A stretch of 64,000 bases of DNA, taken from contig PCWN01000008.1 in assembly GCA_002787355.1 (NCBI GenBank), positions 69,873-133,872 on the forward strand, in the 5' to 3' direction. Every line of letters begins with the position of its first letter. Position 1 is the first letter of the stretch. A model generated the notes under the pieces. It saw nothing but the letters and a program-made list of their open reading frames with translations, had not been told where the DNA came from and made no database searches. This DNA comes from Candidatus Magasanikbacteria bacterium CG11_big_fil_rev_8_21_14_0_20_39_34 (lineage in GTDB: Bacteria; Patescibacteriota; Patescibacteriia; Magasanikbacterales; UBA922). This document shows, piece by piece, positions 1-64,000 of this stretch. A program made the translations under genes and the position numbers.

Positions 1-379
1 CCAAAATACAGATACAACATCATCTTGAATCTGCGCAGTGGTTTATACAAATACGGATGCACCGGAAGTTGCAAAAATCCAAGATAAAAAGTAAAAAGAA
101 TAAAAACAAAAAATGCAATAAGAACATAACGAAAAATATCTTTATCAAGAACACTCAACAGAGCCCCTGTGCTTAAAAATGAACAAAAAACAATTAAAAA
201 TTCTTCCAAGTGAAATTTTTCAAAAAAGAAAATGTGAAAACTTAAAAGCAGTAAGGCAAAAATAATAAGGAGAAGCACACTTAACCACCAAATGGGGAAA
301 AAACAAAAGAGAAGGAGCGCACCTCCTGCGGTACATGAAACCAATAGAGAAAGCCATTTAGAAAAAAGATTCATAACAT

Positions 380-754
380 TTAGAGATTGATAAGTCTATC
401 AAGAATTTCCTGAATTTGAGATGCTTGAACTTCTTGACCGGATTTTTGCAACTGCACCAATTTTTGCAAAGCAAAAAATGCATTTAAATGATTTTCTTTA
501 TATTGATACGGAACAACCATCTGCAAAAAGTTACTCATGAATGGTTCTGGAAATTTTTTGCTAAGATCTGCACTTTGCAATGAACTTTGAAGTTTGTGCA
601 AATCTAACTTATACGCATCTGTAATTTCTTGTGGAGAAACCTGTATCTTTTTGTGAGAAGTATTTTTTATCAGAAAAAAACCACCGAAAAAAAGAAAAAT
701 GATAAATACTATACTGGCAAAAAGGATAATTTGATTTTTTGCTAAATGTTGCAT
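380..754 (-). CDS. hypothetical protein with N-terminal transmembrane anchor
   Basis: 124-aa ORF with a hydrophobic N-terminal segment (IILFASIVFIIFLFFGGFFLI). Divergent from smpB. No recognisable domain. Confidence 0.4.
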   Translation of the reverse strand: MQHLAKNQIILFASIVFIIFLFFGGFFLIKNTSHKKIQVSPQEITDAYKLDLHKLQSSLQSADLSKKFPEPFMSNFLQMVVPYQYKENHLNAFFALQKLVQLQKSGQEVQASQIQEILDRLINL

Positions 755-860
755 AAATATTGAAAAAAAACTGATTCTAGTATATAGTATTTATACTTTT
801 TTGTAAAAAAAGCCTTGGACCCAAAAAGTCCTCATCCACCCTATTATACACCATATTGCT

Positions 861-1313
861 ATGCCTACATACGCCGTGAATAAAAAAGCACGATTTGACT
901 ATGAAATTCAGGAGAAACTTGAGGCTGGTTTAATGCTCCTTGGATCTGAGGCAAAGGCAGTCCGAACAGGAAATGTGAAACTTTCCGGAAGTTATGTCAC
1001 CTTCCATAAAAATGAACCTATGATAACCGGGCTCCATATTCCCAAATACAAATACAGTGGCCATCTCAAAGAATATGATCCAGAAAGAAGCCGAAAGCTC
1101 CTTTTGTCCCAGAAACAAATTGCCTATATTCAGGGAAAATCGCAGGAAAAAGGCTTGACAATCATACCCCTTTCCATATATACTAAAGGTCGCTATATCA
1201 AGGTAGAAATTGGTGTTTGCCGTGGAAAGAAAACCCATGATAAACGCAGGGTTATCAAAAAACGTGAGCTTGACCGAGAAACCCGAAGAGCTATTAAGGG
1301 AGACTACCGATAG
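861..1313 (+). CDS. smpB: SsrA-binding protein SmpB
   Basis: 150-aa protein with typical SmpB motifs (KKARFDYEI, GSEAKAVRTG, basic C-terminal tail). The tmRNA gene lies immediately downstream. Confidence 0.9.
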   Translation: MPTYAVNKKARFDYEIQEKLEAGLMLLGSEAKAVRTGNVKLSGSYVTFHKNEPMITGLHIPKYKYSGHLKEYDPERSRKLLLSQKQIAYIQGKSQEKGLTIIPLSIYTKGRYIKVEIGVCRGKKTHDKRRVIKKRELDRETRRAIKGDYR

Positions 1314-1379
1314 CCTCAGTATCCAAACTTCATATTACAAACAAGTAGTTTGAGGTTTGTCTATTGAAATTTTTGCAAA

Positions 1380-1775
1380 GGGGATGACAGGACTCGATAG
1401 ACGGACCAAGTTGCTTATATGTGCATATCAAGGTGCTCCACTTGTAAAACAGGGCACATTCTACGTGCAAACGTAACTAGTCGAGTGAAGAATGCACTTG
1501 CTCGCGCATTTGCTTTCGGAACACTCGCACCTGTTGTAGCGTAATACACGCCGCAACCATCACCTCCGTGATACTCAATAGCGGTCAGGTGGTGTCAACC
1601 TTATTGAGTGTAGGATTGTATTCGTAGTCAGTTGATGCAGTCTGAAAGTATAATTACTGGCAACCTTTTACCTTTTTGCCGTTTTTGGAGGTAGAAGGAT
1701 AACAAAACGGCTACGTATGTAGAACATATTTGTAACCCGATCTAGACCCGGGTTCAAATCCCGGCATCTCCACCA
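1380..1775 (+). ncRNA. ssrA: tmRNA (transfer-messenger RNA)
   Basis: The 5' GGGGATGACAGGACTCGATAGACGG resembles the canonical tmRNA 5' end. The 3' end is tRNA-like with T-arm GGGTTCAAATCCCGG and acceptor ...GCATCTCCACCA pairing with the 5' GGGGATG. An internal Ala-rich reading frame (…ALARAFAFGTLAPVVA) ends at TAA 1542-1544. It sits directly after smpB. Confidence 0.8.
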
Positions 1776-1846
1776 ATTAATCCTAGACCCAAAACCCAAA
1801 CTCTGATTTGTTTGGATTTATGGTTTATGATTTATAATTTTTACAC

Positions 1847-2395
1847 ATGAGAATCTCTCGAAAAAAGAAAAGCATTCAGCCCCTTATCCCCCATTTTAGG
1901 ATCAATGATAAAATCCGTGCTGAGGAAGTTCGAGTTCTCTCCGATCAAGGAGACAATCTTGGTGTTTTTTCTATTACCGAGGCACTCCGAATGGCAGAAG
2001 AACAAGGTATTGATCTCGTAGAAATTAACCCAAAAGCAGATCCACCAATTGTAAAAATTGTAGATTTTAGCCACTTCAAATACCAAAAAGAAAAAGAAGC
2101 CCGAAAACAAAAGGCCAATACCCACGTGACCGATATTAAAGGCATCCGTCTTTCTATCCGCATCGGTGTTGGAGACCTTACCATACGCCAGAAACAGACC
2201 GAAAAGTTCCTCAAACGTGGGGATAAAGTAAAAGTAGAGGTTATTTTGCGGGGTCGTGAAAAAGGAAATGCAGCACTGGCTTTTGATGTAATTCGGAAGT
2301 TTTTTGCCTTAATTGAGGAAAATACTAACATTAAATTCGAGCAAGAGCCTACCAAACAAGGGAACAAAGTAACAGCTATTATCATCAACAAGTAA
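1847..2395 (+). CDS. infC: translation initiation factor IF-3
   Basis: Conserved IF-3 sequence (INDKIRAEEVRVLSDQGDNLGV…, IDLVEI, PPIVKIVDF…KYQKEK, C-terminal domain). The true start may be a non-AUG codon (ATT/ATC), as usual for infC, so the 5' end is uncertain. First gene of the infC-rpmI-rplT operon. Confidence 0.9.
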   Translation: MRISRKKKSIQPLIPHFRINDKIRAEEVRVLSDQGDNLGVFSITEALRMAEEQGIDLVEINPKADPPIVKIVDFSHFKYQKEKEARKQKANTHVTDIKGIRLSIRIGVGDLTIRQKQTEKFLKRGDKVKVEVILRGREKGNAALAFDVIRKFFALIEENTNIKFEQEPTKQGNKVTAIIINK

Positions 2396-2456
2396 GCTTG
2401 ACAAAGAAACTAAAAACCTCTATAATGAGGGCCAATCTGATATTTATCACAATCTT

Positions 2457-2675
2457 ATGCCAAAAATGAAAACACGAAAATCAGTATCGGGAAGACTGAA
2501 GCTTAAAATAAAGCGAAAAAACGGGAAAAAAACCGTAAGCATTATTAAAAAGCAAGATGGTCAGGATCACTTCAATGCACGTGAATCTGGTAAAGTGAGA
2601 CGCAACAAACGAACAGACAACACCATGTCTGACGCTCACAAGAAAACCATTATGCGTTCCATGCCCTACGCATAG
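2457..2675 (+). CDS. rpmI: 50S ribosomal protein L35
   Basis: 72-aa highly basic protein starting MPKMKTRK, typical of L35. Lies between infC and rplT. Confidence 0.85.
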   Translation: MPKMKTRKSVSGRLKLKIKRKNGKKTVSIIKKQDGQDHFNARESGKVRRNKRTDNTMSDAHKKTIMRSMPYA

Positions 2676-2734
2676 ATCGTATCCCAATATTTACACTATT
2701 TAGGAAACATAATTTACGACTTAGGATTAACAGT

Positions 2735-3079
2735 ATGCCTCGAGTAAAACGTGGAAAATCACATTTGAAAAAAAGAAAAAACCTACTCAAAAGAGTAAAA
2801 GGTTTCTTGTTGGGACGAAAAAGTCTCATCAAACTTGCAAAGACTGCTGATACAAAAGCAGGAGCATATGCTTACCGTGACAGACGTAACAAAAAAAGAG
2901 AAATGCGTCGTCTCTGGCAGATTAAAATCAATGCTGCTGTACGCGGACTTGGTACAACTTACAGCCAGTTCATGGGAAGCCTCGGAAAAAAGAACATCGC
3001 TTTGGACCGCAAAGTTCTCTCTGAACTTGCTGCCAACCAGCCACAAATCTTCGAAAAAATTGTTGAACAGGCCAAATAA
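2735..3079 (+). CDS. rplT: 50S ribosomal protein L20
   Basis: MPRVKRG…KRVKGF…YAYRDRRNKKR…RRLWQIKINAA is a canonical L20 sequence. Confidence 0.9.
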   Translation: MPRVKRGKSHLKKRKNLLKRVKGFLLGRKSLIKLAKTADTKAGAYAYRDRRNKKREMRRLWQIKINAAVRGLGTTYSQFMGSLGKKNIALDRKVLSELAANQPQIFEKIVEQAK

Positions 3080-3182
3080 AAGTACAACTGTTTGGGTGTA
3101 CTAAGTTATCCACACAATTAGGTTGACACTCAATTGTGAACTATAGTACCATACAGTTAAGAAGTACCAATCTTGGGCCTTT

Positions 3183-3260
3183 AAAGCGTTTGATGACAAG
3201 GTGAGGCACCCCCTCCTTTGCCTCAATACCTTTCATCAAACGCTTTGAGGGTCCTTTTGT
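3183..3260 (+). terminator. long imperfect stem-loop with nested hairpin and T-run after rplT, probably the operon terminator
   Basis: AAAGCGTTTGATGA (3183-3196) pairs with TCATCAAACGCTTT (3233-3246). An inner TGAGGCA/TGCCTCA hairpin sits inside, followed by TTTTGTTTTT. Confidence 0.4.
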
Positions 3261-3343
3261 TTTTCAGGATTTCAAAATAAGATATTGACAATTTGTAGAA
3301 ACTCATATAAAATAGCCGCACATAACTTTTGAGAAATACACGT

Positions 3344-3469
3344 ATGGGAATGCGTAAAAAAAACAACCAAAAGATGAAGATCGAGCGCGCAGCCGCAAAG
3401 ATCAGACGAGACAAGAAAAAGCAGAAAAGGCTTAAAAAGCAAGAAGCTGCTTCAACAGGAAAAAAATAA
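3344..3469 (+). CDS. candidate small highly basic protein (41 aa)
   Basis: ATG 3344 to TAA 3467-3469 encodes MGMRKKNNQKMKIERAAAKIRRDKKKQKRLKKQEAASTGKK. It is below the ORF-track length cutoff. It is followed directly by a strong intrinsic terminator, which suggests a real transcription unit. Confidence 0.3.
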   Translation: MGMRKKNNQKMKIERAAAKIRRDKKKQKRLKKQEAASTGKK

Positions 3470-3473
3470 GCGT

Positions 3474-3517
3474 GTGTGGAGGAGAATATCCCCTCCACAC
3501 CCTTGCTTTTCTTCTTG
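3474..3517 (+). terminator. rho-independent terminator
   Basis: A 9-bp GC-rich stem GTGTGGAGG / CCTCCACAC with a 9-nt loop, followed by CCTTGCTTTTCTTCTTG. Confidence 0.55.
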
Positions 3518-3563
3518 AAAATTGGTATACTGTCTCCACAGAAAAAAGATATACCTATCAAAC

Positions 3564-3637
3564 GGATCGGTAGTTCAACTGGTTAGAGCACCGCCCTGTC
3601 ACGGCGGAAGTTGCGGGTTCGAGTCCCGTCCGATCCG
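3564..3637 (+). tRNA. tRNA-Asp (anticodon GTC)
   Basis: Cloverleaf with acceptor GGATCGG/CCGATCC and discriminator G. The anticodon stem CCGCC/GGCGG carries the loop CTGTCAC (GTC). The T-arm is GGGTTCGAGTCCC. Near-identical in layout to bacterial tRNA-Asp. CCA is not encoded. Confidence 0.9.
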
Positions 3638-3707
3638 CTCCAAAAACATCGTTTTACCTCACGATGTTTTTTGTTACCATACCCATACATACAATATAAT
3701 AACCCAT

Positions 3708-4204
3708 ATGACATTTGAAAAAAAACACAGGCGAGCCCTTGAGCTGATACAAAAAAATATAAAAGAAGAAGCAAACAAGAATAAGCCTCTCCTGCCTCAT
3801 CTTCTGCGAGTTGGAAAATATCTTTATGATAATAGGTATTCAGAGACGATTGTAAATGCAGGATTACTCCATGACGTATTGGAGTGGACCAACAACCCAA
3901 AGGAAGTGATTGTAAATATATTTGGTCAGGAAGTGTTTGATATTGTTATATTGTTCTTGCAAATACAAAGGATAGAAGCATTACAGATGTACACAAAAGG
4001 AGACAGGACTATGTGGATCGTTGTGTTGCCGTTGGGAAAAATGCTCTTATAGTAAAATCGGCTGATACCCTTGATAGTTTTTATTACTATAAAGAAGCTC
4101 AAAATGAAATAGAAATGGAAAGAAGTAGGCATATTGCCCGCCTTATTTTGCAACATGTAGATGTAAGTACCGATCCAATTTTTGAAAAGCTAAAACAAAT
4201 ATAA
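3708..4204 (+). pseudogene. HD-domain (RelA/SpoT-hydrolase-like) protein interrupted by a +2 frameshift near 4000-4015
   Basis: Frame A (3708..4052) encodes …HLLRVG…AGLLHDVLEWTNNPKEVIVNIFGQEVFDIV, matching the HD motif and the following helix of ppGpp hydrolases. That frame then ends in a short nonsense tail. The motif continuation (…DYVDRCVAVGKNALIVKSADTLDSFYY, cf. IKLADRLHNMRTL) is in another frame (ORF 4013..4204). A terminator follows at 4212-4243. Confidence 0.55.
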
Positions 4205-4211
4205 ATAAAAA

Positions 4212-4243
4212 AATCGCATTAAATGCGATTACCCCCTTTTTTT
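4212..4243 (+). terminator. rho-independent terminator
   Basis: AATCGCAT / ATGCGATT 8-bp stem with a 3-nt loop, followed by ACCCCCTTTTTTT. Confidence 0.6.
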
Positions 4244-4382
4244 GAACTTTCCCGTCCGTCTTATTCTCCTACATATCTTATCAATTGTCCCTCCAAAATT
4301 CTCAAGACATGGAGAGTGAGATCGGGTGACGATCTCGACGGGCGGGTGCCGAATGGCAAGAGGGAGGAAGAACAGATGATGA

Positions 4383-4478
4383 TCAGTGGAAGAACGCTCC
4401 GCACAGGAGCGCGCCGACGATCAGTGCCTCGATGACGAGCAGGGAGTACCCTGCAACCTTTGCCTTGTCAATCTTCAT
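4383..4478 (-). CDS. candidate 31-aa hydrophobic peptide inside a GC-rich patch
   Basis: Minus-strand ATG (4478) to TGA (4383) encodes MKIDKAKVAGYSLLVIEALIVGALLCGAFFH. A GAGGGA Shine-Dalgarno sits 5 nt upstream. It is embedded in a roughly 170-bp segment (about 4310-4480) that is visibly far more GC-rich than its flanks. Confidence 0.25.
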   Translation of the reverse strand: MKIDKAKVAGYSLLVIEALIVGALLCGAFFH

Positions 4479-4667
4479 CAGATCCCTCGTATAAAAAGGT
4501 GAAAAAACTACCACGGCATTCACATTCTAAGAGAAAATTCTTTTTTCGTCAATATGGAGTTGTGTATAATTTTTCCCCTTGACAGATATGTCGTTTGATA
4601 TAAAATAAACACACCATTGTATTCAAAAGGAGTAGCTTACTCAAAGCTCCCAATAGCGCTATTTTCT

Positions 4668-5300
4668 ATGAAAAAAACCCTCCTTTTTCTGTTCTCGCTT
4701 ATTCTTTTAACCGGATGTCAAATGAATACTTCATCTCAAAAACCAGAAGAACCCATCATTCCAAGTAAACCAGCAGAAACACCACAAACCGTAGAAGTAG
4801 ATGATTTGCGTGGTCTCTACTCTGGTGCAATTCTACAAACCAACTATGGAAATATAGAAGTGGCATTCTACAGTGAAGAGTCCCCTATGACCGTAAATAA
4901 CTTTCTTACCCTTGCAAGTAAAGGGTTTTATGATGGAACCAGGTTACACAGAGTTATTAAAGACTTTATGATCCAAGGAGGAGATCCACTGTCAAAGGAT
5001 GACGACCGAGATAATGATGGTACCGGTGGTCCAAGCTATACCTTTAAAGATGAAATAAATGATCACAAACTGGTAGCCGGAAGCCTCGCAATGGCAAATC
5101 GTGGACCCAATACCAATGGTTCTCAGTTTTTTATTGTCACCGCTACCTCTACACCTTGGCTGGACGGAAAACATACCAACTTTGGCTACGTCACAAAAGG
5201 GATGGATGTGGTAAAAAAGATAGAGGAAACCAAAACCGATCTTATGGATAGACCAGAAAAGTCGGTCATCCTAGAAAAAGTTATTCTCAAAGAAAAATAA
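4668..5300 (+). CDS. cyclophilin-type peptidyl-prolyl cis-trans isomerase, probable lipoprotein
   Basis: Lipoprotein-like signal MKKTLLFLFSLILLTGC. The cyclophilin core is present (GFYDGTRLHRVIKDFMIQGGDP…GSLAMANRGPNTNGSQFFIV…WLDGKHTNFG). The ORF-track start at 4617 is probably an upstream in-frame extension. Confidence 0.85.
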   Translation: MKKTLLFLFSLILLTGCQMNTSSQKPEEPIIPSKPAETPQTVEVDDLRGLYSGAILQTNYGNIEVAFYSEESPMTVNNFLTLASKGFYDGTRLHRVIKDFMIQGGDPLSKDDDRDNDGTGGPSYTFKDEINDHKLVAGSLAMANRGPNTNGSQFFIVTATSTPWLDGKHTNFGYVTKGMDVVKKIEETKTDLMDRPEKSVILEKVILKEK

Positions 5301-5316
5301 AGAAAACAAATAAAAA

Positions 5317-5346
5317 AGCTCCCTCAACAAGAGGGAGCTTTTTTAT
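5317..5346. terminator. bidirectional rho-independent terminator between the convergent PPIase and the 5355..5816 gene
   Basis: AGCTCCCTC aacaa GAGGGAGCT with an A-run upstream and a T-run downstream. Confidence 0.7.
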
Positions 5347-5354
5347 TTGAAAAT

Positions 5355-5816
5355 TTAGAGTGAAAAATATCCCAATTTTTCCTTTAAATCACGCAATCGT
5401 GCATAAAATCCGGAAGTATGCACGGAATTGAGTCGAAGTCGTTTGTGATCATAGTGGTGCATCCATTCATGCAAAACAGTATCTAAAAACGTCTTGGCCG
5501 CAAGTATCTGCCCTCGTACCGCTGTTCTATTATGTATAAAAATAGCATTTGAAGATACCCGGTAATAGCCATATTGCTTGAATACCACCTTCCCTTTGCT
5601 TTTTTTATGGTACTGATTCTTCTCAGAAATTTTTAAATGAGCTACATCAATTTGCGCTAAATCACATAACTCATCCAAAAGCTGCTCCCCTATTTGCATC
5701 CTATCTTCCTCTGATTTGGCCTTTGAGAGTGCAAAAAATAGACTCCGTGCGGGGAGTGAAACCCTAAAATGGATCTCCTCTATACTTTTACTTTTCTGAT
5801 AGTTTGACTGAAACAT
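5355..5816 (-). CDS. putative HExxH metal-dependent hydrolase (DUF45/YgjP/SprT-like motif)
   Basis: 153-aa ORF containing LHEWMHHYDH followed by …NSVHTSGFYARL, reminiscent of HExxH…NHS..FW metallohydrolases. The family assignment is tentative. Confidence 0.4.
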   Translation of the reverse strand: MFQSNYQKSKSIEEIHFRVSLPARSLFFALSKAKSEEDRMQIGEQLLDELCDLAQIDVAHLKISEKNQYHKKSKGKVVFKQYGYYRVSSNAIFIHNRTAVRGQILAAKTFLDTVLHEWMHHYDHKRLRLNSVHTSGFYARLRDLKEKLGYFSL

Positions 5817-5823
5817 ATTGAGA

Positions 5824-5851
5824 AAAAATCCCGACCAAGTCGGGATTTTTT
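5824..5851. terminator. rho-independent terminator downstream of the minus-strand gene at 5873..6244
   Basis: ATCCCGAC caagt GTCGGGAT flanked by an A-run and a T-run. Confidence 0.6.
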
Positions 5852-5872
5852 ATATCATCTAGGAAAAAAACT

Positions 5873-6244
5873 TTACCGCTTCGAAGACTTTGACTTTGTT
5901 TTTTTTGTAGGTGCCTTTTTCTTTTCTTTCCTTTTTGCAACCTTCTCACCTAACTTTTCTGACAACCTCCCCACAATAAAACGCTCCACAAAGCCAGCCA
6001 TGGTTTTACTCACAAAACCCATGTTGGTAGAAACGGAATCAATTTTATTGCGCATGAACTGCACAGCTTCATTGATCAGTTCAAGTTTTTCTGCAACAAC
6101 TTCTATAACCTTATTTGCATTACGCAACACACGCGCCGCTTGATACAAAAGCCAACACAGAAAAATAGTAAGCCAAACAATACATATGGCCAAAATCATG
6201 TATAAAAGGTCTTGATAGCCATCAAAAGGCATATATTCCCCCAT
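5873..6244 (-). CDS. hypothetical membrane protein with Lys-rich C-terminal tail
   Basis: N-terminal TM helix (LLYMILAICIVWLTIFLCWLL), a coiled-coil-like middle and a C-terminal KRKEKKKAPTKKTKSKSSKR tail. The start was chosen at MGEYMPF (CAT 6242-6244). A start at 6232 is also possible. The ORF-track N-terminal extension to 6382 is unlikely to be translated. Confidence 0.5.
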   Translation of the reverse strand: MGEYMPFDGYQDLLYMILAICIVWLTIFLCWLLYQAARVLRNANKVIEVVAEKLELINEAVQFMRNKIDSVSTNMGFVSKTMAGFVERFIVGRLSEKLGEKVAKRKEKKKAPTKKTKSKSSKR

Positions 6245-6385
6245 TCTCACCCGACCAGGTGCCCACGAGTAAGAGTAATAATTAGACAGGCATACCCTTA
6301 GTATAGCACAATTTTTAAAAAAAATCATGAAAAAAGAGAAGTCAATACAAAAATATGTGGATAAAATAAAATTTGAGTGCAAATA

Positions 6386-6420
6386 TAAAAAAATTCCGAA
6401 GGTATTTCGGAATTTTTTTT
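6386..6420. terminator. strong rho-independent terminator ending the minus-strand rseP-pheS-pheT operon
   Basis: AATTCCGAA ggtat TTCGGAATT followed by 8 T. On the minus strand the hairpin is also followed by a T-run. Confidence 0.7.
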
Positions 6421-6434
6421 GATAAAGTGTATTC

Positions 6435-8867
6435 TTACTTTCTTATTTCCGCTTTACAGTTTTTCTCCAAAATATCTAAAACCTTTGCATGCTCTTTTTC
6501 CACTTCTTCACTGGTAAGAGTTTTTTCTTTTGAGCGATACACAATCTTGTATGCCATACTCTTGCTCCCCTGACCCACATGCTCACCGCTATAGACATCA
6601 AAAAGTTCAACAGATTCAATAAGATCACTTGCCTCCCCTATGAGTTTTACAACGGTATCATGTTCAATTTCCTTTTTGACCACAAAAGCAATGTCACGAG
6701 TAATACTTGGGAATTCTGGAATAGGCATATAGTGTATACTGTCTCCTGCTTTTGCGACAATCTTGTCAAGGACAAGCTCTGCAATACAGACACGGTAATC
6801 AATATCAAGTCGTTTGAGTGCAATCGGATGGAACTCTGTAATAATACCTACCTGCTCTCCATCAAGGAGAATTTGTGCACATCTTCCATTGTGTACATAA
6901 TCAACGGGCAAAGAAAATTTTTCGATGGTAAATTCATCCACTCCAATACTTTTGAGTACCTCTCTTGCTGCATCTGCTACCATAAAAAATGGGGTATTTT
7001 CCTTCTTGCTAGCGTACGCAATTCCCAAAAATGTATCCTGACGTGGTAATAAATCTGAAGAGTTGGGATGGATTCTTTCACCTGGATCTTCATGGTGGAA
7101 TACCTTTCCAATTTCAAAAAGTTTTACCGTATCAACGCGGTGTAAATTTCCAGCCACATTGGCAAGTAGATTGGGATACAAATGTCTTCGGACCAGTGGC
7201 CGATCTTTTGCAACCGGATTTTCCAGACGGATATATTCCAAGAGATCTTCACCAATTCGTTCAAGCCACTCTGGCGCCTCAAAAGAATAATTATATGTCT
7301 CGGTAAACCCATTTTCATATGCCAGGACACGACGCGCAATCCTTTGTGCTACTTTGTGTGGACACTTTACTGCAGGCGCTCCACTATAGTTGGGAAGAAT
7401 CGCATCAATATTGCCATAACCATACATACGGGCGATTTCTTCAATCAAATCATCAGCAATAGAAACATCTTTGGTTGCGCGCCAAGTTGGAATGATAACA
7501 TGGAGCACATCCTTTTTTGTTTTAACCTCAAAGCCAAGCCGTTCGAGAATATCTGTTGCTTGTTTTTCAGAAATTTCAACGCCCATTTTCTTTTGAAGAA
7601 ATGAAAGAGAAAGCTCCACAGGACCTTGATGAAGTTGAAAACTCTTTGCATCGGCAACATTACTGACCACCTTTGCATTAGGACACAATGTATGGATCAT
7701 CTCCACAGCTTTTCTCAAAGCAAGTTCACAATTGTTTGGATCCAGTGCTTTTTCAAAACGAGCAGATGAGTCACTTCGCACACCAAGACGCATTGAACTT
7801 CGACGAATATTGGTAGCTGCAAAATTTGCAGCTTCAAGAATAATAGAAGTCGTCTCCTCCATTACACTGCTATTTTGACCTCCCATAATTCCGGCAAGCG
7901 CGATTGGCTCATTACTGTCTGCAATAACCAAGTTTTCTTTTCCTAAAATGTGTTTATTCCCATCGAGTGTTTCAATTTCTTCATCTTCTTCTGCCATTCT
8001 CACAATAATTTCAACTTTTCCATCTTGAGTACTTCCCAGCTGTTCCGTATCAAAAGCATGTATAGGCTGGCCCAAGTCATACATAACATAGTTGGTCACG
8101 TCCACGATGTTATTAATAGGGCGAAGTCCTACTGCAATAAGTCGTGCCTGAAGCCATGCGGGTGAGGGTTCAATCGTAATACCACTCATAACCACCCCCA
8201 TATACCGACTACAATACTCCGGTTTTTGGATATCAACCTCAAGTCGAATATCCTTCCCTTCTCTTATGGCAGGAGGATCATACTTTTCAAGCTTCTTTCG
8301 ATAAATTGCTGAAAGCTCTCGCGCCATTCCATAGTGCCCCCATAAATCAGGACGATGCGTCATGGACTTGTTATCGATATCAATGATCACATCGTCAAGT
8401 CCCAAAGCCTGTGTCACGGGTGTTCCAAGCTTTACCTCTTTATCAAATTCAGGGGCCTCGAGCGGTTCATCTTCGCTACGCAAACCGAGTTCTTGGTAAA
8501 GACATAACATTCCTTCTGAAACCTGTCCTGCAATTTTGATTTTGTGAATTTCTTTTCCTTGCAATATCGTAGGCGCGAGCGCGACAGCAGTTCTTCTGCC
8601 AACATGCATTTCTGCTAACGTACCAAATAAAATCTGACGCGGCTTTTCTTCTCCAACATCCACTTGGGCAATACTCAGCTTTGTTGATTCTGGATGCTTT
8701 TCAATGCTGAGAATTTTTCCAACCACTACCCCATCGAGCCCCTCTGATTGCTTTTTGACTTCTTCCACTTCAACCGTATGAATGGTTAAATCATTTGCAA
8801 GATCAGCTGAATCGAGTGAATCAGGTAAAAAAACATAATCTTGTAGCCATTTTCTTGAAACCAACAT
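6435..8867 (-). CDS. pheT: phenylalanine--tRNA ligase beta subunit
   Basis: 810-aa protein with the canonical PheT N-terminus (MLVSRKWLQDYV), a tRNA-binding domain, B3/B4, B5 and an FDX-ACB C-terminal domain. Confidence 0.95.
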   Translation of the reverse strand: MLVSRKWLQDYVFLPDSLDSADLANDLTIHTVEVEEVKKQSEGLDGVVVGKILSIEKHPESTKLSIAQVDVGEEKPRQILFGTLAEMHVGRRTAVALAPTILQGKEIHKIKIAGQVSEGMLCLYQELGLRSEDEPLEAPEFDKEVKLGTPVTQALGLDDVIIDIDNKSMTHRPDLWGHYGMARELSAIYRKKLEKYDPPAIREGKDIRLEVDIQKPEYCSRYMGVVMSGITIEPSPAWLQARLIAVGLRPINNIVDVTNYVMYDLGQPIHAFDTEQLGSTQDGKVEIIVRMAEEDEEIETLDGNKHILGKENLVIADSNEPIALAGIMGGQNSSVMEETTSIILEAANFAATNIRRSSMRLGVRSDSSARFEKALDPNNCELALRKAVEMIHTLCPNAKVVSNVADAKSFQLHQGPVELSLSFLQKKMGVEISEKQATDILERLGFEVKTKKDVLHVIIPTWRATKDVSIADDLIEEIARMYGYGNIDAILPNYSGAPAVKCPHKVAQRIARRVLAYENGFTETYNYSFEAPEWLERIGEDLLEYIRLENPVAKDRPLVRRHLYPNLLANVAGNLHRVDTVKLFEIGKVFHHEDPGERIHPNSSDLLPRQDTFLGIAYASKKENTPFFMVADAAREVLKSIGVDEFTIEKFSLPVDYVHNGRCAQILLDGEQVGIITEFHPIALKRLDIDYRVCIAELVLDKIVAKAGDSIHYMPIPEFPSITRDIAFVVKKEIEHDTVVKLIGEASDLIESVELFDVYSGEHVGQGSKSMAYKIVYRSKEKTLTSEEVEKEHAKVLDILEKNCKAEIRK

Positions 8868-8870
8868 ACT

Positions 8871-9926
8871 TTAAAATTGTTCTAAAAATCTTAGATCACC
8901 GGACATGAAATGTCTAATATCCTCAATACTATAACGCATCATAGCAAGCCGTGTCAGTCCCATTCCAAAAGCCAAGCCACTCCACTCATTTGGATCATAT
9001 CCACCTTCCTTCAAAACATTGGGATGCATTAATCCACAACCAAGCATCTCCACCCACCCTATGTTTTTACATACACGACATCCTTTTCCCATACAAAATA
9101 GACACTTCATATCCATTTCAAATCCTGGTTCTACGAATGGGAAGTATCCTGGTCTCAAACGCACTTCTACATCTCTGTTGTATAGCCCCTTGAGCAGTTG
9201 CTTGATAACAGCAACAAGATTGCCAATATTGATGGTTTTATCAACAACGAAAGCCTCAAACTGATGAAACGTATGCTCATGAGTAGCATCGAGCGCTTCA
9301 TTTCTGTACACCTTTCCTGGATAGGCAGCGCGAACGGCTTTGGTACCACCTTCGTTATATTTACGCATCAAACGTACCTGCATGTTTGAAACATGTGCAC
9401 GCATGCACCAGTCTTCATTTTCTAAAACATAAAACGTATCCATACTCTCACGTGCAGGATGATCATCCGGAAAGTTCAGTGCCCCAAACACATAATAATC
9501 GCTCTCAAGCTCAGGACCATCTTCAATAATAAATCCCATATTTGCCGCAACATCTTCCATCTTCTCTTGAGCGAGCGTAATTGGGTGCAAATGTCCTCTT
9601 TCTTTTTTGGGCAAAAGTGGTTGTGTTACATCAATGGCTTCACGTTCAGTGAGATTCGCCATTTCTTTCGCCTGAATTTCTTCTCTTTTACTTTCAAACA
9701 AACCTTCCAAATCTTTTTTGACTTCATTGGCTTTTTGCCCCATTTCTTTCTTCACATCATCGGTAAGCTGCCGGAGTCCTTTCATGATATTGGTAAACTC
9801 ACCAGATTTTCTGCTAAAAAATTTTTGCTCCAAATCAGAGAGTCCTGCAAAATCAGCAACTTCTTTGAGTTGCTTTTTGAATTCTTCTTGAATTTTTTTC
9901 AATTCGTCTTTCATTGTATGTACCAA
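8871..9926 (-). CDS. pheS: phenylalanine--tRNA ligase alpha subunit
   Basis: Class II aaRS core motifs (FPFVEPGFEMD, GWVEMLGCGLMHPNVL). Lies immediately upstream of pheT. Confidence 0.95.
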   Translation of the reverse strand: MVHTMKDELKKIQEEFKKQLKEVADFAGLSDLEQKFFSRKSGEFTNIMKGLRQLTDDVKKEMGQKANEVKKDLEGLFESKREEIQAKEMANLTEREAIDVTQPLLPKKERGHLHPITLAQEKMEDVAANMGFIIEDGPELESDYYVFGALNFPDDHPARESMDTFYVLENEDWCMRAHVSNMQVRLMRKYNEGGTKAVRAAYPGKVYRNEALDATHEHTFHQFEAFVVDKTINIGNLVAVIKQLLKGLYNRDVEVRLRPGYFPFVEPGFEMDMKCLFCMGKGCRVCKNIGWVEMLGCGLMHPNVLKEGGYDPNEWSGLAFGMGLTRLAMMRYSIEDIRHFMSGDLRFLEQF

Positions 9927-9941
9927 ATTAGTTCTTTTCTT

Positions 9942-11117
9942 TTAAAAAAGCCCTATGATATCTCTTGCAGATACAACCACAATGAGTATCATAAGAAGGA
10001 CAAACCCGATAGTATGAGCAAGCTGTTCATACTTCATAGGGACAGGACGGCCAGAAACCTTCTCTATAACCACAAATAGGGCTCTTCCTCCGTCTAATGC
10101 TGGTATGGGAAGAATGTTAATAACAGCCAAGGACAATGATATCATGGCTGTGATATTAAGCAAGTAATTTATCCCAAGCTTAGCGGATTCCCCTACCAAT
10201 ACAGCAATCCCAACTGGTCCTGAAACATCAAACAAAAGCCCCTGCCCCGTTATAATTCCCTTTAATAAGAAGAAAAATCCAATCAGGATATTGATAAACC
10301 CAAGAGCAGCCGCCCAAAAACCCTTGTAGACGCTTATATACCAAGGAAAACGTACCATAGCAGCATCCGCTAGGTATACTCCAAGATGTGGTTCCGTAGT
10401 CTCCCCTACTATCTGAGGCTTTACAGTAAGCTTCTTTACTTCCCCAGCTCGGTTATAAACCAAATCTATATCTTGTTCACCTTTGGTATTCACATATTCA
10501 ATAACATTTTTTATACTACTCGCTTCAGTTCCATCCATTGAGAGGATTTTATCACCCATCTTGAGCCCAGCGTGTTCTGCTGCAGAGTCTTTTTCTACCT
10601 GTTGGATAACAACATGTTGCTCTCCTACAAGCTCTGCTCCTTTAGGAATACCATCGGAGATATCCATTGGAAGCCCTATCATAAAACCAATCCCCAAAAC
10701 TACCGCTGCAAAAATAAAATTCATAGTCACACCAGCAACTAAAACCACCAACTTTTTCCAAGTCTTTTGGTATCCAAAACTATCCGGTTCACTCTCAAGC
10801 TCACCATTTTCTCCTTTGATTTTACAATATCCTCCCAGCGGAAGCAGGTTTAATGAGTAAAGCGTGGCAGGATATTCTTCTTCAAATGCTTCCCCACCCC
10901 CAACTTTTGCCAATTTATCTTTGGACTTACTTCCCCTTTTTACCCAAACAATTTTCCCAGATTTTGGATCTTTGTAAAATCCTATGAGCAGTGGTGGAAA
11001 ACCCAATGCAAATTCATAAACTTTCATCCCAGACTTTCGGGCAGCCAAAAAATGCCCAAATTCATGCACGAATACGAGAATTCCCAATACAATAATAAAA
11101 ACAACAAGTGTACCCAT
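9942..11117 (-). CDS. rseP: RIP (site-2) zinc metalloprotease RseP with PDZ domain
   Basis: HEFGHFLAARKSGMKV is the HExxH motif in the first TM segment. PDZ-like central region. C-terminal LDGG motif (ILPIPALDGG). The start was chosen at MGTLVVF (CAT 11115-11117). Confidence 0.85.
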   Translation of the reverse strand: MGTLVVFIIVLGILVFVHEFGHFLAARKSGMKVYEFALGFPPLLIGFYKDPKSGKIVWVKRGSKSKDKLAKVGGGEAFEEEYPATLYSLNLLPLGGYCKIKGENGELESEPDSFGYQKTWKKLVVLVAGVTMNFIFAAVVLGIGFMIGLPMDISDGIPKGAELVGEQHVVIQQVEKDSAAEHAGLKMGDKILSMDGTEASSIKNVIEYVNTKGEQDIDLVYNRAGEVKKLTVKPQIVGETTEPHLGVYLADAAMVRFPWYISVYKGFWAAALGFINILIGFFFLLKGIITGQGLLFDVSGPVGIAVLVGESAKLGINYLLNITAMISLSLAVINILPIPALDGGRALFVVIEKVSGRPVPMKYEQLAHTIGFVLLMILIVVVSARDIIGLF

Positions 11118-11265
11118 AATTTGACGACATACAAGTAAAATTGGTATTATTATGACACAAAGACACCTTGATTGCAAATGCTTGAAGGGGGTCCGTAGTT
11201 TATCTAATTTAGCTTATTTTTCAAAATTCTGTCACAGAAAAATAAGAAAATTTTAATATATTTTT

Positions 11266-11832
11266 ATGTCAACAGTTGGATATATTATTCTTGCCATAGT
11301 TGTAGTGCTCATTCTCTGGCTCATTGGTGCATTTAACAAATTTGTAAAAATGCGAAACCGTACGGACGAATCATGGAGTGATATTGACGTACAACTCAAA
11401 CGCCGACATGACCTTATCCCAAACCTGATCAATTCAGTAAAGGGATACATGAAACATGAACGCGAATTGTTGGAAAATATTACCAAGGCCCGTGCACAGG
11501 CAATGCAGGCACAAGAAGCTGGAGACACCAAAGCCATGGCGTCAGCAGAAGGAAGCCTTGGTGGAATGCTTGGAAAACTTCAAATTGCAGTAGAAGCATA
11601 CCCAGATCTCAAAGCAAACCAGAATGTTGCCCAACTTATGGATGAGCTTTCAGATACTGAAAACAAAATTCAAGCATCACGTCGCTTTTACAATGGTATG
11701 GTACGTGACTTCAATACAGGAATCCAACAGTTCCCAAGTAATCTCATTGCTGGAGTATTTGGATTCAAAAAGTATGATTTCTTTGAAATAGAAGATGAGC
11801 AAGAACGAAAGAACGTTGAAGTAAAACTTTAA
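11266..11832 (+). CDS. lemA: LemA family protein
   Basis: N-terminal TM helix plus a conserved LemA core (NKFVKMRNRTDESWSDIDVQLKRRHDLIPNL). Paired with htpX as in many bacteria. Confidence 0.85.
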   Translation: MSTVGYIILAIVVVLILWLIGAFNKFVKMRNRTDESWSDIDVQLKRRHDLIPNLINSVKGYMKHERELLENITKARAQAMQAQEAGDTKAMASAEGSLGGMLGKLQIAVEAYPDLKANQNVAQLMDELSDTENKIQASRRFYNGMVRDFNTGIQQFPSNLIAGVFGFKKYDFFEIEDEQERKNVEVKL

Positions 11833-11911
11833 GTATCTCCCAAAAAAAAATAAAAATCTTTGCCTTTGAAATAGGAAAAGACTTTTTTTCCTGTCAGAAA
11901 TGTAAGAAAGT

Positions 11912-12790
11912 ATGTATAACCAAATAGATGCCAACAAACGAAAAACACGTCTCTTGATTGCTATTTTTTGTGCTTTTGTTATTGGAGTTGGATATCTTTT
12001 CAACTTCTACGGCGGAATGGGTACACAAGCAGTTGTTATTGCCATTCTCATTTCTTTTTTTATGAGTTGGTTTTCCTACTATCATTCCGATACAATCGCA
12101 CTTCGCACCAGTGGGGCACGAGAGATTACCAAAGAAGAAAATCCTTATGTCTATAGAATGGTTGAAAATCTTTGTATTACCGCCGGACTACCTATCCCAA
12201 AGGTACATATCATAGAATCAGATGCTCTCAATGCATTTGCAACAGGACGTGATCCGGAACACGCCTCTATTGCCATCACAACCGGTATTATTGCAGCACT
12301 TGAGAATGAAGAACTTGAGGGAGTTATTGCACATGAACTCTCCCATATTAAAAACTATGATATTCGTGTTATGACACTGGTGGTGGTCCTCGTTGGAGCG
12401 GTAGCACTCCTTGGAGATCTTGCATGGAGAGGGGGCCTTCTTGGTGGAAGACGCAGTGATAATAACCGATCCAACAACAATATTCTTGCCATTGTAGGAC
12501 TTGTCCTCATTATCCTCTCCCCCGTTATTGCAGAACTCATAAAATTTGCCGTATCAAGAAAACGAGAATATCTTGCCGATGCATCCGGTTCACTCCTTAC
12601 CCGATATCCTGAAGGACTTGCACGCGCACTCGAAAAAATTTCTCAATCAGATATTCCTTTTACGCGAGCAAATAAAGCAACAGCGCATCTCTTTATATCC
12701 AATCCATTCAAAGGAAAAAGTTTTCAAAAGCTTTTTTCTACACACCCTCCCATCGAAGATCGAGTCCAAAAACTTCGTTCAATGACATAG
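11912..12790 (+). CDS. htpX: M48 family zinc metalloprotease HtpX
   Basis: Four TM segments and HELSHIKNYD (HExxH), with a C-terminal region typical of HtpX. Confidence 0.85.
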   Translation: MYNQIDANKRKTRLLIAIFCAFVIGVGYLFNFYGGMGTQAVVIAILISFFMSWFSYYHSDTIALRTSGAREITKEENPYVYRMVENLCITAGLPIPKVHIIESDALNAFATGRDPEHASIAITTGIIAALENEELEGVIAHELSHIKNYDIRVMTLVVVLVGAVALLGDLAWRGGLLGGRRSDNNRSNNNILAIVGLVLIILSPVIAELIKFAVSRKREYLADASGSLLTRYPEGLARALEKISQSDIPFTRANKATAHLFISNPFKGKSFQKLFSTHPPIEDRVQKLRSMT

Positions 12791-12873
12791 TGTCTTTGAT
12801 ATTCTTAAAATTCTTTTGCTGATTCTTCAGACGATGAAGTATACTTTATTATTGTTTAGCACAATATATTTAT

Positions 12874-13344
12874 ATGGGACACATACATGAAAAAGTAGAC
12901 TTTACCTCCGAAGTGTTTGTATTCTTTGAAGATAAAGTTCTCTTGCGAAAACACGATAAGTATCATCTTTGGCTTGGAGCGGGTGGCCACATAGAACTCC
13001 ACGAAGATCCCAATCAAGCAGCCATTCGTGAAGTAAAGGAAGAAGTTGGATTAGATATCATACTGGTCAATCCAACACACACACCACTACTCTCTTTAGA
13101 GTATTCACAGGATCTTGTTCCTCCTTTTTTTATGAACCGACACAAGATTAACGATACGCACGAGCATGTTTGTCTTATATATGCAGGTATTACACATGAT
13201 GATACACTTACACTTTCTGAAACGGAAAAAAGTGAATCCTGTCAGTGGCTTACACGACAAGACGTTATAGAAAATACTGAAATTCAACCTCATATAAAAA
13301 AATATGTCCTCTACATGTTTGAGAAGCTATCACAGGCTCATTAG
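12874..13344 (+). CDS. NUDIX hydrolase
   Basis: Nudix box GGHIELHEDPNQAAIREVKEEVGL (GX5EX7REUXEEXGU). Confidence 0.8.
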   Translation: MGHIHEKVDFTSEVFVFFEDKVLLRKHDKYHLWLGAGGHIELHEDPNQAAIREVKEEVGLDIILVNPTHTPLLSLEYSQDLVPPFFMNRHKINDTHEHVCLIYAGITHDDTLTLSETEKSESCQWLTRQDVIENTEIQPHIKKYVLYMFEKLSQAH

Positions 13345-13383
13345 GACATCTTTTCATCCTGGTTTCCACATACAAAAACCGGT

Positions 13384-16300
13384 TTGAAACAAAAAAGGAT
13401 TCCTGTTACTATACTGATACTTCTCAAAACTATGGTGGACGAATACGCACAAAATCTTCTTCTGGATACCGATAGATCTCTCATTGAGATCTATATGGAT
13501 CTCCAAACCCATTTTGAAAAAAAATATGGGGAGAATACGGTCGTTCTTATTGAAATTGGCTCTTTTTTTGAGGTGTATGGAGTAGACAATGATACTGAAA
13601 AACTTGGAAAACCCAAAGAAATAGCAGAAATTTTAAACTTACAGCTCACCAGAAAAAACAAATCCATTGCACAAAACGATACCAAAAATCCTCTTCTGGC
13701 CGGATTTCCTGTTGCTACATTTGAGAGGTATATAAGCCGCCTCACACAAGAGAACAAATATACTATTGTTATCGTAAGACAGAAAGGAACTCCCCCACAT
13801 GTCTCACGATACATTGATAGAATCCTTTCACCAGGAATCAACTTCGATTATAATTTTGATCATAAGGATAATTTTTTAGTTTCCCTTTTAATTGAAAAAA
13901 GCAGCGATGTCTACTCCATTGGATATGCCGCCATTGATGTCACCACGGGAAAAACCTATCTTCAAGAACTTTACGGAAATAGAGAAGACAAAACCCTTGC
14001 ACTTGATGGAGTATTCCGTCTTCTCCAAGCAAATAGAACTTCAGAAATTCTCCTCACGAGGGCATCCGAAAATATAGATCTTCAAGCTGTTATTGAATAT
14101 TTAGAAATTTCTGAAAATAATATCAAGACTCCACAAAGAAGACTGGATAACGCATACCAAAATGAACTCTTCAAGAAAACATATATTATCAATACATTCC
14201 TTTCACCAGTAGAATTTTTAGATCTTGAAAAAAGCCCTCTAACCAGCGAAGCACTTGCCATTCTTCTTGAATTTATCATTGAACATGACTTTTCCATCAT
14301 TGAAAAATTGAAAAAACCTACACATCTCTCCAACAGTAACTATCTTTTTTTAGGAAACAACCCTTTGGAACAGCTCAATGTGATTAGTCGTGATGCCCAT
14401 GAGATGACACTCCTGAAACTTTTAGATCATACCACGACCAGTATTGGAAAACGCATGTTCCGCGAAAGACTTCTCAATCCTATTCTCCAAAAGGATGAGT
14501 TGGAACAAAGGTATGAACTCAGTGAGAGCTTCCGTGATATATATCCAAAAATTGAAAAAGAACTCCAGAGTGTTTATGATCTTGAACGTATTCTCCGAAG
14601 AATACATCTCAAAAGACTTCATCCTTTTGAAATCAACTTTTTGTATGATTCCCTTCTTGCAACTCATACTATTTATAACCATATAGAAAACACAAAAATT
14701 TCTGATTTATTGAGTTGTTCAACAAATGAAAAAAATAATCTACAAAATTTCATCCATATCCTGGAAAAGAATTTTGTATTTGAAAATTGTTCAAAAGTAA
14801 ATTTTCATCAAATTGAAGGATCACTTTTTCACGAAGGATATGATAAAGAATTAGATTTTCTCAACGAAGAAAAAAGAAAACGAGAAGAAAAAATGGAAGC
14901 CATTCGGGAAAAAATTCTTGAGGTTTTAGAAAAACAAACAGGTAAATATGAAGGCGACTTTGTAAGCATAAAACAGCTGGATAAAGAAGGTCACCATATT
15001 ACTCTTACCAAAAGTCGCTACGCCCTCATAGAAGAACCTCTCAAAGAAACATACCTTTCTTTGAATGGGAAAGTCTATGCTTTTTCTGATTTCAACCTAA
15101 AAATTCAAACCACAAATGTAAAAATGACCGCCCCAATTATTGATGAAATTTCTGAAGGTATTGTACTGCTCCAGACAAAGATAAATGCTCTCACGAAAGA
15201 ACTTTTTTTGAAAGAATTGGAAAAAATTTCTGAAACACACACAGAACTTTTAGAAAATATTATTGAGTTTCTGTCAAAAATTGATGTCGCCGTGAGTAAT
15301 ATTCGGGCTTCTATCAAGTTTCGTCTTACTCGACCGGAGATTTTAGACATAGAAGAAGATGAAACATTTTTAGAGATACAGGCACTTCGACATCCTCTTG
15401 TCCAAGAAAGAGAGGAAAACGGCATCTATGTACCCAATGATATTATCCTTGGAGAAAAGAAATATCAAAAACACCAATCTCTTTTGAGTGAGATATCTGA
15501 TTCAAATGTTTTTGGCGTTCTTCTTTATGGAATCAACTCAAGTGGGAAGTCATCCCTTATGAAAAGTATTGGAATTGCCATTTTACTTGCACAATCCGGT
15601 ATGTTTGTTCCAGCAGAATCCATGCGTTTTGGAATTTTTAGAGAAATTTTTACTCGAATTGTCTCTCGTGATAATTTTGAAAAAGGTCTTTCTTCGTTTG
15701 CTGTCGAAATCATGGAACTCAAAAACATATTTAATAGATGCACTCCCAAAAGCCTTATTTTAGGAGATGAAATTAGTCATGGAACGGAGACCCTTTCTGC
15801 AATATCTATTATATGTGCTACCATTTTAAAGCTCCTAGAAAAAAAATCTCTTTTCATTTTCACTACCCATTTGCACCAATTAGGCAATATTCAACACATA
15901 CAGAAACTTAATTCCGTTGTTTCTGTGCATCTTTCCGTAAATTACGACGAGAAAGAAGACAAACTTATATTTGATAGAACACTTCAAGCTGGAAGTGGAA
16001 GCAGCATATACGGGTTGGAATTTGCACAATCACTTCATATAGATCCCCTCTTTTTGCAAAAAGCCCTCCAACTCAGGAAAGAACTTGCCGGACAAGCCGA
16101 TGAGCTTCAACTTTTGACCCAACAAAAAACCAGTAAATACCATAAAAATCTTTTTATCACCTCCTGTGCCGTCTGCCAAAATCCCGTTGACGAGACCCAT
16201 CACATAAAACCACAAAAACTTTCTGATAAAGACGGAAATATAGAACATTTTCATAAAGATCATAAATATAATCTCCTCCCATTATGTGAAGGTTGCCATA

Positions 16301-16389
16301 ATAGAGCTCATAATGGTAGACTTATTATTAAAGGATTTATCATGACAAGCAATGGACTTGAGCTACAGTTTGAGGAAGTAAAATCCTGA
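13384..16389 (+). CDS. mutS: MutS-family DNA mismatch repair protein with C-terminal HNH endonuclease domain (MutS7-like architecture)
   Basis: N-terminal mismatch-binding domain with GSFFEVYG (cf. GDFYELF) and …PLLAGFPVATFERYISRL…IVRQKG…RILSPG. ABC ATPase with Walker A GINSSGKSSLMKS, signature SSFAVEIME and DEISHGTET. The C-terminus CAVCQNPVDETHHIKPQ…NLLPLCEGCHNRAHNG is an HNH motif. The start may be 13432 (MVDEY). Confidence 0.8.
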   Translation: MKQKRIPVTILILLKTMVDEYAQNLLLDTDRSLIEIYMDLQTHFEKKYGENTVVLIEIGSFFEVYGVDNDTEKLGKPKEIAEILNLQLTRKNKSIAQNDTKNPLLAGFPVATFERYISRLTQENKYTIVIVRQKGTPPHVSRYIDRILSPGINFDYNFDHKDNFLVSLLIEKSSDVYSIGYAAIDVTTGKTYLQELYGNREDKTLALDGVFRLLQANRTSEILLTRASENIDLQAVIEYLEISENNIKTPQRRLDNAYQNELFKKTYIINTFLSPVEFLDLEKSPLTSEALAILLEFIIEHDFSIIEKLKKPTHLSNSNYLFLGNNPLEQLNVISRDAHEMTLLKLLDHTTTSIGKRMFRERLLNPILQKDELEQRYELSESFRDIYPKIEKELQSVYDLERILRRIHLKRLHPFEINFLYDSLLATHTIYNHIENTKISDLLSCSTNEKNNLQNFIHILEKNFVFENCSKVNFHQIEGSLFHEGYDKELDFLNEEKRKREEKMEAIREKILEVLEKQTGKYEGDFVSIKQLDKEGHHITLTKSRYALIEEPLKETYLSLNGKVYAFSDFNLKIQTTNVKMTAPIIDEISEGIVLLQTKINALTKELFLKELEKISETHTELLENIIEFLSKIDVAVSNIRASIKFRLTRPEILDIEEDETFLEIQALRHPLVQEREENGIYVPNDIILGEKKYQKHQSLLSEISDSNVFGVLLYGINSSGKSSLMKSIGIAILLAQSGMFVPAESMRFGIFREIFTRIVSRDNFEKGLSSFAVEIMELKNIFNRCTPKSLILGDEISHGTETLSAISIICATILKLLEKKSLFIFTTHLHQLGNIQHIQKLNSVVSVHLSVNYDEKEDKLIFDRTLQAGSGSSIYGLEFAQSLHIDPLFLQKALQLRKELAGQADELQLLTQQKTSKYHKNLFITSCAVCQNPVDETHHIKPQKLSDKDGNIEHFHKDHKYNLLPLCEGCHNRAHNGRLIIKGFIMTSNGLELQFEEVKS

Positions 16390-16404
16390 CATCAAACCTC
16401 CTTA

Positions 16405-16734
16405 TTGGTATACCAAAAAAGGCACTCTCCCAATGTAAAGTCTATGAAAAAAAGTTCTCTTCAAAAATACTGGAAAATATTTATCCATACTTATGTATTT
16501 TTTTTAGTACTCTTCTTTTTCTATAACTTAGTTACAGACTCCGGAGCGATACATTGGATTTATGCATTTCAACAAAAACATTTTCATGTAATTTCTATCA
16601 AAATAACCATTACCTTTGCACTTTTCAGTTATATACTCATACCGATCCTTCCATTTATACTCATTAGATTTTTTTTAGAAAAAAAATTTGATGTCTATCT
16701 TGGTCCTAAAAAGAAAGTATATGCAACCAAATAA
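16405..16734 (+). CDS. hypothetical small membrane protein
   Basis: Two predicted hydrophobic helices. Overlaps the cfa start by 14 nt. No recognisable domain. Confidence 0.35.
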   Translation: MVYQKRHSPNVKSMKKSSLQKYWKIFIHTYVFFLVLFFFYNLVTDSGAIHWIYAFQQKHFHVISIKITITFALFSYILIPILPFILIRFFLEKKFDVYLGPKKKVYATK

Positions 16735-17845
16735 ACAAAAAAAAGTTATTGAAGAACTTCTTCACCATGCAGACATAAAAATCAATGGTGACAGACCATT
16801 TGATATCCAAGTACACAATGACGCACTTTATGGCCGTGTCCTTTCACAAGGATCCCTTGGCTTTGGAGAAGCCTATATGGACGGATGGTGGGATTGTGAA
16901 TCCATTGATGAAATGATTGCACATATTTTACGAGCAGAAATACAAAAAAAAGTTGGGAAGGGAAAACTCGCCCTTCATATACTCAAAGCAATGTTTTTTA
17001 ATGCCCAAAATTTTACAAAAGCATGGAAAGTTGGTCAAGTACACTATGATGTGGGAAACGATCTATACAAAAAGATGCTTGATGATAGGATGGTTTATAC
17101 CTGTGGATATTGGGATAAAACACAAAACTTAAATGAAGCGCAAGAAGCAAAACTTGATTTAGTATGTAAAAAAATTGGGCTTAAAAAAGATGATACGATT
17201 CTTGATATTGGGTGTGGCTGGGGAAGTTTTGTAAAATTTGCAGCTGAACGTTACGGTGCAAAAGCCGTTGGAGTGAATAATTCTAAAGAACAATGTAAAT
17301 TGGGAAAAGAAAAATGTGCCGGACTTTCTGTAGAAATTCGACTACAAGATTACCGAAAAATCCCTGAAAGCGAAAAATTTGATCATATAGTGTCGCTCGG
17401 AATGTTTGAACATGTAGGCTATAAAAATTACCGACAATATATGGAGATAGCAGAAAGACATCTCAAAGATGATGGACTCTTTCTCCTTCATACCATAGGT
17501 GGAAATACCTCAGTAAAAGCAACCGATCCCTGGATAGACAAATACATTTTCCCCAATTCTATGCTCCCCTCTCCAAAACAAGTCACAACGGCAATAGAAG
17601 GTTTGTTTGTCATGGAAGATTGGCATAACTTTGGTGCAGACTATGATAAAACGCTTATGGCATGGTATGACAATTTTTTGCACTCTTGGGATTCTCTTAA
17701 AAGTCAATATGATGAGCGATTTTTTAGAATGTGGAAATTTTATCTTCTCTCCTGTGCTGGAAGTTTTCGTTCAAGGCAAAATCAACTTTGGCAAATTGTC
17801 CTTTCAAAAAAAGGAGTAAAGAATGGATACAAACGGCTTAGCTAA
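16721..17845 (+). CDS. cfa: cyclopropane-fatty-acyl-phospholipid synthase
   Basis: Near-colinear with E. coli Cfa (GSLGFGEAYMDGWW, HYDVGNDLYKKMLD, DIGCGWGSF SAM motif, GMFEHVG, DWHNFGADYDKTLMAWY). The start was chosen at ATG 16721. Confidence 0.9.
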   Translation: MQPNKQKKVIEELLHHADIKINGDRPFDIQVHNDALYGRVLSQGSLGFGEAYMDGWWDCESIDEMIAHILRAEIQKKVGKGKLALHILKAMFFNAQNFTKAWKVGQVHYDVGNDLYKKMLDDRMVYTCGYWDKTQNLNEAQEAKLDLVCKKIGLKKDDTILDIGCGWGSFVKFAAERYGAKAVGVNNSKEQCKLGKEKCAGLSVEIRLQDYRKIPESEKFDHIVSLGMFEHVGYKNYRQYMEIAERHLKDDGLFLLHTIGGNTSVKATDPWIDKYIFPNSMLPSPKQVTTAIEGLFVMEDWHNFGADYDKTLMAWYDNFLHSWDSLKSQYDERFFRMWKFYLLSCAGSFRSRQNQLWQIVLSKKGVKNGYKRLS

Positions 17846-17865
17846 CCTACAACTTTAGATCTTTT

Positions 17866-17896
17866 CAAAACCCCCTCTGGCGGGTTTTTATTTTTT
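17866..17896 (+). terminator. rho-independent terminator after cfa
   Basis: AAAACCC cctctggc GGGTTTT followed by a T-run. Confidence 0.55.
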
Positions 17897-17914
17897 TCTC
17901 TATACTATCCCCAT

Positions 17915-18748
17915 ATGAATTATGAACTTCAACTTACCCTTGCATTGGGTGCAGGAATGTTGCTTGAATCAAAAATTCTCCTGCAAGAGAGAGAAAATAT
18001 GTGGAAACCATACCTTGGTGTTCTTTGTTTAACTATCCTTATGGGAGGATTTATGTCCATTGGAAATGGCCCCTTCAGTCCTATAAAATACTTGTTTTCT
18101 TGTTACTTTGCATTTATAATTGTCTATTCAATGTCTTTTCGAAAACAACTTCTCTCGCGTATATCACGTTATACTATTCTTTCCTACACAACCCTTTTCT
18201 GGATTGGCTTTTATATCTTTATTGGAAATATTTATAACCGAACCTTTTTTTCCCTTGCTATTCTTTTCTCTGTTCTTGCAGCATATACAATACTCAAAAA
18301 AACATACCTTTCTGTTTTTTCACAAGCCCTTCTTTACTGTTGGTTTCTTATCACAAATATTGGTCTTATTTTCTTCCAACTCTATTCTCGTGGAGTCTTT
18401 ACCAATCTATCCTTAAAATTACACAATTTAGAATTTGGTCTTTTTGAGACATTTCTTTTGGGGATGCTTTTGATGTATGTATCCATGCTCATAACGTATC
18501 TTATTTTTTCTATTCCTAATGCACGAGACACAGGACTTATCGAGTGGAAACACCATATAAAAATACTTGCAGGAAAATTTGATAACCAAAAAATGAATGT
18601 TTTTTATTGTCTAATCCTCATTTTTTTTCTTCTTGGACTTTTTTATATTCAACAAAAAAGTGAACTCATTTCACCAACTCTACTTATGTACGTACTCATG
18701 CTTACTATAGGCCCACTTCTTCATATATTATCCCGAACTCGTGAATAA
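17915..18748 (+). CDS. hypothetical polytopic membrane protein
   Basis: 277 aa with about 8 hydrophobic segments. No recognisable motif. Confidence 0.5.
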   Translation: MNYELQLTLALGAGMLLESKILLQERENMWKPYLGVLCLTILMGGFMSIGNGPFSPIKYLFSCYFAFIIVYSMSFRKQLLSRISRYTILSYTTLFWIGFYIFIGNIYNRTFFSLAILFSVLAAYTILKKTYLSVFSQALLYCWFLITNIGLIFFQLYSRGVFTNLSLKLHNLEFGLFETFLLGMLLMYVSMLITYLIFSIPNARDTGLIEWKHHIKILAGKFDNQKMNVFYCLILIFFLLGLFYIQQKSELISPTLLMYVLMLTIGPLLHILSRTRE

Positions 18749-18821
18749 AATGCAATAAATATTTTTATTTACTTCATTATTTATCTTTATTTTCTTATCT
18801 ATCAGATTTCTTACACACGAT

Positions 18822-19898
18822 ATGATTGAAGCAGCATCACTTTTTATCCTCAGTGGAATTACATTTCTTGTTCCACAGCTTCGTGCTCTTTATTTTAGAA
18901 AAGATCTAGATGAAAAAAGTCAGCCAAATACTTTATCAAACATACCCTACTTTGATTTTTTAAGAGGAATTTCTATAATTGCTGTTATTATTATTCATGT
19001 CATTTATTTTTATAAAGATTCACTTTTACTTCCAAATTTGAATACTCTTCTCGTATTTTCTCTCAACAACATACTACGATTTGCTATTCCTTTTTTTCTT
19101 ATTACTTCTGGAATTTTACTTACCCCTTTTCCCTACACAAGAAAAAATTACAAACATTTTCTTTTGAAAAAATCATTAAAGCTCCTTCCCCCCTACCTTC
19201 TTTGTTGTATCTTTATTGCATTTTATCATCATTACCCACTGGTTAAATCAATTCAACTCACCCTCACCGGTTTTATGGCTGTCCCCTACTATTTTATTTG
19301 TATTCTTTTTCAGGCATATTTTTTTTACCCCCTTCTCCTAAAATATGTAGAAAAAAAATACTTTTTGCAATTCATGTTCCTCTTGTCCATTCTTTGCTAC
19401 TGCATACCCCAAACTTGGCTTATTTGGGGATTCCCCTTTGTAGGAAGATACCTCTTCTTTTTTGCCTACGGGATAAAAATGCGAAATTATTTCCTTTTTA
19501 AAAAATTAGAAAAAAAAGAAAGCCCTTTCTGGCTTTCTTTAATACTTTTTTATTTGACACTTGCCATTGCCTTCCCCGCTTACTACTACAATGTACGTCT
19601 CATCTACGGAATTGCCCTTTTTAACATCTGTATGATATTGCAACCCTACATTAATTTGAAACATAAGCTGAACAAAATTCTTATTGCCTTTGGTAAGAAT
19701 AGTCTTTTTATTTTTCTCACCCACTTTGGACTGATCAGCTTTCTTTTTACTCTTTTAAAAAATGTTTCTCATCTTCCTCTTATCCATGCGGTCCTTATCA
19801 TCGTTCTATGTATTCCCGGAAGTTTTCTCCTGGCAATCATTTTTAAAAAGACATATCAAAAATTCTTTTTTCTTTTTACTCCAAAGAATCTTCCTTAG
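18822..19898 (+). CDS. acyltransferase family 3 (OatA-like) integral membrane protein
   Basis: About 10 TM segments. FDFLRGISIIAVIIIHV matches the conserved acyltransferase_3 N-terminal motif (LDGLRGIAAL..V..H). Confidence 0.7.
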   Translation: MIEAASLFILSGITFLVPQLRALYFRKDLDEKSQPNTLSNIPYFDFLRGISIIAVIIIHVIYFYKDSLLLPNLNTLLVFSLNNILRFAIPFFLITSGILLTPFPYTRKNYKHFLLKKSLKLLPPYLLCCIFIAFYHHYPLVKSIQLTLTGFMAVPYYFICILFQAYFFYPLLLKYVEKKYFLQFMFLLSILCYCIPQTWLIWGFPFVGRYLFFFAYGIKMRNYFLFKKLEKKESPFWLSLILFYLTLAIAFPAYYYNVRLIYGIALFNICMILQPYINLKHKLNKILIAFGKNSLFIFLTHFGLISFLFTLLKNVSHLPLIHAVLIIVLCIPGSFLLAIIFKKTYQKFFFLFTPKNLP

Positions 19899-20253
19899 CA
19901 GACGCTGAAGGTTCAATTTTGTTTTTCCCCCTTGATATTTTCAGTGCAGCATAAACAGAAAAATCCGGATAGGGTGCCCCTTCTACACGAATAACTCCCC
20001 TTTCTGGGTGAATCCCTGTAATTTTAAAGGTTCCAAGTTCTGTCTTTACAAAATATACTACCCCCTGTTCAATATTTTTGAGTAAGGTTGAAAATCTTAC
20101 TCCTGAAAGAGCCTCAAATTTTTTAAAAACGGCATTTTCATGTTCTTCACGTATTCTCTTCCCCCTTTCTGCTCTGTTTCTCATCCGAGCATCCTCTACT
20201 TCACGTGAAAGATGATCAAGCCCCTCCCCAATATTTCTTCTTTCTATAGTCAT
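19876..20253 (-). CDS. hypothetical protein
   Basis: The ORF is convergent with and slightly overlaps the acyltransferase gene. The start was chosen at MTIERR (CAT 20251-20253) to avoid overlap with the upstream phosphoglucomutase/phosphomannomutase gene. No domain recognised. Confidence 0.4.
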   Translation of the reverse strand: MTIERRNIGEGLDHLSREVEDARMRNRAERGKRIREEHENAVFKKFEALSGVRFSTLLKNIEQGVVYFVKTELGTFKITGIHPERGVIRVEGAPYPDFSVYAALKISRGKNKIEPSASAKEDSLE

Positions 20254-20260
20254 ACGATAA

Positions 20261-21679
20261 TTATAGTAGTGCTTCAACATTGACCCCATAGGTAAAATCA
20301 ATTTCCTCAATAGAGTGAAGAATATCTGAAGCCTGTTTTTTTAAGTCATTATATTGTTCTTCTGTTTTTGCTTCAAATTTTATGGTCATATACGGACCAT
20401 TTTGTGATGCACGAAAGATAAGCATCTCATTTTCTGTATCCATTCGTATCCCATCAATTTCAGTATATTTTGCATTTGGATAGAGATCCTTTACCTTTTT
20501 TGCTATTTGTTCTTTTACTACCTGAAATTTTATATCATCAGGACAACCAACTTTTATCTCTGGACTAGAAATATATTGTGGAAGCTCAGCAACAACTTCC
20601 TTCAACGTCATTTCTTTTCTCCCCAAGTATTCAAGAAGCCTCAACGCACCAATAGCGGTATCATCATGTCCAAAAAAATTATCAACAAAGAAAAAATGTC
20701 CACTTAACTCTCCACCAAAAATAGCACCAATCTCTTTTATTTTTGCTTTTATAAACGAGTGCCCAGTCATCCACATAACAGACTGTCCACCAGAAGCCTG
20801 TATGACATCTCCTACTTGTTTTGAGCATAACACATTATAAACAATTTTTGCTCCCGGAAGATACTCTAAAATATCCTTTGCATAAATAGATACTAATGTA
20901 TCATTCCACATGAGATTCCCCTCATGATCCACTACCCCCAGTCTATCTCCATCGCAGTCAAAAGAAAATCCAAGGTCAGCTCCTTCCTGTTTTACACGTG
21001 CCGCCAAACGCTCCTGAACTTCACGCTCCGTAGGATCTGGAGTACCAACCGGGAAGTTTCCATCCGGAGTAGTATTTTGTTCTATTACCTCACAGCCAAG
21101 TCTTCGAAGAATCTCTGGAATAATGGGTCCAGCATTCCCCGCAGAAGCATCCACCACAACCTTCATGGGTTTAATATTTTTAGCTTTTTTTATTACATCT
21201 TCTGCATACATCTCAAATACATCCTTTTCAATTACTTTCCCCTTTTCCTTCAAAGACATATACTCACCACTCCAAACCAGTTGTTTAAACTCATGAATCT
21301 CCTCTGTGACCATAGTCTCAGAATACCCGGTCCCAAATTTAAACCCATTATACTCTTTTGGATTGTGTGAAGCTGTAATCATGACCATTCCACGAGTTCG
21401 AAAATAATATTGGGCAAAATAGGCAACTTGACTCATCGTCATTCCTATATCATAGACAGTAATTCCTGAATCAGTGAGCCCATTTACAAATGCATCTCGA
21501 AAAGCAGGACTGGACAATCTACAGTCTCGTCCTACAACACAGTCATAGATACGTCTCCTCAACAACCAAGTAGCATATGCCCGAGCTAAAATCTCTACAT
21601 TTTCCTCCGTAAAGTCCTCTCCCACAACACCACGCATGTCATATCCTCGAAATGCATGCTCCGGTATGATTTTTTTCAT
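20261..21679 (-). CDS. phosphoglucomutase/phosphomannomutase family protein
   Basis: Active-site Ser motif ITASHNPKEYNGFKF, metal-binding DCDGDR and the C-terminal domain. Confidence 0.9.
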   Translation of the reverse strand: MKKIIPEHAFRGYDMRGVVGEDFTEENVEILARAYATWLLRRRIYDCVVGRDCRLSSPAFRDAFVNGLTDSGITVYDIGMTMSQVAYFAQYYFRTRGMVMITASHNPKEYNGFKFGTGYSETMVTEEIHEFKQLVWSGEYMSLKEKGKVIEKDVFEMYAEDVIKKAKNIKPMKVVVDASAGNAGPIIPEILRRLGCEVIEQNTTPDGNFPVGTPDPTEREVQERLAARVKQEGADLGFSFDCDGDRLGVVDHEGNLMWNDTLVSIYAKDILEYLPGAKIVYNVLCSKQVGDVIQASGGQSVMWMTGHSFIKAKIKEIGAIFGGELSGHFFFVDNFFGHDDTAIGALRLLEYLGRKEMTLKEVVAELPQYISSPEIKVGCPDDIKFQVVKEQIAKKVKDLYPNAKYTEIDGIRMDTENEMLIFRASQNGPYMTIKFEAKTEEQYNDLKKQASDILHSIEEIDFTYGVNVEALL

Positions 21680-21719
21680 AAAAGTGGTTAAATTAAACTA
21701 ATTTAATGAAAATTTTTCT

Positions 21720-21749
21720 TTGACAAAAAGCCTGCGCGTAGTATATAAT
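21720..21749 (+). promoter_or_regulatory. sigma-70-type promoter upstream of clpC
   Basis: TTGACA (21720-21725), an 18-nt spacer, then TATAAT (21744-21749). Alternatively a 16-nt spacer to TATATA. Confidence 0.5.
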
Positions 21750-21806
21750 AGACTCGTAAAAAAAACAATTTGTGCAAAAAATTTGTCCAAAAATAGCTGA
21801 AAAATT

Positions 21807-24323
21807 ATGTCAGAGCACAACAAACTATTAGACAATTTCTCCGCCCATCTCAAAAATACCATTGCTCGCGCTATCACCATAGCAGAACAGATGAATCATG
21901 CCTGTGTTGAGCCATCTCACTTGCTCCTCTCACTTTCCCAAGAAAAAGGATCTATTGGGTATGAAATTCTTGCAAAATTTCAGATAGACTCGGACAAACT
22001 CATTGATATTTTTTCATCTAAACTTGATTTCCCCATTACCCCACAAAATCTCTCAACAGACCAAAAAACAACCACACTTCCCAACCTTGATGAAAAATCA
22101 AAGGAAGTCCTTGAAAAAGCCATGGTCCTCTCCTACCGCGAATCGCACACCTACGTAGGGACTGAACACCTTCTTTTTGGGATCATATCCATCCAAGAAC
22201 CAAAGCTTCAAGCAATTTTTAAAGACCTCAAGATAACAAAAAAAACACTTAAAGACCAAGTGAATTTTATTATCCAAAGTACTAGTGCCTTTCCCACAAT
22301 AGATGATATTCATGGAATTATGGATGATATCCAAGAACTGAACCAAAATGGAGCACAAGGTCATCACTTGTTTGAACGCCCCACACAAAAATCTTCTTCC
22401 TCTGCCATAAATCAATACAGTACAATTCTGACCAACAAGGATCACCAAAAGGATATAGATCCAGTTATTGGTCGTGATAAAGAAATTGAACGTATTATTA
22501 GTATCCTGTGCAGAAGAAATAAAAACAACCCCATACTCCTTGGTGAGGCTGGTGTTGGAAAAACCGCAATAGTGGAAGGACTTTCAAAGAAAATTGCAGA
22601 AGGGAGTGTACCCGATATCCTTAAAAATAAAAAAGTTCTCTCTCTTGACCTTACCCTTTTGATTGCAGGAACTATCTACCGAGGAGAGTTTGAAGATAGA
22701 CTCAAACAAATTATCCAAGAAGTATCAGAAAACTCAAACTATATACTTTTTATTGATGAAATTCATAATATAATTGGTGCGGGATCAAATCAAGGAACCA
22801 TGGATGCCGCCAATATACTCAAGCCAGCACTTGCACGTGGAAAACTCCGATGCATTGGTGCAACAACCTTTGATGAATATGAAAAATATATTGCGTCTGA
22901 CCCAGCACTCGATAGACGTTTTCAAGCAATTCATGTAAAAGAGCCTTCTGCTGAAGAAACAAAGTCTATACTCAATGGTGTAAAAAGATATTACGAAAAT
23001 TTTCATGAGTGCCATATTGATACAGATGCTATCAATGCCGCCGTGGATCTCAGTATCCGTTATGTACACGATAATTATCTTCCAGATAAGGCCATAGATC
23101 TATTAGATGAAGCCTGTGCTTATAGAAGATCACAAAAAAAACTTTCTAAAATACAAAGAAGACAATGGGATTTACTACAAAAAGAAGAATCTCTTGAAAG
23201 AGAAAAAGAAAGAGCCATACTCAAAGAAAACTTCAAGAAAGCCACAGAAATAAAAAATGAAATTGAAAAAATAAAAAATGAAATGAAGAAGCTATCAAAA
23301 CAAAAAAAGCTTGGTCCCAAAATTCAAATTTCAAAAAATGACATAGCCTACGTTCTATCACAAAAGACAAAGATAGACATAAATGTACTTCTCCAGTCAC
23401 AGTGGGAGAATCTTCAACGGCTCAAGAAAGAACTCTCCAAACATATCCTGGGACAAAACCAAGTAATCGAAAATATTGTTGAAACACTTATCCAATCAAA
23501 TTTGGGGATGAAAAATCCAGAAAAACCACAAGCGTCTCTCCTTTTTGCCGGCCCAAGTGGCGTTGGAAAAACATACCTTTCCCAACTCCTTGCAGAACAC
23601 CTCTATCACGATCGTTCCGCCCTTATTCGCTTGAATATGAGTGAGTTTTCTGAATCGCATGGAGTATCAAAACTTCTTGGTTCACCTGCTGGATATGTGG
23701 GATTTAAAGGACGAAATCATTTTCTCGAACAAGTGAAACGGAGGCCCCATTCTATTCTTTTATTTGATGAATTTGATAAAGCCCATGCGGATGTCCGCAA
23801 ACTTCTGCTACAAATTCTTGACGAAGGAACATTGACCGATGCGCAAGGGAAAAAAATCACTTTTAAAAATGCGATTATAATTATTACAACGAGTGTCGGT
23901 GCACAACTTTTTGAAACTTCCAGTATTGGTTTTGATAACAAAGAACTAGGAACAAAACAATACTCATCAAAAATTCAATCGGAAACCAATGATAAATTAA
24001 AAGAATTTTTTGGTGCTGAGCTTTTGGGACGCATTGATAAGATCTGCTTGTTTCATCCACTCGATGCACAAACGATAAAAGGCATTGTTGAGATAAAACT
24101 TGCTGAAATCAACAAAAGACTTCAGGAAAAATTCAAATCAAAAGTAAAAGCAGACAAGCAAGCACTTTCAGCTATTGTTCATGATGCCTACAACAAACAT
24201 ATGGGGGCAAGAAATATTGATAATGTATTACAAAATATTCTTGCACAGACTTTAAAATTTCCACTCGATCAAGAAAAAATTCTTACCCTCACAAAAAAAT
24301 CGGACCACTATGAGCTTATCTGA
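21807..24323 (+). CDS. clpC: Clp/Hsp100 AAA+ chaperone (ATP-binding subunit ClpC-like)
   Basis: Clp N-domain repeats. Two AAA modules (GEAGVGKTAIVEGL; GPSGVGKTYLSQ). A short coiled-coil middle domain. Sensor and RxxR motifs present. Confidence 0.9.
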   Translation: MSEHNKLLDNFSAHLKNTIARAITIAEQMNHACVEPSHLLLSLSQEKGSIGYEILAKFQIDSDKLIDIFSSKLDFPITPQNLSTDQKTTTLPNLDEKSKEVLEKAMVLSYRESHTYVGTEHLLFGIISIQEPKLQAIFKDLKITKKTLKDQVNFIIQSTSAFPTIDDIHGIMDDIQELNQNGAQGHHLFERPTQKSSSSAINQYSTILTNKDHQKDIDPVIGRDKEIERIISILCRRNKNNPILLGEAGVGKTAIVEGLSKKIAEGSVPDILKNKKVLSLDLTLLIAGTIYRGEFEDRLKQIIQEVSENSNYILFIDEIHNIIGAGSNQGTMDAANILKPALARGKLRCIGATTFDEYEKYIASDPALDRRFQAIHVKEPSAEETKSILNGVKRYYENFHECHIDTDAINAAVDLSIRYVHDNYLPDKAIDLLDEACAYRRSQKKLSKIQRRQWDLLQKEESLEREKERAILKENFKKATEIKNEIEKIKNEMKKLSKQKKLGPKIQISKNDIAYVLSQKTKIDINVLLQSQWENLQRLKKELSKHILGQNQVIENIVETLIQSNLGMKNPEKPQASLLFAGPSGVGKTYLSQLLAEHLYHDRSALIRLNMSEFSESHGVSKLLGSPAGYVGFKGRNHFLEQVKRRPHSILLFDEFDKAHADVRKLLLQILDEGTLTDAQGKKITFKNAIIIITTSVGAQLFETSSIGFDNKELGTKQYSSKIQSETNDKLKEFFGAELLGRIDKICLFHPLDAQTIKGIVEIKLAEINKRLQEKFKSKVKADKQALSAIVHDAYNKHMGARNIDNVLQNILAQTLKFPLDQEKILTLTKKSDHYELI

Positions 24324-24663
24324 AAATGAAAAAAATAAAATAGTAGCTCTCCAAGTAGCAAAGACTCGAGCCATACAAAAGAATCGGGTTCTTGATACTG
24401 TACGTGAAAAACAAATAAAAAAAGAGCTTATCTATTACAAGCAAAAACTTTCTGAGTCTTGCAATCAAAATGATTCTTCAAAATCATTTGAAATTTTAGA
24501 AAAACTCATACAACTGCAGGGTGAACTTCTTGAGCTTATCTTACACAAAATCCAAAACAGATACGGCTATGTAAGTGACGCCATAACACAAAAACTTACA
24601 AAAATATTTATAAGGGACAGTCATGAACTTTCAAAAAATGTTCTGACACATTTTTATGGCTAA
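24310..24663 (+). CDS. hypothetical coiled-coil protein
   Basis: 117-aa ORF that overlaps the clpC stop by 14 nt and the next ORF start by 8 nt (translational coupling). Confidence 0.45.
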   Translation: MSLSENEKNKIVALQVAKTRAIQKNRVLDTVREKQIKKELIYYKQKLSESCNQNDSSKSFEILEKLIQLQGELLELILHKIQNRYGYVSDAITQKLTKIFIRDSHELSKNVLTHFYG

Positions 24664-25816
24664 CTCCACTCCAGCACTAAAAACGCAAACTTCCAAACAA
24701 ATTGCCGGTCTCATTAAACAGACGGCTCTTGATGCTATGGTTTCATCAAATGCAGTCCCCTCTTCACAGGCAAAACAAATGGCCGATAAAATAGAAAATG
24801 AAGTGATACAAAATGTTGAGGGTGCGGTTGAAAAAGCCATTGACCAAATAGTTGAAAATTTTGGAAAAGAATTGGATTCTGCAAATGAAAATATTGATGC
24901 TCATCCCGAGGATATTCCCCCTCTTGAAACTCAAGAAGAACTTGGTGATTCTGCTCCAAAAGAAAATATTGCTGGATCAGAAGAACAACCTCCATCAGAA
25001 GAACAAAAGACAGAAAGACCTAAAGGGTCCGCAGCCCTTGGTGGAGAAAAATATTGGCAACAAATGGCCGATTCGCTCAAAGATGAAGACGAAGCGGAAA
25101 AACCTTATGAACCTTTCTCCGAAGAATCCGGGGAAAATACAGAAGAACCCGAAGAACCAACTCCTGAAGAGGAAACAGAACAAATTGAAAGACCAAAGGG
25201 TTCTGCATCCACGGGAGGAGATGAGTATTGGCAACAAATGGCTGATGCCCTCGCACAAGAAGAAGAAAATCAACAAAATGAAAATGAGGAAAAACCATCT
25301 TCTGAGAATGAGGATGGTACTGCCGACGAAGAAGATGCACAAAAAAAAGCAAAAGAGATAAAAGATGCCGCATCTGAAAAAATAAATCAAAAAGAACAGG
25401 AAAAAAGAGCCCTTGTAAAAGACAGAAATGATATTGAAGCCAAAATCACCCCAACCAAGAGAAAAATACGTTGGGAACTTGCTTTGATTACCGCACGTGG
25501 CATTGTCATATTTGTGGCTGTAATTGGAATTCTTATTGGACTCGTACTTCTTATCTTTGGAATTGGAATGGCTATTTTAGGTTTCTGTGGAGAGTATATT
25601 GCAAGAATGTCTGTAAACATTGGCCTAAGTTTGCAAAAAATAGTAGAATATAAAGGAGAAATAGCTAAATTTGAAAAAGACATAGAAACTCTAGATCAAC
25701 GTATTAAAAACATAGATCGAATGATTCAACTGATCCAAAGAAATGCCCAACGAGAAAGTAAACAAGTTTTTCAACGTTACCTTTTAACACAAAAAAACGC
25801 ATATGGACGAAAATAA
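24656..25816 (+). CDS. acidic Glu/Pro-rich repeat protein with C-terminal TM hairpin and coiled coil
   Basis: Two copies of ERPKGSA..GG.(K/E)YWQQMAD(S/A)L spaced 58 aa apart. Their DNA repeats start near 25010 and 25184. Followed by the hydrophobic stretch GIVIFVAVIGILIGLVLLIFGIGMAILGF and a heptad-like C-terminus. Confidence 0.6.
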   Translation: MANSTPALKTQTSKQIAGLIKQTALDAMVSSNAVPSSQAKQMADKIENEVIQNVEGAVEKAIDQIVENFGKELDSANENIDAHPEDIPPLETQEELGDSAPKENIAGSEEQPPSEEQKTERPKGSAALGGEKYWQQMADSLKDEDEAEKPYEPFSEESGENTEEPEEPTPEEETEQIERPKGSASTGGDEYWQQMADALAQEEENQQNENEEKPSSENEDGTADEEDAQKKAKEIKDAASEKINQKEQEKRALVKDRNDIEAKITPTKRKIRWELALITARGIVIFVAVIGILIGLVLLIFGIGMAILGFCGEYIARMSVNIGLSLQKIVEYKGEIAKFEKDIETLDQRIKNIDRMIQLIQRNAQRESKQVFQRYLLTQKNAYGRK

Positions 25817-27038
25817 AAAACGCATCATTTTCATAATAGGTTTTGTGTTCATGACTTTGGTTTTAGGTTATGCCCTTTATAAAGTATTTTTTCAAAAGGG
25901 AACACAAGAAGAACCACCTGTTAATCTTGGACTCATAGAACAAGGGGCCTTTCCTTCTTCAGGACAAACAACCACAACAAATGGACGTGTCGTACCTGGA
26001 ACCGGTGTTCTTCCCTCTTCACAAGAATCCGTATCTACTAATATCCTTACTCAAAAAGACAGACTCCTCCAAGAAAGTCCTACACTTCAAGTAACTGAAG
26101 AACGAATCAACAATGTAGCCCTCGGAGCAAATGGGAATGTAAGTTTTTATAGCCCTCAAGATGGAAAATTTTATAGACTTCAGGATGATGGCACTATACA
26201 AAGTATCTCAGACAAAATTTTTTATAATGTTGACAAAGTTACCTGGGCTAAAAAAGATGATGAAGCAATACTCCAATATCCCGATGGATCCAACATTTAC
26301 TATAATTTTGATACCCAAGAACAAGCAACCCTTCCCAAATATTGGGATGACTTTTCTTTCTCCGCAAAAGGTGATCAAATCGCCGCGAAAAGTTTAGGGT
26401 TTTCTCCAGAAAACAGATGGCTCGTGGCATCAAGCCCAAATGGGAAAAATACCAAATTTATTGAACCGTTGGGAGATAATGCGGATGAAGTCATCGTAAA
26501 TTGGTCCCCCAATGAACAAGTACTAGCGTTTTCCAAAACGGGTCAAGACTTAGGCTCAGACCGGCAAGAAATCCTCTTTGTAGGCGCAAATCAAGAAAAT
26601 TTTAACTCCACAGTAGTTGAGGGACGAGGATTTGAACCTCTTTGGTCTCCAAGTGGAGAAAAACTTTTATATAGTGTTTATAGCGCAAACAGCCAATTTA
26701 AACCAGAACTCTGGATTGTAAATGGAGCCCCGGGGTCTATCGGGAGTGGAAGAAAAGCATTAAAAATTAACACCTGGGCAAACAAATGTGCATTTGAAAA
26801 TGAACGCTTTATTTATTGTGCAGTACCAGTATCTCTTGATCAAGGTGCTGGCTTTGAACCAAGTATTGCAGATAATATTTCTGATCAGGTTTTCAAAATA
26901 GATACACAAACCGGTGTAAAAACGGAGATACCCATTGATGGTTATCACACCATTGATACTCTTATCATAGATAAACAACACAAACAAATTTTCTTTACTG
27001 ATAAAGTAAACTCAGGATTATTCAAAATACCTCTATGA
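25803..27038 (+). CDS. membrane-anchored protein with TolB/PD40-like beta-propeller repeats
   Basis: N-terminal TM (IIFIIGFVFMTLVLGYALY). Repeated W-S-P-(D/N/S)-G blades (VNWSPNEQVLAFS, PLWSPSGEKLLYSV, WLVASSPNGKN). Confidence 0.55.
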   Translation: MDENKKRIIFIIGFVFMTLVLGYALYKVFFQKGTQEEPPVNLGLIEQGAFPSSGQTTTTNGRVVPGTGVLPSSQESVSTNILTQKDRLLQESPTLQVTEERINNVALGANGNVSFYSPQDGKFYRLQDDGTIQSISDKIFYNVDKVTWAKKDDEAILQYPDGSNIYYNFDTQEQATLPKYWDDFSFSAKGDQIAAKSLGFSPENRWLVASSPNGKNTKFIEPLGDNADEVIVNWSPNEQVLAFSKTGQDLGSDRQEILFVGANQENFNSTVVEGRGFEPLWSPSGEKLLYSVYSANSQFKPELWIVNGAPGSIGSGRKALKINTWANKCAFENERFIYCAVPVSLDQGAGFEPSIADNISDQVFKIDTQTGVKTEIPIDGYHTIDTLIIDKQHKQIFFTDKVNSGLFKIPL

Positions 27039-27679
27039 TAAAACCAAGACACCTTGTTGTAATATTTATACCAGCCATTATTCTCATTATTTGGATACTG
27101 TATGGTTTTCTTTCTAAAAATTACCAAGACGCAGTTAAATTAAAAGAAATTTATGATCGGGATAATAGCCTTGATCTCATCCCTATTCTTCCCGGTGATC
27201 CACTCATTGGAAACCCAAGAGCGGCCACCAATATCATTGTATTTGAAGATTTTGGCTGTGATGGTTGTGCAGCTCAAACGGCACTTCTGGACCAGCTTTT
27301 GGAAAAGTACCCCGATAAATTTAATATTATTTGGAAAGGACTTCCAGTAACACATTTTCCCGATTCATCAGAAGAAGTTCACTCTTACGCGTATTGTGCC
27401 AATAAACAAGGAAGATTCTCAGCATTCAAAGATATAGCATTTGCAAATAATAAAAATTTATCAACTGAGAATCTAAAAATAATTAGTGATACTATTCATC
27501 TTGATCCAAAAGAACTTGATGATTGTCTTCATTCTGAATTTCCAAAAGAAAAAATTAAACAAGTACAAGACTTAGCCTACACACTCAATATTGCATCCGT
27601 TCCAACAATTTTTATAGACAATAAAGAGGTCCTTCCTCAAGATTCTCTTGAAGGTTGGGAAGCCTATTTTGAATTGTAA
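27035..27679 (+). CDS. DsbA-like thioredoxin-fold thiol:disulfide oxidoreductase, membrane-anchored
   Basis: N-terminal TM. The CxxC motif FGCDGCAAQ is in a thioredoxin-like context and the gene is DsbA-sized. It overlaps both neighbours by a few nt. Confidence 0.7.
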   Translation: MIKPRHLVVIFIPAIILIIWILYGFLSKNYQDAVKLKEIYDRDNSLDLIPILPGDPLIGNPRAATNIIVFEDFGCDGCAAQTALLDQLLEKYPDKFNIIWKGLPVTHFPDSSEEVHSYAYCANKQGRFSAFKDIAFANNKNLSTENLKIISDTIHLDPKELDDCLHSEFPKEKIKQVQDLAYTLNIASVPTIFIDNKEVLPQDSLEGWEAYFEL

Positions 27680-27681
27680 TT

Positions 27682-29571
27682 ATGACAAAAAAATTATTTT
27701 TTTTCTTATCCATCCTTGGTATTACCATAATGCCAAGTTTTGTATTTGCACAAGATTCCATACAAAAAATTATTGATGCGGCACAAGATACTACAAGCGA
27801 TCTTACCAATCAGTATGGGGAGAGTGTCCACCAAGAAACCATAGATGTTATACGGACACCCCAACTTCGCATCACTATACCTGGATTAAATTTTGCCAAT
27901 GTTGACGATATCAACAAACTGGTCAAAAGCCAAAACGGCGAAGCCGGAGAAAAATATATTGTCATCCCCTTTCTCGGTGATTACATGGTAGTGATGTACC
28001 GCTATGCAATCATAGCCATTGGGATCCTTGCCGTGGTATCTATTATTTATTCTGGAGTTCAATGGATGATTCCTGGAAATATTATTACCAAAGATGACTC
28101 TTCAGTAAATCAGGCAAAAGAACGAATTGCACGAACGCTCATTGGTCTGGGGCTTGCTGTGGGATCCTATACCATTCTCTATGCTATAAATCCAGCACTA
28201 ACTCAATTCAAAAATTTAAAACTTCTCTACGTTCCAGCACAAGATGTGAACCTCATTGTTATGGACAAAGGAACTCCAGGTGATTTTTCATCGGTGTCCT
28301 ATGCTTCTGGAGTTGGAAAAAATAGAAAAATAGACAATACAGAGTTTGATGACATGTTCAAAGCTTTTGCAAACTGTTTTAATCTTGACTGGAGAGTACT
28401 CAAGGGTATTGCATATCAAGAATCACGCTTGAATGAAGGAAGCACCAACAAATATGGTTTTAAAGGGCTTTTTCAGACCCGTGAAGACTTTTGTCCAAGC
28501 TATCTCTCTGGCTACCCTGCTTGGTCTGCCTATTGTAAAACAGGACTTCATAATGCATGGATTAATACAGCAGCGGGGGTAAACTCTATTTATCAAGCAC
28601 TGGAAAAAGTTCGCGCTGAATGCTCAGATAAATTAAATACATTTGATACATTTACCGCAGTATACATTGCACATAACTCCGGAAATTTTGGGCTTGCAAA
28701 AACATTGGAAAATAGTAATTGCCAAGGATGGCCCGCTATGCGTGATGGTCTAGAAAAATTTTGGAAGGAATATAAAAAGCGACCAAAAAATTGGAGTCCC
28801 GGTTTTGGTACAAGACGTGCTGATTATGCGCGTAAAACCGCACAGGTATTTATTGACATTGGAGTTGTAGATCCAAAAAATACAAGCCAAAATGGAAATG
28901 CCCAGTGTCCCCTCAACTTTTCTCCGGAACAAGTAGTGCCAGAACTTTCTGGAAAAGTACCTGAAAATATAAATGCAAGTTTTACCTGTTCACCTACCTT
29001 TGACGGAAAATCCATTATTGCCATTGGAGACTCTATTACCTACAATGCAGAATCGTTTGCCAAGCAAATACGATCGAACTGTCCTAAAATTAATGTCACT
29101 ATTAATGCACGTCCAGGACGACCAACTTCAGAAATGCTCCAAGAAGCAAATAAAATTGATTTTTCCACCTATGATTATTTGATCATTCTGGGTGGTGTAA
29201 ATGACATTGGAAATGCAACAGGCGTACGAAATAACCTTACTGCCATTTACCAAAAAGCAAAAGAAGGCAATACAAAAGTCATAGCACTTACCATTACCCC
29301 TTGGAAGGGATACAGTACCTATAGTGATAAAAATGGAACCAACACAAATGATATCAATAGATGGATACGTCAAAAGGCCCCTACTTCGGATGGAAACCTT
29401 ATTGACTATGCCATCGATTCATATGCACTCTTGGAAGATCCAAGTAACCCTGGCGCTATGCGTACCCTCTTTTGGAGCCATGGAGATCCACTTCACCCCA
29501 ACGCCACAGCACACAAACTCATAGCACAAACTATTGCACAACAAGTATTTGGTGGTAAGTTAATTAAGTAA
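27682..29571 (+). CDS. secreted, Cys-rich lytic-transglycosylase-like + SGNH/GDSL hydrolase fusion with internal two-helix membrane module
   Basis: Signal peptide. Residues about 100-180 form a hydrophobic hairpin (IIAIGILAVVSIIYSGVQWM…LIGLGLAVGSYTILYAINP). The SLT-like motif is …IAYQESRLNEG…GLFQ. The C-terminal SGNH blocks are IAIGDSITYN, ILGGVNDIGN and GDPLHPN (DxxH). Confidence 0.7.
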   Translation: MTKKLFFFLSILGITIMPSFVFAQDSIQKIIDAAQDTTSDLTNQYGESVHQETIDVIRTPQLRITIPGLNFANVDDINKLVKSQNGEAGEKYIVIPFLGDYMVVMYRYAIIAIGILAVVSIIYSGVQWMIPGNIITKDDSSVNQAKERIARTLIGLGLAVGSYTILYAINPALTQFKNLKLLYVPAQDVNLIVMDKGTPGDFSSVSYASGVGKNRKIDNTEFDDMFKAFANCFNLDWRVLKGIAYQESRLNEGSTNKYGFKGLFQTREDFCPSYLSGYPAWSAYCKTGLHNAWINTAAGVNSIYQALEKVRAECSDKLNTFDTFTAVYIAHNSGNFGLAKTLENSNCQGWPAMRDGLEKFWKEYKKRPKNWSPGFGTRRADYARKTAQVFIDIGVVDPKNTSQNGNAQCPLNFSPEQVVPELSGKVPENINASFTCSPTFDGKSIIAIGDSITYNAESFAKQIRSNCPKINVTINARPGRPTSEMLQEANKIDFSTYDYLIILGGVNDIGNATGVRNNLTAIYQKAKEGNTKVIALTITPWKGYSTYSDKNGTNTNDINRWIRQKAPTSDGNLIDYAIDSYALLEDPSNPGAMRTLFWSHGDPLHPNATAHKLIAQTIAQQVFGGKLIK

Positions 29572-29572
29572 A

Positions 29573-32290
29573 ATGTTTTTTCTTCAAAAAAAATATACCT
29601 GGAAATTTGCAATTGGATTCCTCATGGTTTTTTCCTTTACTTTTTTTTATCCCCCACATCCAGTTTTTGCTCTGGTTAAAGAGAGCAGCCCCATTGCAGG
29701 AGTAGATCTCTATTCGTTTAAATCTGATTATGGCTGCAGCAGTAAAAATCCAAAAGAACAATCAGAACACTTCATCATTGTTCCCTCCGGAAGTAGCAAA
29801 ATCAATAGAACCTATATTTATTTTCATGGTTTATCCAACCCTCCCGAACATACCACAAAAGAGTTAATGTGCCATGGGTATCTTAACCTCTGTGATTCTG
29901 CTGCACAATTGCAAACACTTGGCCTCAATGTTGCCATTATTGGCGCACGACTCAATAAGGCCGGATCAACACGTGAATTTAGAGATTTTAATACTGCGGA
30001 ACTCAATTGTTTCCTCAATAAGGCATCTCAGGAACTCACATCCTTGGGAAGAGGTTATGGGTCAGACTTAATTCTTGTAGGTCATAGCGCTGGTGGACGC
30101 TCGATAAAAGAAGCTCTCAACAGTGACATACATTTCAATGGCTTGACCCCAAGCATGTGTATTTTCCTTGATCCCTGTTATGGTGACTGGTGTGATGTTG
30201 CCGTCAAATCAAATAAATGTGGTAGCTATGTTTTTTATGGTGCAGGTGGTCCGGGTGAGACCATAGATGCTACCAATAAAGCAATCAAACTGGCTGCAAA
30301 CCCGCAATCCATTCGCCTGGTGCAGATGCCCAATGGTTTCCACTCAAAAATACCAAGACTTTGTTTTACTGAACACGTGGATGAAAAAGCATGCCAAGGA
30401 AATGGAACTGTCATTCAAGAAGGAATCCTCAGTTCCGTTATACCTATCGTAGCTGGCGATTCAGATAAAATCATTCCTCAGGCTACCAGTGATAGCTATG
30501 AAAAACTCGTTGAAAATATTCTTTCGAAAACCAAACTAGAAACGGAAACACCAGGCTATAACCCAAATGTAAATATAGAAGATAAAGTTACCGTAAATCA
30601 AACGAATGGAAAACTTTACTTAAATATAAATACACTTTCAGAATATATTGGATGGCTCTATCAATATAGTCTTATTGCAATAACTATAATTGCTGTAGTT
30701 ATTGTCATCTATTCTGGAGTCCAGTGGATGGTTTCTGGTGGAAATAGTGCCACTATTAGTGAAGCCAAAAAAAGAATCGGTCAAACATTTGTAGCCTTGC
30801 TCTTGGCACTTGGATCCTATACCATTCTCTATGCAATTAATCCAAAAACAACAAAATTTGGTCAGCTTAATATTCTCGTTTTTCAGGCAGAAAATACTCC
30901 AATGGAAAATGAATCATTAAATGCAGACGCCTATAATTCCGTTAACTTTAACGCAAACGATCTCCTTGGGAATATCAAAAAACCAAACTGGGATGCTAAA
31001 ACCTTTGATTGTTCAAAGAAAGATTCTTACTCTCCTGCAGGTGTTCTCCCCAGCAATCAAACAATTACTTATACCTGTGATGGAATGGAAGGAAATGTTA
31101 CCAGCATTCCACAAATGAAAGTTCCACTTTGTAGAGCAGCAGAAATTGCAAAGAAAAATGGATATACCCTTCAGGTAAGAAGTTCCTATCGACCATTTGA
31201 AATACAGGTAAAATTATGGTGTGAAGACACACGACCTCCTGAGATACGAAGAAAGTTTATCGCAACACCTGGATTTTCCAATCATGGTCATGGTGTGGCA
31301 ATAGATGTTTTCCTCTATAAAAATGGAAAACAACTCACTCTTTATGGAAGTTCAGGACAATGTAAGACAAGTCCCCGTTTTGTAAAAGAAATTGCAGATA
31401 TATTTTACCTTGCAGACCCAAACTTTGTTCGACTGGAAACGGAAATTTGGCACTTTGAATATGGGACCATGGGTACCTCTGCAAGAAATCGCTATGATAC
31501 CCTTCCACAGACCTGTACGGGAAAGCCTTCTGGAGTAAGTAATGTTAAAGCAGAAGGAGGAACTTCCCCCATCTCCAATGTTGGTGCAGCCAGTAATGCA
31601 AATATTATTGCTCCAGCCCAAAGTGGACAAAGCCCGGCAGCACAATCAAACCAATGTACATTTACCGAAAAACGTTGGAATACCAATACTCGCACAACCG
31701 CACTTTTCAGAAAAGAGACCAATGCCCCATATAATACCATTATCAGCCAGGATAAAAGCTACGTCAGCAAATCTGACCCAAGATGTAGTGTCTGTGAACA
31801 AGATCAGGTTTTGTTTGATCCAAGCAGCGTTGGAATCCGCGGCGTATCAAGCGTTCGTGTCTGTTGGGCATATGTTGATCAAATCAAACAAATGTTGAAA
31901 ACAATAGTACAAAATAACCAACTGGAGATAACCAGTCTCGTAGGATACCGACCAAACCGGACGGTTGGAGCAGTCAATGCAGATGGATTTCGAACCGGCG
32001 CTGGCGGACACTTTTATGGTATGGCCATAGACATCAATGCAGAGTATAATGGCCTCTACAGTGGATGTTCTGGTTTTGATCCAATAGCTCATCCTCTTGG
32101 ACCTATAACGTGTTCAGGACCTTCAAATGGGGGTCCCTGGAATCCTCCAGCAAATCCAAATAAAACTATTTACTACAATAGCCCCGTGTACCGCCTATTC
32201 ACCTCCAATGGATGGAAGTGGGGTGCAACTAATATTTCCGGAAGGACACGAGACTTTATGCACTTCTCCATTCATGATGACAGTCAGTAA
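29573..32290 (+). CDS. secreted, Cys-rich alpha/beta-hydrolase + two M15 (VanY/LAS-type) peptidase domains with the same internal two-helix membrane module
   Basis: Signal peptide. GxSxG esterase motif LILVGHSAGG. Residues about 355-435 are paralogous to the hairpin of the upstream gene (LIAITIIAVVIVIYSGVQWM…LLLALGSYTILYAINP), with near-identical nucleotides around 30706-30740 and 30810-30848. Two M15 motifs are present: SSYRPFEIQVKLW…GFSNHGHGVAIDV and VGYRPNRT…GGHFYGMAIDIN. Confidence 0.7.
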   Translation: MFFLQKKYTWKFAIGFLMVFSFTFFYPPHPVFALVKESSPIAGVDLYSFKSDYGCSSKNPKEQSEHFIIVPSGSSKINRTYIYFHGLSNPPEHTTKELMCHGYLNLCDSAAQLQTLGLNVAIIGARLNKAGSTREFRDFNTAELNCFLNKASQELTSLGRGYGSDLILVGHSAGGRSIKEALNSDIHFNGLTPSMCIFLDPCYGDWCDVAVKSNKCGSYVFYGAGGPGETIDATNKAIKLAANPQSIRLVQMPNGFHSKIPRLCFTEHVDEKACQGNGTVIQEGILSSVIPIVAGDSDKIIPQATSDSYEKLVENILSKTKLETETPGYNPNVNIEDKVTVNQTNGKLYLNINTLSEYIGWLYQYSLIAITIIAVVIVIYSGVQWMVSGGNSATISEAKKRIGQTFVALLLALGSYTILYAINPKTTKFGQLNILVFQAENTPMENESLNADAYNSVNFNANDLLGNIKKPNWDAKTFDCSKKDSYSPAGVLPSNQTITYTCDGMEGNVTSIPQMKVPLCRAAEIAKKNGYTLQVRSSYRPFEIQVKLWCEDTRPPEIRRKFIATPGFSNHGHGVAIDVFLYKNGKQLTLYGSSGQCKTSPRFVKEIADIFYLADPNFVRLETEIWHFEYGTMGTSARNRYDTLPQTCTGKPSGVSNVKAEGGTSPISNVGAASNANIIAPAQSGQSPAAQSNQCTFTEKRWNTNTRTTALFRKETNAPYNTIISQDKSYVSKSDPRCSVCEQDQVLFDPSSVGIRGVSSVRVCWAYVDQIKQMLKTIVQNNQLEITSLVGYRPNRTVGAVNADGFRTGAGGHFYGMAIDINAEYNGLYSGCSGFDPIAHPLGPITCSGPSNGGPWNPPANPNKTIYYNSPVYRLFTSNGWKWGATNISGRTRDFMHFSIHDDSQ

Positions 32291-32299
32291 CATTATTTT

Positions 32300-33640
32300 A
32301 TGAGTAAAATGGAAACTATTTTTTCTTGTACACACTGTGATGCACAATACAAAAAATGGGTTGGACGATGCCTTGAATGCGGTAAATGGGGAACCGTAGA
32401 AGAAAAACATCTTTCCAAAAAAGAAGAAGAAAAAAGTAAAACACCACGAGCCTCGGCAACTATGGAAGTTGCCTCTTCTGTCAAAATGAAAAATTTTGAG
32501 AGAATCCAAACCAATATCTCAGAGTTTGATAGAACGGTTGGATTTGGTATTGTTCCTGGAAGTTTTATTTTGTTGGGTGGTGAACCTGGAATAGGAAAAT
32601 CAACTCTTTGCGCACAAATAGCAAGTTCTGTACCAAACTCACTGTACTTCTCGGCAGAAGAGTCTATCCAGCAAGTGGGTATGCGCATACAACGCCTTAA
32701 CCTCAATGGAGATACATCCAAATTATCAAATGAAACCTGTGTAGAAATCATTGCAAGTACGATCCTCAATGAAAAACCTTCACTTGCCATTATTGACTCA
32801 ATACAAACAATTTATTCTGAGGAAGTTTCCGGTGAACCGGGATCTATTTCTCAAGTGCGTGCTTCTACGGTAAAACTTCTTGAAGTATGCAAGTCCTCGG
32901 GAACAAGTGTTATTATCATAGGACATGTTACCAAAGATGGTGCCGTTGCCGGTCCACGTACACTTGAACATCTTGTTGATACTGTTTTGTACCTTGAGGG
33001 TGACCGATACCACCAGATGAGAATACTTCGTACCGTCAAAAATCGTTTCGGCTCCACTGATGAAATTGGAATCTTTGAAATGGAAGAAAATGGATTACAA
33101 GGAGTGCAAAACCCATCACAAAATCTTCTTTTGGAACGAACCATGAATCTTTCAGGATCAGTTATTACCTGTCTTCTTGAAGGAACAAGGCCTCTTCTAG
33201 TAGAAGTGCAAGCACTTGTAAATAAAACAGCTTTTGGGTATCCATTACGGAAATCAAGTGGTTTTGATATAAATCGTCTCCATGTGCTTCTTGCTGTACT
33301 GCAAAAAAGAACCAACCTCCCGTTTGGTGGCTATGATGTTCATGTAAATATTGTTGGAGGAATCAAGGCAAATGAACCTGCCGTAGATCTTGCCGTTTGT
33401 CTTGCGCTTGCCAGTTCATTTAAAGATAAAGCTCTTGGTAACGATCTTGTTGTCTTTGGAGAAGTTGGTCTTGGCGGTGAAGTACGCAGTACCTCACATA
33501 TTCAAAAACGTCTAAAAGAGTGTGAACACCTCGGGATGAAGCGAATCATCACTCATCTTCCAGCAAAATTAAAAATAAAAGATACCGGTGTAAATATAAC
33601 CAATGTAGAAAATATTAATGAACTTATAAAACTTACATAG
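32300..33640 (+). CDS. radA: DNA repair protein RadA (Sms)
   Basis: N-terminal C4 zinc finger (CTHCDAQYKKWVGRCLECGKWG). RecA-like ATPase with GGEPGIGKSTL and KNRFG. Lon-like C-terminal domain. Confidence 0.9.
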   Translation: MSKMETIFSCTHCDAQYKKWVGRCLECGKWGTVEEKHLSKKEEEKSKTPRASATMEVASSVKMKNFERIQTNISEFDRTVGFGIVPGSFILLGGEPGIGKSTLCAQIASSVPNSLYFSAEESIQQVGMRIQRLNLNGDTSKLSNETCVEIIASTILNEKPSLAIIDSIQTIYSEEVSGEPGSISQVRASTVKLLEVCKSSGTSVIIIGHVTKDGAVAGPRTLEHLVDTVLYLEGDRYHQMRILRTVKNRFGSTDEIGIFEMEENGLQGVQNPSQNLLLERTMNLSGSVITCLLEGTRPLLVEVQALVNKTAFGYPLRKSSGFDINRLHVLLAVLQKRTNLPFGGYDVHVNIVGGIKANEPAVDLAVCLALASSFKDKALGNDLVVFGEVGLGGEVRSTSHIQKRLKECEHLGMKRIITHLPAKLKIKDTGVNITNVENINELIKLT

Positions 33641-33645
33641 TTAAT

Positions 33646-35076
33646 TTATTCAGAAAGCTTTTCTCCTCTACTTCCACTTTCGATATATCCACTCTGTGTC
33701 ATTTGAACAAATTCAGCATTTTCGTGCATCTCGTCCATATTTTTTGCCCCACAGTAACTCATAGCACTCTGCAAACCTTTTGCGAGAGACTTTACAATAT
33801 CTTCTACAGAGCCGGAGTAATCCACCAATGTAGAAACACCTTCTACAAAGACATCGAGGCGCTCTTTAAGATGCCTTCCACGTTTTAACTCCTGACGACT
33901 ATGATTACTTTCATAGGAAGCACTTCCATAGTATTTTTTGTATCGTTTTCCATTTTTTAAAATAATCATTCCGGGGGATTCATCACAACCCACAAAAAGT
34001 CTTCCGGAATATATACTTGAAGCTCCGGCGGCAATTGCCTTGGCAATATCTCCTGGAAACTTCATTCCCCCATCGGCAATAACTGGTACACCGTAATCTT
34101 TAGCTACACTTGCTACATTCATTATGGCTGTTAACTGAGGCACTCCAGCCCCCGAGATAATACGAGTGGTACACACCGGTGAGGGTCCAATTCCAACCTT
34201 CAGTCCATCTGCTCCTGCCTCGATAAGATCATGTGCGGCTGCTTTTGTGGCAATATTCCCCACCATAAGGTCAATAGATGGAAAAAAAGATTTTAGTTCT
34301 CTTACTCTTTGAATAACAAAATCGGAATGCGCATGTGCAACATCAAGCACTAATGTATCACACCCAACTCGAATAAGTGCTTCTGCACGTTCATGCGTAT
34401 CTTTTACCCCAAGTGCTGCCCCAACGAGTAATCTTCCTTTCTTATCTCTACTTGCTCTTGGCCAGTATTCAAGTTTTTGGATATCCTGTGTTGTCACCAA
34501 CCCACGAACAATTCCATCTTCTAAAAGTGGAAGTTTTTCAATTCTGTGTTTGTGGAGTATCCCCTTTGCCGTGTCCAAACTAATACCATATTCAGCAGTT
34601 ACTAAACGTTCTCTTGGAGTCATGACCTCTACAATGCTTTTTTTATAGTCCTTTTCAAACAAATAATCCCGAGAAGTAAATATACCCTCCAGATGATCCC
34701 CCGACATTACCAATAAACTTGTAACCCCCTCCTTTTGCATGATATCAATAGCTTGTCCTATAGAAATATTGCTGCTTACCGAAACGGGTTCCTCGATTAC
34801 GTAACTCGTACTCTTCTTCACTGACTTAAGTTCCTGAACTTGTTCTTCAATAGTTCCAAACTGATGAATGACGCCTATACCCCCCTCTCGTGCCATAGCA
34901 ATGGCCATTTTGTGTTCCGTCACAGATGCCATGTTTGCAGACACAAACGGTGTGTGCAACATTATGTTTTTCGTCCACATTCCGGATATATCAGCTTCAC
35001 TGCGTGACTGAAGTGGCGTTCTTTTAGGAACTAAAAGTACATCAGAAAAGGTGAGTGCCAAAGGGATATCTTGCAT
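33646..35076 (-). CDS. guaB: inosine-5'-monophosphate dehydrogenase
   Basis: TIM-barrel motifs (GVIHQ, catalytic-loop [28 protein letters not shown]). An inserted CBS pair is present. Confidence 0.9.
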
Positions 35077-35140
35077 AGGCTCTATTTAATGATGAATTCC
35101 GGGTAGAATTATAGCACCTCCTTTCAAATTCGCAAATGTG

Positions 35141-37231
35141 TTACTCAAGATGAACTTTTTTCTCCCAAATATGAATTTTTTCACGTAATTGAGGGTACTT
35201 TTGAAAATCTATATTTTTTGCAATTTCTCTTGCTAATTTTATGATCTCAACATCTCTCATAGTTGCTATTTTAAACTGCATCATTCCACTTTGTTGTTTT
35301 CCATACACTTCACCAGGGCCTCTTAACTGCAAATCATATTCGGCAAGTGCAAATCCATCAGAAGTTCTTTCAAAAAATTGTAATCTTTCATTTACATTTT
35401 CACTTTCAACTGTACTCAAGACAAAACAATATGACTGATGATCAGATCGGCCTACACGACCTCTAAATTGATGAAGCTGTGCCAATCCAAACCTCTCAGC
35501 ACCTTCTATCATCATTACACTTGCGTTTTTTATATCAACTCCAACCTCCACTACAGAGGTAGAGACCAAAATATCTGTTTTTCCGTCTGTAAAATCCTTC
35601 ATAGTCCTATCCTTTTCCTCTCCCTTGAGTTTTCCATGAAGATACCCAATGCGTAAATGAGGAAAAATGTGCTTAGAAAGTTTTTCATATTCCTCCAAAA
35701 CCGTTTTTTTCTCATCTTGAAGTGAAGAAGATTCTATATTTTGATCACCAATTTGTGGACAAATAACAAAAACTTGGCGACCGCGTTTCACTTCTTCATT
35801 AATAAAATCATATGCTTTTTGTCTATGGTGTGGTGCTACAAATCGTGTTTTTATAGGTTTTCTCCCAGAAGGTTTTGTCTTTATGAGTGATAAATCAAGA
35901 TCTCCATACAAGGTAAGTGCAAATGAACGAGGAATGGGCGTAGCGGTCATAGATAAAAAATGTGGCGTTGTCTTTTGATGAACCGCCTTGTCTTTTAACA
36001 TTTTTCTTTGCTCCACACCAAACCTATGCTGTTCATCTACAATAACCAATCCAAGATTATGAAAATTTACTGAGTCAGAAAGAATTGCATGGGTACCCAC
36101 AATAATGTCGAGTGAGCCGTCTTGAATCATTTTTAATATCTCACGCTTCTGTTTTGTCTTAGAATTTTTTTCTCCCTCCAATTTTTCAGTATTTACTTCT
36201 GTTCTGGTAAGGATACCTACCTTTATTTCTTTGGGGAAAAGACTCCGTAATGATGCATAGTGCTGTTTTGCGAGTATCTCTGTAGGAGCCATGATAAGTG
36301 CCTGAAGTCGTGATACCGCAGTATTATACATAACCAAGGCTGCCACAACTGTCTTCCCAGAACCAACATCCCCTTCTATGAGACGATTCATAGGAGTTTC
36401 TTTTTCCAGATCCTGAAGGATCTCCCAAGAGGCTATCTTTTGATCCTTTGTCAGTTCAAAAGGAAGTTTTTTTACAAATTGTTGTACTTCTTTTTCATGA
36501 AAAGGAATTTGTGGTGCAGTTAAGGTATGCAGTGATTGCCTCAAAAGTTCAGCACGAAGTTGTAATATGAAAAGTTCATCAAACTTAAGCCTTCTTTGTG
36601 CATGTTCTATTTCATCAAATGAATTGGGAAAATGAATAAGCGTAAGTGCTTCAGAAAGTGTCATGATATCTGCACGATCACGAATATCCTCCGGTATCCA
36701 CTCCTCCACTTTTTTTGCAAGACCAATGATTTGCGATAAAAGATGCCGTAATTGTTTTTGCGTAATTCCGGATGTGAGTGGATAGACAGGCAAAATTCTT
36801 CCTGCCTGAATTAATTCATCCTTTTCTTTTACTTTCTCATATACAGGAGAAACCAATTGTAACCCAAACATATCTTCCTTTATTTTTCCAGAAAATTTTA
36901 CTTTATCCCCCACCTTTAAATTTTTTGTTATGAAGGCCTGACCAAACCAAACAATACGCACTTGCCCCGTAAAATCAGAAACAATAGCCTCTGTGATTAT
37001 CTTTCGTTTTCGAGATGTTCGCTTATTATGTATAAGCTCAATGATAGCTTCTATAGTAATTTCCTGACCGGCTTGTAAACCTGAAATACTCGATACCTGA
37101 CTAAAATCTTCATATCGAAATGGAAAATGGAATAAAAGATCTGAAACCGTTTGGATACCTAAAATAGACAACCGTCCTTCCAGTGTCTTTCCAACCCCTT
37201 TGAGTGCTCCAATGGATGTATGTAGTAGCAT
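35141..37231 (-). CDS. recG: ATP-dependent DNA helicase RecG
   Basis: Wedge/OB N-terminal domain. Helicase motifs DVGSGKTVVA, DEQHRFG, TATPIPR and the QxxGRVGR C-terminal motif. Confidence 0.9.
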   Translation of the reverse strand: MLLHTSIGALKGVGKTLEGRLSILGIQTVSDLLFHFPFRYEDFSQVSSISGLQAGQEITIEAIIELIHNKRTSRKRKIITEAIVSDFTGQVRIVWFGQAFITKNLKVGDKVKFSGKIKEDMFGLQLVSPVYEKVKEKDELIQAGRILPVYPLTSGITQKQLRHLLSQIIGLAKKVEEWIPEDIRDRADIMTLSEALTLIHFPNSFDEIEHAQRRLKFDELFILQLRAELLRQSLHTLTAPQIPFHEKEVQQFVKKLPFELTKDQKIASWEILQDLEKETPMNRLIEGDVGSGKTVVAALVMYNTAVSRLQALIMAPTEILAKQHYASLRSLFPKEIKVGILTRTEVNTEKLEGEKNSKTKQKREILKMIQDGSLDIIVGTHAILSDSVNFHNLGLVIVDEQHRFGVEQRKMLKDKAVHQKTTPHFLSMTATPIPRSFALTLYGDLDLSLIKTKPSGRKPIKTRFVAPHHRQKAYDFINEEVKRGRQVFVICPQIGDQNIESSSLQDEKKTVLEEYEKLSKHIFPHLRIGYLHGKLKGEEKDRTMKDFTDGKTDILVSTSVVEVGVDIKNASVMMIEGAERFGLAQLHQFRGRVGRSDHQSYCFVLSTVESENVNERLQFFERTSDGFALAEYDLQLRGPGEVYGKQQSGMMQFKIATMRDVEIIKLAREIAKNIDFQKYPQLREKIHIWEKKVHLE

Positions 37232-37335
37232 AAAATAGTCTTATCCTCTCTAATATAACGTTTTCCGAACTTTGAGTAAAGCCCTTTTCTGCTTTTATTT
37301 TCAACAAAAAAACAGCCTTTCGGCTGCTAAAAATA

Positions 37336-37410
37336 TGGTGCTCTCGCTAAGAATCGAACTTAGATCGTCGGTTCCGCAAACCGATGTTCTATCCATTGAA
37401 CTACGAGAGC
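37336..37410 (-). tRNA. tRNA-Arg-like (anticodon read as GCG), CCA encoded
   Basis: Reverse complement GCTCTCGTAGTTCAATGGATAGAACATCGGTTTGCGGAACCGACGATCTAAGTTCGATTCTTAGCGAGAGCACCA. The acceptor is a 7-bp stem GCTCTCG/CGAGAGC. The D-loop AATGGATAG is Arg-like. The anticodon stem TCGGT/ACCGA carries the loop TTGCGGA. The T-arm is CTAAG-TTCGATT-CTTAG. Confidence 0.8.
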
Positions 37411-37439
37411 ATACGCAAAAGTAGAGAAACTGTACCTCA

Positions 37440-37474
37440 AAAAAAAGAATTTGTCAATACAAATTCTCTTCTTT
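37440..37474. terminator. bidirectional rho-independent terminator downstream of the minus-strand gene at 37499..38005
   Basis: AGAATTTG tcaata CAAATTCT with an A-run upstream and a T-run downstream. Confidence 0.6.
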
Positions 37475-37498
37475 TGGAACACAAAGAATGGGAATGCC

Positions 37499-38005
37499 TT
37501 AGTGAAGCTTCCATCTTCTTACAAGCTTATCAGAAAGTGGCTCATCTTCTCTTTCTAAATTTTCTGGCAAAAAAGCACGAAGGGCATGTCGTACATCCAT
37601 AGGATCTACCTCAGAATCAATAGGAATACGAATTTTTGGTCGATACAGATCCTTGGTTTCTACAAAAAGAATCTTCACTTCCGGTGGCTGATACACAATG
37701 AAAAACTCATCCAACTCATTGTAGGAGTAAATTTTGTTTCCGACAACTATTCCGGAATCTGTAATTGCAAATTGATATTTGGGAGCAATCTGCTTAGTTT
37801 GCAAAAAAACAATAATGGCAGTAAGCACAACAATAAGAGCAAACAAAAAATTCTGTGTCTTTAAACCATAAAAAATAAACAAAAGAGAAAACAAAAAGAC
37901 CATGATATACCACCACTTTCCTCTTTGATGCTGAGTATATTCTTCCACATCCCAGATATGATAGACATCGCCAACCGGCGTATCCTCAGTAATGTATTTT
38001 GGCAT
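37499..38005 (-). CDS. hypothetical membrane protein (TM hairpin followed by a small soluble domain)
   Basis: Two adjacent TM helices (WWYIMVFLFSLLFIFYGL / FLFALIVVLTAIIVFL). The start was chosen at MPKYITEDT (CAT 38003-38005) to leave room for the divergent promoter with the LCP gene. Confidence 0.45.
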   Translation of the reverse strand: MPKYITEDTPVGDVYHIWDVEEYTQHQRGKWWYIMVFLFSLLFIFYGLKTQNFLFALIVVLTAIIVFLQTKQIAPKYQFAITDSGIVVGNKIYSYNELDEFFIVYQPPEVKILFVETKDLYRPKIRIPIDSEVDPMDVRHALRAFLPENLEREDEPLSDKLVRRWKLH

Positions 38006-38088
38006 AAAATATTTCTTTACAAGACAATTATACCATATATTCCTCATATTGCCAAAAGGGCTATTTTCCGCTATACTACACACAGACT

Positions 38089-39552
38089 ATGGAGCAAAGA
38101 AAGGTAAACTTTCTTCCAAATGACTCTGAGGGTCAAAGTTGGAAGATACAGAAATCACAGCATAGAAAAAATCGATTTTGGATTATTTCCATAATCGTTG
38201 TTTTTTTGTTGGGAGGATGTCTTACTTACGGCCTCATGCCGGCCTCAAACCCCGGGGATACACCTGAGAGTTATGATCCTATCACTCTAGAACCTGTAGA
38301 ACCTCAAGGGTTCTTCCAAAGACTAAAACATCTGGTATTTAACAAAGAAGCAAAGCTTGCTGGAGAAAAAAAGGACCGCATTAATATTCTGTTGCTTGGT
38401 ATGGGAGGGCTTGGACATGACGGGCCATATCTCACCGATACCCTTATGGTGGCCAGTATCAAACCTTCTACCAACGAAGTTGCTCTTATCTCCATTCCAC
38501 GGGATCTTGCAGTTAATATACCTGGGTATGGTATTCGAAAAATCAATAATGTAAATGCTTTTGGAGAAACAAAAAAGAAAAATTTTGGACCGGCATTTGT
38601 AAGTGATGTTTTCAAAAAGACCTTTGATCTGGATATTCACTATTATCTTCGTGTTGATTTTAAAGCATTCACTCAAATCATAGATGATATTGGAGGTGTA
38701 AAAGTAGATGTAGAAAAATCATTCGTAGATCAACAATACCCGGCACCAAATGATGCCTACCAAGTTATAAAATTTGATAAAGGCATTCAAACTATGGATG
38801 GTGATACCGCCCTCAAATTTGCACGATCTAGACATGGAAATAATGGAGAAGGTTCAGACTTTGCACGAGCAAGAAGACAACAAAAAGTTCTTCTTGCAGT
38901 AAAAGAAAAACTTATTTCCTTCAAAACCCTTATTAATCCAATTCGCATAAATAATATTCTCAATACACTTCAAGAAAATATAAGTACCAACATGTCTTTC
39001 TCTGATATCATTGGCTTCCTCAAAATGTCAAAAGATTTTGATTCTAATAACATCAGTACACTTGTACTTGACAATGGCGTGAATGGATATCTCAAAAATA
39101 CTTTTTCGGAAAATGGAGCCTACCTTCTCGAACCGGTTTCTGGAAACTATGATGATATTAAAGATGCCATGAAAAATATTTTTGATAAGGATTTTCAATC
39201 ACAGATACGAAACTTCTCTATTGGAGAAACCGTTCCAGCACAGGATAAACCGGATGTAGATACGGCAAAAATAGAAATTCAAAATGGGACTTGGCGAGCA
39301 GGACTCGCTGCACGAGTAAAAAAGACACTCAACGATAAAAACATTGATGTAACTATTCTTGGAAATACTCAAGAACGTCCCTATATGCAAAGTGGAATAT
39401 ATGATCTCAGTTCTGGAGAATTTTCCTCGACAGTAGAAGATATAGCCGATACACTCCACATTCCTATCAAAAAAAGTCCTCCTGAAAACGAAACCTATGA
39501 TTCCAAAACCCAAATTTATATTATCCTTGGTGAGGACTTTCAGGAAACCTAA
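38089..39552 (+). CDS. LytR-CpsA-Psr (LCP) family cell-envelope glycopolymer transferase with LytR_C domain
   Basis: N-terminal TM. LCP core INILLLGMGGLGHDGPYLTDTLMVASI…ISIPRDL…KINNVNAFG…DDIGGV. C-terminal LytR_C-like region. Confidence 0.85.
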   Translation: MEQRKVNFLPNDSEGQSWKIQKSQHRKNRFWIISIIVVFLLGGCLTYGLMPASNPGDTPESYDPITLEPVEPQGFFQRLKHLVFNKEAKLAGEKKDRINILLLGMGGLGHDGPYLTDTLMVASIKPSTNEVALISIPRDLAVNIPGYGIRKINNVNAFGETKKKNFGPAFVSDVFKKTFDLDIHYYLRVDFKAFTQIIDDIGGVKVDVEKSFVDQQYPAPNDAYQVIKFDKGIQTMDGDTALKFARSRHGNNGEGSDFARARRQQKVLLAVKEKLISFKTLINPIRINNILNTLQENISTNMSFSDIIGFLKMSKDFDSNNISTLVLDNGVNGYLKNTFSENGAYLLEPVSGNYDDIKDAMKNIFDKDFQSQIRNFSIGETVPAQDKPDVDTAKIEIQNGTWRAGLAARVKKTLNDKNIDVTILGNTQERPYMQSGIYDLSSGEFSSTVEDIADTLHIPIKKSPPENETYDSKTQIYIILGEDFQET

Positions 39553-39589
39553 TTGAATTTACATTTATTATTCGTTTTAAGATCATTTT

Positions 39590-40981
39590 ATGGCAACACC
39601 GGGACATATCGAAAATACAGAACTTCCAGTAATAGCACTTGTTGGTCGTGTCAATGTTGGAAAATCAACACTTTTTAATACGCTTATTGAACAGGCCAAG
39701 GCTATCGTGTCCGCAATTCCAGGAACCACCCGTACCAATAATGAAGGGTACGTCATCTGGCAAGGAAAACATGCAAAGGTCATAGATACCGGTGGGCTTA
39801 CTTTTGATATGAATATTCCTCTTGAAGACGATATCATAAAGCAGAGTGAAGCCGCAGTAAAACTTGCTGATGTTATTTTATTTGTAACGGATTCACAAAC
39901 AGGAATATTGCCACAAGAGTTGGAGCTTGCAAAACGACTCCGAAAAATAAAAGATAAAACAATTTTTGTTTTAGCCAACAAAGCAGACAGTGTAAAAAAA
40001 GAAGCAAACATTTATACGGGAGGTTGGGAAAAGCTTGGCTTGGGTGAGGTCATTCCTGTTTCTGCCGCCAGTGGACGCAATACCGGTGATCTTCTTGATC
40101 TGATATTTGAAACTCTTGAAAAGCAAGGCATAAAAACAAAAGTTCCCCCAATGGAAAAAGAAATTCAAATCGCTCTCATTGGAAAACCAAACGTAGGAAA
40201 ATCATCCCTCTTCAACAAAATAATTGGTGAAGACAAAGTGATTGTAAGTGATATGGCTCATACAACACGCGAACCCTATGACACTCTCATAAAATACCCC
40301 TACACAGATGGTGACTCAACAAAAGAAGTCCTGATCAATTTTGTAGATACAGCAGGTATTCGAAGAAAATCTCGCGTTGGGGGTTCACTTGAAAAAGTTG
40401 GCATCCACAAAAGTATTGATTCCATTGAAAAATCTGACATTATTCTCTTTGTCATTGATGGAACAGAAGTTATCTCCGCACAAGATATGCAACTTGGTGG
40501 ACTCCTTGAACGTAGATCGAAAAGTGCCATAATTCTCGTAAACAAGTGGGATCTTGCAGATGATTCGAGCGATCATGCACGAAATCAAATAACTAAAAAA
40601 GTGTACTCATATTTCCCTCATCTTAATTTTGCTCCTATACTTTTTGTAAGCGGAAAAACGGGTCTAAAAGTACACCAAGTATTCCCCATGATTATGAAGG
40701 TTTGGAAAAGTAGACATACAAAAATAGCAAATCGTGGTTTGGAAAAATTTTTGGAAGGAGTTCTCAAACAACACCAACCAGCGCGTGGAAAAGGAACCCG
40801 CCAACCAAAGGTTTTGGGATTTCACCAAATTGCCACAGCTCCACCAATTTTTGAGCTTTTCATAAAGTACAGAACATCGCTCCATAGATCTTATCTTAAC
40901 TTCTTGGAAAATAGACTTCGTGAACAATTTGATTTTATTGGAACTCCTATTGTGATAAAATTAAAGAAGGTAAAAAGATAA
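39590..40981 (+). CDS. der: ribosome-associated GTPase Der (EngA)
   Basis: Two tandem G domains (GRVNVGKSTLFN / DTGG; GKPNVGKSSLFN / DTAG / NKWD) followed by a KH-like C-terminal domain. Confidence 0.9.
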   Translation: MATPGHIENTELPVIALVGRVNVGKSTLFNTLIEQAKAIVSAIPGTTRTNNEGYVIWQGKHAKVIDTGGLTFDMNIPLEDDIIKQSEAAVKLADVILFVTDSQTGILPQELELAKRLRKIKDKTIFVLANKADSVKKEANIYTGGWEKLGLGEVIPVSAASGRNTGDLLDLIFETLEKQGIKTKVPPMEKEIQIALIGKPNVGKSSLFNKIIGEDKVIVSDMAHTTREPYDTLIKYPYTDGDSTKEVLINFVDTAGIRRKSRVGGSLEKVGIHKSIDSIEKSDIILFVIDGTEVISAQDMQLGGLLERRSKSAIILVNKWDLADDSSDHARNQITKKVYSYFPHLNFAPILFVSGKTGLKVHQVFPMIMKVWKSRHTKIANRGLEKFLEGVLKQHQPARGKGTRQPKVLGFHQIATAPPIFELFIKYRTSLHRSYLNFLENRLREQFDFIGTPIVIKLKKVKR

Positions 40982-40997
40982 GTTCGCTTTCTTCTTA

Positions 40998-41543
40998 TTG
41001 AAAATTATGAAACTCGTAGTTGGGTTGGGAAACCCAGGAAAAAAATATGAAAAAACACGTCACAACGTGGGTTTTATGATTCTTGATAAACTAAAGGAAA
41101 AACTTCCCGATACAGACAACTGGTCTTTAAGCAAAAAATTTAATGCGAGTATCTGTGGTTATACCAAAAATGGAGAAAAAATTATTCTTGCCAAACCAAT
41201 GACATATATGAATGCATCGGGTCAATCCGTTGCAATTATTGCACATTTTTATAAAATAACAGAACGTGATCTTATTGTTGTTCACGATGAAAAAGATCTT
41301 GAACTTGGACAAATAAAGGTACAAACAAATAGAGGCCACGCTGGACACAATGGGATCAAATCCATAATGGAAAATATAGGAACAAAAGAGTTTACTCGTA
41401 TACGTGTAGGCATTGCCAGCACAAACAAAAAAAAGATGGATGATACCGCTAATTTTGTTCTTGGTAAGTTTGGCATAATGGAAAAAAAGGCACTGCGTAT
41501 TACTATTGATACCGCAGTTGAAGAAATTCTTAGGCTTCTTTGA
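40998..41543 (+). CDS. pth: peptidyl-tRNA hydrolase
   Basis: MKLVVGLGNPGKKYEKTRHNVGF… with the catalytic His and GHNG motifs. Confidence 0.9.
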   Translation: MKIMKLVVGLGNPGKKYEKTRHNVGFMILDKLKEKLPDTDNWSLSKKFNASICGYTKNGEKIILAKPMTYMNASGQSVAIIAHFYKITERDLIVVHDEKDLELGQIKVQTNRGHAGHNGIKSIMENIGTKEFTRIRVGIASTNKKKMDDTANFVLGKFGIMEKKALRITIDTAVEEILRLL

Positions 41544-41579
41544 TACAAAATATCTTTTGCAAATATACATAAGGAGGGT

Positions 41580-42668
41580 ATGCAAAAAGAAATTCTTTTT
41601 AACTATTTTTCAAAATATTCTTTCAAACGCTATCTCACACTTCTCAAAGTTTTTCATACTTTGGAAAATGCTTGGAATGCTAATGCCTCGGAACTCCAAC
41701 AAACGGGATGGCAGCCTGAAATTATTCAGGCCTTTTTAGATTTTAAAAAAAGCATTGACGAAGAACACATTCAAAAGACACTTGAAAAAGAAAATATAAA
41801 AGTTATCACAAAAGAAAGTCCACTCTATCCTGAACTTCTTAAATATATTTTTGATCCTCCCCTCTGTCTTTTTTTCCGAGGGAATCTCAAAAATACTGCT
41901 CCATCCCTTGCTGTAGTAGGAACACGAAAGTACACATCCTACGGAAGAAGAGTAACTGAAGATATGGTAAAACAGCTTACTCGATACGGAATAAGCATCA
42001 TAAGTGGGCTTGCTCTTGGAATTGATGGTATTGCACATAAAGCAGCCCTTGAAGAAAATGGATATACCCTTGCTGTCTTGGGAAGTGGTGTAGATGACAA
42101 AAGTATTACCCCAACCATACATATTTCGCTTGCAAGAAGGATACTCGACTCTGACGGATGTATTCTCAGTGAATATCCACCAGGCACTCAAGCTACCCGA
42201 TATTCCTTCCCCATGAGAAATAGACTTATTGCGGGTATGACGCTTGGAACGCTTGTTATAGAAGCACCCGAAAAATCGGGTTCTCTTATCACCGCCCAAT
42301 GTGCTCTGGAAAGCGGTCGTGAAGTCTTTGCTATACCCCAAAATATTTATGCCCCCACGGCAGACGGCCCCAACAAGCTCATACAATTGGGCGCAAACTG
42401 TATTACCAATGCAGAAGATATTCTCAATACTCTCAATATTTCCCTTCCCCAAACAGAAAGGCTTTCTCCTTCTGTAAATATGCCTGAATCTTCTCTTGAG
42501 ACTGAAATTCTTGCTTGTCTTTCTTTACAGCCCCACCATGTAGATGAAATTACAAAAAAAATTTCTCATTCCAACAAAGATATTCTTGCTACCTTGACAA
42601 TTATGGAAATGAAGGGTATGGTGAGGAACCTTGGGGGTATGACCTATAGTATTTTGGGCAAGATTTGA
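41580..42668 (+). CDS. dprA: DNA-processing protein DprA (Smf)
   Basis: Rossmann-like DprA core (LAVVGTRKYTSYGRRV…ISGLALGIDGIAHKAAL…LGSGVD…EYPPGT) plus a C-terminal winged-helix region. Confidence 0.85.
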   Translation: MQKEILFNYFSKYSFKRYLTLLKVFHTLENAWNANASELQQTGWQPEIIQAFLDFKKSIDEEHIQKTLEKENIKVITKESPLYPELLKYIFDPPLCLFFRGNLKNTAPSLAVVGTRKYTSYGRRVTEDMVKQLTRYGISIISGLALGIDGIAHKAALEENGYTLAVLGSGVDDKSITPTIHISLARRILDSDGCILSEYPPGTQATRYSFPMRNRLIAGMTLGTLVIEAPEKSGSLITAQCALESGREVFAIPQNIYAPTADGPNKLIQLGANCITNAEDILNTLNISLPQTERLSPSVNMPESSLETEILACLSLQPHHVDEITKKISHSNKDILATLTIMEMKGMVRNLGGMTYSILGKI

Positions 42669-42737
42669 CAGTATAGCCAAATTTGACTATAGTAAATAGA
42701 AAAAATCCCCTTTATTGAGACAAAAAACCTCTAAACT

Positions 42738-45047
42738 ATGGGAAAAACCCTTGTTATCGTAGAATCCCCCACAAAAGCGAAAACCATCTCGAAATTCCTT
42801 GGTTCTTCCTATTTTGTGGAATCTTCTTTTGGTCATATTCGTGATCTGCCCAAAAGCAAAATGGGAATAGATATTGAAGGAGGAACCTTTGAACCAACCT
42901 ATACCATTCCTCGTGATAAAAGCAAGCAAGTCAAAAAACTCAAAGACCTCGCAGCAAAATGTGATGACATCATATTTGCAACGGATGAGGACCGCGAAGG
43001 AGAAGCCATTTCTTGGCATCTTGCACATGTTCTGGACGTAAAACCAGAAAACTCAAAAAGAATTGTTTTTCACGAAATTACCAAATCTGCAATAGAAGAA
43101 GCGCTCAAACATCCAAGAAATATTGATAAAAAGTTGGTAGACGCACAACAAGCCAGACGGGTACTAGACCGCCTCGTAGGATATGAGCTCTCCCCTTTCC
43201 TTTGGAAAAAGGTCGCTCGTGGCCTTTCCGCCGGCCGTGTACAATCTGTTGCGGTAGCCCTTATTGTGGAAAGAGAAAAAGAAATTCGGGCCTTTAACCC
43301 AGAAGAATATTGGAGCCTTGGTGCAAAGTTTCAAAAACAACAAAGCGAACACATTATAGAGTCCAAACTCTACAGTATTGATGGGAAAAAAGTAGCAAAA
43401 TTAGACCTGAAAAATAAAGAGCAGGTTGATAGTATTCTTGCAGATCTCAATGGTGTTTCCTATTCCATAGAAAAAATTGAAAAGAAACAAACAAAACGAA
43501 ATCCTCCTCCCCCGTTTCAAACATCTACTCTTCAGCAAACAGCAAACAATAAGTTTGGATATTCTTCTAAACAAACCATGCGTATTGCACAACAACTCTA
43601 TGAAGGTATTTCTATTGGTGCTGAGGGTTCTGTGGGTTTAATTACCTACATGAGAACAGATTCTCTTAATCTTTCTGAAAAATTTCTTCAAGAAGCAAAA
43701 ACATTTGTTGGCTCAAAGTACGGAGAAAAATATAGTCTTGAAAAACCAAGATTTTATAAAACAAAATCCAAAAGTGCCCAAGAAGCTCATGAAGCAATTC
43801 GTCCAACGGATCCAGCCAAAACTCCAGAAAGCCTTAAAGATTACCTCGATCCAAGTCAATTAAAAGTATACAGCCTTATCTGGAAACGTGCTCTTGCCAC
43901 ACAGATGGCACAGGCGGTTCTTGACAAGACAAATGTAGATATTAAAGAAAACAAAGAAAAATATCTCTTTCGAGCAAATGGGCAGACCATTCAGTTTGAT
44001 GGATGGCTCAAACTTTATCCAGAAGCAACCAAACAAGAAATGCTTCCGGAACTATCCGAAAAGGAAGCGCTTAATCTCATAGACCTCCAATCTGAACAAC
44101 ACTTCACCCAACCACCAGCTCGATATTCTGATGCTACTCTGGTAAAAGCACTTGAAGAACATGGTATTGGGAGACCGTCTACGTATGCTCCAACCATTGG
44201 AACGATAGAAGCAAGAAGCTATGTAGAAAGAGATGAAAATAAAAGACTCAAACCTCTTGATGTTGCCTTTATTGTCACTGAACTTTTGCAAACACACTTT
44301 AAACTCATTGTAGATTTAGGTTTCACAGCACAAATGGAAGAAAATCTGGATGAAATTGCCGAAGGAAAAAAAGATTGGCAGCCAATTATTTCTACTTTCT
44401 ATCATCCATTTCATGAAAACCTTGAAGAAAAGCTTGAAAATATTTCTCGTGATGATATTTCAAAAACACGAGAGCTTGGGATAGACCCAAAAACACAAAA
44501 ACCCGTTTCTGCACGTATTGGAAGATTTGGTCCCTATGTACAACTTGGAGCAAAAGAAGATGAAGAAAAACCACGCTTTGCCTCCATTCCAAAAGGAAAA
44601 GAGCTCTCTACCATTACTCTTGAAGAGGCGCTTCACTTGCTCTCTCTTCCAAGAACACTGGGGCAAACAAATGAAGGAAAAGATATTATTGCCAATGTAG
44701 GAAGATTTGGTCCATATATCCAGGTAGAAAAAAATTATTACTCCCTCAAAAAGTATGAAAAGGATCCTTTCACCATTACGTTTGAAGAAGCAGAAGAAAT
44801 CATAAAACTTTCAGAAGAAGAACAAAAAAATAAAATCATAAAAACATTTGATGGAACTGATATTCAAATTCTGCGTGGCCCCTATGGACCCTATATTACC
44901 AATGGAGAAAAAAATGCTCGTATTCCCAAGGATCAAAAGGAAAACCCAGAAAAGATAACCCAAGCAGAATGTGAAGCACTCCTTGAAAAGGCAAAACCAA
45001 AAAGAAAACGAAAAGCACCAGCCAAAAAGAAGAAAAACTCCGGATAA
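42738..45047 (+). CDS. topA: DNA topoisomerase I
   Basis: TOPRIM N-terminus MGKTLVIVESPTKAKTISKFLG. Active-site region …ITYMRTDS. C-terminal repeats and a Lys-rich tail. Confidence 0.95.
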   Translation: MGKTLVIVESPTKAKTISKFLGSSYFVESSFGHIRDLPKSKMGIDIEGGTFEPTYTIPRDKSKQVKKLKDLAAKCDDIIFATDEDREGEAISWHLAHVLDVKPENSKRIVFHEITKSAIEEALKHPRNIDKKLVDAQQARRVLDRLVGYELSPFLWKKVARGLSAGRVQSVAVALIVEREKEIRAFNPEEYWSLGAKFQKQQSEHIIESKLYSIDGKKVAKLDLKNKEQVDSILADLNGVSYSIEKIEKKQTKRNPPPPFQTSTLQQTANNKFGYSSKQTMRIAQQLYEGISIGAEGSVGLITYMRTDSLNLSEKFLQEAKTFVGSKYGEKYSLEKPRFYKTKSKSAQEAHEAIRPTDPAKTPESLKDYLDPSQLKVYSLIWKRALATQMAQAVLDKTNVDIKENKEKYLFRANGQTIQFDGWLKLYPEATKQEMLPELSEKEALNLIDLQSEQHFTQPPARYSDATLVKALEEHGIGRPSTYAPTIGTIEARSYVERDENKRLKPLDVAFIVTELLQTHFKLIVDLGFTAQMEENLDEIAEGKKDWQPIISTFYHPFHENLEEKLENISRDDISKTRELGIDPKTQKPVSARIGRFGPYVQLGAKEDEEKPRFASIPKGKELSTITLEEALHLLSLPRTLGQTNEGKDIIANVGRFGPYIQVEKNYYSLKKYEKDPFTITFEEAEEIIKLSEEEQKNKIIKTFDGTDIQILRGPYGPYITNGEKNARIPKDQKENPEKITQAECEALLEKAKPKRKRKAPAKKKKNSG

Positions 45048-45127
45048 TCCCGGGGTTTTCTATAGGTATTTTCCTTTGATTTTTTTCAAAAAAATTCCTT
45101 GTCATTGGAAAAGAAAAATGGTATAAA

Positions 45128-46618
45128 TTGAGAAGGAATCATAGCACTTCTATGGAACAAACTATTGAAGGCCTCATAAAAAAAATTGAAAGCTACCGAA
45201 AAGAAGCGGATTTGGACATGATACGCCTGGCTTATGATTTTGCCAAAGCTGCACATGAGGGACAATTTAGGAAATCCGGTGAACCCTATATTATCCATCC
45301 CCTAGCAACAGCACATATCCTTGCAGATATGCGCATAGATCCCATTATTATCACCGCAGCACTCCTCCATGATGTTCCAGAAGATACCGATGTAACTATT
45401 GAGGAGGTTGAGGAAAATTTTGGGAGTGAGATAGCCGGACTTGTTCGTGGAATTACCAAACTCGGAAAGCTAAAATATCGAGGTGTTGAAAGATACTTAG
45501 AGAATCTTCGAAAAATGTTTGTGGCCATGGCAGAAGATGTCCGAGTCATGATTATTAAGTTTGCAGACAGAATACATAATCTTCAAACACTTCACGCACT
45601 CCCGGCAGAAAAAAGGTACCGCATTGCCTTGGAAAGCTTGGAAATTTATGCCCCTATTGCACATCGTCTTGGAATGGGAGAAATGAAAGGAGAACTGGAA
45701 GATCTTTCTTTTCGATATATCTATCCCAAGGAATTCCAACGTATTAAAAAAATGCGTGACGAAAAACTCAAAGAAAAAGAACGATACTTCGAACAAATGT
45801 GTGAAAAGGCAGCAGCAGAATTAAAAAAAGCAAATATTCCGGTTCTCTCCATCCAAGGAAGAAATAAAAGATTATACAGTTTTTACCAGAAACTTTTGCG
45901 AAAAGATAACCAAAGTACCAGCATCTATGATCTTGTAGCAATTAGAATTATTGTTCCAACCCTTGCTGACTGTTATGCAGCCCTTGGTATTCTTCACAAA
46001 GTTTGGAAACCCTTGAAAGGACGTATCAAAGACTATATTTCTCAAGCAAAACCCAATGGCTACCAGTCTCTTCATACCACGGTATTTGGAGATGGTGGAG
46101 AAATCTTGGAATTTCAAATCCGAACACAAGAAATGCACGAAGAGGCAGAATTTGGTGTTGCCGCACACTGGCATTATGATGAGAGAGGAAGACACATGCC
46201 CAAACAAGAAATTAAATGGGCACAAGAGCTTGCAGAGATACAAAAGGATATCCTTACCAAGTTAGCGGATCTAGACGAAATAAAAGTAGATTTTTTACAA
46301 TCAAGAATCTTTGTTTTTACCCCACAAGGAGACGTGATTGACCTGCCGGAAGGATCCTCTCCTGTAGATTTTGCCTATCACATCCACACCGAAATTGGTG
46401 ATAAATGTAGTGGTGCAATGGTGAACGAAAAATACGTTTCTCTCAATACAGAGCTTCAAAATGGTGATGTCGTTGAGATTATCATGGATAAAAATAGAAA
46501 AGCACCCAATCAAGAATGGTTGGACTTTGTGAAAACACACACCGCAAAATCTCATATAAAGGCCGCAAAAAATAAATCTCTCACTGACTGGATAAAATCA
46601 GTATTACCAAAAAAATAA
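45128..46618 (+). CDS. rel: bifunctional (p)ppGpp synthetase/hydrolase Rel (RelA/SpoT family, short form)
   Basis: HD hydrolase motifs (HPLATAHILA…LLHDVPEDT…KFADRIHNLQTL). Synthetase motifs (…IRIIV…NGYQSLHTTV…). TGS domain at the C-terminus. At 496 aa it apparently lacks a C-terminal ACT/RRM domain. Confidence 0.85.
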   Translation: MRRNHSTSMEQTIEGLIKKIESYRKEADLDMIRLAYDFAKAAHEGQFRKSGEPYIIHPLATAHILADMRIDPIIITAALLHDVPEDTDVTIEEVEENFGSEIAGLVRGITKLGKLKYRGVERYLENLRKMFVAMAEDVRVMIIKFADRIHNLQTLHALPAEKRYRIALESLEIYAPIAHRLGMGEMKGELEDLSFRYIYPKEFQRIKKMRDEKLKEKERYFEQMCEKAAAELKKANIPVLSIQGRNKRLYSFYQKLLRKDNQSTSIYDLVAIRIIVPTLADCYAALGILHKVWKPLKGRIKDYISQAKPNGYQSLHTTVFGDGGEILEFQIRTQEMHEEAEFGVAAHWHYDERGRHMPKQEIKWAQELAEIQKDILTKLADLDEIKVDFLQSRIFVFTPQGDVIDLPEGSSPVDFAYHIHTEIGDKCSGAMVNEKYVSLNTELQNGDVVEIIMDKNRKAPNQEWLDFVKTHTAKSHIKAAKNKSLTDWIKSVLPKK

Positions 46619-46652
46619 AAAGGACATTCAAAATTGAATGTCCTTTTTTTTG
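46619..46652. terminator. bidirectional rho-independent terminator between convergent rel and dnaJ
   Basis: AGGACATTCAA aa TTGAATGTCCT followed by TTTTTTTT. Confidence 0.65.
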
Positions 46653-46661
46653 TTTGTAAAA

Positions 46662-47768
46662 TTATTTTTCTAATTCATCTTGAAGTTCTTCCAAAAGTTT
46701 TTTCACTTTGCGAGAAACTTTTTTTGGAATATCTACAATGACTTGAACATAATGATCCCCTCGTCCACTTCCTTGCAAATGCGGGACACCAAGTCCTTTA
46801 AGACGCAACTGTTGATGTGATGCAGTTCCGGATGGAATGACCAACTTCTTTTCTCCATCCAAAGTAGGGATATCAATTTTATCTCCCAATACGGCCTGAG
46901 AGTAGCTTATCCTTGCCTTACTGTACACATCATATTCTTTCCGTACAAACTCTTTATGTGGCTTGATATGCACTACAACATACAAATCTCCAGCCTGTCC
47001 ACCCGCACCAGGATACTCACCATGAGAGGAAAGACGAATAGAGGCTCTATCATGAATCCCTGCAGGCACCTTTACCTTCAAAGTGCTGTCACTTCTTTTT
47101 ACCCCGTCCCCACCACAATGTTTACATTTTTTTTCAATAATCTGTCCGCTTCCTGCACAATTTGGACAATCTGAAACTGCTTGCATGGCGCCAAACATAG
47201 TTTGTTGCACTCTTCTCACTTGTCCTTTTCCACCACAACTCTCACAAGTTTTATGTGAGCTTCCCGGTTCTGCGCCAGATCCTGTACATACATCACAAGG
47301 ATTATTTTTTGCCAGTTTAATTTCCTTTTCTGTCCCAAAAGCAGCATCCTCAAAACTCACTTCAATATCTACCTGTATATCTCTTCCACGCCGTTGACCA
47401 CGTTGTCCCCCACGTCCACCACCAAACCCAAACATCTCACCAAAAATATCCCCAAGGTCAATTCCACCAAAATTCATGCCACCAAAGTCTCCTCCTTGTC
47501 CTCGTGAAGCACGCATAAAGTCATCCCAATTTGCTCCACCACCAAAACCACCTTGCTGGTCAAAGTCAGCACCAAACTGATCATATTGCTTTCTTTTTTG
47601 TGCATCACCCAATACCTGGTACGCTTCATTGACTTCCTTAAATTTTTCTTCATCTCCACCCTTTTTATCTGGATGATACTTGTGTGCCATCTTTCGAAAA
47701 GCTTTTTTTATTTCTTCTTCAGACGCCCCTTTCTCAACCCCGAGTGTTTTGTAGTAGTCTTTTGACAT
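46662..47768 (-). CDS. dnaJ: chaperone DnaJ
   Basis: J domain with HPD (KYHPDK). G/F-rich linker. Four CxxCxGxG zinc-finger repeats. C-terminal substrate-binding domains. The start was chosen at [10 protein letters not shown] (CAT 47766-47768). Confidence 0.9.
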
Positions 47769-47793
47769 GACAAAATGATTAACAATAAACAAA

Positions 47794-48891
47794 CTAAGTA
47801 CTTCTTCTTTTTTTCTCAAGGACTATCTCACTTGCAACCTCTCTTAGTGCCTGTTTGATTCCTTTCTCTGGAGCACCAAGGTAAATACCAGTCTCTGGAG
47901 TCTCTTCAGAATTTTGATTATTCCCCCAAAAGTCTAACGCTGTTTCTCGAATCTTTAAAATATTTCGGATCTCTTCATCTGCAAAATTGATACCACCACT
48001 TATCTGCGTAGGAAAGGGATTTTCTTCTTTACTTGAGATCTGCAAAATTTGATCAACCAATGCATCAAGAGATTCCTTTCTTTCTTGAGATGATTTTAAT
48101 GCTGCAATTTCTTCCAGTCTCCCAAAGTTTAAAAAGCTACTCAAAGAATACGCTTTCCATACCAACTTTTGGGTATTATCTACTTCTATTGGAACGCAAA
48201 TAGATATCCCCGTAGTTACTTGTACACCACATTCTCTTCGTAGATCCCCGGACCATTTTTCATCTACTGTCTTTGGTTCTTTTCGAAGCATATCCACCAA
48301 ATATTCCAACTCACTCTCAATCATAGTCCTTGGATCAACTTCATGCCAATTTTTATTTTCTTGAGAAAGGCTTTCTTTTGGTTTTGGTACAGCATCGCCT
48401 CTGTATTTTAGGATTCCATTGTCATCTCGAACCGCAAAATACGTAGGAAGAGTGTCTATCCCTATCAATACCTTGTCCATATGCTCTTTTAAGTCCCCAG
48501 ATACACCAATCAAAGATTCCAAAAGCAATGCAACTTTCCCAGTTGCCACTGCCTCTGCCATACGAGTCCTAAATGGATCCTGTACGCTTGCATGAGGATT
48601 CAATTTTTCGTACGATTCTTGAATCAATGCCTCATCCAAATCTTTTGTGCGAACTCCATCAACTTTTGAAAATCCAATCCCCTGCGTTTTACCATCTTCT
48701 CCTTGATACGTTCCAAACACTTTCTTTCGGTAATCTGAAGTTGTAGCAACCACTACAGTGCGCCCGAGAATTTCGTTGTAGACGGACTCAATCTCTGCTG
48801 AGGTAATTGTCTCCCGCTCTCGCAAAAAGTATTTTCTATGTCTTGATGGGTCTGAATCCATATTTTGATGAAGTGCCCCATTTTGGGGCAC
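47794..48891 (-). CDS. uncharacterised 365-aa protein encoded between dnaK and dnaJ
   Basis: Long ORF with a balanced, soluble-type composition and no motif I recognise. It is tightly packed between the dnaK stop (48919) and the dnaJ start (47768), on the same strand. Confidence 0.6.
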
Positions 48892-48918
48892 CTCTCATTA
48901 ATAGTTTTTTAAGAAAGT

Positions 48919-50862
48919 TTACTTTTGGTCGTCAACAACCTCACCTTCAACCGCATCGTCATCATTGTCCTTTTTATCAGTTTGAGCATCCTGTGTAGAT
49001 GCACCATCTTGAGGTTTTTGCTCCTTGGCCTGTTCTTGCTGGTACATCTTCATCCCAACGGCTTGTGCAGAGGTAGAAAGCTCTTCTGAGGCCTTTTTGA
49101 TAGCTTCCATATCTTCCCCGTCCTTTACTTCTTTGAGTTTTTTAAGACCTTCTTCTACTTTTGCTTTTTCTTCTTCGGTTACTTCAATTTTCTTTTCTTC
49201 TACTTCTTTCATCATTTTTTCTGTTGTGTACACCATTGTATCAGCTGTATTTTTTACGTCAATCAATTCCCGCTTTTGTTTGTCTTCTTGTGCATGTGCT
49301 TCTGCATCTTTTTTCATTTGTTCAATCTCTTCATCTGAAAGTCCACTTGAGGCTTCAATACGAATGGATTGTTCCTTTCCAGTTCCTTTATCTTTGGCAG
49401 AAACATTCAAAATTCCATTGGCATCAATATCAAACTTTACCTCAATTTGTGGAACTCCACGAGGAGCCGGTGGTACACCATCCAAAATAAATCTTCCCAA
49501 ATTTTTGTTGTCTACCGCCATTTGACGTTCTCCTTGCAAAACATTAATTTCTACACTTGGTTGATTATCTGCAGCTGTGGAAAATACCTGTGTTTTGCTC
49601 GTTGGGATAGTAGTATTTTTTTCAATTAATTTCGTCATTACTCCTCCCAAAGTTTCAAGCCCAAGAGAAAGTGGAGTTACATCCAAGAGAAGAATCTCCT
49701 TTCCAAGGTCACCTTGGAGCTGTCCTGCCTGAATAGCAGCACCTACCGCAACAACCTCATCAGGATTCACCGTCACATTTGGTTTTTTACCAAAGAATTC
49801 TTCTACCTTCTTTTGAATAAGAGGCATTCTGGTCATTCCACCCACCAAAATAATTTCATTAATGTCATCTTTTTCTACCCCCGCATCGGCAAGAGCTCGC
49901 TTCATTGGCTCCATTGTCTTATCTGCAAGTTCCATGACCAACTCTTCCATCTTTGCTCGAGTCAACTTTAGATTCAAGTGTTTTGGACCTTCAGCACCTG
50001 ATGTGATAAAAGGTTCATTTATCTCAGTTTCTGGGGTACTTGATAACTCAATTTTTGCTTTTTCTGCTGCATCTTTTACTCTCTGAAGTGAAAGAGGATC
50101 ATGAGAGAGGTCAATTCCTTCAACTTTCTTGAATTCCTCTAAAATCCATTCAATAATTTTTTTATCAAAGTCATCTCCACCAAGGTGAGTATCTCCATTG
50201 GTTGCCAACACCTCTACAGTAGAGTGTCCGTCCTCATGATCATGGGAAATATCTAATACAGAAACATCAAATGTCCCACCTCCCAAGTCATAAACCGCAA
50301 TCTTTTGATCATTCTTTTTATCAAATCCGTAAGCAAAAGCGGCTGCCGTTGGCTCATTGATCACACGCAAAACTTCCAAACCAGCAATTTCACCGGCATG
50401 CTTGGTAGCCTGTCTTTGTGAATCATCAAAATACGCAGGAACGGTAATTACCGCCTGAGTAATCTTTTCTCCTGTCTTTTCTTCTGCATCTGCTTTCAAC
50501 TTTTGCAATACCATTGCAGAAATTTCTGGTGCGGCATAATCATGATCACCCATTTTTACTTTAATTTTATCTCCATCTGCAATAATCTCATACGGAACAT
50601 GCTTTCTAATATCTGCAACCTCAGGATCCGTAGATTTTCTTCCAATAAGACGCTTGATAGAATGCAAAGTATTGGTTGGATTGGTGACGGCCTGTCGTTT
50701 TGCCAATTGTCCTACAAGACGTTCACCGGTTTTTGATACAGCAATAATTGAAGGTGTTGTTCTATTTCCTTCTTTATTCTCTAAAACTTTTGGCTGTCCA
50801 CCCTCTACAATTGCCATACATGAGTTGGTGGTACCAAGATCTATTCCTAAAATTTTTGACAT
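48919..50862 (-). CDS. dnaK: chaperone DnaK (Hsp70)
   Basis: Start at [14 protein letters not shown] (CAT 50860-50862). Hsp70 signatures [24 protein letters not shown] and an acidic C-terminal tail. The ORF-track N-terminal extension was ignored. Confidence 0.95.
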
Positions 50863-50916
50863 ATATATTTTTTTATTACGATAATTAAGATCTACGTTTT
50901 GTTCAACCCCTCTTTG

Positions 50917-50947
50917 CTTGGTACTAAAGAATTTCCATAGTACCAAG
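50917..50947 (-). other. intra-operon stem-loop between hsp20 and dnaK
   Basis: A perfect 9-bp inverted repeat CTTGGTACT (50917-50925) / AGTACCAAG (50939-50947) with a 13-nt loop. It is not followed by a T-run in the transcribed (minus) orientation. Confidence 0.35.
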
Positions 50948-50980
50948 AAACAAAAGTTAAACAAGAGAGGGATTCATCCT

Positions 50981-51433
50981 TTATTTTTTCTTTGTATTAT
51001 TTTTTACAACTTTTATATCTACCTTCTTTGTTTGTGCTGGACTTGCTTTTGGGCAAGTAATTTTTAAAACTCCATCACAAAATTCTGCATTAATTTTTTC
51101 TTCCTTTACGGATCCAGGGAGTGGCACCTTTCGAAAAAATGAACCACTTCGAATTTCTTTTCGATAATAATTTTTTTCTTCAATTTCATGTTCTGTTTTG
51201 GTTTCACCTCTTAATGTTACTACATTTTTTTCTACGGTGACCTCCACATCTTTTGGATCAAGACCAGCAAGATCCGCTTTTACAATTATATTATTTTTTT
51301 CTTCGTAGACGTCTACTGCTGGCGCAAAAGCGCTGTGTACAGATTGAAGTGCAGGGACACGCGGAAATGATGACATGATTTCCTCCATTTCGGAAAATGG
51401 ATCAAATCCTGGTGACCATTTAATCAAAGACAT
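50981..51433 (-). CDS. Hsp20/alpha-crystallin family small heat-shock protein
   Basis: 150-aa protein with an alpha-crystallin domain (PAVDVYEE…IVKADLAG…KDVEVTVE…LRGE…FFRKVPLP…AEFCDGVLKI). Confidence 0.85.
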   Translation of the reverse strand: MSLIKWSPGFDPFSEMEEIMSSFPRVPALQSVHSAFAPAVDVYEEKNNIIVKADLAGLDPKDVEVTVEKNVVTLRGETKTEHEIEEKNYYRKEIRSGSFFRKVPLPGSVKEEKINAEFCDGVLKITCPKASPAQTKKVDIKVVKNNTKKK

Positions 51434-51491
51434 ATGTTTGCCTCCTGTAACTTTGAAAGGAAAATATCAAAGTTACTTAATGAATTAAAAT

Positions 51492-52043
51492 TTATTTATT
51501 TTCTCTTCTACAAACTACAACCCGTGCCGCCTGGATTACCCCATTGCTGGTTTTATATCCACCACTTAACTCCTGTAAGACTATCCCATCTTCACACTCA
51601 TCATTATCCTCTTCCTTTACAGCCTCATGCATAGCTGGGTCAAATGGTTCACCCACCGTTTTTATTTCTTCAATTCCATGTGCGGAAAGAACGGTCCAAA
51701 ATTGCTTCATAATATATTCAATCCCCTTTTTCCAGTTTTCCCAACTTGCTTGACTACTATCTGCAGAATCTAAACCCTGTACTGAAAAAGCAAATGCTTT
51801 TTTAAAGTTCTCATATATGGGAATAAACTCTTCAAGAATTTGAACTTCACTCATCTTGGCCCAGGCACTGCGTTGTGTTGAAACTTCTTTTTGTAAATTT
51901 TGATAATCAGCCTGTGCACGAAGCCATCCTAACTTATACTGTGCACAGTTTTCACATTCTCCGTTTTCTTGTGATGTTTCTGTCACCAACGTCTCTTGAT
52001 CTTCTTGAATTTCATTTTCAATTTGTTTTTCTTTTTTACTCAT
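51492..52043 (-). CDS. grpE: nucleotide exchange factor GrpE
   Basis: Coiled-coil N-terminal part and a GrpE C-terminal domain with FDPAMHEAV. Confidence 0.85.
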   Translation of the reverse strand: MSKKEKQIENEIQEDQETLVTETSQENGECENCAQYKLGWLRAQADYQNLQKEVSTQRSAWAKMSEVQILEEFIPIYENFKKAFAFSVQGLDSADSSQASWENWKKGIEYIMKQFWTVLSAHGIEEIKTVGEPFDPAMHEAVKEEDNDECEDGIVLQELSGGYKTSNGVIQAARVVVCRRENK

Positions 52044-52048
52044 AGAAT

Positions 52049-52732
52049 CTAATGCATTAAATCATGAATTTTTGATATAAGCTTTATATTATTTTTGTAA
52101 CGCATACGCATAGGACCAAGGAGTATGAAAAGATGTTCATTTCCAAAACGAGTTACAATAGAACTACATTCTCCTCCAAAAGGATTCTCGGATCCAATAA
52201 ATACTTTAATCTCATTCTTTGCTATCTGTTCATATACCTCGGGTATTCTACTCTCACACTCATCAAACACAGAAGATACATTTAATGTATATGCATAATT
52301 TTGAAATTCGGGCTGAGAAAAAAGATTTGAAATACCCGTATAGTACAAACTATTTTTCCCAAATGAAACAATAACCGCATTCCCCGCAAATTCTGCAGAA
52401 AATTTTGCAAATGCCTTTATTTTTTCTTTTGGTTCTTGAGACACAACCAGTGAGGTATCAAATAAATTGTGTGTGTCTTTTGTAATTTCTTCCCCTAAAT
52501 CGAGATGCTCCACATAGTATTTATACCCCAACTCGGTAGGGATTCTTCCCGCAGAGGTATGCGGATGGGTTAAATATCCCATCTCCTCCAAGGCACGAAG
52601 CTCATTTCGTATAGTAGCCCCAGAAACGTCAAAATCGCTATTTTCAGACAAAAAACTTGACCCAATGGGCTCTACAGTATTTATATAGCTCTCAATCACA
52701 AACATGAGTATAGCCTCTTGTCTTTCAGTCAT
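52049..52732 (-). CDS. hrcA: heat-inducible transcription repressor HrcA (short form)
   Basis: The N-terminal winged helix LTERQEAILMFVIESYINTVEPIGS…ATIRNELRALEEMGYLTHPHTSAGRIPTELGYKYYVEHL matches HrcA. It is first in the operon and is preceded by a CIRCE element. Confidence 0.8.
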   Translation of the reverse strand: MTERQEAILMFVIESYINTVEPIGSSFLSENSDFDVSGATIRNELRALEEMGYLTHPHTSAGRIPTELGYKYYVEHLDLGEEITKDTHNLFDTSLVVSQEPKEKIKAFAKFSAEFAGNAVIVSFGKNSLYYTGISNLFSQPEFQNYAYTLNVSSVFDECESRIPEVYEQIAKNEIKVFIGSENPFGGECSSIVTRFGNEHLFILLGPMRMRYKNNIKLISKIHDLMH

Positions 52733-52733
52733 A

Positions 52734-52760
52734 TTATCACTCTTTATACATGAGTGATAA
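52734..52760. promoter_or_regulatory. CIRCE-like HrcA operator (TTATCACTC-N9-GAGTGATAA)
   Basis: A perfect 9-N9-9 inverted repeat. It differs from the consensus TTAGCACTC-N9-GAGTGCTAA at one position per arm. It lies immediately 5' of the hrcA ATG and overlaps the predicted -10. Confidence 0.75.
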
Positions 52761-52785
52761 TATCATAGCTTGAAATTTTGGTCAA
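52757..52785 (-). promoter_or_regulatory. sigma-70-type promoter of the hrcA-grpE-hsp20-dnaK-X-dnaJ operon
   Basis: On the minus strand: TTGACC (52785-52780), a 17-nt spacer, then TATTAT (52762-52757). The -10 overlaps the right CIRCE half-site. Confidence 0.5.
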
Positions 52786-52825
52786 AATAGAGTTATCCAC
52801 AAGAATACCCTCCTCAGCAGCAAAA

Positions 52826-52856
52826 TAAAAAACCGGCTTTTAGTCCGGTTTTTTTG
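52826..52856. terminator. bidirectional rho-independent terminator downstream of the SPFH gene
   Basis: ACCGG cttttagt CCGGT with an A-run upstream and a T-run downstream. Confidence 0.6.
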
Positions 52857-52874
52857 CTATTTTTTGAGAAAAAA

Positions 52875-53477
52875 TTATTCCTCAGCAGTAGTTTTTTTGT
52901 ATTCCTTTACATTGGCAATTTCAGAAAGAAGGACATTTTCTACAAAAATCCCACGAGAGTAAAAAATTCTTTCAAGTTCATTTTTTAACTGAACTTCTAC
53001 CTCATCTCGCTTCTGCCCCATGACAGCATCCTGGGTGAACCGACAAGCTACCATACGAATACGACTACGTACCGTAGGACGAATAATCTTAGATACAAAG
53101 TCTTCACCAATAGTTTGCCAGATATTTGGAATCTGTTGCATGTCCAACCGTAACAAAATAGTTCCCTCGACACCAATACGTTGATTATCTTCGGTAACGG
53201 CTGCAATGGGAATATCTCCCAATGCATTTTCATTTGCTAAGTTGAAATCACGTGAAATGCTATATTCTAACGTCTGTGTATTAAAAAGCTTTGCCTTTTG
53301 CCAAAAAGGGATTTTAAAATGTAGTCCCGGTTTCAAAACTTTTTTTATGACTCCTTTTCCAAGATCATAAACACAAGCAACGTATCCCGGTGGTACTTTA
53401 ATAAATATTCCCTTCAGCACATCCTCCATCACAAAGGAGTACATTAGTTTATCGAGTGATTCGCCACCTTGACTCAT
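52875..53477 (-). CDS. SPFH/band-7 (stomatin/prohibitin/HflK-C-like) domain protein
   Basis: 200-aa protein whose pattern (…GLHFKIPFWQKA…TQTLE…IPAAVTEDNQRIGVEGTILLRL…, C-terminal helical QLKNELERIF…GIFVENVLLSEI) fits the SPFH core. Confidence 0.7.
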   Translation of the reverse strand: MSQGGESLDKLMYSFVMEDVLKGIFIKVPPGYVACVYDLGKGVIKKVLKPGLHFKIPFWQKAKLFNTQTLEYSISRDFNLANENALGDIPIAAVTEDNQRIGVEGTILLRLDMQQIPNIWQTIGEDFVSKIIRPTVRSRIRMVACRFTQDAVMGQKRDEVEVQLKNELERIFYSRGIFVENVLLSEIANVKEYKKTTAEE

Positions 53478-53522
53478 ATGATAATTTATAAATTAACAAT
53501 GTTTAAGAAAATAAAGGAAAAA

Positions 53523-54230
53523 TTATGCTTTTTTCTTTTTTGGTCCCCGAAACAACAGCAAACTGACCCATCCAATCACTAAAGAAAAAATCATTGAAGC
53601 TAATATGAATAAAGATTTTACCATAGGCAACCACCATAATGCGAGAAAAACAGACAGAGGAAAAAGGAAAAAAAACATGAGATCCGACTTATACAGATTA
53701 TTCTTTCTTCCACGAAATTCAAAATAAATTTCCACAAGTAAAAATAACGTTATCAGTCCTGGCCAAAAAAGTGTATTCCTTTCTCCAAGTTCAAACCCAT
53801 AAAAAGTAGTATTGATAGCTCCGGGAAAATCCACGGAATCATAGAGAAGATTCACAACATTTTTTCCTACAATACCATGTGTAAAGACTTGATACAAAAG
53901 CACCAAAAACAAACCCTGTATTCCCAAACTCATTGCCTTTGCCCAAGGGCTAACCTTTCGTTTTTTGAGGACCTTTCGTATTTCTTCTTTCTTTTGAACC
54001 GGATCTTTTGCATAATCCTTTTCCAAACGTTTTACTTCATCTGAAAGTTCAATATTACTTATTTTGTTGCGCTCCATGATAAGAGTCAAAGGCAACAAAA
54101 ACATTCGCAAAAGGATTGTGACGTATATCACAGCCCACCCTAAATTTTGTTCTGTCCAATTATTATAGGCATAGAACAAAAAATTAAAGAGTGGCCGGAA
54201 CAAAAAATCATTCCAAATACTTGAGAACAT
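53523..54230 (-). CDS. yidC: YidC/Oxa1 family membrane protein insertase (short, monoderm-type)
   Basis: …VTILLRMFLLPLTL…SNIELSDEVKRLEKDYAKDPVQKKEEIRKVLKKRKVSPW… matches the conserved YidC TM1-loop region. There are 5 hydrophobic segments and a Lys-rich C-terminus. Confidence 0.7.
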   Translation of the reverse strand: MFSSIWNDFLFRPLFNFLFYAYNNWTEQNLGWAVIYVTILLRMFLLPLTLIMERNKISNIELSDEVKRLEKDYAKDPVQKKEEIRKVLKKRKVSPWAKAMSLGIQGLFLVLLYQVFTHGIVGKNVVNLLYDSVDFPGAINTTFYGFELGERNTLFWPGLITLFLLVEIYFEFRGRKNNLYKSDLMFFFLFPLSVFLALWWLPMVKSLFILASMIFSLVIGWVSLLLFRGPKKKKA

Positions 54231-54286
54231 ATACAGATATTATACCTAAAAAAGGTCAAAAAATCAAGTATCTTCCAAAAAAGTTT

Positions 54287-54862
54287 TTATGCCACAGATT
54301 TGTCTAGCTCAGATAGAAATTGACGAACCAGCTCTTCTGAGAGACCCAAAATAGCACTGTATTCTCCCTCATAGCCTTCAATCCAAGTGGCTGCTCTCCC
54401 CTGCAGAGCATAGGCCCCAGCCTTATCCATCCAGTCTGCTTGTGGGTCATCCAGGTAATCCTGAATCTGCTTATCATCCATCTGCTTAAAGAAAATAGAA
54501 GCTTCTTTATGTCCAACATATTGTTTTCCGGGAGCCAAGAGTGCAACACCCGTATAGACAAAACTCTTTTTCCCCTGAAGACTCTTTACCATACCAAAGG
54601 CATCATCTTTTGTTTTTGGTTTTCCCAAAAGTTTCCCCTCCGGATCCAATACAATAGTATCGGAACCAATGACAGCCGCATCTGTATATTTTTCAAAAAT
54701 ATCTGCTGCTTTTTGAATTGCAAAATCCTCTACTAAATCTATTGCGTTGGTATGCAAAGAATGGTTTTCTTCAAAATTGCTTGGAATTATTTCATAATCA
54801 AGACCCATTTTATCCATAACTTCTTTTCTCCTGGGGCTTGATGATGCAAGTATAAGGCGCAT
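54287..54862 (-). CDS. maf: Maf-like nucleoside-triphosphate pyrophosphatase
   Basis: MRLILASSSPRRKEVMDKMGL…, …VIGSDTIV… and a conserved C-terminus. Confidence 0.85.
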   Translation of the reverse strand: MRLILASSSPRRKEVMDKMGLDYEIIPSNFEENHSLHTNAIDLVEDFAIQKAADIFEKYTDAAVIGSDTIVLDPEGKLLGKPKTKDDAFGMVKSLQGKKSFVYTGVALLAPGKQYVGHKEASIFFKQMDDKQIQDYLDDPQADWMDKAGAYALQGRAATWIEGYEGEYSAILGLSEELVRQFLSELDKSVA

Positions 54863-54867
54863 ATTTT

Positions 54868-56331
54868 TTATTGTTTGTTATCAATAAACTCCCAATCTTT
54901 TGCTTTTTGTATGTACCGATCCTTCATTTTTTCAAAGTATTCCTTTGCTGCTTCATATTCATTGGGAATTTCACCATCTAAAATGGCTCTTTCTATTTCT
55001 TCTTTAATTTCTCCTACCGTTGGCCCTGGTTTCAAACCACAAATCTCCATTATCTCTTCTCCACGAACCGGTGATTGAAATGCTCTCAGTTTATCTTTTT
55101 CTAAAACTTCTGCAATTCTTTTCTCCAGTCTGTCATAATTGGTAAGACGTTTCTTTTTCTTACTTTGATTTCCTGTGGTTACGTCCGCACGACAAAGAAT
55201 CAAAAGATCGTCCAAATCTTCTTGTAGGTTCACAATAAGCCTGCGAACAGCAGAATCCGTAACACCTTCATCCATAAGAGCAATTGGCTGCAAATGCCAA
55301 CGCACCAGCTCTGCCACATATTGAATATCCTGCTTTTTCATTCTTAGTCTTTTACAAATTTCCCAAGTCATTTTTTTTCCAAGATGTTCGTGCATGTCAA
55401 AAGTCCATCCACGAGATGGATCAAATTTTTTTGTTTCAGGCTTTGCAATATCATGCATAAGACCAGCAAATCGAAGAAGTGGTTTTTTACTGTAGGTTGC
55501 AATATTATCTACCACAGCAAACGTATGGGACAAATTTTCTTTATGTTTGTATCCCTTTACCTCTTCTACTCCGGCAAGTGCCGCAACCTCTGGTAAAAAC
55601 TCATCTAACAACTTCGTTCCATGAAGAAGTTGCAATCCAACAGATGGAACATTGGTAGCCAAAAGCTTCATAAGCTCCTCTTGAATGCGTTCCTGGGATA
55701 TAATTTTTATTCGTTCTCTATTTTTATGAATAGACAACAAGACTTCTTCTTTGAGAGAAAAATTAAGCTGTGCAGCAAACCGTGCCGCGCGGAGCATACG
55801 CAAAGGATCCTCAAAAAATGTTTCATCCGGATCAAGAGGAGTTTGAAGAGTTTTATTTTTCAAATTTTGTTGACCATGAAAAGGATCTACAATTTTTGAA
55901 GACAGTCCGGAAGCAATTACCTTTCGTGCCATAGCATTCACTGTAAAGTCCCGACGCTTTAAGTCTTCCTCAAGTGAAGTTGCCATGACTTCAGGTTTTC
56001 TCGAGTTATCTTTATATTTTTCTGTACGTGCCCCTGCAAATTCCAACTCAAATACACTCTTTTCCCTTTTTTCATCCATAATGACAAAACGTGCCGTATC
56101 AAAATCCGGAAACTCCACCAGTGCACTCTCGCCTACATACATTTCATCAAATTTTCTTGCAAACTCAATGCCGGACCCCAGTACCACAAAGTCCAAATCT
56201 TTTTTATCGGGAATCCCCAAAAGCTCATCACGCACAAAACCACCTACTACATATACCTCGGTAGCACTTGCTTGAGAAGCCTTTGAAACGAATTGAAAAA
56301 TGTGCTGAATTGTCATATATTCGTACTTCAC
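54868..56331 (-). CDS. cca: CCA-adding tRNA nucleotidyltransferase with HD domain
   Basis: PolyA_pol head domain (VYVVGGFVRDELLG…DLDFVV). RNA-binding neck. C-terminal HD domain (HTFAV…GLMHDIAKP). Confidence 0.85.
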   Translation of the reverse strand: MKYEYMTIQHIFQFVSKASQASATEVYVVGGFVRDELLGIPDKKDLDFVVLGSGIEFARKFDEMYVGESALVEFPDFDTARFVIMDEKREKSVFELEFAGARTEKYKDNSRKPEVMATSLEEDLKRRDFTVNAMARKVIASGLSSKIVDPFHGQQNLKNKTLQTPLDPDETFFEDPLRMLRAARFAAQLNFSLKEEVLLSIHKNRERIKIISQERIQEELMKLLATNVPSVGLQLLHGTKLLDEFLPEVAALAGVEEVKGYKHKENLSHTFAVVDNIATYSKKPLLRFAGLMHDIAKPETKKFDPSRGWTFDMHEHLGKKMTWEICKRLRMKKQDIQYVAELVRWHLQPIALMDEGVTDSAVRRLIVNLQEDLDDLLILCRADVTTGNQSKKKKRLTNYDRLEKRIAEVLEKDKLRAFQSPVRGEEIMEICGLKPGPTVGEIKEEIERAILDGEIPNEYEAAKEYFEKMKDRYIQKAKDWEFIDNKQ

Positions 56332-56434
56332 TTGCTAGAATATCAAAAAAAAGCTAAAATTACAAGAGTTTATGCTAATCCATGCAATTTAAACTATTTT
56401 ATTCATATTTTCATCAATTATTATCCTCTCTCCT

Positions 56435-56701
56435 ATGAAACTTTTTCTTACCGGATTTATTACTATTTTTTTGGCCGAACTTGGCGATAAAACACAAATT
56501 GCCACCCTCCTTTTTGCTGCCAATAAAGATCATCCAAAACTTATTGTATTTTTAAGTGCCGCGGCAGCCCTTATTCTTACGAGTGCCATTGGAGTACTTC
56601 TTGGAAGTGCTCTCTCCGTATACCTAGATGAAAGAATGCTTAAACTTCTTGCTGGATTTGGCTTCATCATTGTTGGTGCTTGGACCCTTTTTGCAAAATA
56701 A
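56435..56701 (+). CDS. UPF0016 (GDT1/TMEM165) family membrane protein, single-repeat form
   Basis: 88 aa with 3 TM segments and the signature E-x-G-D-K-T (ELGDKTQIATLLFAA). Confidence 0.7.
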   Translation: MKLFLTGFITIFLAELGDKTQIATLLFAANKDHPKLIVFLSAAAALILTSAIGVLLGSALSVYLDERMLKLLAGFGFIIVGAWTLFAK

Positions 56702-56704
56702 AGA

Positions 56705-56998
56705 ATGAAAGAAAATGAAGGTATCATTGTACTCGTAGGTATGGGGAAAATAGCTCTCAATGACAAAACGGATGAAGAAATTGCCAAAATGGTACAGTTG
56801 GGCGATGTAGAATCGTTTGGAGTTTTGGTGGAAAGATATGAACCAAAAATGCTTCGTTACGCACAAAGATTTCTTTTTCATAAACAAGATACCGAAGATC
56901 AAGTTCAAGAGGTATTCTTAAAAGCCTATACCAATATTCAAGGTTTTGATACGAAAAGAAAATTTTCTCCTTGGATATATCTCGTATTGCTCATATAA
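56705..56998 (+). CDS. sigma-70 region-2-only protein (probable truncated ECF-type sigma factor)
   Basis: LVERYEPKMLRYAQRFLFHKQDTEDQVQEVFLKAYTNIQGFDTKRKFSPWIY fits sigma-70 region 2. The ORF stops right after it. No region-4 (HTH) coding sequence follows in any frame before gpsA on the opposite strand. Confidence 0.5.
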   Translation: MKENEGIIVLVGMGKIALNDKTDEEIAKMVQLGDVESFGVLVERYEPKMLRYAQRFLFHKQDTEDQVQEVFLKAYTNIQGFDTKRKFSPWIYLVLLI

Positions 56999-57044
56999 AA
57001 AAAGAAGATACCCATGTATCTCTTTTTTTTATTTGCAAAAAATT

Positions 57045-58028
57045 CTAAAAATGAGATTGCAGATATGTTTCCAGAGCACACCGGGCAGAAACTTCACCGG
57101 AAAGAATTGAGGAAACCATATTTGCCAATGGAACATTTTTATTTTTTTTCTTTGCAAAGGAAATTAAGGCAAATGTTGCACTCTTTCCCTCGACCACCTT
57201 CCCTACTTTTTTTAATGCCTTTTCCACAGAAAGTCCTCTTCCAAGATACTCACCAAAACATCTATTTCTACTATTATCGGAAAGTGCTGTCCCTATAAGA
57301 TCTCCAAAACCAGAAAGTCCATATACTGTTTTTCTCTTTCCTCCAAAGGCTTCTACCACACATGCCATTTCTTCCATAGCATGTGTCAAAAAGGCTGCCT
57401 TTGTATTGAGGCCATAGCCCAATCCATCACAGAGTCCCAGTGCTATTGCATACACATTCTTAAATGCACCCGCAAGTTCAACACCCACCACATCATCGCG
57501 CAAATCAAACCCCATGGTGGAAGAGGAAAATATTTCTTGTACTGTTTTTGCTGCCTTTCTTTTTTGAGAAGCCAAATCCATCTGAGTATAATATCCTTTC
57601 ATAATGTCCAAAGCTACCGCCGGACCAGACATAACGACTAGAGGATTTTTAGGAAAAACTTTTCCCATAATGGTTGTAATGGGACGTGAAGTTTTTCCAT
57701 CCAACCCTTTTGCCATATCCACGAGTATACTTTTTTTGTCTATGAAGGGTTTACAAGACGTAAAAATGGACGCTATAACCGCCGTGGGGACGGCAAAACA
57801 AACTACCTGCGCACCCATAAGCGTAGATTCTAAACTTTTTTCAGGGATGATGCCTTTATGTAACAGAAATCCAGGAAGATATTTTTTATTTTCTCGCCAC
57901 TTGTCAATTTGTCTTAGCGGTGTCAGATCACCTTCCCAATTCCAAAGAAAAACATTATGGTTGTTTCTTGCGGCTACCTCTGCCATGGTCGTCCCCATGG
58001 CACCAGCTCCCAAAATTGCTATCTTCAT
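57045..58028 (-). CDS. gpsA: NAD(P)H-dependent glycerol-3-phosphate dehydrogenase
   Basis: N-terminal Rossmann motif MKIAILGAGAMGT, conserved catalytic region and C-terminal domain. Confidence 0.9.
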   Translation of the reverse strand: MKIAILGAGAMGTTMAEVAARNNHNVFLWNWEGDLTPLRQIDKWRENKKYLPGFLLHKGIIPEKSLESTLMGAQVVCFAVPTAVIASIFTSCKPFIDKKSILVDMAKGLDGKTSRPITTIMGKVFPKNPLVVMSGPAVALDIMKGYYTQMDLASQKRKAAKTVQEIFSSSTMGFDLRDDVVGVELAGAFKNVYAIALGLCDGLGYGLNTKAAFLTHAMEEMACVVEAFGGKRKTVYGLSGFGDLIGTALSDNSRNRCFGEYLGRGLSVEKALKKVGKVVEGKSATFALISFAKKKNKNVPLANMVSSILSGEVSARCALETYLQSHF

Positions 58029-58834
58029 AAAAAAAGAAGAATAAGAATACCTATAAGTATACGATAGACGGCAAAGGGTTTAAAACTCCACTTTTGAATC
58101 ATTTTCAACAAAAAGCCTATAGCAAAAAATCCACTCACAGCAGAAGCAATAAAACCAATAAACATACTCATAAAGTTTAACTCCAAAGCATGAATGTTCT
58201 TAAAAAGTTCCAATATTTTTAATCCTCCCGCCAAAAATATAATTGGAACACTCATCAGAAAAGAGAATTCTGCTGCATCTTTTTTTGATAATTTACTCAA
58301 AAGCCCTGCAGTCATAGTAACTCCAGAACGAGAAGTCCCCGGTATAAGAGCAAGAGCCTGTGCACAAGCAATAGAAATAACTCTTTTCCAGGTAAGATCT
58401 GTATGATTTTTATTTCGTTCCGAAAATTCATCTGCAAACCACAGAACAATACCCCAAAAAATGAGAGAAAGAGCAACAAGATGCGTAGAACGTAAATGCT
58501 CCTCTACCATATCACCCAAAAGCAACCCTACCAACCCCGCAGGAATAATAGACAAAAACAAAAACCACCCCATCCGTCCGTCGTCGCTTTCCTTAAACTT
58601 TTGTTGCCAATTTTTTTTCTTTAAAAGTTCAATAATAATTGACCACAATTTTTTTCGAAAATAGACGACCACAGCGACCAACGTACCAAGGTGTAAAACA
58701 ACATCAAAGGTAATCCCCTGATCCCCCCAACCAAATAGGTGAGGAAAAAAAATAAGATGCCCCGAAGATGAAACGGGCAAAAATTCCGTAAGACCCTGAA
58801 CCACTCCAAGCGTAACTGCCTGTAAAATCCCCAT
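58025..58834 (-). CDS. uppP: undecaprenyl-diphosphatase
   Basis: MGILQAVTLGVVQGLTEFLPVSSSGHL…, eight TM segments and the …PGTSRSG… motif. Confidence 0.9.
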   Translation of the reverse strand: MGILQAVTLGVVQGLTEFLPVSSSGHLIFFPHLFGWGDQGITFDVVLHLGTLVAVVVYFRKKLWSIIIELLKKKNWQQKFKESDDGRMGWFLFLSIIPAGLVGLLLGDMVEEHLRSTHLVALSLIFWGIVLWFADEFSERNKNHTDLTWKRVISIACAQALALIPGTSRSGVTMTAGLLSKLSKKDAAEFSFLMSVPIIFLAGGLKILELFKNIHALELNFMSMFIGFIASAVSGFFAIGFLLKMIQKWSFKPFAVYRILIGILILLFL

Positions 58835-58905
58835 AAACGTTATTAAAAATAATATCTATTTCTTCCACTATTTTATCATAATAAAGCGAAATTTCAAGGA
58901 GATAC

Positions 58906-58934
58906 CTTGACTTATTCGACTATTCATGATAGAA
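58906..58934 (+). promoter_or_regulatory. near-consensus sigma-70 promoter driving the CheY-like receiver gene
   Basis: TTGACT (58906-58911), a 17-nt spacer, then TAGAAT (58929-58934). A short CGCTTC/GAAGCG hairpin and an AAGG ribosome-binding site precede the ATG at 58978. Confidence 0.5.
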
Positions 58935-58977
58935 TCCATCGCCGTGCCTTTCCGCTTCAGAAGCGAAGGGACAAGGT

Positions 58978-59349
58978 ATGAAGTCCATTCTTGTTATTGA
59001 TGACGAAGCGTTGGTGGCGCGAGCTGCCAGCCGCATCCTGAAGCTTTCGGGCTTCACGGTTATCTGCACCGACAACGGTGCAGATGGGGTGCGACTTGCG
59101 CAGGAGACGGCCTTCGGGCTCATCCTGTGTGACGTCCAGATGACCGGGATGAATGGCGTACAGGTGGTCTGCAACCTTCGGGAGGCAGGCAACAACACCC
59201 CCATCGCCTTCATCACGGGTGGCACCGGACCGCTTGCCGGCCAGGTTCATTCCTTGCTGGAGCAGGGCGCCGTGTGTGCCCTGTTGGATAAGCCGTTTGG
59301 CGTTGACTCCCTCACGGAGCTCGTCACTCGGCTTTTGTCGGAGAGATAG
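58978..59349 (+). CDS. stand-alone CheY-like response-regulator receiver domain (GC-rich, atypical codon usage)
   Basis: ILVIDDEALVARAASRILKLSGFTV…FGLILCDVQMTGMNGVQVV…PIAFITG… is the classic receiver fold (acidic pocket DD, phospho-acceptor Asp, T/S, K-like positions). The codons are GC3-rich (GCG, CTG, CGC), unlike the rest of the window. There is no output domain. Confidence 0.75.
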   Translation: MKSILVIDDEALVARAASRILKLSGFTVICTDNGADGVRLAQETAFGLILCDVQMTGMNGVQVVCNLREAGNNTPIAFITGGTGPLAGQVHSLLEQGAVCALLDKPFGVDSLTELVTRLLSER

Positions 59350-59629
59350 GAAAGACTTCACCTTTCACTCGAGCAATCGAGCAGTCCCGAGCTCTTGAGC
59401 CCGCGGTGAGCCAAACCCACGCATAGCAGATGACTAGGAAAAAGGCATTTTCCGTCAAAATAGACGTGTAGATGTCCACAGATCCCGGTCCTACGCTGTG
59501 GCTGAGGTAAAACTACCTGGAAACGGGTGACACTACCTTGGTGGTGAGGTTATCCGGCGCACCTGGAAACAGGAGTACGGACTCAAACCCACGAAGACTG
59601 GTCAGGCACGGCGCTTGACTCAATATCAA

Positions 59630-59657
59630 AATTCTCCTTTTTCTGGAGAATTTTTTT
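59630..59657. terminator. bidirectional rho-independent terminator at the distal end of the GC-rich island, abutting the deacetylase stop codon
   Basis: AATTCTCC tttttct GGAGAATT followed by 7 T. Confidence 0.5.
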
Positions 59658-60471
59658 ATTTAATAAAAAGTTTTTCAAGGTCAGTCCTGTTGGTGATGAC
59701 TATCCTTTTCATCTCCAAAAGCTTTTCCATATTCTGATCACTTCCCGATACCAAAGTCAGGCCAACCTTGTAACCGGCATCTTGTGCCATTTTTTCTATA
59801 TTTTCATTGTACAAACCAAATGGATATGCTATGGAATATACTTCTTTTCCAAGAAGTTTTTCAATCTTCTCTTTACTCTCTACAATTTCTTTTTTGGCTT
59901 CTTCATCTGAAATACGTGTGAGATAAGCATGATACTTTGTATGTGATCCAAACTCCACAAGTCCAGATGCATTCAATTCTAAAATTTGATCATCTGTAAG
60001 CCAATTTTTAGAATGGACATGAGATTGCAAATACATGACCGACTTCATGTTATATTTTTGTAAAAGAGGAAAGGCAATCTTATAAAAATCTTCTGCACCA
60101 TCATCAAAAGTAATAACAAAAGATTTTTGAGGTAAGACTCCCCTTTTTATATAATCCAAAAGTTCTTCAAAAACAAGAGGGTGATAATCTTGGTTGTTAA
60201 GAAGTTGTAATGCTTTTTCAAAATTTTCTGAAGATACATACCACGTTTTTGTATCCTCACCGACTCCATCCGGAGGATTCCCTATGTGGTGATAAAGCAA
60301 AATAGGAAAATGGAATTCACTTTCAATTTTTTCTTCCTTTACTTGGTCTGAAATATCTACTGGTACCGCTAAAGTGCTCGAGACAATATTATCTTCAGAT
60401 GTATATTCCGTACTTCCCCGGTGTAGACAACCACAAAAAAGTAAGCAAACCAAAAAAATTTTCTTTGTCAT
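59656..60471 (-). CDS. polysaccharide deacetylase (NodB-homology) family lipoprotein
   Basis: Lipoprotein signal MTKKIFLVCLLFCGC. NodB motifs FPILLYHHIG…, ITFDDG and HSxxH-like. Confidence 0.8.
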   Translation of the reverse strand: MTKKIFLVCLLFCGCLHRGSTEYTSEDNIVSSTLAVPVDISDQVKEEKIESEFHFPILLYHHIGNPPDGVGEDTKTWYVSSENFEKALQLLNNQDYHPLVFEELLDYIKRGVLPQKSFVITFDDGAEDFYKIAFPLLQKYNMKSVMYLQSHVHSKNWLTDDQILELNASGLVEFGSHTKYHAYLTRISDEEAKKEIVESKEKIEKLLGKEVYSIAYPFGLYNENIEKMAQDAGYKVGLTLVSGSDQNMEKLLEMKRIVITNRTDLEKLFIK

Positions 60472-60479
60472 AAAAAACT

Positions 60480-61667
60480 CTATATAACAAATGTATAAAG
60501 TGTATATGCAGAAGAAATGACCATCATCAAGGCAATAGCGCTCATGAGAAGAAAGCTATGTTTCAAACCAAATCTTTTTTGTGGGATGTCTCCCTTTTGT
60601 TTTGCTCTATAATAGATCAATAAAAGCAAAAATATTTCAAGACCAATAAATACTCCACCTATGATATCTATGACTGTAATAAAGCTCCGCATTCCTAAAA
60701 GAAAAATAATAAGCGGGATACATATTATAAGCGCTGTTGAAACAAAATAGTTTAATTTAAAATCCCAATTAAAGGAATCCCGCAAAGAAATACCACTCAT
60801 AATAAAATTGGTTGCCATAGCAAGAACCGCAAAAATATTTCCCACAATAAGTATTTTACTCCCCAGAGCAGCCCCCAAACCAATGGTGGCAATTTCTGTG
60901 GTAGACGGTCCTGTCACACCAACCACGATAAAAGAAAATATCACGTAAATAAGTATGTTAAAAATCCCCGCCAAAATAATTGCTTTTTGAAAAAGCCCCT
61001 TTTTCTTCAAGAGGATGCTATGTGCTTCTGGAACCGCGGTAGTTCCATGAAAGGCAAATAAAATTACTCCAAAAGGAAGAAAAAATTGAGACAGATTACT
61101 ATATTCCAAATGAGGAATACTCACATGAGGAGAACTCATCCATACTAAAAATAGCACCACCCCTAATATAAAAAGAGTGAAAAAAAGTTCAACGGTTTTC
61201 ACAGTTCTCATCCCAATAAAAATCAATAAACTTCCAATACAAAAAAATACTAAACTCCAAAAAAATGCATCCCCCGGAAGCAATACCGCAAGCGATTGCC
61301 CAACTCCAATTACATACACAAGCAGTGTTCCCAAAAGCGTAGAATACATTACCAACGCCATCGCCCACTCTCCTCCCTTTCCCAAATACTTATTGGCAAG
61401 ACCCACTAACTGAAATTTTTCTTTGGTACAAATACTCACTTGTCCAACCAAAACGTTGAGCCCCATCATGAGTGCTCCAATACAAACAATTAAAATTACT
61501 CCAATAAAAACCCCTACCTTAGAAATCACATATGGGAGACCCAAAATTCCAGCTCCAATGGTACCACTCATGATAAGAGATATTCCATATAAAAGAGAGG
61601 TGTCCTTAAAAAAAACTCCCTGGTGGACAGCAACTTCCTCATTATGAATTCTTCTATATTTTTTCAT
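60480..61667 (-). CDS. amino-acid permease (aromatic/hydroxy amino acid transporter-like, about 11 TM)
   Basis: 395-aa polytopic protein whose N-terminal region SLIMSGTIGAGILGLPYV resembles the Trp/Tyr permease family. Confidence 0.6.
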   Translation of the reverse strand: MKKYRRIHNEEVAVHQGVFFKDTSLLYGISLIMSGTIGAGILGLPYVISKVGVFIGVILIVCIGALMMGLNVLVGQVSICTKEKFQLVGLANKYLGKGGEWAMALVMYSTLLGTLLVYVIGVGQSLAVLLPGDAFFWSLVFFCIGSLLIFIGMRTVKTVELFFTLFILGVVLFLVWMSSPHVSIPHLEYSNLSQFFLPFGVILFAFHGTTAVPEAHSILLKKKGLFQKAIILAGIFNILIYVIFSFIVVGVTGPSTTEIATIGLGAALGSKILIVGNIFAVLAMATNFIMSGISLRDSFNWDFKLNYFVSTALIICIPLIIFLLGMRSFITVIDIIGGVFIGLEIFLLLLIYYRAKQKGDIPQKRFGLKHSFLLMSAIALMMVISSAYTLYTFVI

Positions 61668-61721
61668 AGAAAACAGTACAAACGGAACTTAATTCTTCCT
61701 TCCTCCAATTCATCATACATA

Positions 61722-63062
61722 TCATGAAGAAACCATATCTTTCCTGGAAGAGAATCGAGCAATGTAATACATTCCAAAAAGTAAAATAACAACATAAACG
61801 GCATCAGAAAATTCAGGGATGCCAGCAGTCGAACTATATGTAATGGTAGCATCCAAAAGAACTGGTGTATAACTCGAGTTGAGAGTGCTCAGAAATGCCT
61901 TATATTGAAAATAAGAATTATCTGAAACATTTGAAAGGGTTTTACTTGGAGTACCGTTTTCTGCAGAAGTCAACTCACTGTAGTAGGTAGAATTAGTCCC
62001 ATCTGGTCCAATAAAACTTTCTCCAGAACATGCCGAATCATCACAACTGCGTACCTGATATTTGAGAGTGAGTGCTCCACGTTTGTAGATATCAAGCGCC
62101 TCAGTAGCCGTAAGGGCATCTGAAAAAATAGCCAATTCATCTAAACTTCCTGAAAAATAGTTTAATACATGTCCACCATATCCCGTACCAATTCCTAACT
62201 GTGTTGCTGTATTACTATAAGAATATCCGGCCTGCCCCGTGACAGTACTCCCTTCAGCACCATTCACATAAATGTATACTTCATTTGTTGAAGTATACCC
62301 CGTAAAGACCGCAACTACGTGATACCACGTATTGGTAGAAAGGGTCACATTTGACTGTTCCGAACGTATGGTATTTCCATTGCTTGCCGAGTATGCTGCA
62401 CGAAATTTAGAATTATAAATATCCACAGTCCATTCAAAATTGGCGTCTGAAGCAATTCCACCCTTTTCAAGAATTTTTTGTAAACTGGTCACATTACTTC
62501 CCGTTTTCACCCAAAAAGCAACCGATAAATTCCCTGTGGTATTTAAAGAAAGGGCATCACTATCCGAGACGGTTATTTTATCATTCCCGTCAAAACTTAC
62601 CCCCGTATTCAAGATACCCGTGGCACCAAGTGTTGCACCAGTTACTGTTCCCGTATACCCATTGGAGGAGCTGTCCACGAGATCCCCTGATGAGTCATTC
62701 ATATGGTACAACAAAATATTGTCAGTCATATCTATGTTTCCAGCAGTGTATCCGCTATCTGCCCCCTTACTATCGGGAAGTTCCTTTAAGTAGGGCTGAT
62801 AAGGAGACCATGCAAGTGTGGACCAGGTCGCAGAAGATGCAGAGAGTATGCGGGAAGTAAAATTTCCTGAACCATTTGTTAAACCAGTGGAATCAAGTTG
62901 TACTTGTTCACTGGAACACTCGGTATCACTATTGGTTCCACTTCCAAACTCCCCAGTACAACTACTGTCTGTAAAAGTGGAAGCATATACACTTACTGGA
63001 TAGATAACCAAGATAAGTATTGCCAAAAATGAAACACACCTATCAAAAAATGTCTTTCTCAT
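61722..63062 (-). CDS. secreted LamG/concanavalin-A-like lectin-fold protein with hydrophobic C-terminal anchor
   Basis: Signal peptide. Ser/Thr/Gly-rich N-terminal half. LamG-like signature (…LSVAFWVKT…WYHVVAVFTG…VYIYVNGAEG…GSLDELAIFSDALTATEALDIY). The C-terminus is …GIPEFSDAVYVVILLFGMYYIARFSSRK. Confidence 0.6.
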   Translation of the reverse strand: MRKTFFDRCVSFLAILILVIYPVSVYASTFTDSSCTGEFGSGTNSDTECSSEQVQLDSTGLTNGSGNFTSRILSASSATWSTLAWSPYQPYLKELPDSKGADSGYTAGNIDMTDNILLYHMNDSSGDLVDSSSNGYTGTVTGATLGATGILNTGVSFDGNDKITVSDSDALSLNTTGNLSVAFWVKTGSNVTSLQKILEKGGIASDANFEWTVDIYNSKFRAAYSASNGNTIRSEQSNVTLSTNTWYHVVAVFTGYTSTNEVYIYVNGAEGSTVTGQAGYSYSNTATQLGIGTGYGGHVLNYFSGSLDELAIFSDALTATEALDIYKRGALTLKYQVRSCDDSACSGESFIGPDGTNSTYYSELTSAENGTPSKTLSNVSDNSYFQYKAFLSTLNSSYTPVLLDATITYSSTAGIPEFSDAVYVVILLFGMYYIARFSSRKDMVSS

Positions 63063-63106
63063 AGTAAGTAAAATCTATTTTTCTTCTCTATTATAACAAA
63101 TTTTTA

Positions 63107-63142
63107 AAAAGTACTCAAAGAAATCATCTTTGAGTACTTTTT
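63107..63142. terminator. strong bidirectional rho-independent terminator downstream of htrA
   Basis: A perfect 15-bp stem AAAAGTACTCAAAGA / TCTTTGAGTACTTTT with loop AATCA, flanked by an A-run and a T-run. Confidence 0.7.
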
Positions 63143-63163
63143 GTTTAATCTCAGTTAGAGTAC

Positions 63164-64000
63164 TTATTCTGGTATGGCTTCCAATTTTACATCCAGTTCC
63201 TTTTCAGAACCTTTGTGAAGTATTTTGAGTTTAAGAGTGTCGCCGACATTTTTCTTTCGTAGAAGAGTAGGAAGGGAACGTGTTTCATCCAACTTCTGCC
63301 CATCAGCTTCCAAAATAATATCATTTTCCTCAAGTCCTGCCTTATCTGCTGGAGATCCTGGGACAATAGGTAACTCCGTACGATTTTCACCACGAATAAT
63401 AAGTACACCATAATCTACCGAAAGTTTGTTGGCCTCCTTGAGTTCTTTGGTGACTGGCACAAATCGTACTCCCAAGAAGGGACGCACAATTTTCCCGTCT
63501 TTTTGCACGGATTCAATTACTCCTTTTAAAAGATTTACCGGCAGGGCAAAACCAATATTTTGTGAACCATTGGCAACGGCAACATTAACCCCAATGACTT
63601 TCCCCTGAAGATCTAATAATGGACCACCGGAATTCCCTGGATTAATGGCAGCATCAGTTTGCACTACCTCATCCAACTGTTCTGAGCCTCCACGACCATC
63701 CCCTGCAACAATGGAACGAGAAAGTCCAGATACCACCCCAACAGACACACTATTTCTAAACTCTCCCAAAGCATTCCCAATAGCAATAACTGATTGTCCC
63801 AATTCAAGATGATCAGAATCATCAAATTCTAAAAATGGAAAGTCTTCTGTTCCCTCTATTTTTAAAACCGCAATATCAAGCACAGGATCACGAGCTAATA
63901 CTTTTGCCTCATACTTATCTTCACTACCATTTCCTAAAAAGACCGTATATTCCGCATTCGGGTCTTCTACAACGTGTTTGTTTGTAATAATCAAACCATC
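63164..64000 (-). CDS. htrA: HtrA/DegP-type trypsin-like serine protease with PDZ domain (5' end beyond window)
   Basis: Catalytic triad context (…ITNKHVV…, DIAVLKI, GNSGGPLLDLQGKVIGVN) and a C-terminal PDZ (…GVLIIRGENRT…GSPADKAGLEENDIIL…). The ORF is open at the window edge. Confidence 0.85.
   Translation of the reverse strand, partial: DGLIITNKHVVEDPNAEYTVFLGNGSEDKYEAKVLARDPVLDIAVLKIEGTEDFPFLEFDDSDHLELGQSVIAIGNALGEFRNSVSVGVVSGLSRSIVAGDGRGGSEQLDEVVQTDAAINPGNSGGPLLDLQGKVIGVNVAVANGSQNIGFALPVNLLKGVIESVQKDGKIVRPFLGVRFVPVTKELKEANKLSVDYGVLIIRGENRTELPIVPGSPADKAGLEENDIILEADGQKLDETRSLPTLLRKKNVGDTLKLKILHKGSEKELDVKLEAIPE

Follow-up and report, generated by a model that had tools for sequence, protein, structure and literature searches.

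The window, a stretch of 64,000 nt from the MAG of Candidatus Magasanikbacteria bacterium CG11_big_fil_rev_8_21_14_0_20_39_34 (Patescibacteria/CPR), carries a heat-shock locus on its minus strand. Pfam annotation of the open reading frames gives the gene order hrcA-grpE-hsp20-dnaK-X-dnaJ, in agreement with a previous sequence-only reading of the same DNA. The hrcA gene (52049..52732, -) encodes a short form of 227 aa (Pfam HrcA, E = 8e-12) and is followed by grpE (51492..52043, -; 183 aa; Pfam GrpE, E = 4.7e-33; without a NUDIX domain) and hsp20 (50981..51433, -; Pfam HSP20, E = 1.6e-22). The dnaK gene (48919..50862, -) encodes 647 aa from its ATG, the same length as in the public gene call (Pfam HSP70, E = 6.7e-248), and dnaJ (46662..47768, -), also a public gene call, encodes 368 aa from its ATG with the Pfam domains DnaJ, DnaJ_CXXCXGXG and DnaJ_C. 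Between the two lies X, an open reading frame of 365 aa when read from a GTG (47794..48891, -), whose GTG follows the dnaK stop by 27 nt and whose stop precedes the dnaJ ATG by 25 nt, exactly as had been described. The placement of hsp20 between grpE and dnaK, previously considered unusual, turns out to be the norm of the lineage, as it is found in every related locus that covers this region.

The unit is headed by a CIRCE-like palindrome, TTATCACTC-N9-GAGTGATAA (52734-52760, -), with two symmetric mismatches to the consensus; 0.03 matches of that quality are expected by chance. It stops 1 nt short of the hrcA ATG, so that hardly any 5′ leader is left, and it overlaps the -10 box of the sole good promoter-like sequence, TTGACC-17-TATTAT (52785-52757, -). 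A terminator-like hairpin (52854-52827) bounds the unit upstream, and a bidirectional intrinsic terminator with a 14-bp stem and then a T-run (46617..46648, -) follows dnaJ; terminators were found at the ends of the unit only. With an operator and promoter at the head and terminator-like hairpins at both ends, the six genes form one bounded HrcA-type unit, as the CIRCE-controlled operon proposed earlier had implied, and X, lying within this unit, is a predicted member of the HrcA/CIRCE regulon. The operator variant is specific to the lineage, with G-to-T and C-to-A changes that preserve the palindrome, and it recurs in three related loci, designated L007 (92-118), L008 (two copies in tandem, 683-709 and 717-743) and L018 (906-932). 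HrcA is likewise short across the lineage, at 224-228 aa (L007 205-891, L008 755-1435, L018 934-1617 and the window), compared with roughly 340 aa in model bacteria. In these proteins Pfam matches a winged-helix N-terminus, and of the HrcA C-terminal domain model it covers no more than the distal half.

X is a real gene rather than a chance open reading frame, since 9 contigs carry copies that are identical or nearly so and diverged homologues are found at 24-43% identity; in the public record it is the hypothetical protein PIR03858.1. Its true start is probably the ATG at 48861, giving a protein of 355 aa (47794..48861, -), rather than the GTG at 48891. Several observations favor this choice: phmmer finds similarity to the relatives only from about residue 31 onward when the 365-aa form is used, the N-termini of relatives (MSIDS.., MTGES..) align with the MDSDPS of the ATG form, two public gene calls use this ATG, and nearly all neighboring genes start with an ATG behind an A/T-rich leader devoid of a Shine-Dalgarno sequence. 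Additionally, the GTG and its purine-run flank are covered by a GC-rich hairpin just past the dnaK stop (48866..48897, -), which has a 14-bp stem, an AAA loop and no U-tract, and which ends 4 nt before the ATG.

The hairpin has a folding energy of -24.7 kcal/mol (z = -3.97), with 0 of 200 shuffles as stable. Comparable hairpins follow dnaK in 8 of 9 loci, at -19.5 to -27 kcal/mol in low-GC genomes, and equivalents were located in L008, L014, L018 and L021-L024. They begin 0-32 nt after the dnaK stop, differ in sequence and have poor or partial U-tracts. We rejected a terminator function for the window hairpin, which has no U-tract and is followed by the essential dnaJ without a promoter of its own, as well as an RNA thermometer masking the GTG, given the excessive stability of the stem and the stronger case for the ATG start. 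The hairpin is likely an attenuator or an mRNA 3′-stabilizer that sets the stoichiometry of dnaK to dnaJ, and by attenuation or 3′-end stabilization it probably keeps the level of X-dnaJ below that of dnaK. In Salmonella, the expression of dnaK and dnaJ has been found to differ across their intergenic region (PMC12077118).

The sequence-only reading could place no motif in X, and searches with X alone return nothing meaningful from Pfam, NCBIfam, PHROGs or PDB sequences; the Pfam and NCBIfam Maf models give no match even at E <= 10. An exhaustive phmmer search of X against 1.84 billion (1.84e9) protein cluster representatives allowed us to collect its family. Two of the 12 matches were repeat artefacts and 10 were true relatives, with P0005 and P0006 at 42-43% identity and the eight others at 26-43% over the matched stretches. 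A word-indexed homologue search returned nothing but X itself when started from X and no more than 2 relatives when started from the family profile, while a metagenome scan yielded just two contigs, both already known from the genome collection.

Through these relatives, X can be assigned to the Maf family. First, 9 of the 11 family members individually match Pfam Maf (PF02545; best E = 1.6e-9), and the gathering score is passed by five (P0010, P0011, P0015, P0016 and P0017; 27.9-38.2 bits). X itself falls short of the curated Maf HMMs, although it is tied to these five passing relatives by phmmer at E = 1e-5 to 1e-3, and one relative carries the NCBI label ‘Maf family protein’. Second, in hhalign the X family matches the canonical Maf of the window alone at 78% probability and, across the whole Maf domain, a four-sequence Maf profile at 96.3% (E = 1.3e-9). 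When an HMM built from the X family is run on the open reading frames of all fetched loci, this canonical Maf is its only other match; against PDB sequences, the family profile gives noise only (eL15 at E = 0.025, ASMTL-Maf at E = 0.85). Third, from the family alignment AlphaFold2 gives a model (pLDDT 79.8, pTM 0.79; from X as a single sequence pLDDT 41, unusable) with a predicted Maf alpha/beta, ITPase-like fold. In Foldseek the 14 best PDB matches to this model are all Maf, each at probability 1.0, and fold searches with it recover Maf/ITPase-type enzymes only. The profile and structure searches recommended earlier thus point to a single answer: on transitive evidence and by its modelled structure, X is a highly diverged, enlarged Maf paralogue. 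It is an extra paralogue and not the housekeeping copy, as the genome also carries an ordinary YhdE-type maf of 191 aa (54287..54862, -; PDB Maf matches at E = 2e-28) with the full S-R-E-K-D-K signature and an R-T-Q triad. Our literature search yielded no precedent for Maf in dnaK operons or for Maf in Patescibacteria, and we know of no established role of the Maf family in proteostasis.

Identifying the family allowed us to interrogate its active site. The Maf signature S-R-E-K-D-K corresponds to S10, R13, E33, K52, D70 and K82 of YhdE; alanine mutants of R13, K52, D70 and K82 are inactive, and E33A keeps low activity (PMC3899018). We aligned the X family jointly with B. subtilis Maf, YhdE, ASMTL-Maf and the window Maf in MAFFT. 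The columns of B. subtilis S11, R14, K53, D70, T71 and K82 are occupied by S, R, K, D, T and K in every one of the 10 full-length members, and all 10 have an invariant Glu displaced by one column from the signature Glu, B. subtilis E34. X thereby shows the signature with S42, R45, K109, D136 and K160, and with E77 one column away (numbering from the ATG). According to the alignment the stretch lies at 48382..48738 (-), with codons for S42 at 48738-36, Y44/R45 at 48732-27, E77 at 48633-31, K109 at 48537-35, D136-T137 at 48456-51 and K160 at 48384-82. The residues S42, R45, E77, K109, D136, T137 and K160 make up 7 of the 15 near-invariant positions of the family, which also include structural Gly and Pro. 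Judged from the aligned sequences, the strongest family-wide constraint falls on the catalytic residues. By homology, X retains the complete catalytic core, in which Ser, Arg and two Lys would bind phosphate, Glu the metal, and Asp-Thr would act as the general base, and it most likely cleaves an NTP-type substrate to NMP and pyrophosphate. This general chemistry, together with the superfold, is predicted to be shared with the HAM1/ITPase/RdgB house-cleaning NTP pyrophosphatases.

The part of the protein that recognizes the base has been rebuilt. Maf subfamilies are distinguished by triads, R-T-Q in YhdE and W-Q-E in YceF (PMC3899018). At the YhdE-type Arg (YhdE Arg12) the X family has Tyr, Phe or Leu, which is YceF-like, with Tyr in X itself, and, as in YhdE, a Thr follows the Asp. 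In place of AYGIQ there is (S/T)GGI(N/D)(F/Y/W), and an extra helix comes next. The resulting triad, (Y/F/L)-T-?, fits neither the YhdE nor the YceF subfamily, its third residue, for which N292, A294 and E306 of X are candidates, not being placeable because hhalign and MAFFT disagree. Compared with the YhdE subfamily (B. subtilis Maf/BSU28050, E. coli YhdE, human ASMTL-Maf), X is longer, has Arg12 and AYGIQ replaced, lies below Pfam detection and is found in the context of a dnaK operon instead of mreBCD. Compared with the m7GTP-preferring YceF subfamily (E. coli YceF, T. brucei Maf1), X has Thr in place of Gln as its second specificity residue, the family has large insertions, and an equivalent of Glu154 is not assignable in X.

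Family members measure 300-358 aa, as against about 190 for a canonical Maf, and X has about 150 extra, mostly helical residues. In the model, two helices extend the N-terminus, the beta-hairpin behind the DT is longer, helical segments are inserted behind the KP motif and, at greater length, behind the TG(I/V)A hairpin, and one further helix each is added at the C-terminus and, as noted, where the base is recognized. A 10-residue insertion directly after the phosphate-binding S-x-Y-R (residues 50-59; 48685-48714, -) is unique to X and missing from every relative. With the base pocket rebuilt and about 150 residues added, the substrate of X is probably unlike that of the canonical Maf 5 kb away, and the altered pocket makes a new substrate specificity likely.

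These results bear directly on the earlier suggestion that a gene embedded in a dnaK operon is usually a chaperone cofactor, and X hence a candidate co-chaperone or heat-shock client factor. One could still imagine a factor that binds DnaK and/or DnaJ or handles their clients, in which the Maf fold would have been re-used for scaffolding while the helical insertions provided the interaction surface. Such a role would fit the conserved tight adjacency to dnaJ described below, the roughly 150 residues of family-specific insertions that match no known domain, and the fast evolution of the sequence outside the core. However, no match in Pfam, NCBIfam or the PDB indicates a J-domain, a GrpE fold or any other known DnaK-interacting module. 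The strongest constraint lies on catalytic positions and not on a surface patch, which is the pattern of an enzyme, and X is missing from close relatives whose DnaK and DnaJ are otherwise the same. We therefore regard a co-chaperone role as very unlikely; on present evidence X is not a new kind of chaperone component.

Comparison of related loci supports the link to dnaJ and at the same time qualifies it. An X-like gene lies directly 5′ of dnaJ and downstream of dnaK in four further genomes, at 24-40% protein identity. The two Magasanikiibacteriota MAGs read dnaK, GIY-YIG, X-like, dnaJ (L007; gap of 23 nt) and dnaK, orf202, membrane orf201, X-like, dnaJ (L008; gap of 8 nt). In GCA_964634875.1 (L014/L015) the order is hrcA, grpE, hsp20, Vut_1, dnaK, DUF4230, X-like, dnaJ with a gap of 5 nt, and in GCA_020632445.1 (L018) it is yidC, SPFH, hrcA, grpE, hsp20, orf111, dnaK, X-like, dnaJ with a gap of 3 nt; downstream of dnaJ, the latter continues with relA and topA, as the window does. 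The gaps between the X-like gene and dnaJ are thus 25, 23, 8, 5 and 3 nt across the five genomes with the window included, and the X-like gene is always the last in the interval, abutting dnaJ whatever else the interval holds. Conversely, none of five relatives chosen by DnaJ similarity (62-72% identity) has an X-like gene near dnaJ, and the X-family HMM agrees for the four loci with DNA. The synteny check suggested in the sequence-only reading is thus positive, in that four further genomes keep an X-like gene beside dnaJ. That reading had named a match to a well-known family unrelated to proteostasis, combined with a lack of synteny with dnaK, as what would speak against its idea; the former is what we find, in the form of Maf, and the latter is not.

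Between dnaK and dnaJ there is a slot whose contents vary. In the DnaJ-selected relatives it holds DUF4230, orf72, DUF3467 and orf222 in one genome, DUF4230, DM13 and orf72 in L021, DUF3467 in L022, and orf103 and DUF4230 in L024. It is empty in L023, where dnaK is 75 nt from dnaJ and X is absent although the DnaJ is 87% identical to that of the X-carrying L018. A truncated open reading frame before dnaJ in L023 was considered as an X-like candidate and rejected, being the C-terminus of DnaK. Over the surveyed loci (L007, L008, L014, L021, L022, L024 and the P0018 locus, with L023 empty) the contents are DUF4230 (4 loci), DUF3467 (2), DM13, a GIY-YIG nuclease gene and family-less open reading frames. 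Since the interval is such a variable slot in this lineage, to conclude from embedding that a gene is a cofactor is a weak inference.

The similarity of the X-like proteins also does not follow that of their neighbors: X-like pairs are 24-40% identical where DnaJ is 56-72% and DnaK 70-85% identical. For example, the window and L018 share 85% in DnaK, 72% in DnaJ and 28% in the X-like protein, compared with 70%, 57% and 37% for the window and L007, and 82%, 68% and 27% for L007 and L014. On sequence grounds this incongruence suggests exchange or replacement and not stable co-inheritance. Together, the X-less relatives, the low identity of X and the incongruence mean that the slot is variable and that X, which is dispensable and sporadic, is either fast-evolving or exchanged between lineages.

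One possible explanation is therefore that X is a Maf-type protein whose position carries no meaning, a passenger in a permissive, recombination-prone slot that collects accessory genes. The mixed contents of the slot in relatives, or its emptiness, and the incongruent similarities are in keeping with this idea. So is the location of other family members: four more distant ones were not seen beside dnaK or dnaJ, with P0017 lying after mgsA and before queH, P0015 after mgsA, P0010 before dsbB, and P0008 close to the end of a short contig that breaks off before any downstream gene. However, chance is unlikely to have placed a Maf-like gene last in the slot, 3-25 nt before dnaJ, in all five genomes, the more so as three deeply diverged X-like types (24-28% identity) share the position, which points to selection for co-expression with dnaJ. 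We consider a meaningless position rather unlikely, though the most serious of the alternatives weighed here. The earlier interpretation is supported in part: the link to dnaJ is real, and X is a divergent Maf-type enzyme rather than an unplaceable co-chaperone candidate.

The explanation that we favor, and hold to be reasonably probable, is that X is a Maf-type NTP pyrophosphatase co-expressed with the heat-shock proteins, which either cleans the nucleotide pool or brakes growth. As X forms a tight pair with dnaJ inside an HrcA/CIRCE-controlled unit, its level should rise with heat shock; its transcription would proceed by read-through of the hairpin after dnaK, which could also lower the expression of X or uncouple it from heat induction. 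X might then remove non-canonical or modified NTPs that are released and salvaged during stress-induced RNA turnover. Alternatively, by analogy with E. coli YhdE, it might lower the pyrimidine NTP pool and so slow growth and division while proteins are being refolded. YhdE slows growth, most strongly under stress, and its pyrophosphatase activity is needed for this effect (PMC4319933).

There is a parallel in the dnaK operons of Gram-positive bacteria, where non-chaperone enzymes of nucleic acids or nucleotides are likewise co-transcribed with an HrcA/CIRCE unit. The operon of B. subtilis, for example, reads hrcA-grpE-dnaK-dnaJ-prmA-rsmE-mtaB. Unlike here, however, the additional enzymes are methyltransferases or methylthiotransferases located after dnaJ, whereas X is a putative pyrophosphatase between dnaK and dnaJ. 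The assignment turns a hypothetical protein into a testable enzyme and delineates a rare subfamily of long Maf proteins whose catalytic residues are intact. If confirmed, it would extend the proposed role of Maf in stress and as a growth brake, and would offer a handle on the stress physiology of uncultured Patescibacteria.

A second connection between this operon and pyrophosphohydrolases was noted in the relatives. Four related Magasanikbacteria operons encode a NUDIX::GrpE fusion of about 300 aa (L007 931-1842, L008 1444-2364, L022 1036-1941 and L024 641-1549), in which Pfam NUDIX (E = 2e-23 and 3e-22) covers residues 10-120 and a full GrpE domain follows; the NUDIX part is weakly MutT-like. 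In the literature we found no precedent for NUDIX-GrpE fusions, which may be of more interest than X itself. CPR bacteria depend on nucleotide salvage. The placement of X 5′ of dnaJ and the NUDIX::GrpE fusions suggest that these bacteria tie control of the nucleotide pool to the heat-shock response.

A more direct connection can also be envisaged, in which X, like the NUDIX domain joined to GrpE in sister genomes, would hydrolyse an adenine nucleotide that matters to Hsp70, for instance ADP, or an Ap4A-type alarmone, and would thereby modulate the nucleotide cycle of DnaK or the alarmone, tuning chaperone cycling in energy-poor symbionts. Ap4A-type alarmones rise on heat shock in E. coli. That this one operon is linked to two pyrophosphohydrolase folds unrelated to each other, one as NUDIX::GrpE and one as the Maf-like gene by dnaJ, speaks for this idea, as does the non-canonical base pocket of X. 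The argument is purely contextual, however, and the substrates favored by known Mafs are pyrimidine or modified NTPs (PMC3899018). The resemblance of the NUDIX part to MutT is only weak, and X and NUDIX::GrpE do not co-vary, with both, either or neither being present. We give such a modulator little credence. Equally improbable in our view is its general form, that the Hsp70 system of Magasanikbacteria is coupled directly to pyrophosphohydrolases (NUDIX on GrpE, Maf co-translated with DnaJ) acting on the nucleotides of the chaperone, such as released ADP or Ap4A, and not on house-cleaning substrates; if true, Hsp70 in these energy-limited symbionts would be regulated at an additional, new level. 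A house-cleaning or growth-braking pyrophosphatase remains the explanation that we favor for X.

Two further features of the window were recorded. No known RNA element was found by the Rfam scan within the operon; elsewhere in the window Rfam identifies a tmRNA gene (1380-1775, +) and two tRNA genes (3564-3637, +, and 37339-37410, -), which are unrelated to X. In the region 46662-54862 (-), the ATG codons of SPFH, hrcA, grpE, dnaK, X, dnaJ, maf and yidC are not preceded by a Shine-Dalgarno-like sequence, and hsp20 alone has an AGGAGG upstream.

What the first reader, a model, noticed from the sequence alone, without database searches (positions are those of the whole stretch)
58900..59657. GC-rich island carrying a promoter-equipped stand-alone CheY-like receiver and a roughly 290-nt GC-rich non-coding tail
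Between uppP and the deacetylase gene (both minus strand) lies a roughly 0.7-kb segment that is by eye around 60% GC, against mid-30s for the flanks (not computed). Its codon usage is dominated by GCG/CTG/CGC. It encodes, on the opposite strand to its neighbours, a 123-aa single-domain response regulator. A near-consensus TTGACT-17-TAGAAT promoter (58906-58934) precedes it. After the stop codon the GC-rich sequence continues about 290 nt without any convincing ORF, ending at a strong terminator (59630-59657). This is therefore a candidate structured RNA (3' UTR, sRNA or remnant). No histidine kinase partner is nearby. The composition suggests recent horizontal acquisition from a high-GC donor; a host such as an actinobacterium would fit an episymbiont scenario. 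An assembly chimera is the alternative.
Basis: partly seen in the sequence, partly recalled or inferred. Interest (0 to 1): 0.6.

Follow-up and report, generated by a model that had tools for sequence, protein, structure and literature searches.

The report
GC-rich, tightly folded receiver-protein messenger RNA
This is not imported or mis-assembled DNA but a long-inherited gene in a few Magasanikbacteria. Its whole transcript (leader, CheY-like coding region and 280-nt tail) is kept as an unusually GC-rich, tightly folded RNA whose two ends pair with each other.

Summary
Window 58940-59627 is 57% GC (flanks 25-29%, window mean 38%) and is the only such island in 64 kb. It has a near-consensus extended -10 promoter, a 123-aa Response_reg ORF, a 278-nt tail without an ORF, and a terminator.

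- A chimera is excluded. At least 20 independently assembled contigs carry the same junctions.
- Recent import is not supported. Two other species (uppP 77% and 60% identical) have the same gene at the same place, equally GC-rich (GC3 0.69-0.75 against 0.27-0.49 in flanks). Flanking synonymous sites are saturated, and no donor was found.
- The GC-rich stretch starts at the predicted transcript start and ends at the terminator.

The whole transcript is hyper-structured. MFE z is -7.3, -7.6 and -4.9 in the three species, and the CDS alone scores -3 to -7.6 while controls are near 0. The 5' end pairs with the 3' end in all three species, using different sequences. Between two species, 18 pairs changed on both sides and stayed paired (null 5.6), some through amino-acid changes.

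The tail is a conserved, new structured RNA domain with no Rfam match. The closest analogue is the end-closed mRNA of type I toxins. Function is inferred, not shown.

The parts
58907..58935 (+). Sigma-70-type promoter: TTGACT, 17-nt spacer, TG-n-TAGAAT (extended -10). AT-rich, and lies outside the GC island.
   Evidence: 10 of 12 matches, TG present. Equivalent TTGACA/TGnTAnnnT promoters stand at the same position in L001, L099, L102 and L100.
58940..58958 (+). P1 5' arm. CGCCGUGCCU (58940-58949), plus a weaker extension, lies at the predicted 5' end of the transcript. It pairs with 59595-59613.
   Evidence: a 10-nt perfect inverted repeat, with only these two exact copies in 64 kb; best duplex partner of the 5' end anywhere in the transcript, -28.2 kcal/mol, reached by 0 of 500 shuffles; helix in the consensus fold, with a C-G to U-A change in L001. 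L099 has the same helix with an unrelated sequence.
58951..58971 (+). Local 5'-leader hairpin UCC-CUUC / GAAG-GGA. It buries the SD-like AAGGGA (58966-58971).
   Evidence: P(unpaired) of the SD is 0.03 in nascent RNA. The hairpin sequence is conserved with changes in L001 (helix 2).
58978..59349 (+). CDS of the 123-aa single-domain receiver (D8, D9, D52, T80, K105 present). It also forms a chain of conserved RNA hairpins, for example 59062-59085.
   Evidence: Pfam. dN/dS is 0.27-0.32. Catalytic residues are invariant in three species. CDS folding z is -4.3 (dinucleotide shuffles) and -3.3 (synonymous-codon shuffles); controls are near 0. In the CDS, 11 pairs changed on both sides, against a null of 3.2. 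Hairpin 59062-59085 keeps pairing through C30H, T31A and A35V (helix 8).
59354..59364 (+). P2 3' arm GACUUCACCUU, just after the stop codon. It is predicted to pair with the start-codon region AAGGU-AU-GAAGUC (58973-58985).
   Evidence: MFE.: -12.2 kcal/mol, reached by 11 of 500 shuffles. In L001 and L099 the best partner of the start region also lies within 40 nt after the stop. The pairing is not conserved column for column (helix 3), so this is suggestive only.
59368..59381 (+). Small hairpin CUCGA-GCAA-UCGAG with a GNRA loop.
59382..59600 (+). Tail domain: a long irregular rod with a three-way junction. It has two GNRA-capped hairpins (59515-59527, 59561-59573) and two copies of CAAACCCACG (59412-59421 in a helix, 59584-59593 predicted single-stranded).
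   Evidence: Folding z is -4.4 (window) and -4.9 (L001), against -1.8 for the antisense strand. It is 79% identical to L001, in blocks separated by 1-2-nt indels. Seven pairs changed on both sides, against a null of 1.5; 6 pairs broken, against 20.2. A tetraloop stem covaries: CCUG-GAAA-CGGG against CGCA-GCAA-UGUG. No ORF, no Rfam match, no paralogue.
59595..59613 (+). P1 3' arm. AGGCACGGCG (59604-59613) plus an extension. Alternatively it forms a local hairpin, GUCAGGC-ACGGC-GCUUGAC (59600-59620).
59628..59660 (+). Intrinsic terminator: 10-bp AU-rich stem and a T-run. It lies 2 nt from the convergent deacetylase stop codon (59656), so it may act in both directions.
   Evidence: The stem covaries in L001 (columns 294-310).

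Best explanation
The island is one self-contained transcription unit, running from a strong extended -10 promoter to an intrinsic terminator. It has been inherited vertically in a small Magasanikbacteria clade. Its RNA of about 690 nt does two things.

1. It is the messenger for an orphan, apparently functional CheY-type receiver.

2. It is a conserved, exceptionally stable fold.
- The first 10-20 nt pair with the last nucleotides before the terminator (P1).
- The start-codon region tends to pair with the segment just after the stop codon (P2).
- The coding region is a chain of hairpins maintained by compensatory substitutions, some of them non-synonymous.
- The 280-nt tail folds as a separate rod and three-way-junction domain with GNRA loops.

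The high GC content is therefore best read as the result of sustained selection on RNA folding of the transcribed segment. It is not the mark of recent import.

Inferred function: the closed fold makes the message compact, nuclease-resistant and poorly or conditionally translated. The 5' hairpin hides the ribosome-binding site on the nascent chain. The 3' end competes for the 5' strand of that hairpin, so translation would be tied to completion, or later processing, of the transcript. This resembles the logic of type I toxin mRNAs.

Shown by computation: the anatomy, the inheritance, and the conservation of structure. Inferred: the effects on stability and translation. What the tail binds or senses is unknown.

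The confidence of 0.6 is a blend: about 0.85 for the structural and evolutionary description, and about 0.4 for the stability and translation-gating mechanism.
For: Inheritance:
- The gene order gpsA-uppP-receiver-tail-deacetylase is the same in L001. In L099 the receiver lies divergent from uppP.
- The receiver subfamily has only these three members.

GC is maintained: GC3 is 0.74, 0.75 and 0.69, against 0.27-0.49 in flanks. Flanking dS is 1.1-2.5, while dS in the receiver is 0.67-0.8.

Boundaries: GC rises right after the -10 box and falls right before the terminator.

Folding:
- Whole-transcript z is -7.3, -7.6 and -4.9.
- CDS-only z is -4.3/-3.3, -7.6/-5.9 and -3.3/-3.0 (dinucleotide / synonymous-codon shuffles). 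Three flanking genes and two unrelated receivers, one from a 66-70% GC contig, score +0.4 to -1.2.
- MFE density is -0.39 to -0.47 kcal/nt, against -0.20 +/- 0.044 for the window and -0.31 for the tmRNA.
- The sense strand folds 24-48 kcal/mol better than the antisense strand.

Covariation:
- With the structure predicted from the window alone and tested on L001, 18 pairs changed on both sides and stayed paired, against 5.6 +/- 2.1 (0 of 2000 permutations). Broken pairs were 36, against 67.6.
- The tool count gives 18, against 2-3 with slid partners.

P1:
- -28.2, -33.5 and -38.5 kcal/mol. In each species it is the best partner of the 5' end in the whole transcript, and 0 of 500 shuffles reach it.
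- The L099 sequence (GCUGGCUCAACCCCC / GGGGGUUGAGUCAGC) is unrelated to the window's CGCCGUGCCU / AGGCACGGCG.

Protein is real: Pfam E = 6e-20, dN/dS about 0.3, catalytic residues invariant.

Analogy: 5'-3' long-distance interactions in aapA and hok mRNAs give stable, translationally inert transcripts (PMC6733600, read).
Against: - Only three species exist, and only two have alignable tails, so covariation statistics rest on one species pair.
- 60% GC in the CDS exceeds the tmRNA of the same genome (46%). Folding selection alone may not explain the composition, and an ancient import could have seeded it.
- The predicted effect on the ribosome-binding site is ambiguous. P(unpaired) of the SD rises from 0.03 to 0.27 (window) and from 0.19 to 0.60 (L001) when the 3' end is added. 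It barely changes in L099.
- P2 is not conserved column for column.
- There are no expression, end-mapping or probing data.
- All structures are thermodynamic predictions.
Confidence: 0.6

Rival explanations
1. Recent horizontal acquisition from a high-GC donor. On this view the composition simply reflects the donor genome.
For: - GC and GC3 are extreme outliers.
- The region upstream of uppP is variable among Magasanikbacteria. It is empty in L101 and L105, and holds other cargo in L100, L102 and L106. The gene was therefore gained at some point.
- The nearest outside relative found, 39% identical, sits on a 66-70% GC contig.
Against: - The gene is present and syntenic in three species with 60-77% flank identity, and has diverged with them.
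- GC3 has not decayed although flanking dS is saturated.
- No relative above 46% identity exists outside the clade, and there is no DNA match.
- GC boundaries coincide with the transcript ends, while the promoter and terminator have native composition.
- The CDS folds far better than a receiver gene from a truly high-GC genome.
Confidence: 0.07
2. Assembly chimera joining a contaminant fragment to the Magasanikbacteria contig.
For: The composition changes abruptly at both edges.
Against: - 20 contigs from independent JGI, ENA and Logan assemblies carry the gene. The 10 examined have the same junctions and identical sequence.
- Two further species have the same arrangement.
Confidence: 0.01
3. 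Relic or cassette of a mobile element. The terminal inverted repeats would be DNA-level recombination or transposition sites, or the ends of an invertible segment. The locus upstream of uppP would be an insertion hotspot.
For: - Perfect 10-15-bp inverted repeats bracket the island.
- A different GC-rich cargo, a 105-aa two-TM ORF, is bracketed by a 14-bp perfect repeat at the same locus in L102.
- The locus is variable between genomes.
Against: - The repeat sequences differ completely between orthologous receiver islands, so pairing is conserved, not a recognition sequence.
- There is no target-site duplication.
- No transposase, integrase or invertase gene lies within about 5 kb.
- There is no second copy in the window, the loci or the collections.
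- The orientation is the same in all 10 contigs examined.
- The sense strand folds 24-48 kcal/mol better than the antisense strand, which points to RNA rather than DNA.
Confidence: 0.1
4. The tail is an independent 3'UTR-derived small RNA, or a trans-acting riboregulator. It would be released by processing and act on other mRNAs or proteins, and the receiver mRNA would only be its carrier.
For: - The tail folds as a separate domain, is conserved, and shares the terminator.
- An invariant 17-nt block, ACGGACUCAAACCCACG, is predicted to be single-stranded.
- The CAAACCCACG motif occurs twice.
Against: - No internal promoter was found.
- The tail is much shorter in L099, about 137 nt, with only a GGUGGUGAG motif in common.
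- The motif is not enriched in the window, and no target is evident.
Confidence: 0.15
5. A type I toxin-antitoxin-like module, that is, a closed mRNA encoding a harmful protein kept silent until processed.
For: - 5'-3' closure, a very stable fold and a buried SD resemble hok and aapA mRNAs (PMC6733600).
- The L102 unit at the same locus encodes a small two-TM protein.
Against: - The product is a 123-aa soluble receiver with intact phospho-acceptor residues, not a small hydrophobic peptide.
- No antisense promoter or RNA was found inside the island.
- No such family is known for receivers.
Confidence: 0.05
6. The tail is the decayed remnant of a former downstream gene, such as a lost kinase or output domain. 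It would have no function of its own.
For: It is GC-rich like the CDS and lies directly downstream. Its length varies between species (278, 281 and 137 nt).
Against: - Identity to L001 is 79% where neutral sites are saturated.
- Indels are 1-2 nt, and the pattern is one of perfect blocks.
- Compensatory changes are present and the z-score is strand-specific.
- No residual reading frame is shared.
Confidence: 0.03

Closest known systems
Type I toxin mRNAs closed by a 5'-3' long-distance interaction (hok of plasmid R1; aapA1 and aapA3 of Helicobacter pylori)
   Same: - The full-length transcript is closed by pairing of its two ends.
- The fold is very stable.
- The ribosome-binding site is hidden in local hairpins on the nascent chain.
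- The folding is conserved by covariation across homologues (PMC6733600; compare).
   Different: - The product is a 123-aa soluble CheY-like receiver, not a toxic peptide under 60 aa.
- No antisense antitoxin RNA was found.
- The transcript is 2-3 times longer and carries an extra 280-nt structured domain.
- The whole CDS is GC-enriched and structured.
- The predicted effect of closure on the SD is activating or neutral, not clearly inhibitory.
Bacterial mRNAs regulated by 5'UTR-3'UTR pairing (icaR in Staphylococcus aureus, hbs in Bacillus subtilis). Recalled from the literature, not checked here.
   Same: The 3' untranslated region pairs in cis with the 5' leader and affects translation or decay.
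   Different: Those cases involve a short UTR-UTR duplex on otherwise ordinary mRNAs. Here the coding region itself is under structural selection, and the composition of the whole transcript is shifted by about 20% GC.
Genomic RNAs of single-stranded RNA phages (MS2, Qbeta). Recalled, and mentioned in PMC6733600.
   Same: These are coding RNAs that are hyper-structured throughout. Long-distance interactions gate translation, and their coding sequence is constrained by RNA folding.
   Different: Those are viral RNA genomes. This one is a chromosomal, DNA-encoded, single-gene cellular transcript.
Large structured non-coding RNAs found as GC-rich islands in AT-rich genomes (OLE, GOLLD, ROOL, raiA, HEARO; Rfam)
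   Same: A GC-rich, conserved, multi-helix RNA with GNRA loops in a low-GC genome. The tail would have been picked up by GC-rich intergenic-region screens (PMC6429828, PMC11109978, listed).
   Different: No Rfam 15 family matches, even at E <= 10. The structured RNA here includes a translated ORF.
Single-domain response regulators (CheY, Spo0F, DivK; Pfam PF00072)
   Same: A receiver fold with the acidic pocket, phospho-acceptor Asp, Thr and Lys.
   Different: - There is no kinase, chemotaxis or phosphorelay gene nearby.
- The subfamily is confined to three species.
- The best PDB matches are generic, E no better than about 1e-11 for natural proteins.

Membership tests
Response regulator receiver domain (Pfam PF00072) | Profile score above the curated gathering threshold over the full domain | tested here: met
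   71.8 bits against a 30.2 cut-off, residues 4-116 on profile positions 1-110 of 111. L099 orthologue: 57.6 bits.
Response regulator receiver domain (Pfam PF00072) | Conserved active-site residues: acidic pair, phospho-acceptor Asp, Thr/Ser, Lys | tested here: met
   D8, D9, D52 and K105-P106 are invariant in all three orthologues. T80 (FITGG, VSGG, LATG) is Thr or Ser.
Two-component system (paired kinase and regulator) | Cognate histidine kinase encoded adjacent or nearby | tested here: not met
   Genes within about 5 kb are YidC, Maf, CCA-adding enzyme, GDT1, gpsA, uppP, deacetylase, permease, a Laminin_G_3 protein and HtrA. No HisKA or HATPase_c domain is listed. The rest of the genome was not available.
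Type I toxin-antitoxin mRNA | 5'-3' long-distance interaction closing the full-length mRNA | tested here: met
   P1 is -28 to -38.5 kcal/mol. It is the best partner of the 5' end and is reached by 0 of 500 shuffles in three species.
Type I toxin-antitoxin mRNA | Small (under about 60 aa) hydrophobic toxic peptide | tested here: not met
   The product is a 123-aa soluble receiver domain.
Type I toxin-antitoxin mRNA | Cis- or trans-encoded antisense RNA antitoxin | tested here: inconclusive
   No promoter-like site on the minus strand lies inside the island. The only minus-strand sites are the uppP promoter and a weak site beyond the terminator. No expression data are available.
Any described RNA family (Rfam 15) | Covariance-model match at or near the gathering score | tested here: not met
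   At E <= 10 there are only four chance-level hits, 15-20 bits against cut-offs of 47-80, all on the terminator or flanks. Nothing was found in the related loci. The scan does find the tmRNA and tRNAs of the window.
Recently transferred genomic island | Compositional outlier | tested here: met
   z up to 5.6; GC3 0.74 against about 0.3.
Recently transferred genomic island | Absent from close relatives, or with a close homologue in a donor lineage | tested here: not met
   It is present at the same locus in the two closest sampled relatives. The best outside homologues are 39-46% identical.
Transposable element or cassette with terminal inverted repeats | Terminal inverted repeats | tested here: met
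   A 10-nt perfect repeat, 21 nt at 81%.
Transposable element or cassette with terminal inverted repeats | Target-site duplication, recombinase gene, multiple copies | tested here: not met
   No direct repeat flanks the island. No recombinase gene lies within about 5 kb. It is single-copy.
Conserved structured RNA (general criterion) | Compensatory base changes in excess of a null, with strand-specific stability | tested here: met
   18 pairs against 5.6 +/- 2.1. 18 against 2-3 with slid partners. The sense strand beats the antisense strand by 24-48 kcal/mol. Caveat: this rests on one informative species pair plus L099 for P1.

The most novel reading that the evidence does not exclude
These units would be a previously unrecognised class of bifunctional 'structured messengers' in CPR bacteria. 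They are strongly transcribed, GC-rich, end-closed RNAs whose fold has a job of its own and which also encode a small protein.

Possible RNA-level jobs include acting as a long-lived scaffold or decoy, sensing through the tail domain, or being an RNA built to survive outside the producer cell. For an episymbiont, that last option could mean delivery to a higher-GC host whose codon usage it matches.

The L102 unit (different cargo, same closure, same locus) and the L100 hairpin array hint that the phenomenon goes beyond this one receiver gene.
Probability: 0.12. Interest if true: 0.9.

Novelty: new variant of a known kind. Interest (0 to 1): 0.62.

Why it matters
- It shows that a sharp GC-rich island in a low-GC genome need not be foreign DNA or a plain non-coding RNA gene. 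Selection on RNA folding can reshape the codon usage, and even the amino-acid sequence, of a protein-coding gene over long evolutionary times.
- It extends the end-closed, translation-gated mRNA design, so far known mainly from small toxin genes, to a signalling protein in the Candidate Phyla Radiation. Gene regulation in this group is almost unexplored.
- It supplies a new conserved RNA domain of about 280 nt with no known family.
- Practically, screens that flag horizontal transfer by composition, or non-coding RNAs by GC-rich intergenic regions, would misclassify such loci.

Tried and rejected
- Rfam on the island, the whole window and related loci gave no family. I considered RNase P, 6S and tmRNA by eye because of ACAGAUCCCGG-like and GGAAAG motifs. 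I rejected them because there is no model match and the GGAAAG is not conserved in L001.
- The motif CAAACCCACG-N-CAAACCCACG in viral contigs hit only tandem-repeat protein genes.
- A three-anchor motif in viral and metagenome contigs returned only the L001 contig and a chance hit inside guaA.
- A receiver-based scan of GTDB genomes returned only relatives at 46% identity or less, from cyanobacteria, Verrucomicrobia and others.
- A profile search and an exhaustive HMMER search found no further subfamily members. The top of the exhaustive list is multi-receiver proteins whose domain scores add up.
- BLASTN against plasmids and phages found nothing.
- nhmmer of the tail against all held DNA found no paralogue.
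- Long antisense ORFs (134 aa in the window, 167 aa in L001) are shadow frames of a high-GC3 gene. In L099 the frame is broken into two pieces, so I do not regard them as genes.
- ORF-tail complementarities (59142-59150 with 59482-59490, and 59267-59284 with 59597-59614) are not conserved in L001.
- The Zambryskibacteria receiver (L104) and the receiver on a high-GC contig (L103) show no special folding, so this is not a general property of stand-alone receivers.
- The RBS-accessibility modelling did not give a clear on/off direction.
- Pfam on the L102 and L100 ORFs found no family.
Full report
1. THE OBSERVATION

In 200-nt windows, GC is 0.52-0.625 from 58900 to 59599, against 0.30-0.42 on both sides. 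In 300-nt windows it reaches 0.623, which is 5.6 SD above the window mean of 0.38. No other part of the 64 kb exceeds 0.49.

- The ORF 58978-59349 (+) encodes 123 aa. They match Pfam Response_reg end to end (E = 6e-20) and nothing else.
- Its GC3 is 0.74, against 0.27-0.32 in uppP, gpsA, the deacetylase and the permease.
- TTGACT-17-TAGAAT with an upstream TG lies at 58907-58935. A terminator lies at 59628-59654.
- The 278 nt between the stop codon and the terminator have stops in all frames.
- A protein look-up names the organism as a Candidatus Magasanikbacteria bacterium from the CG11 sample.

2. NOT A CHIMERA, AND NOT A RECENT IMPORT

The exact protein is encoded on 20 contigs from independent JGI, ENA and Logan assemblies. 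The ten examined have uppP on one side, the deacetylase on the other, and an identical tail.

A second species (L001) has the order gpsA-uppP-receiver-tail-deacetylase, with the same GC step. Its flanking proteins are 67-77% identical to those of the window, and its receiver is 69% identical.

A search with uppP then found a third species (L099; uppP 60% identical). A 126-aa receiver, 30% identical, again lies divergent from uppP and is again GC-rich: GC3 0.69 against 0.40-0.49.

Between the window and L001, flanking genes have dS of 1.1-2.5, effectively saturated. The receiver has dS 0.67-0.8 and dN/dS 0.27-0.32. A foreign composition should have decayed over that distance, yet all three lineages keep GC3 near 0.7.

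No donor is visible.
- Outside the three orthologues the best proteins are generic receivers at 39-46% identity.
- An exhaustive HMMER pass over 1.84 billion representatives adds no single-domain close relative.
- Plasmid and phage collections hold no similar DNA.

The gene was certainly gained at some time, because other Magasanikbacteria have metK directly next to uppP (L101, L105) or other genes there. The gain predates the split of these species, so "recent" does not hold.

3. THE GC-RICH STRETCH IS THE TRANSCRIPT

The composition switches a few bases after the -10 box and a few bases before the terminator. The 101 nt to the left are 25% GC, the island is 57%, and the 73 nt to the right are 29%. 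The promoter and terminator have the native composition. Imported DNA would have no reason to begin at +1 and end at the terminator. Selection acting on the RNA would produce exactly that pattern.

4. THE WHOLE RNA IS FOLDED, NOT ONLY THE TAIL

The tail alone folds with z = -4.4 in the window and -4.9 in L001, into nearly the same shape. Its reverse complement gives only -1.8.

The full transcripts give z = -7.3, -7.6 and -4.9 for the window, L001 and L099.

The coding region on its own is also an outlier.
- z is -4.3, -7.6 and -3.3 against dinucleotide shuffles.
- z is -3.3, -5.9 and -3.0 against shuffles that keep the protein and the codon usage and only permute synonymous codons.
- Three flanking genes, a Zambryskibacteria receiver and a receiver from a 66-70% GC contig give +0.4 to -1.2.

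Folding energy per nucleotide is -0.39 to -0.47 kcal. The window average is -0.20 +/- 0.044, and the tmRNA gene of the same window gives -0.31. The sense strand folds 24-48 kcal/mol better than the antisense strand in all three species. This is what G-U pairs predict for an RNA-level constraint and not a DNA-level one.

5. THE FOLD IS CONSERVED BY COMPENSATORY CHANGE

To avoid circularity I predicted the structure from the window sequence alone and then scored it on L001. The null kept the substitutions within their region and codon-position class.
- Whole transcript: of 242 pairs, 18 changed on both sides and stayed paired, against 5.6 +/- 2.1 (0 of 2000 permutations). Only 36 pairs were broken, against 67.6 +/- 4.7.
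- CDS alone: 11 against 3.2.
- Tail alone: 7 against 1.5.

The pair-counting tool gives the same 18, against 2-3 when partners are slid by 1-3 columns.

One hairpin shows how far this goes. At 59062-59085 the window has AUCUGCACCG/CGGUGCAGAU. L001 has CCACGCCG/CGGCGUGG at the same place. Three pairs changed on both sides, at the price of the amino-acid replacements C30H, T31A and A35V (helix 8).

In the tail, a GNRA-capped stem changes from CCUG-GAAA-CGGG to CGCA-GCAA-UGUG.

6. THE ENDS OF THE TRANSCRIPT PAIR

CGCCGUGCCU (58940-58949) starts about where transcription should start. Its perfect complement AGGCACGGCG (59604-59613) lies just before the terminator. These are the only two exact copies in 64 kb.

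- Scanning the 5' 22 nt against the whole transcript, the best partner is this 3' site. Energies are -28.2 kcal/mol in the window, -33.5 in L001 and -38.5 in L099, and no shuffle in 500 reaches them.
- In L001 the inner extension changes while keeping complementarity (C-G to U-A).
- In L099 the helix is built from an unrelated sequence, GCUGGCUCAACCCCC / GGGGGUUGAGUCAGC. Since the receivers are orthologous, what is conserved is the pairing and not a sequence. This argues for an RNA helix and against protein-recognised terminal repeats.

A second closure is present in each species' own minimum-energy fold. It joins the start-codon region to the segment just after the stop codon. Its support is only modest (11 of 500 shuffles) and it is not conserved column for column. 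I treat it as suggestive.

7. THE TAIL

Within the full-length folds of both species, 59382-59600 forms its own domain.
- It is a long irregular rod that splits at a three-way junction.
- It has two GNRA-capped hairpins.
- It has a variable arm.
- It carries two copies of CAAACCCACG. One lies in a helix with GUGGUGAGGUU. The other lies in a predicted single-stranded, invariant 17-nt block.

The tail has no Rfam match, no paralogue and no ORF. In L099 it is only about 137 nt and shares little more than GGUGGUGAG. The large tail domain is therefore an elaboration in the window/L001 lineage, while P1 is the common feature.

8. HOW IT PROBABLY WORKS

Shown by computation: one promoter-to-terminator unit; a functional-looking receiver under purifying selection; and a conserved, strand-specific, end-closed fold that covers leader, CDS and tail.

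Inferred: the fold governs the life of the message.
- The SD-like AAGGGA is buried in a local 5' hairpin as soon as it is made. P(unpaired) is 0.03 in the window and 0.19 in L001 for nascent RNAs.
- The 5' strand of that hairpin is also part of, or adjacent to, the arm that pairs with the 3' end.
- In the models, adding the last 40-120 nt raises SD accessibility to 0.27 and 0.60. In L099 it changes little.
- The direction of the effect is therefore uncertain. It could be repression by closure, as in toxin mRNAs, or licensing of translation only once the transcript is complete.

I commit to this reading: a compact, long-lived, weakly or conditionally translated messenger, whose 3' domain takes part in the switch. 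I put about 0.4 on that mechanism and about 0.85 on the structural and evolutionary description.

What would activate it (processing, a helicase, a ligand or protein on the tail) is unknown. No kinase is nearby.

9. COMPARISON WITH KNOWN SYSTEMS

The nearest mechanistic relatives are the type I toxin mRNAs hok and aapA. In those, a 5'-3' long-distance interaction yields a highly stable, translationally inert transcript. Metastable 5' hairpins block co-transcriptional translation, and the folding is conserved by covariation (PMC6733600).

This locus meets the closure criterion but fails the defining features of that family. It has no small toxic peptide and no antisense RNA was detected. It works like such an mRNA without being a member of the family.

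Other partial analogues are mRNAs with 5'UTR-3'UTR pairing and the hyper-structured coding RNAs of RNA phages. As an RNA family, the tail is new.

10. BEYOND THIS GENE

At the same position relative to uppP, two other Magasanikbacteria carry different strongly promoted, highly structured units.
- L102 has a GC-rich transcript (GC3 0.73 against about 0.3) for an unrelated 105-aa two-TM protein. It is closed by a perfect 14-bp end-to-end helix, with CDS z = -3.5.
- L100 has a 400-nt array of seven near-perfect hairpins with z = -13.

These hint at a class of end-closed, GC-rich transcripts in this group. They also keep a cassette or hotspot explanation alive at low probability.

11. VERDICT

It is limited by the sampling of three species and by the absence of any expression or probing data.

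Noticed in passing
L102 3362-3846 (minus strand); GCA_002869205.1, contig PKTJ01000017.1: At the same position relative to uppP there is a different GC-rich unit behind a TTGACA / TGgTAAAGT promoter. It encodes a 105-aa two-TM ORF with no Pfam family (GC3 0.73 against 0.29-0.32 in flanks). The transcript is closed by a perfect 14-bp helix, GCAGGUGGAGCUGC / GCAGCUCCACCUGC. Transcript z is -4.8 and CDS z is -3.5.
   Followed up: partly
L100 3401-3803 (minus strand); GCA_016182415.1, contig JACPGR010000080.1: Between metK and uppP lies a strongly promoted stretch of about 400 nt made of seven long, near-perfect hairpins. MFE z is -13 on one strand and -15 on the other. An 81-aa ORF with a GGAGG site overlaps it, and the public gene call is on the opposite strand. 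No Rfam or Pfam match. Its nature is unknown.
   Followed up: partly
window 1380-1775 (+): Rfam finds a full-length tmRNA (117.9 bits) that ARAGORN did not report. Its GC is 0.46 and its folding z is -2.7, so it is less GC-rich and less tightly folded than the receiver transcript.
   Followed up: partly
window 58835-58935 and 59628-59660: The uppP promoter (TTGAAA-16-TAAAAT, minus strand, 58897-58870) and the receiver promoter are back to back within about 40 nt. The receiver terminator abuts the stop codon of the convergent deacetylase gene (59656) and could terminate both.
   Followed up: no
L101 3924-4001 and L105 2399-2501: In other Magasanikbacteria, metK is directly upstream of uppP with a gap of only 76-100 nt. 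The region upstream of uppP is therefore a variable spot where different small units have been gained.
   Followed up: partly
window about 56705-56998 (+) (L002 2728-3021): The public gene call here is a 97-aa ORF with only a Sigma70_r2 hit, next to a GDT1-family gene. It could be a truncated or minimal sigma-factor fragment.
   Followed up: no
L104 3446-4045 (minus strand), Zambryskibacteria scaffold: A 199-aa membrane-protein ORF with no Pfam hit is 50-56% GC in a 30-42% GC neighbourhood, next to an ordinary-composition stand-alone receiver. No end-to-end closure was evident on inspection.
   Followed up: no
collections: Neither the genome scan nor the metagenome motif scan returned the window's own contigs, although the protein look-up shows them in JGI and NCBI. 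The source appears to be masked or absent there. Absence of hits in those two scans is therefore weaker evidence than it looks.
   Followed up: no
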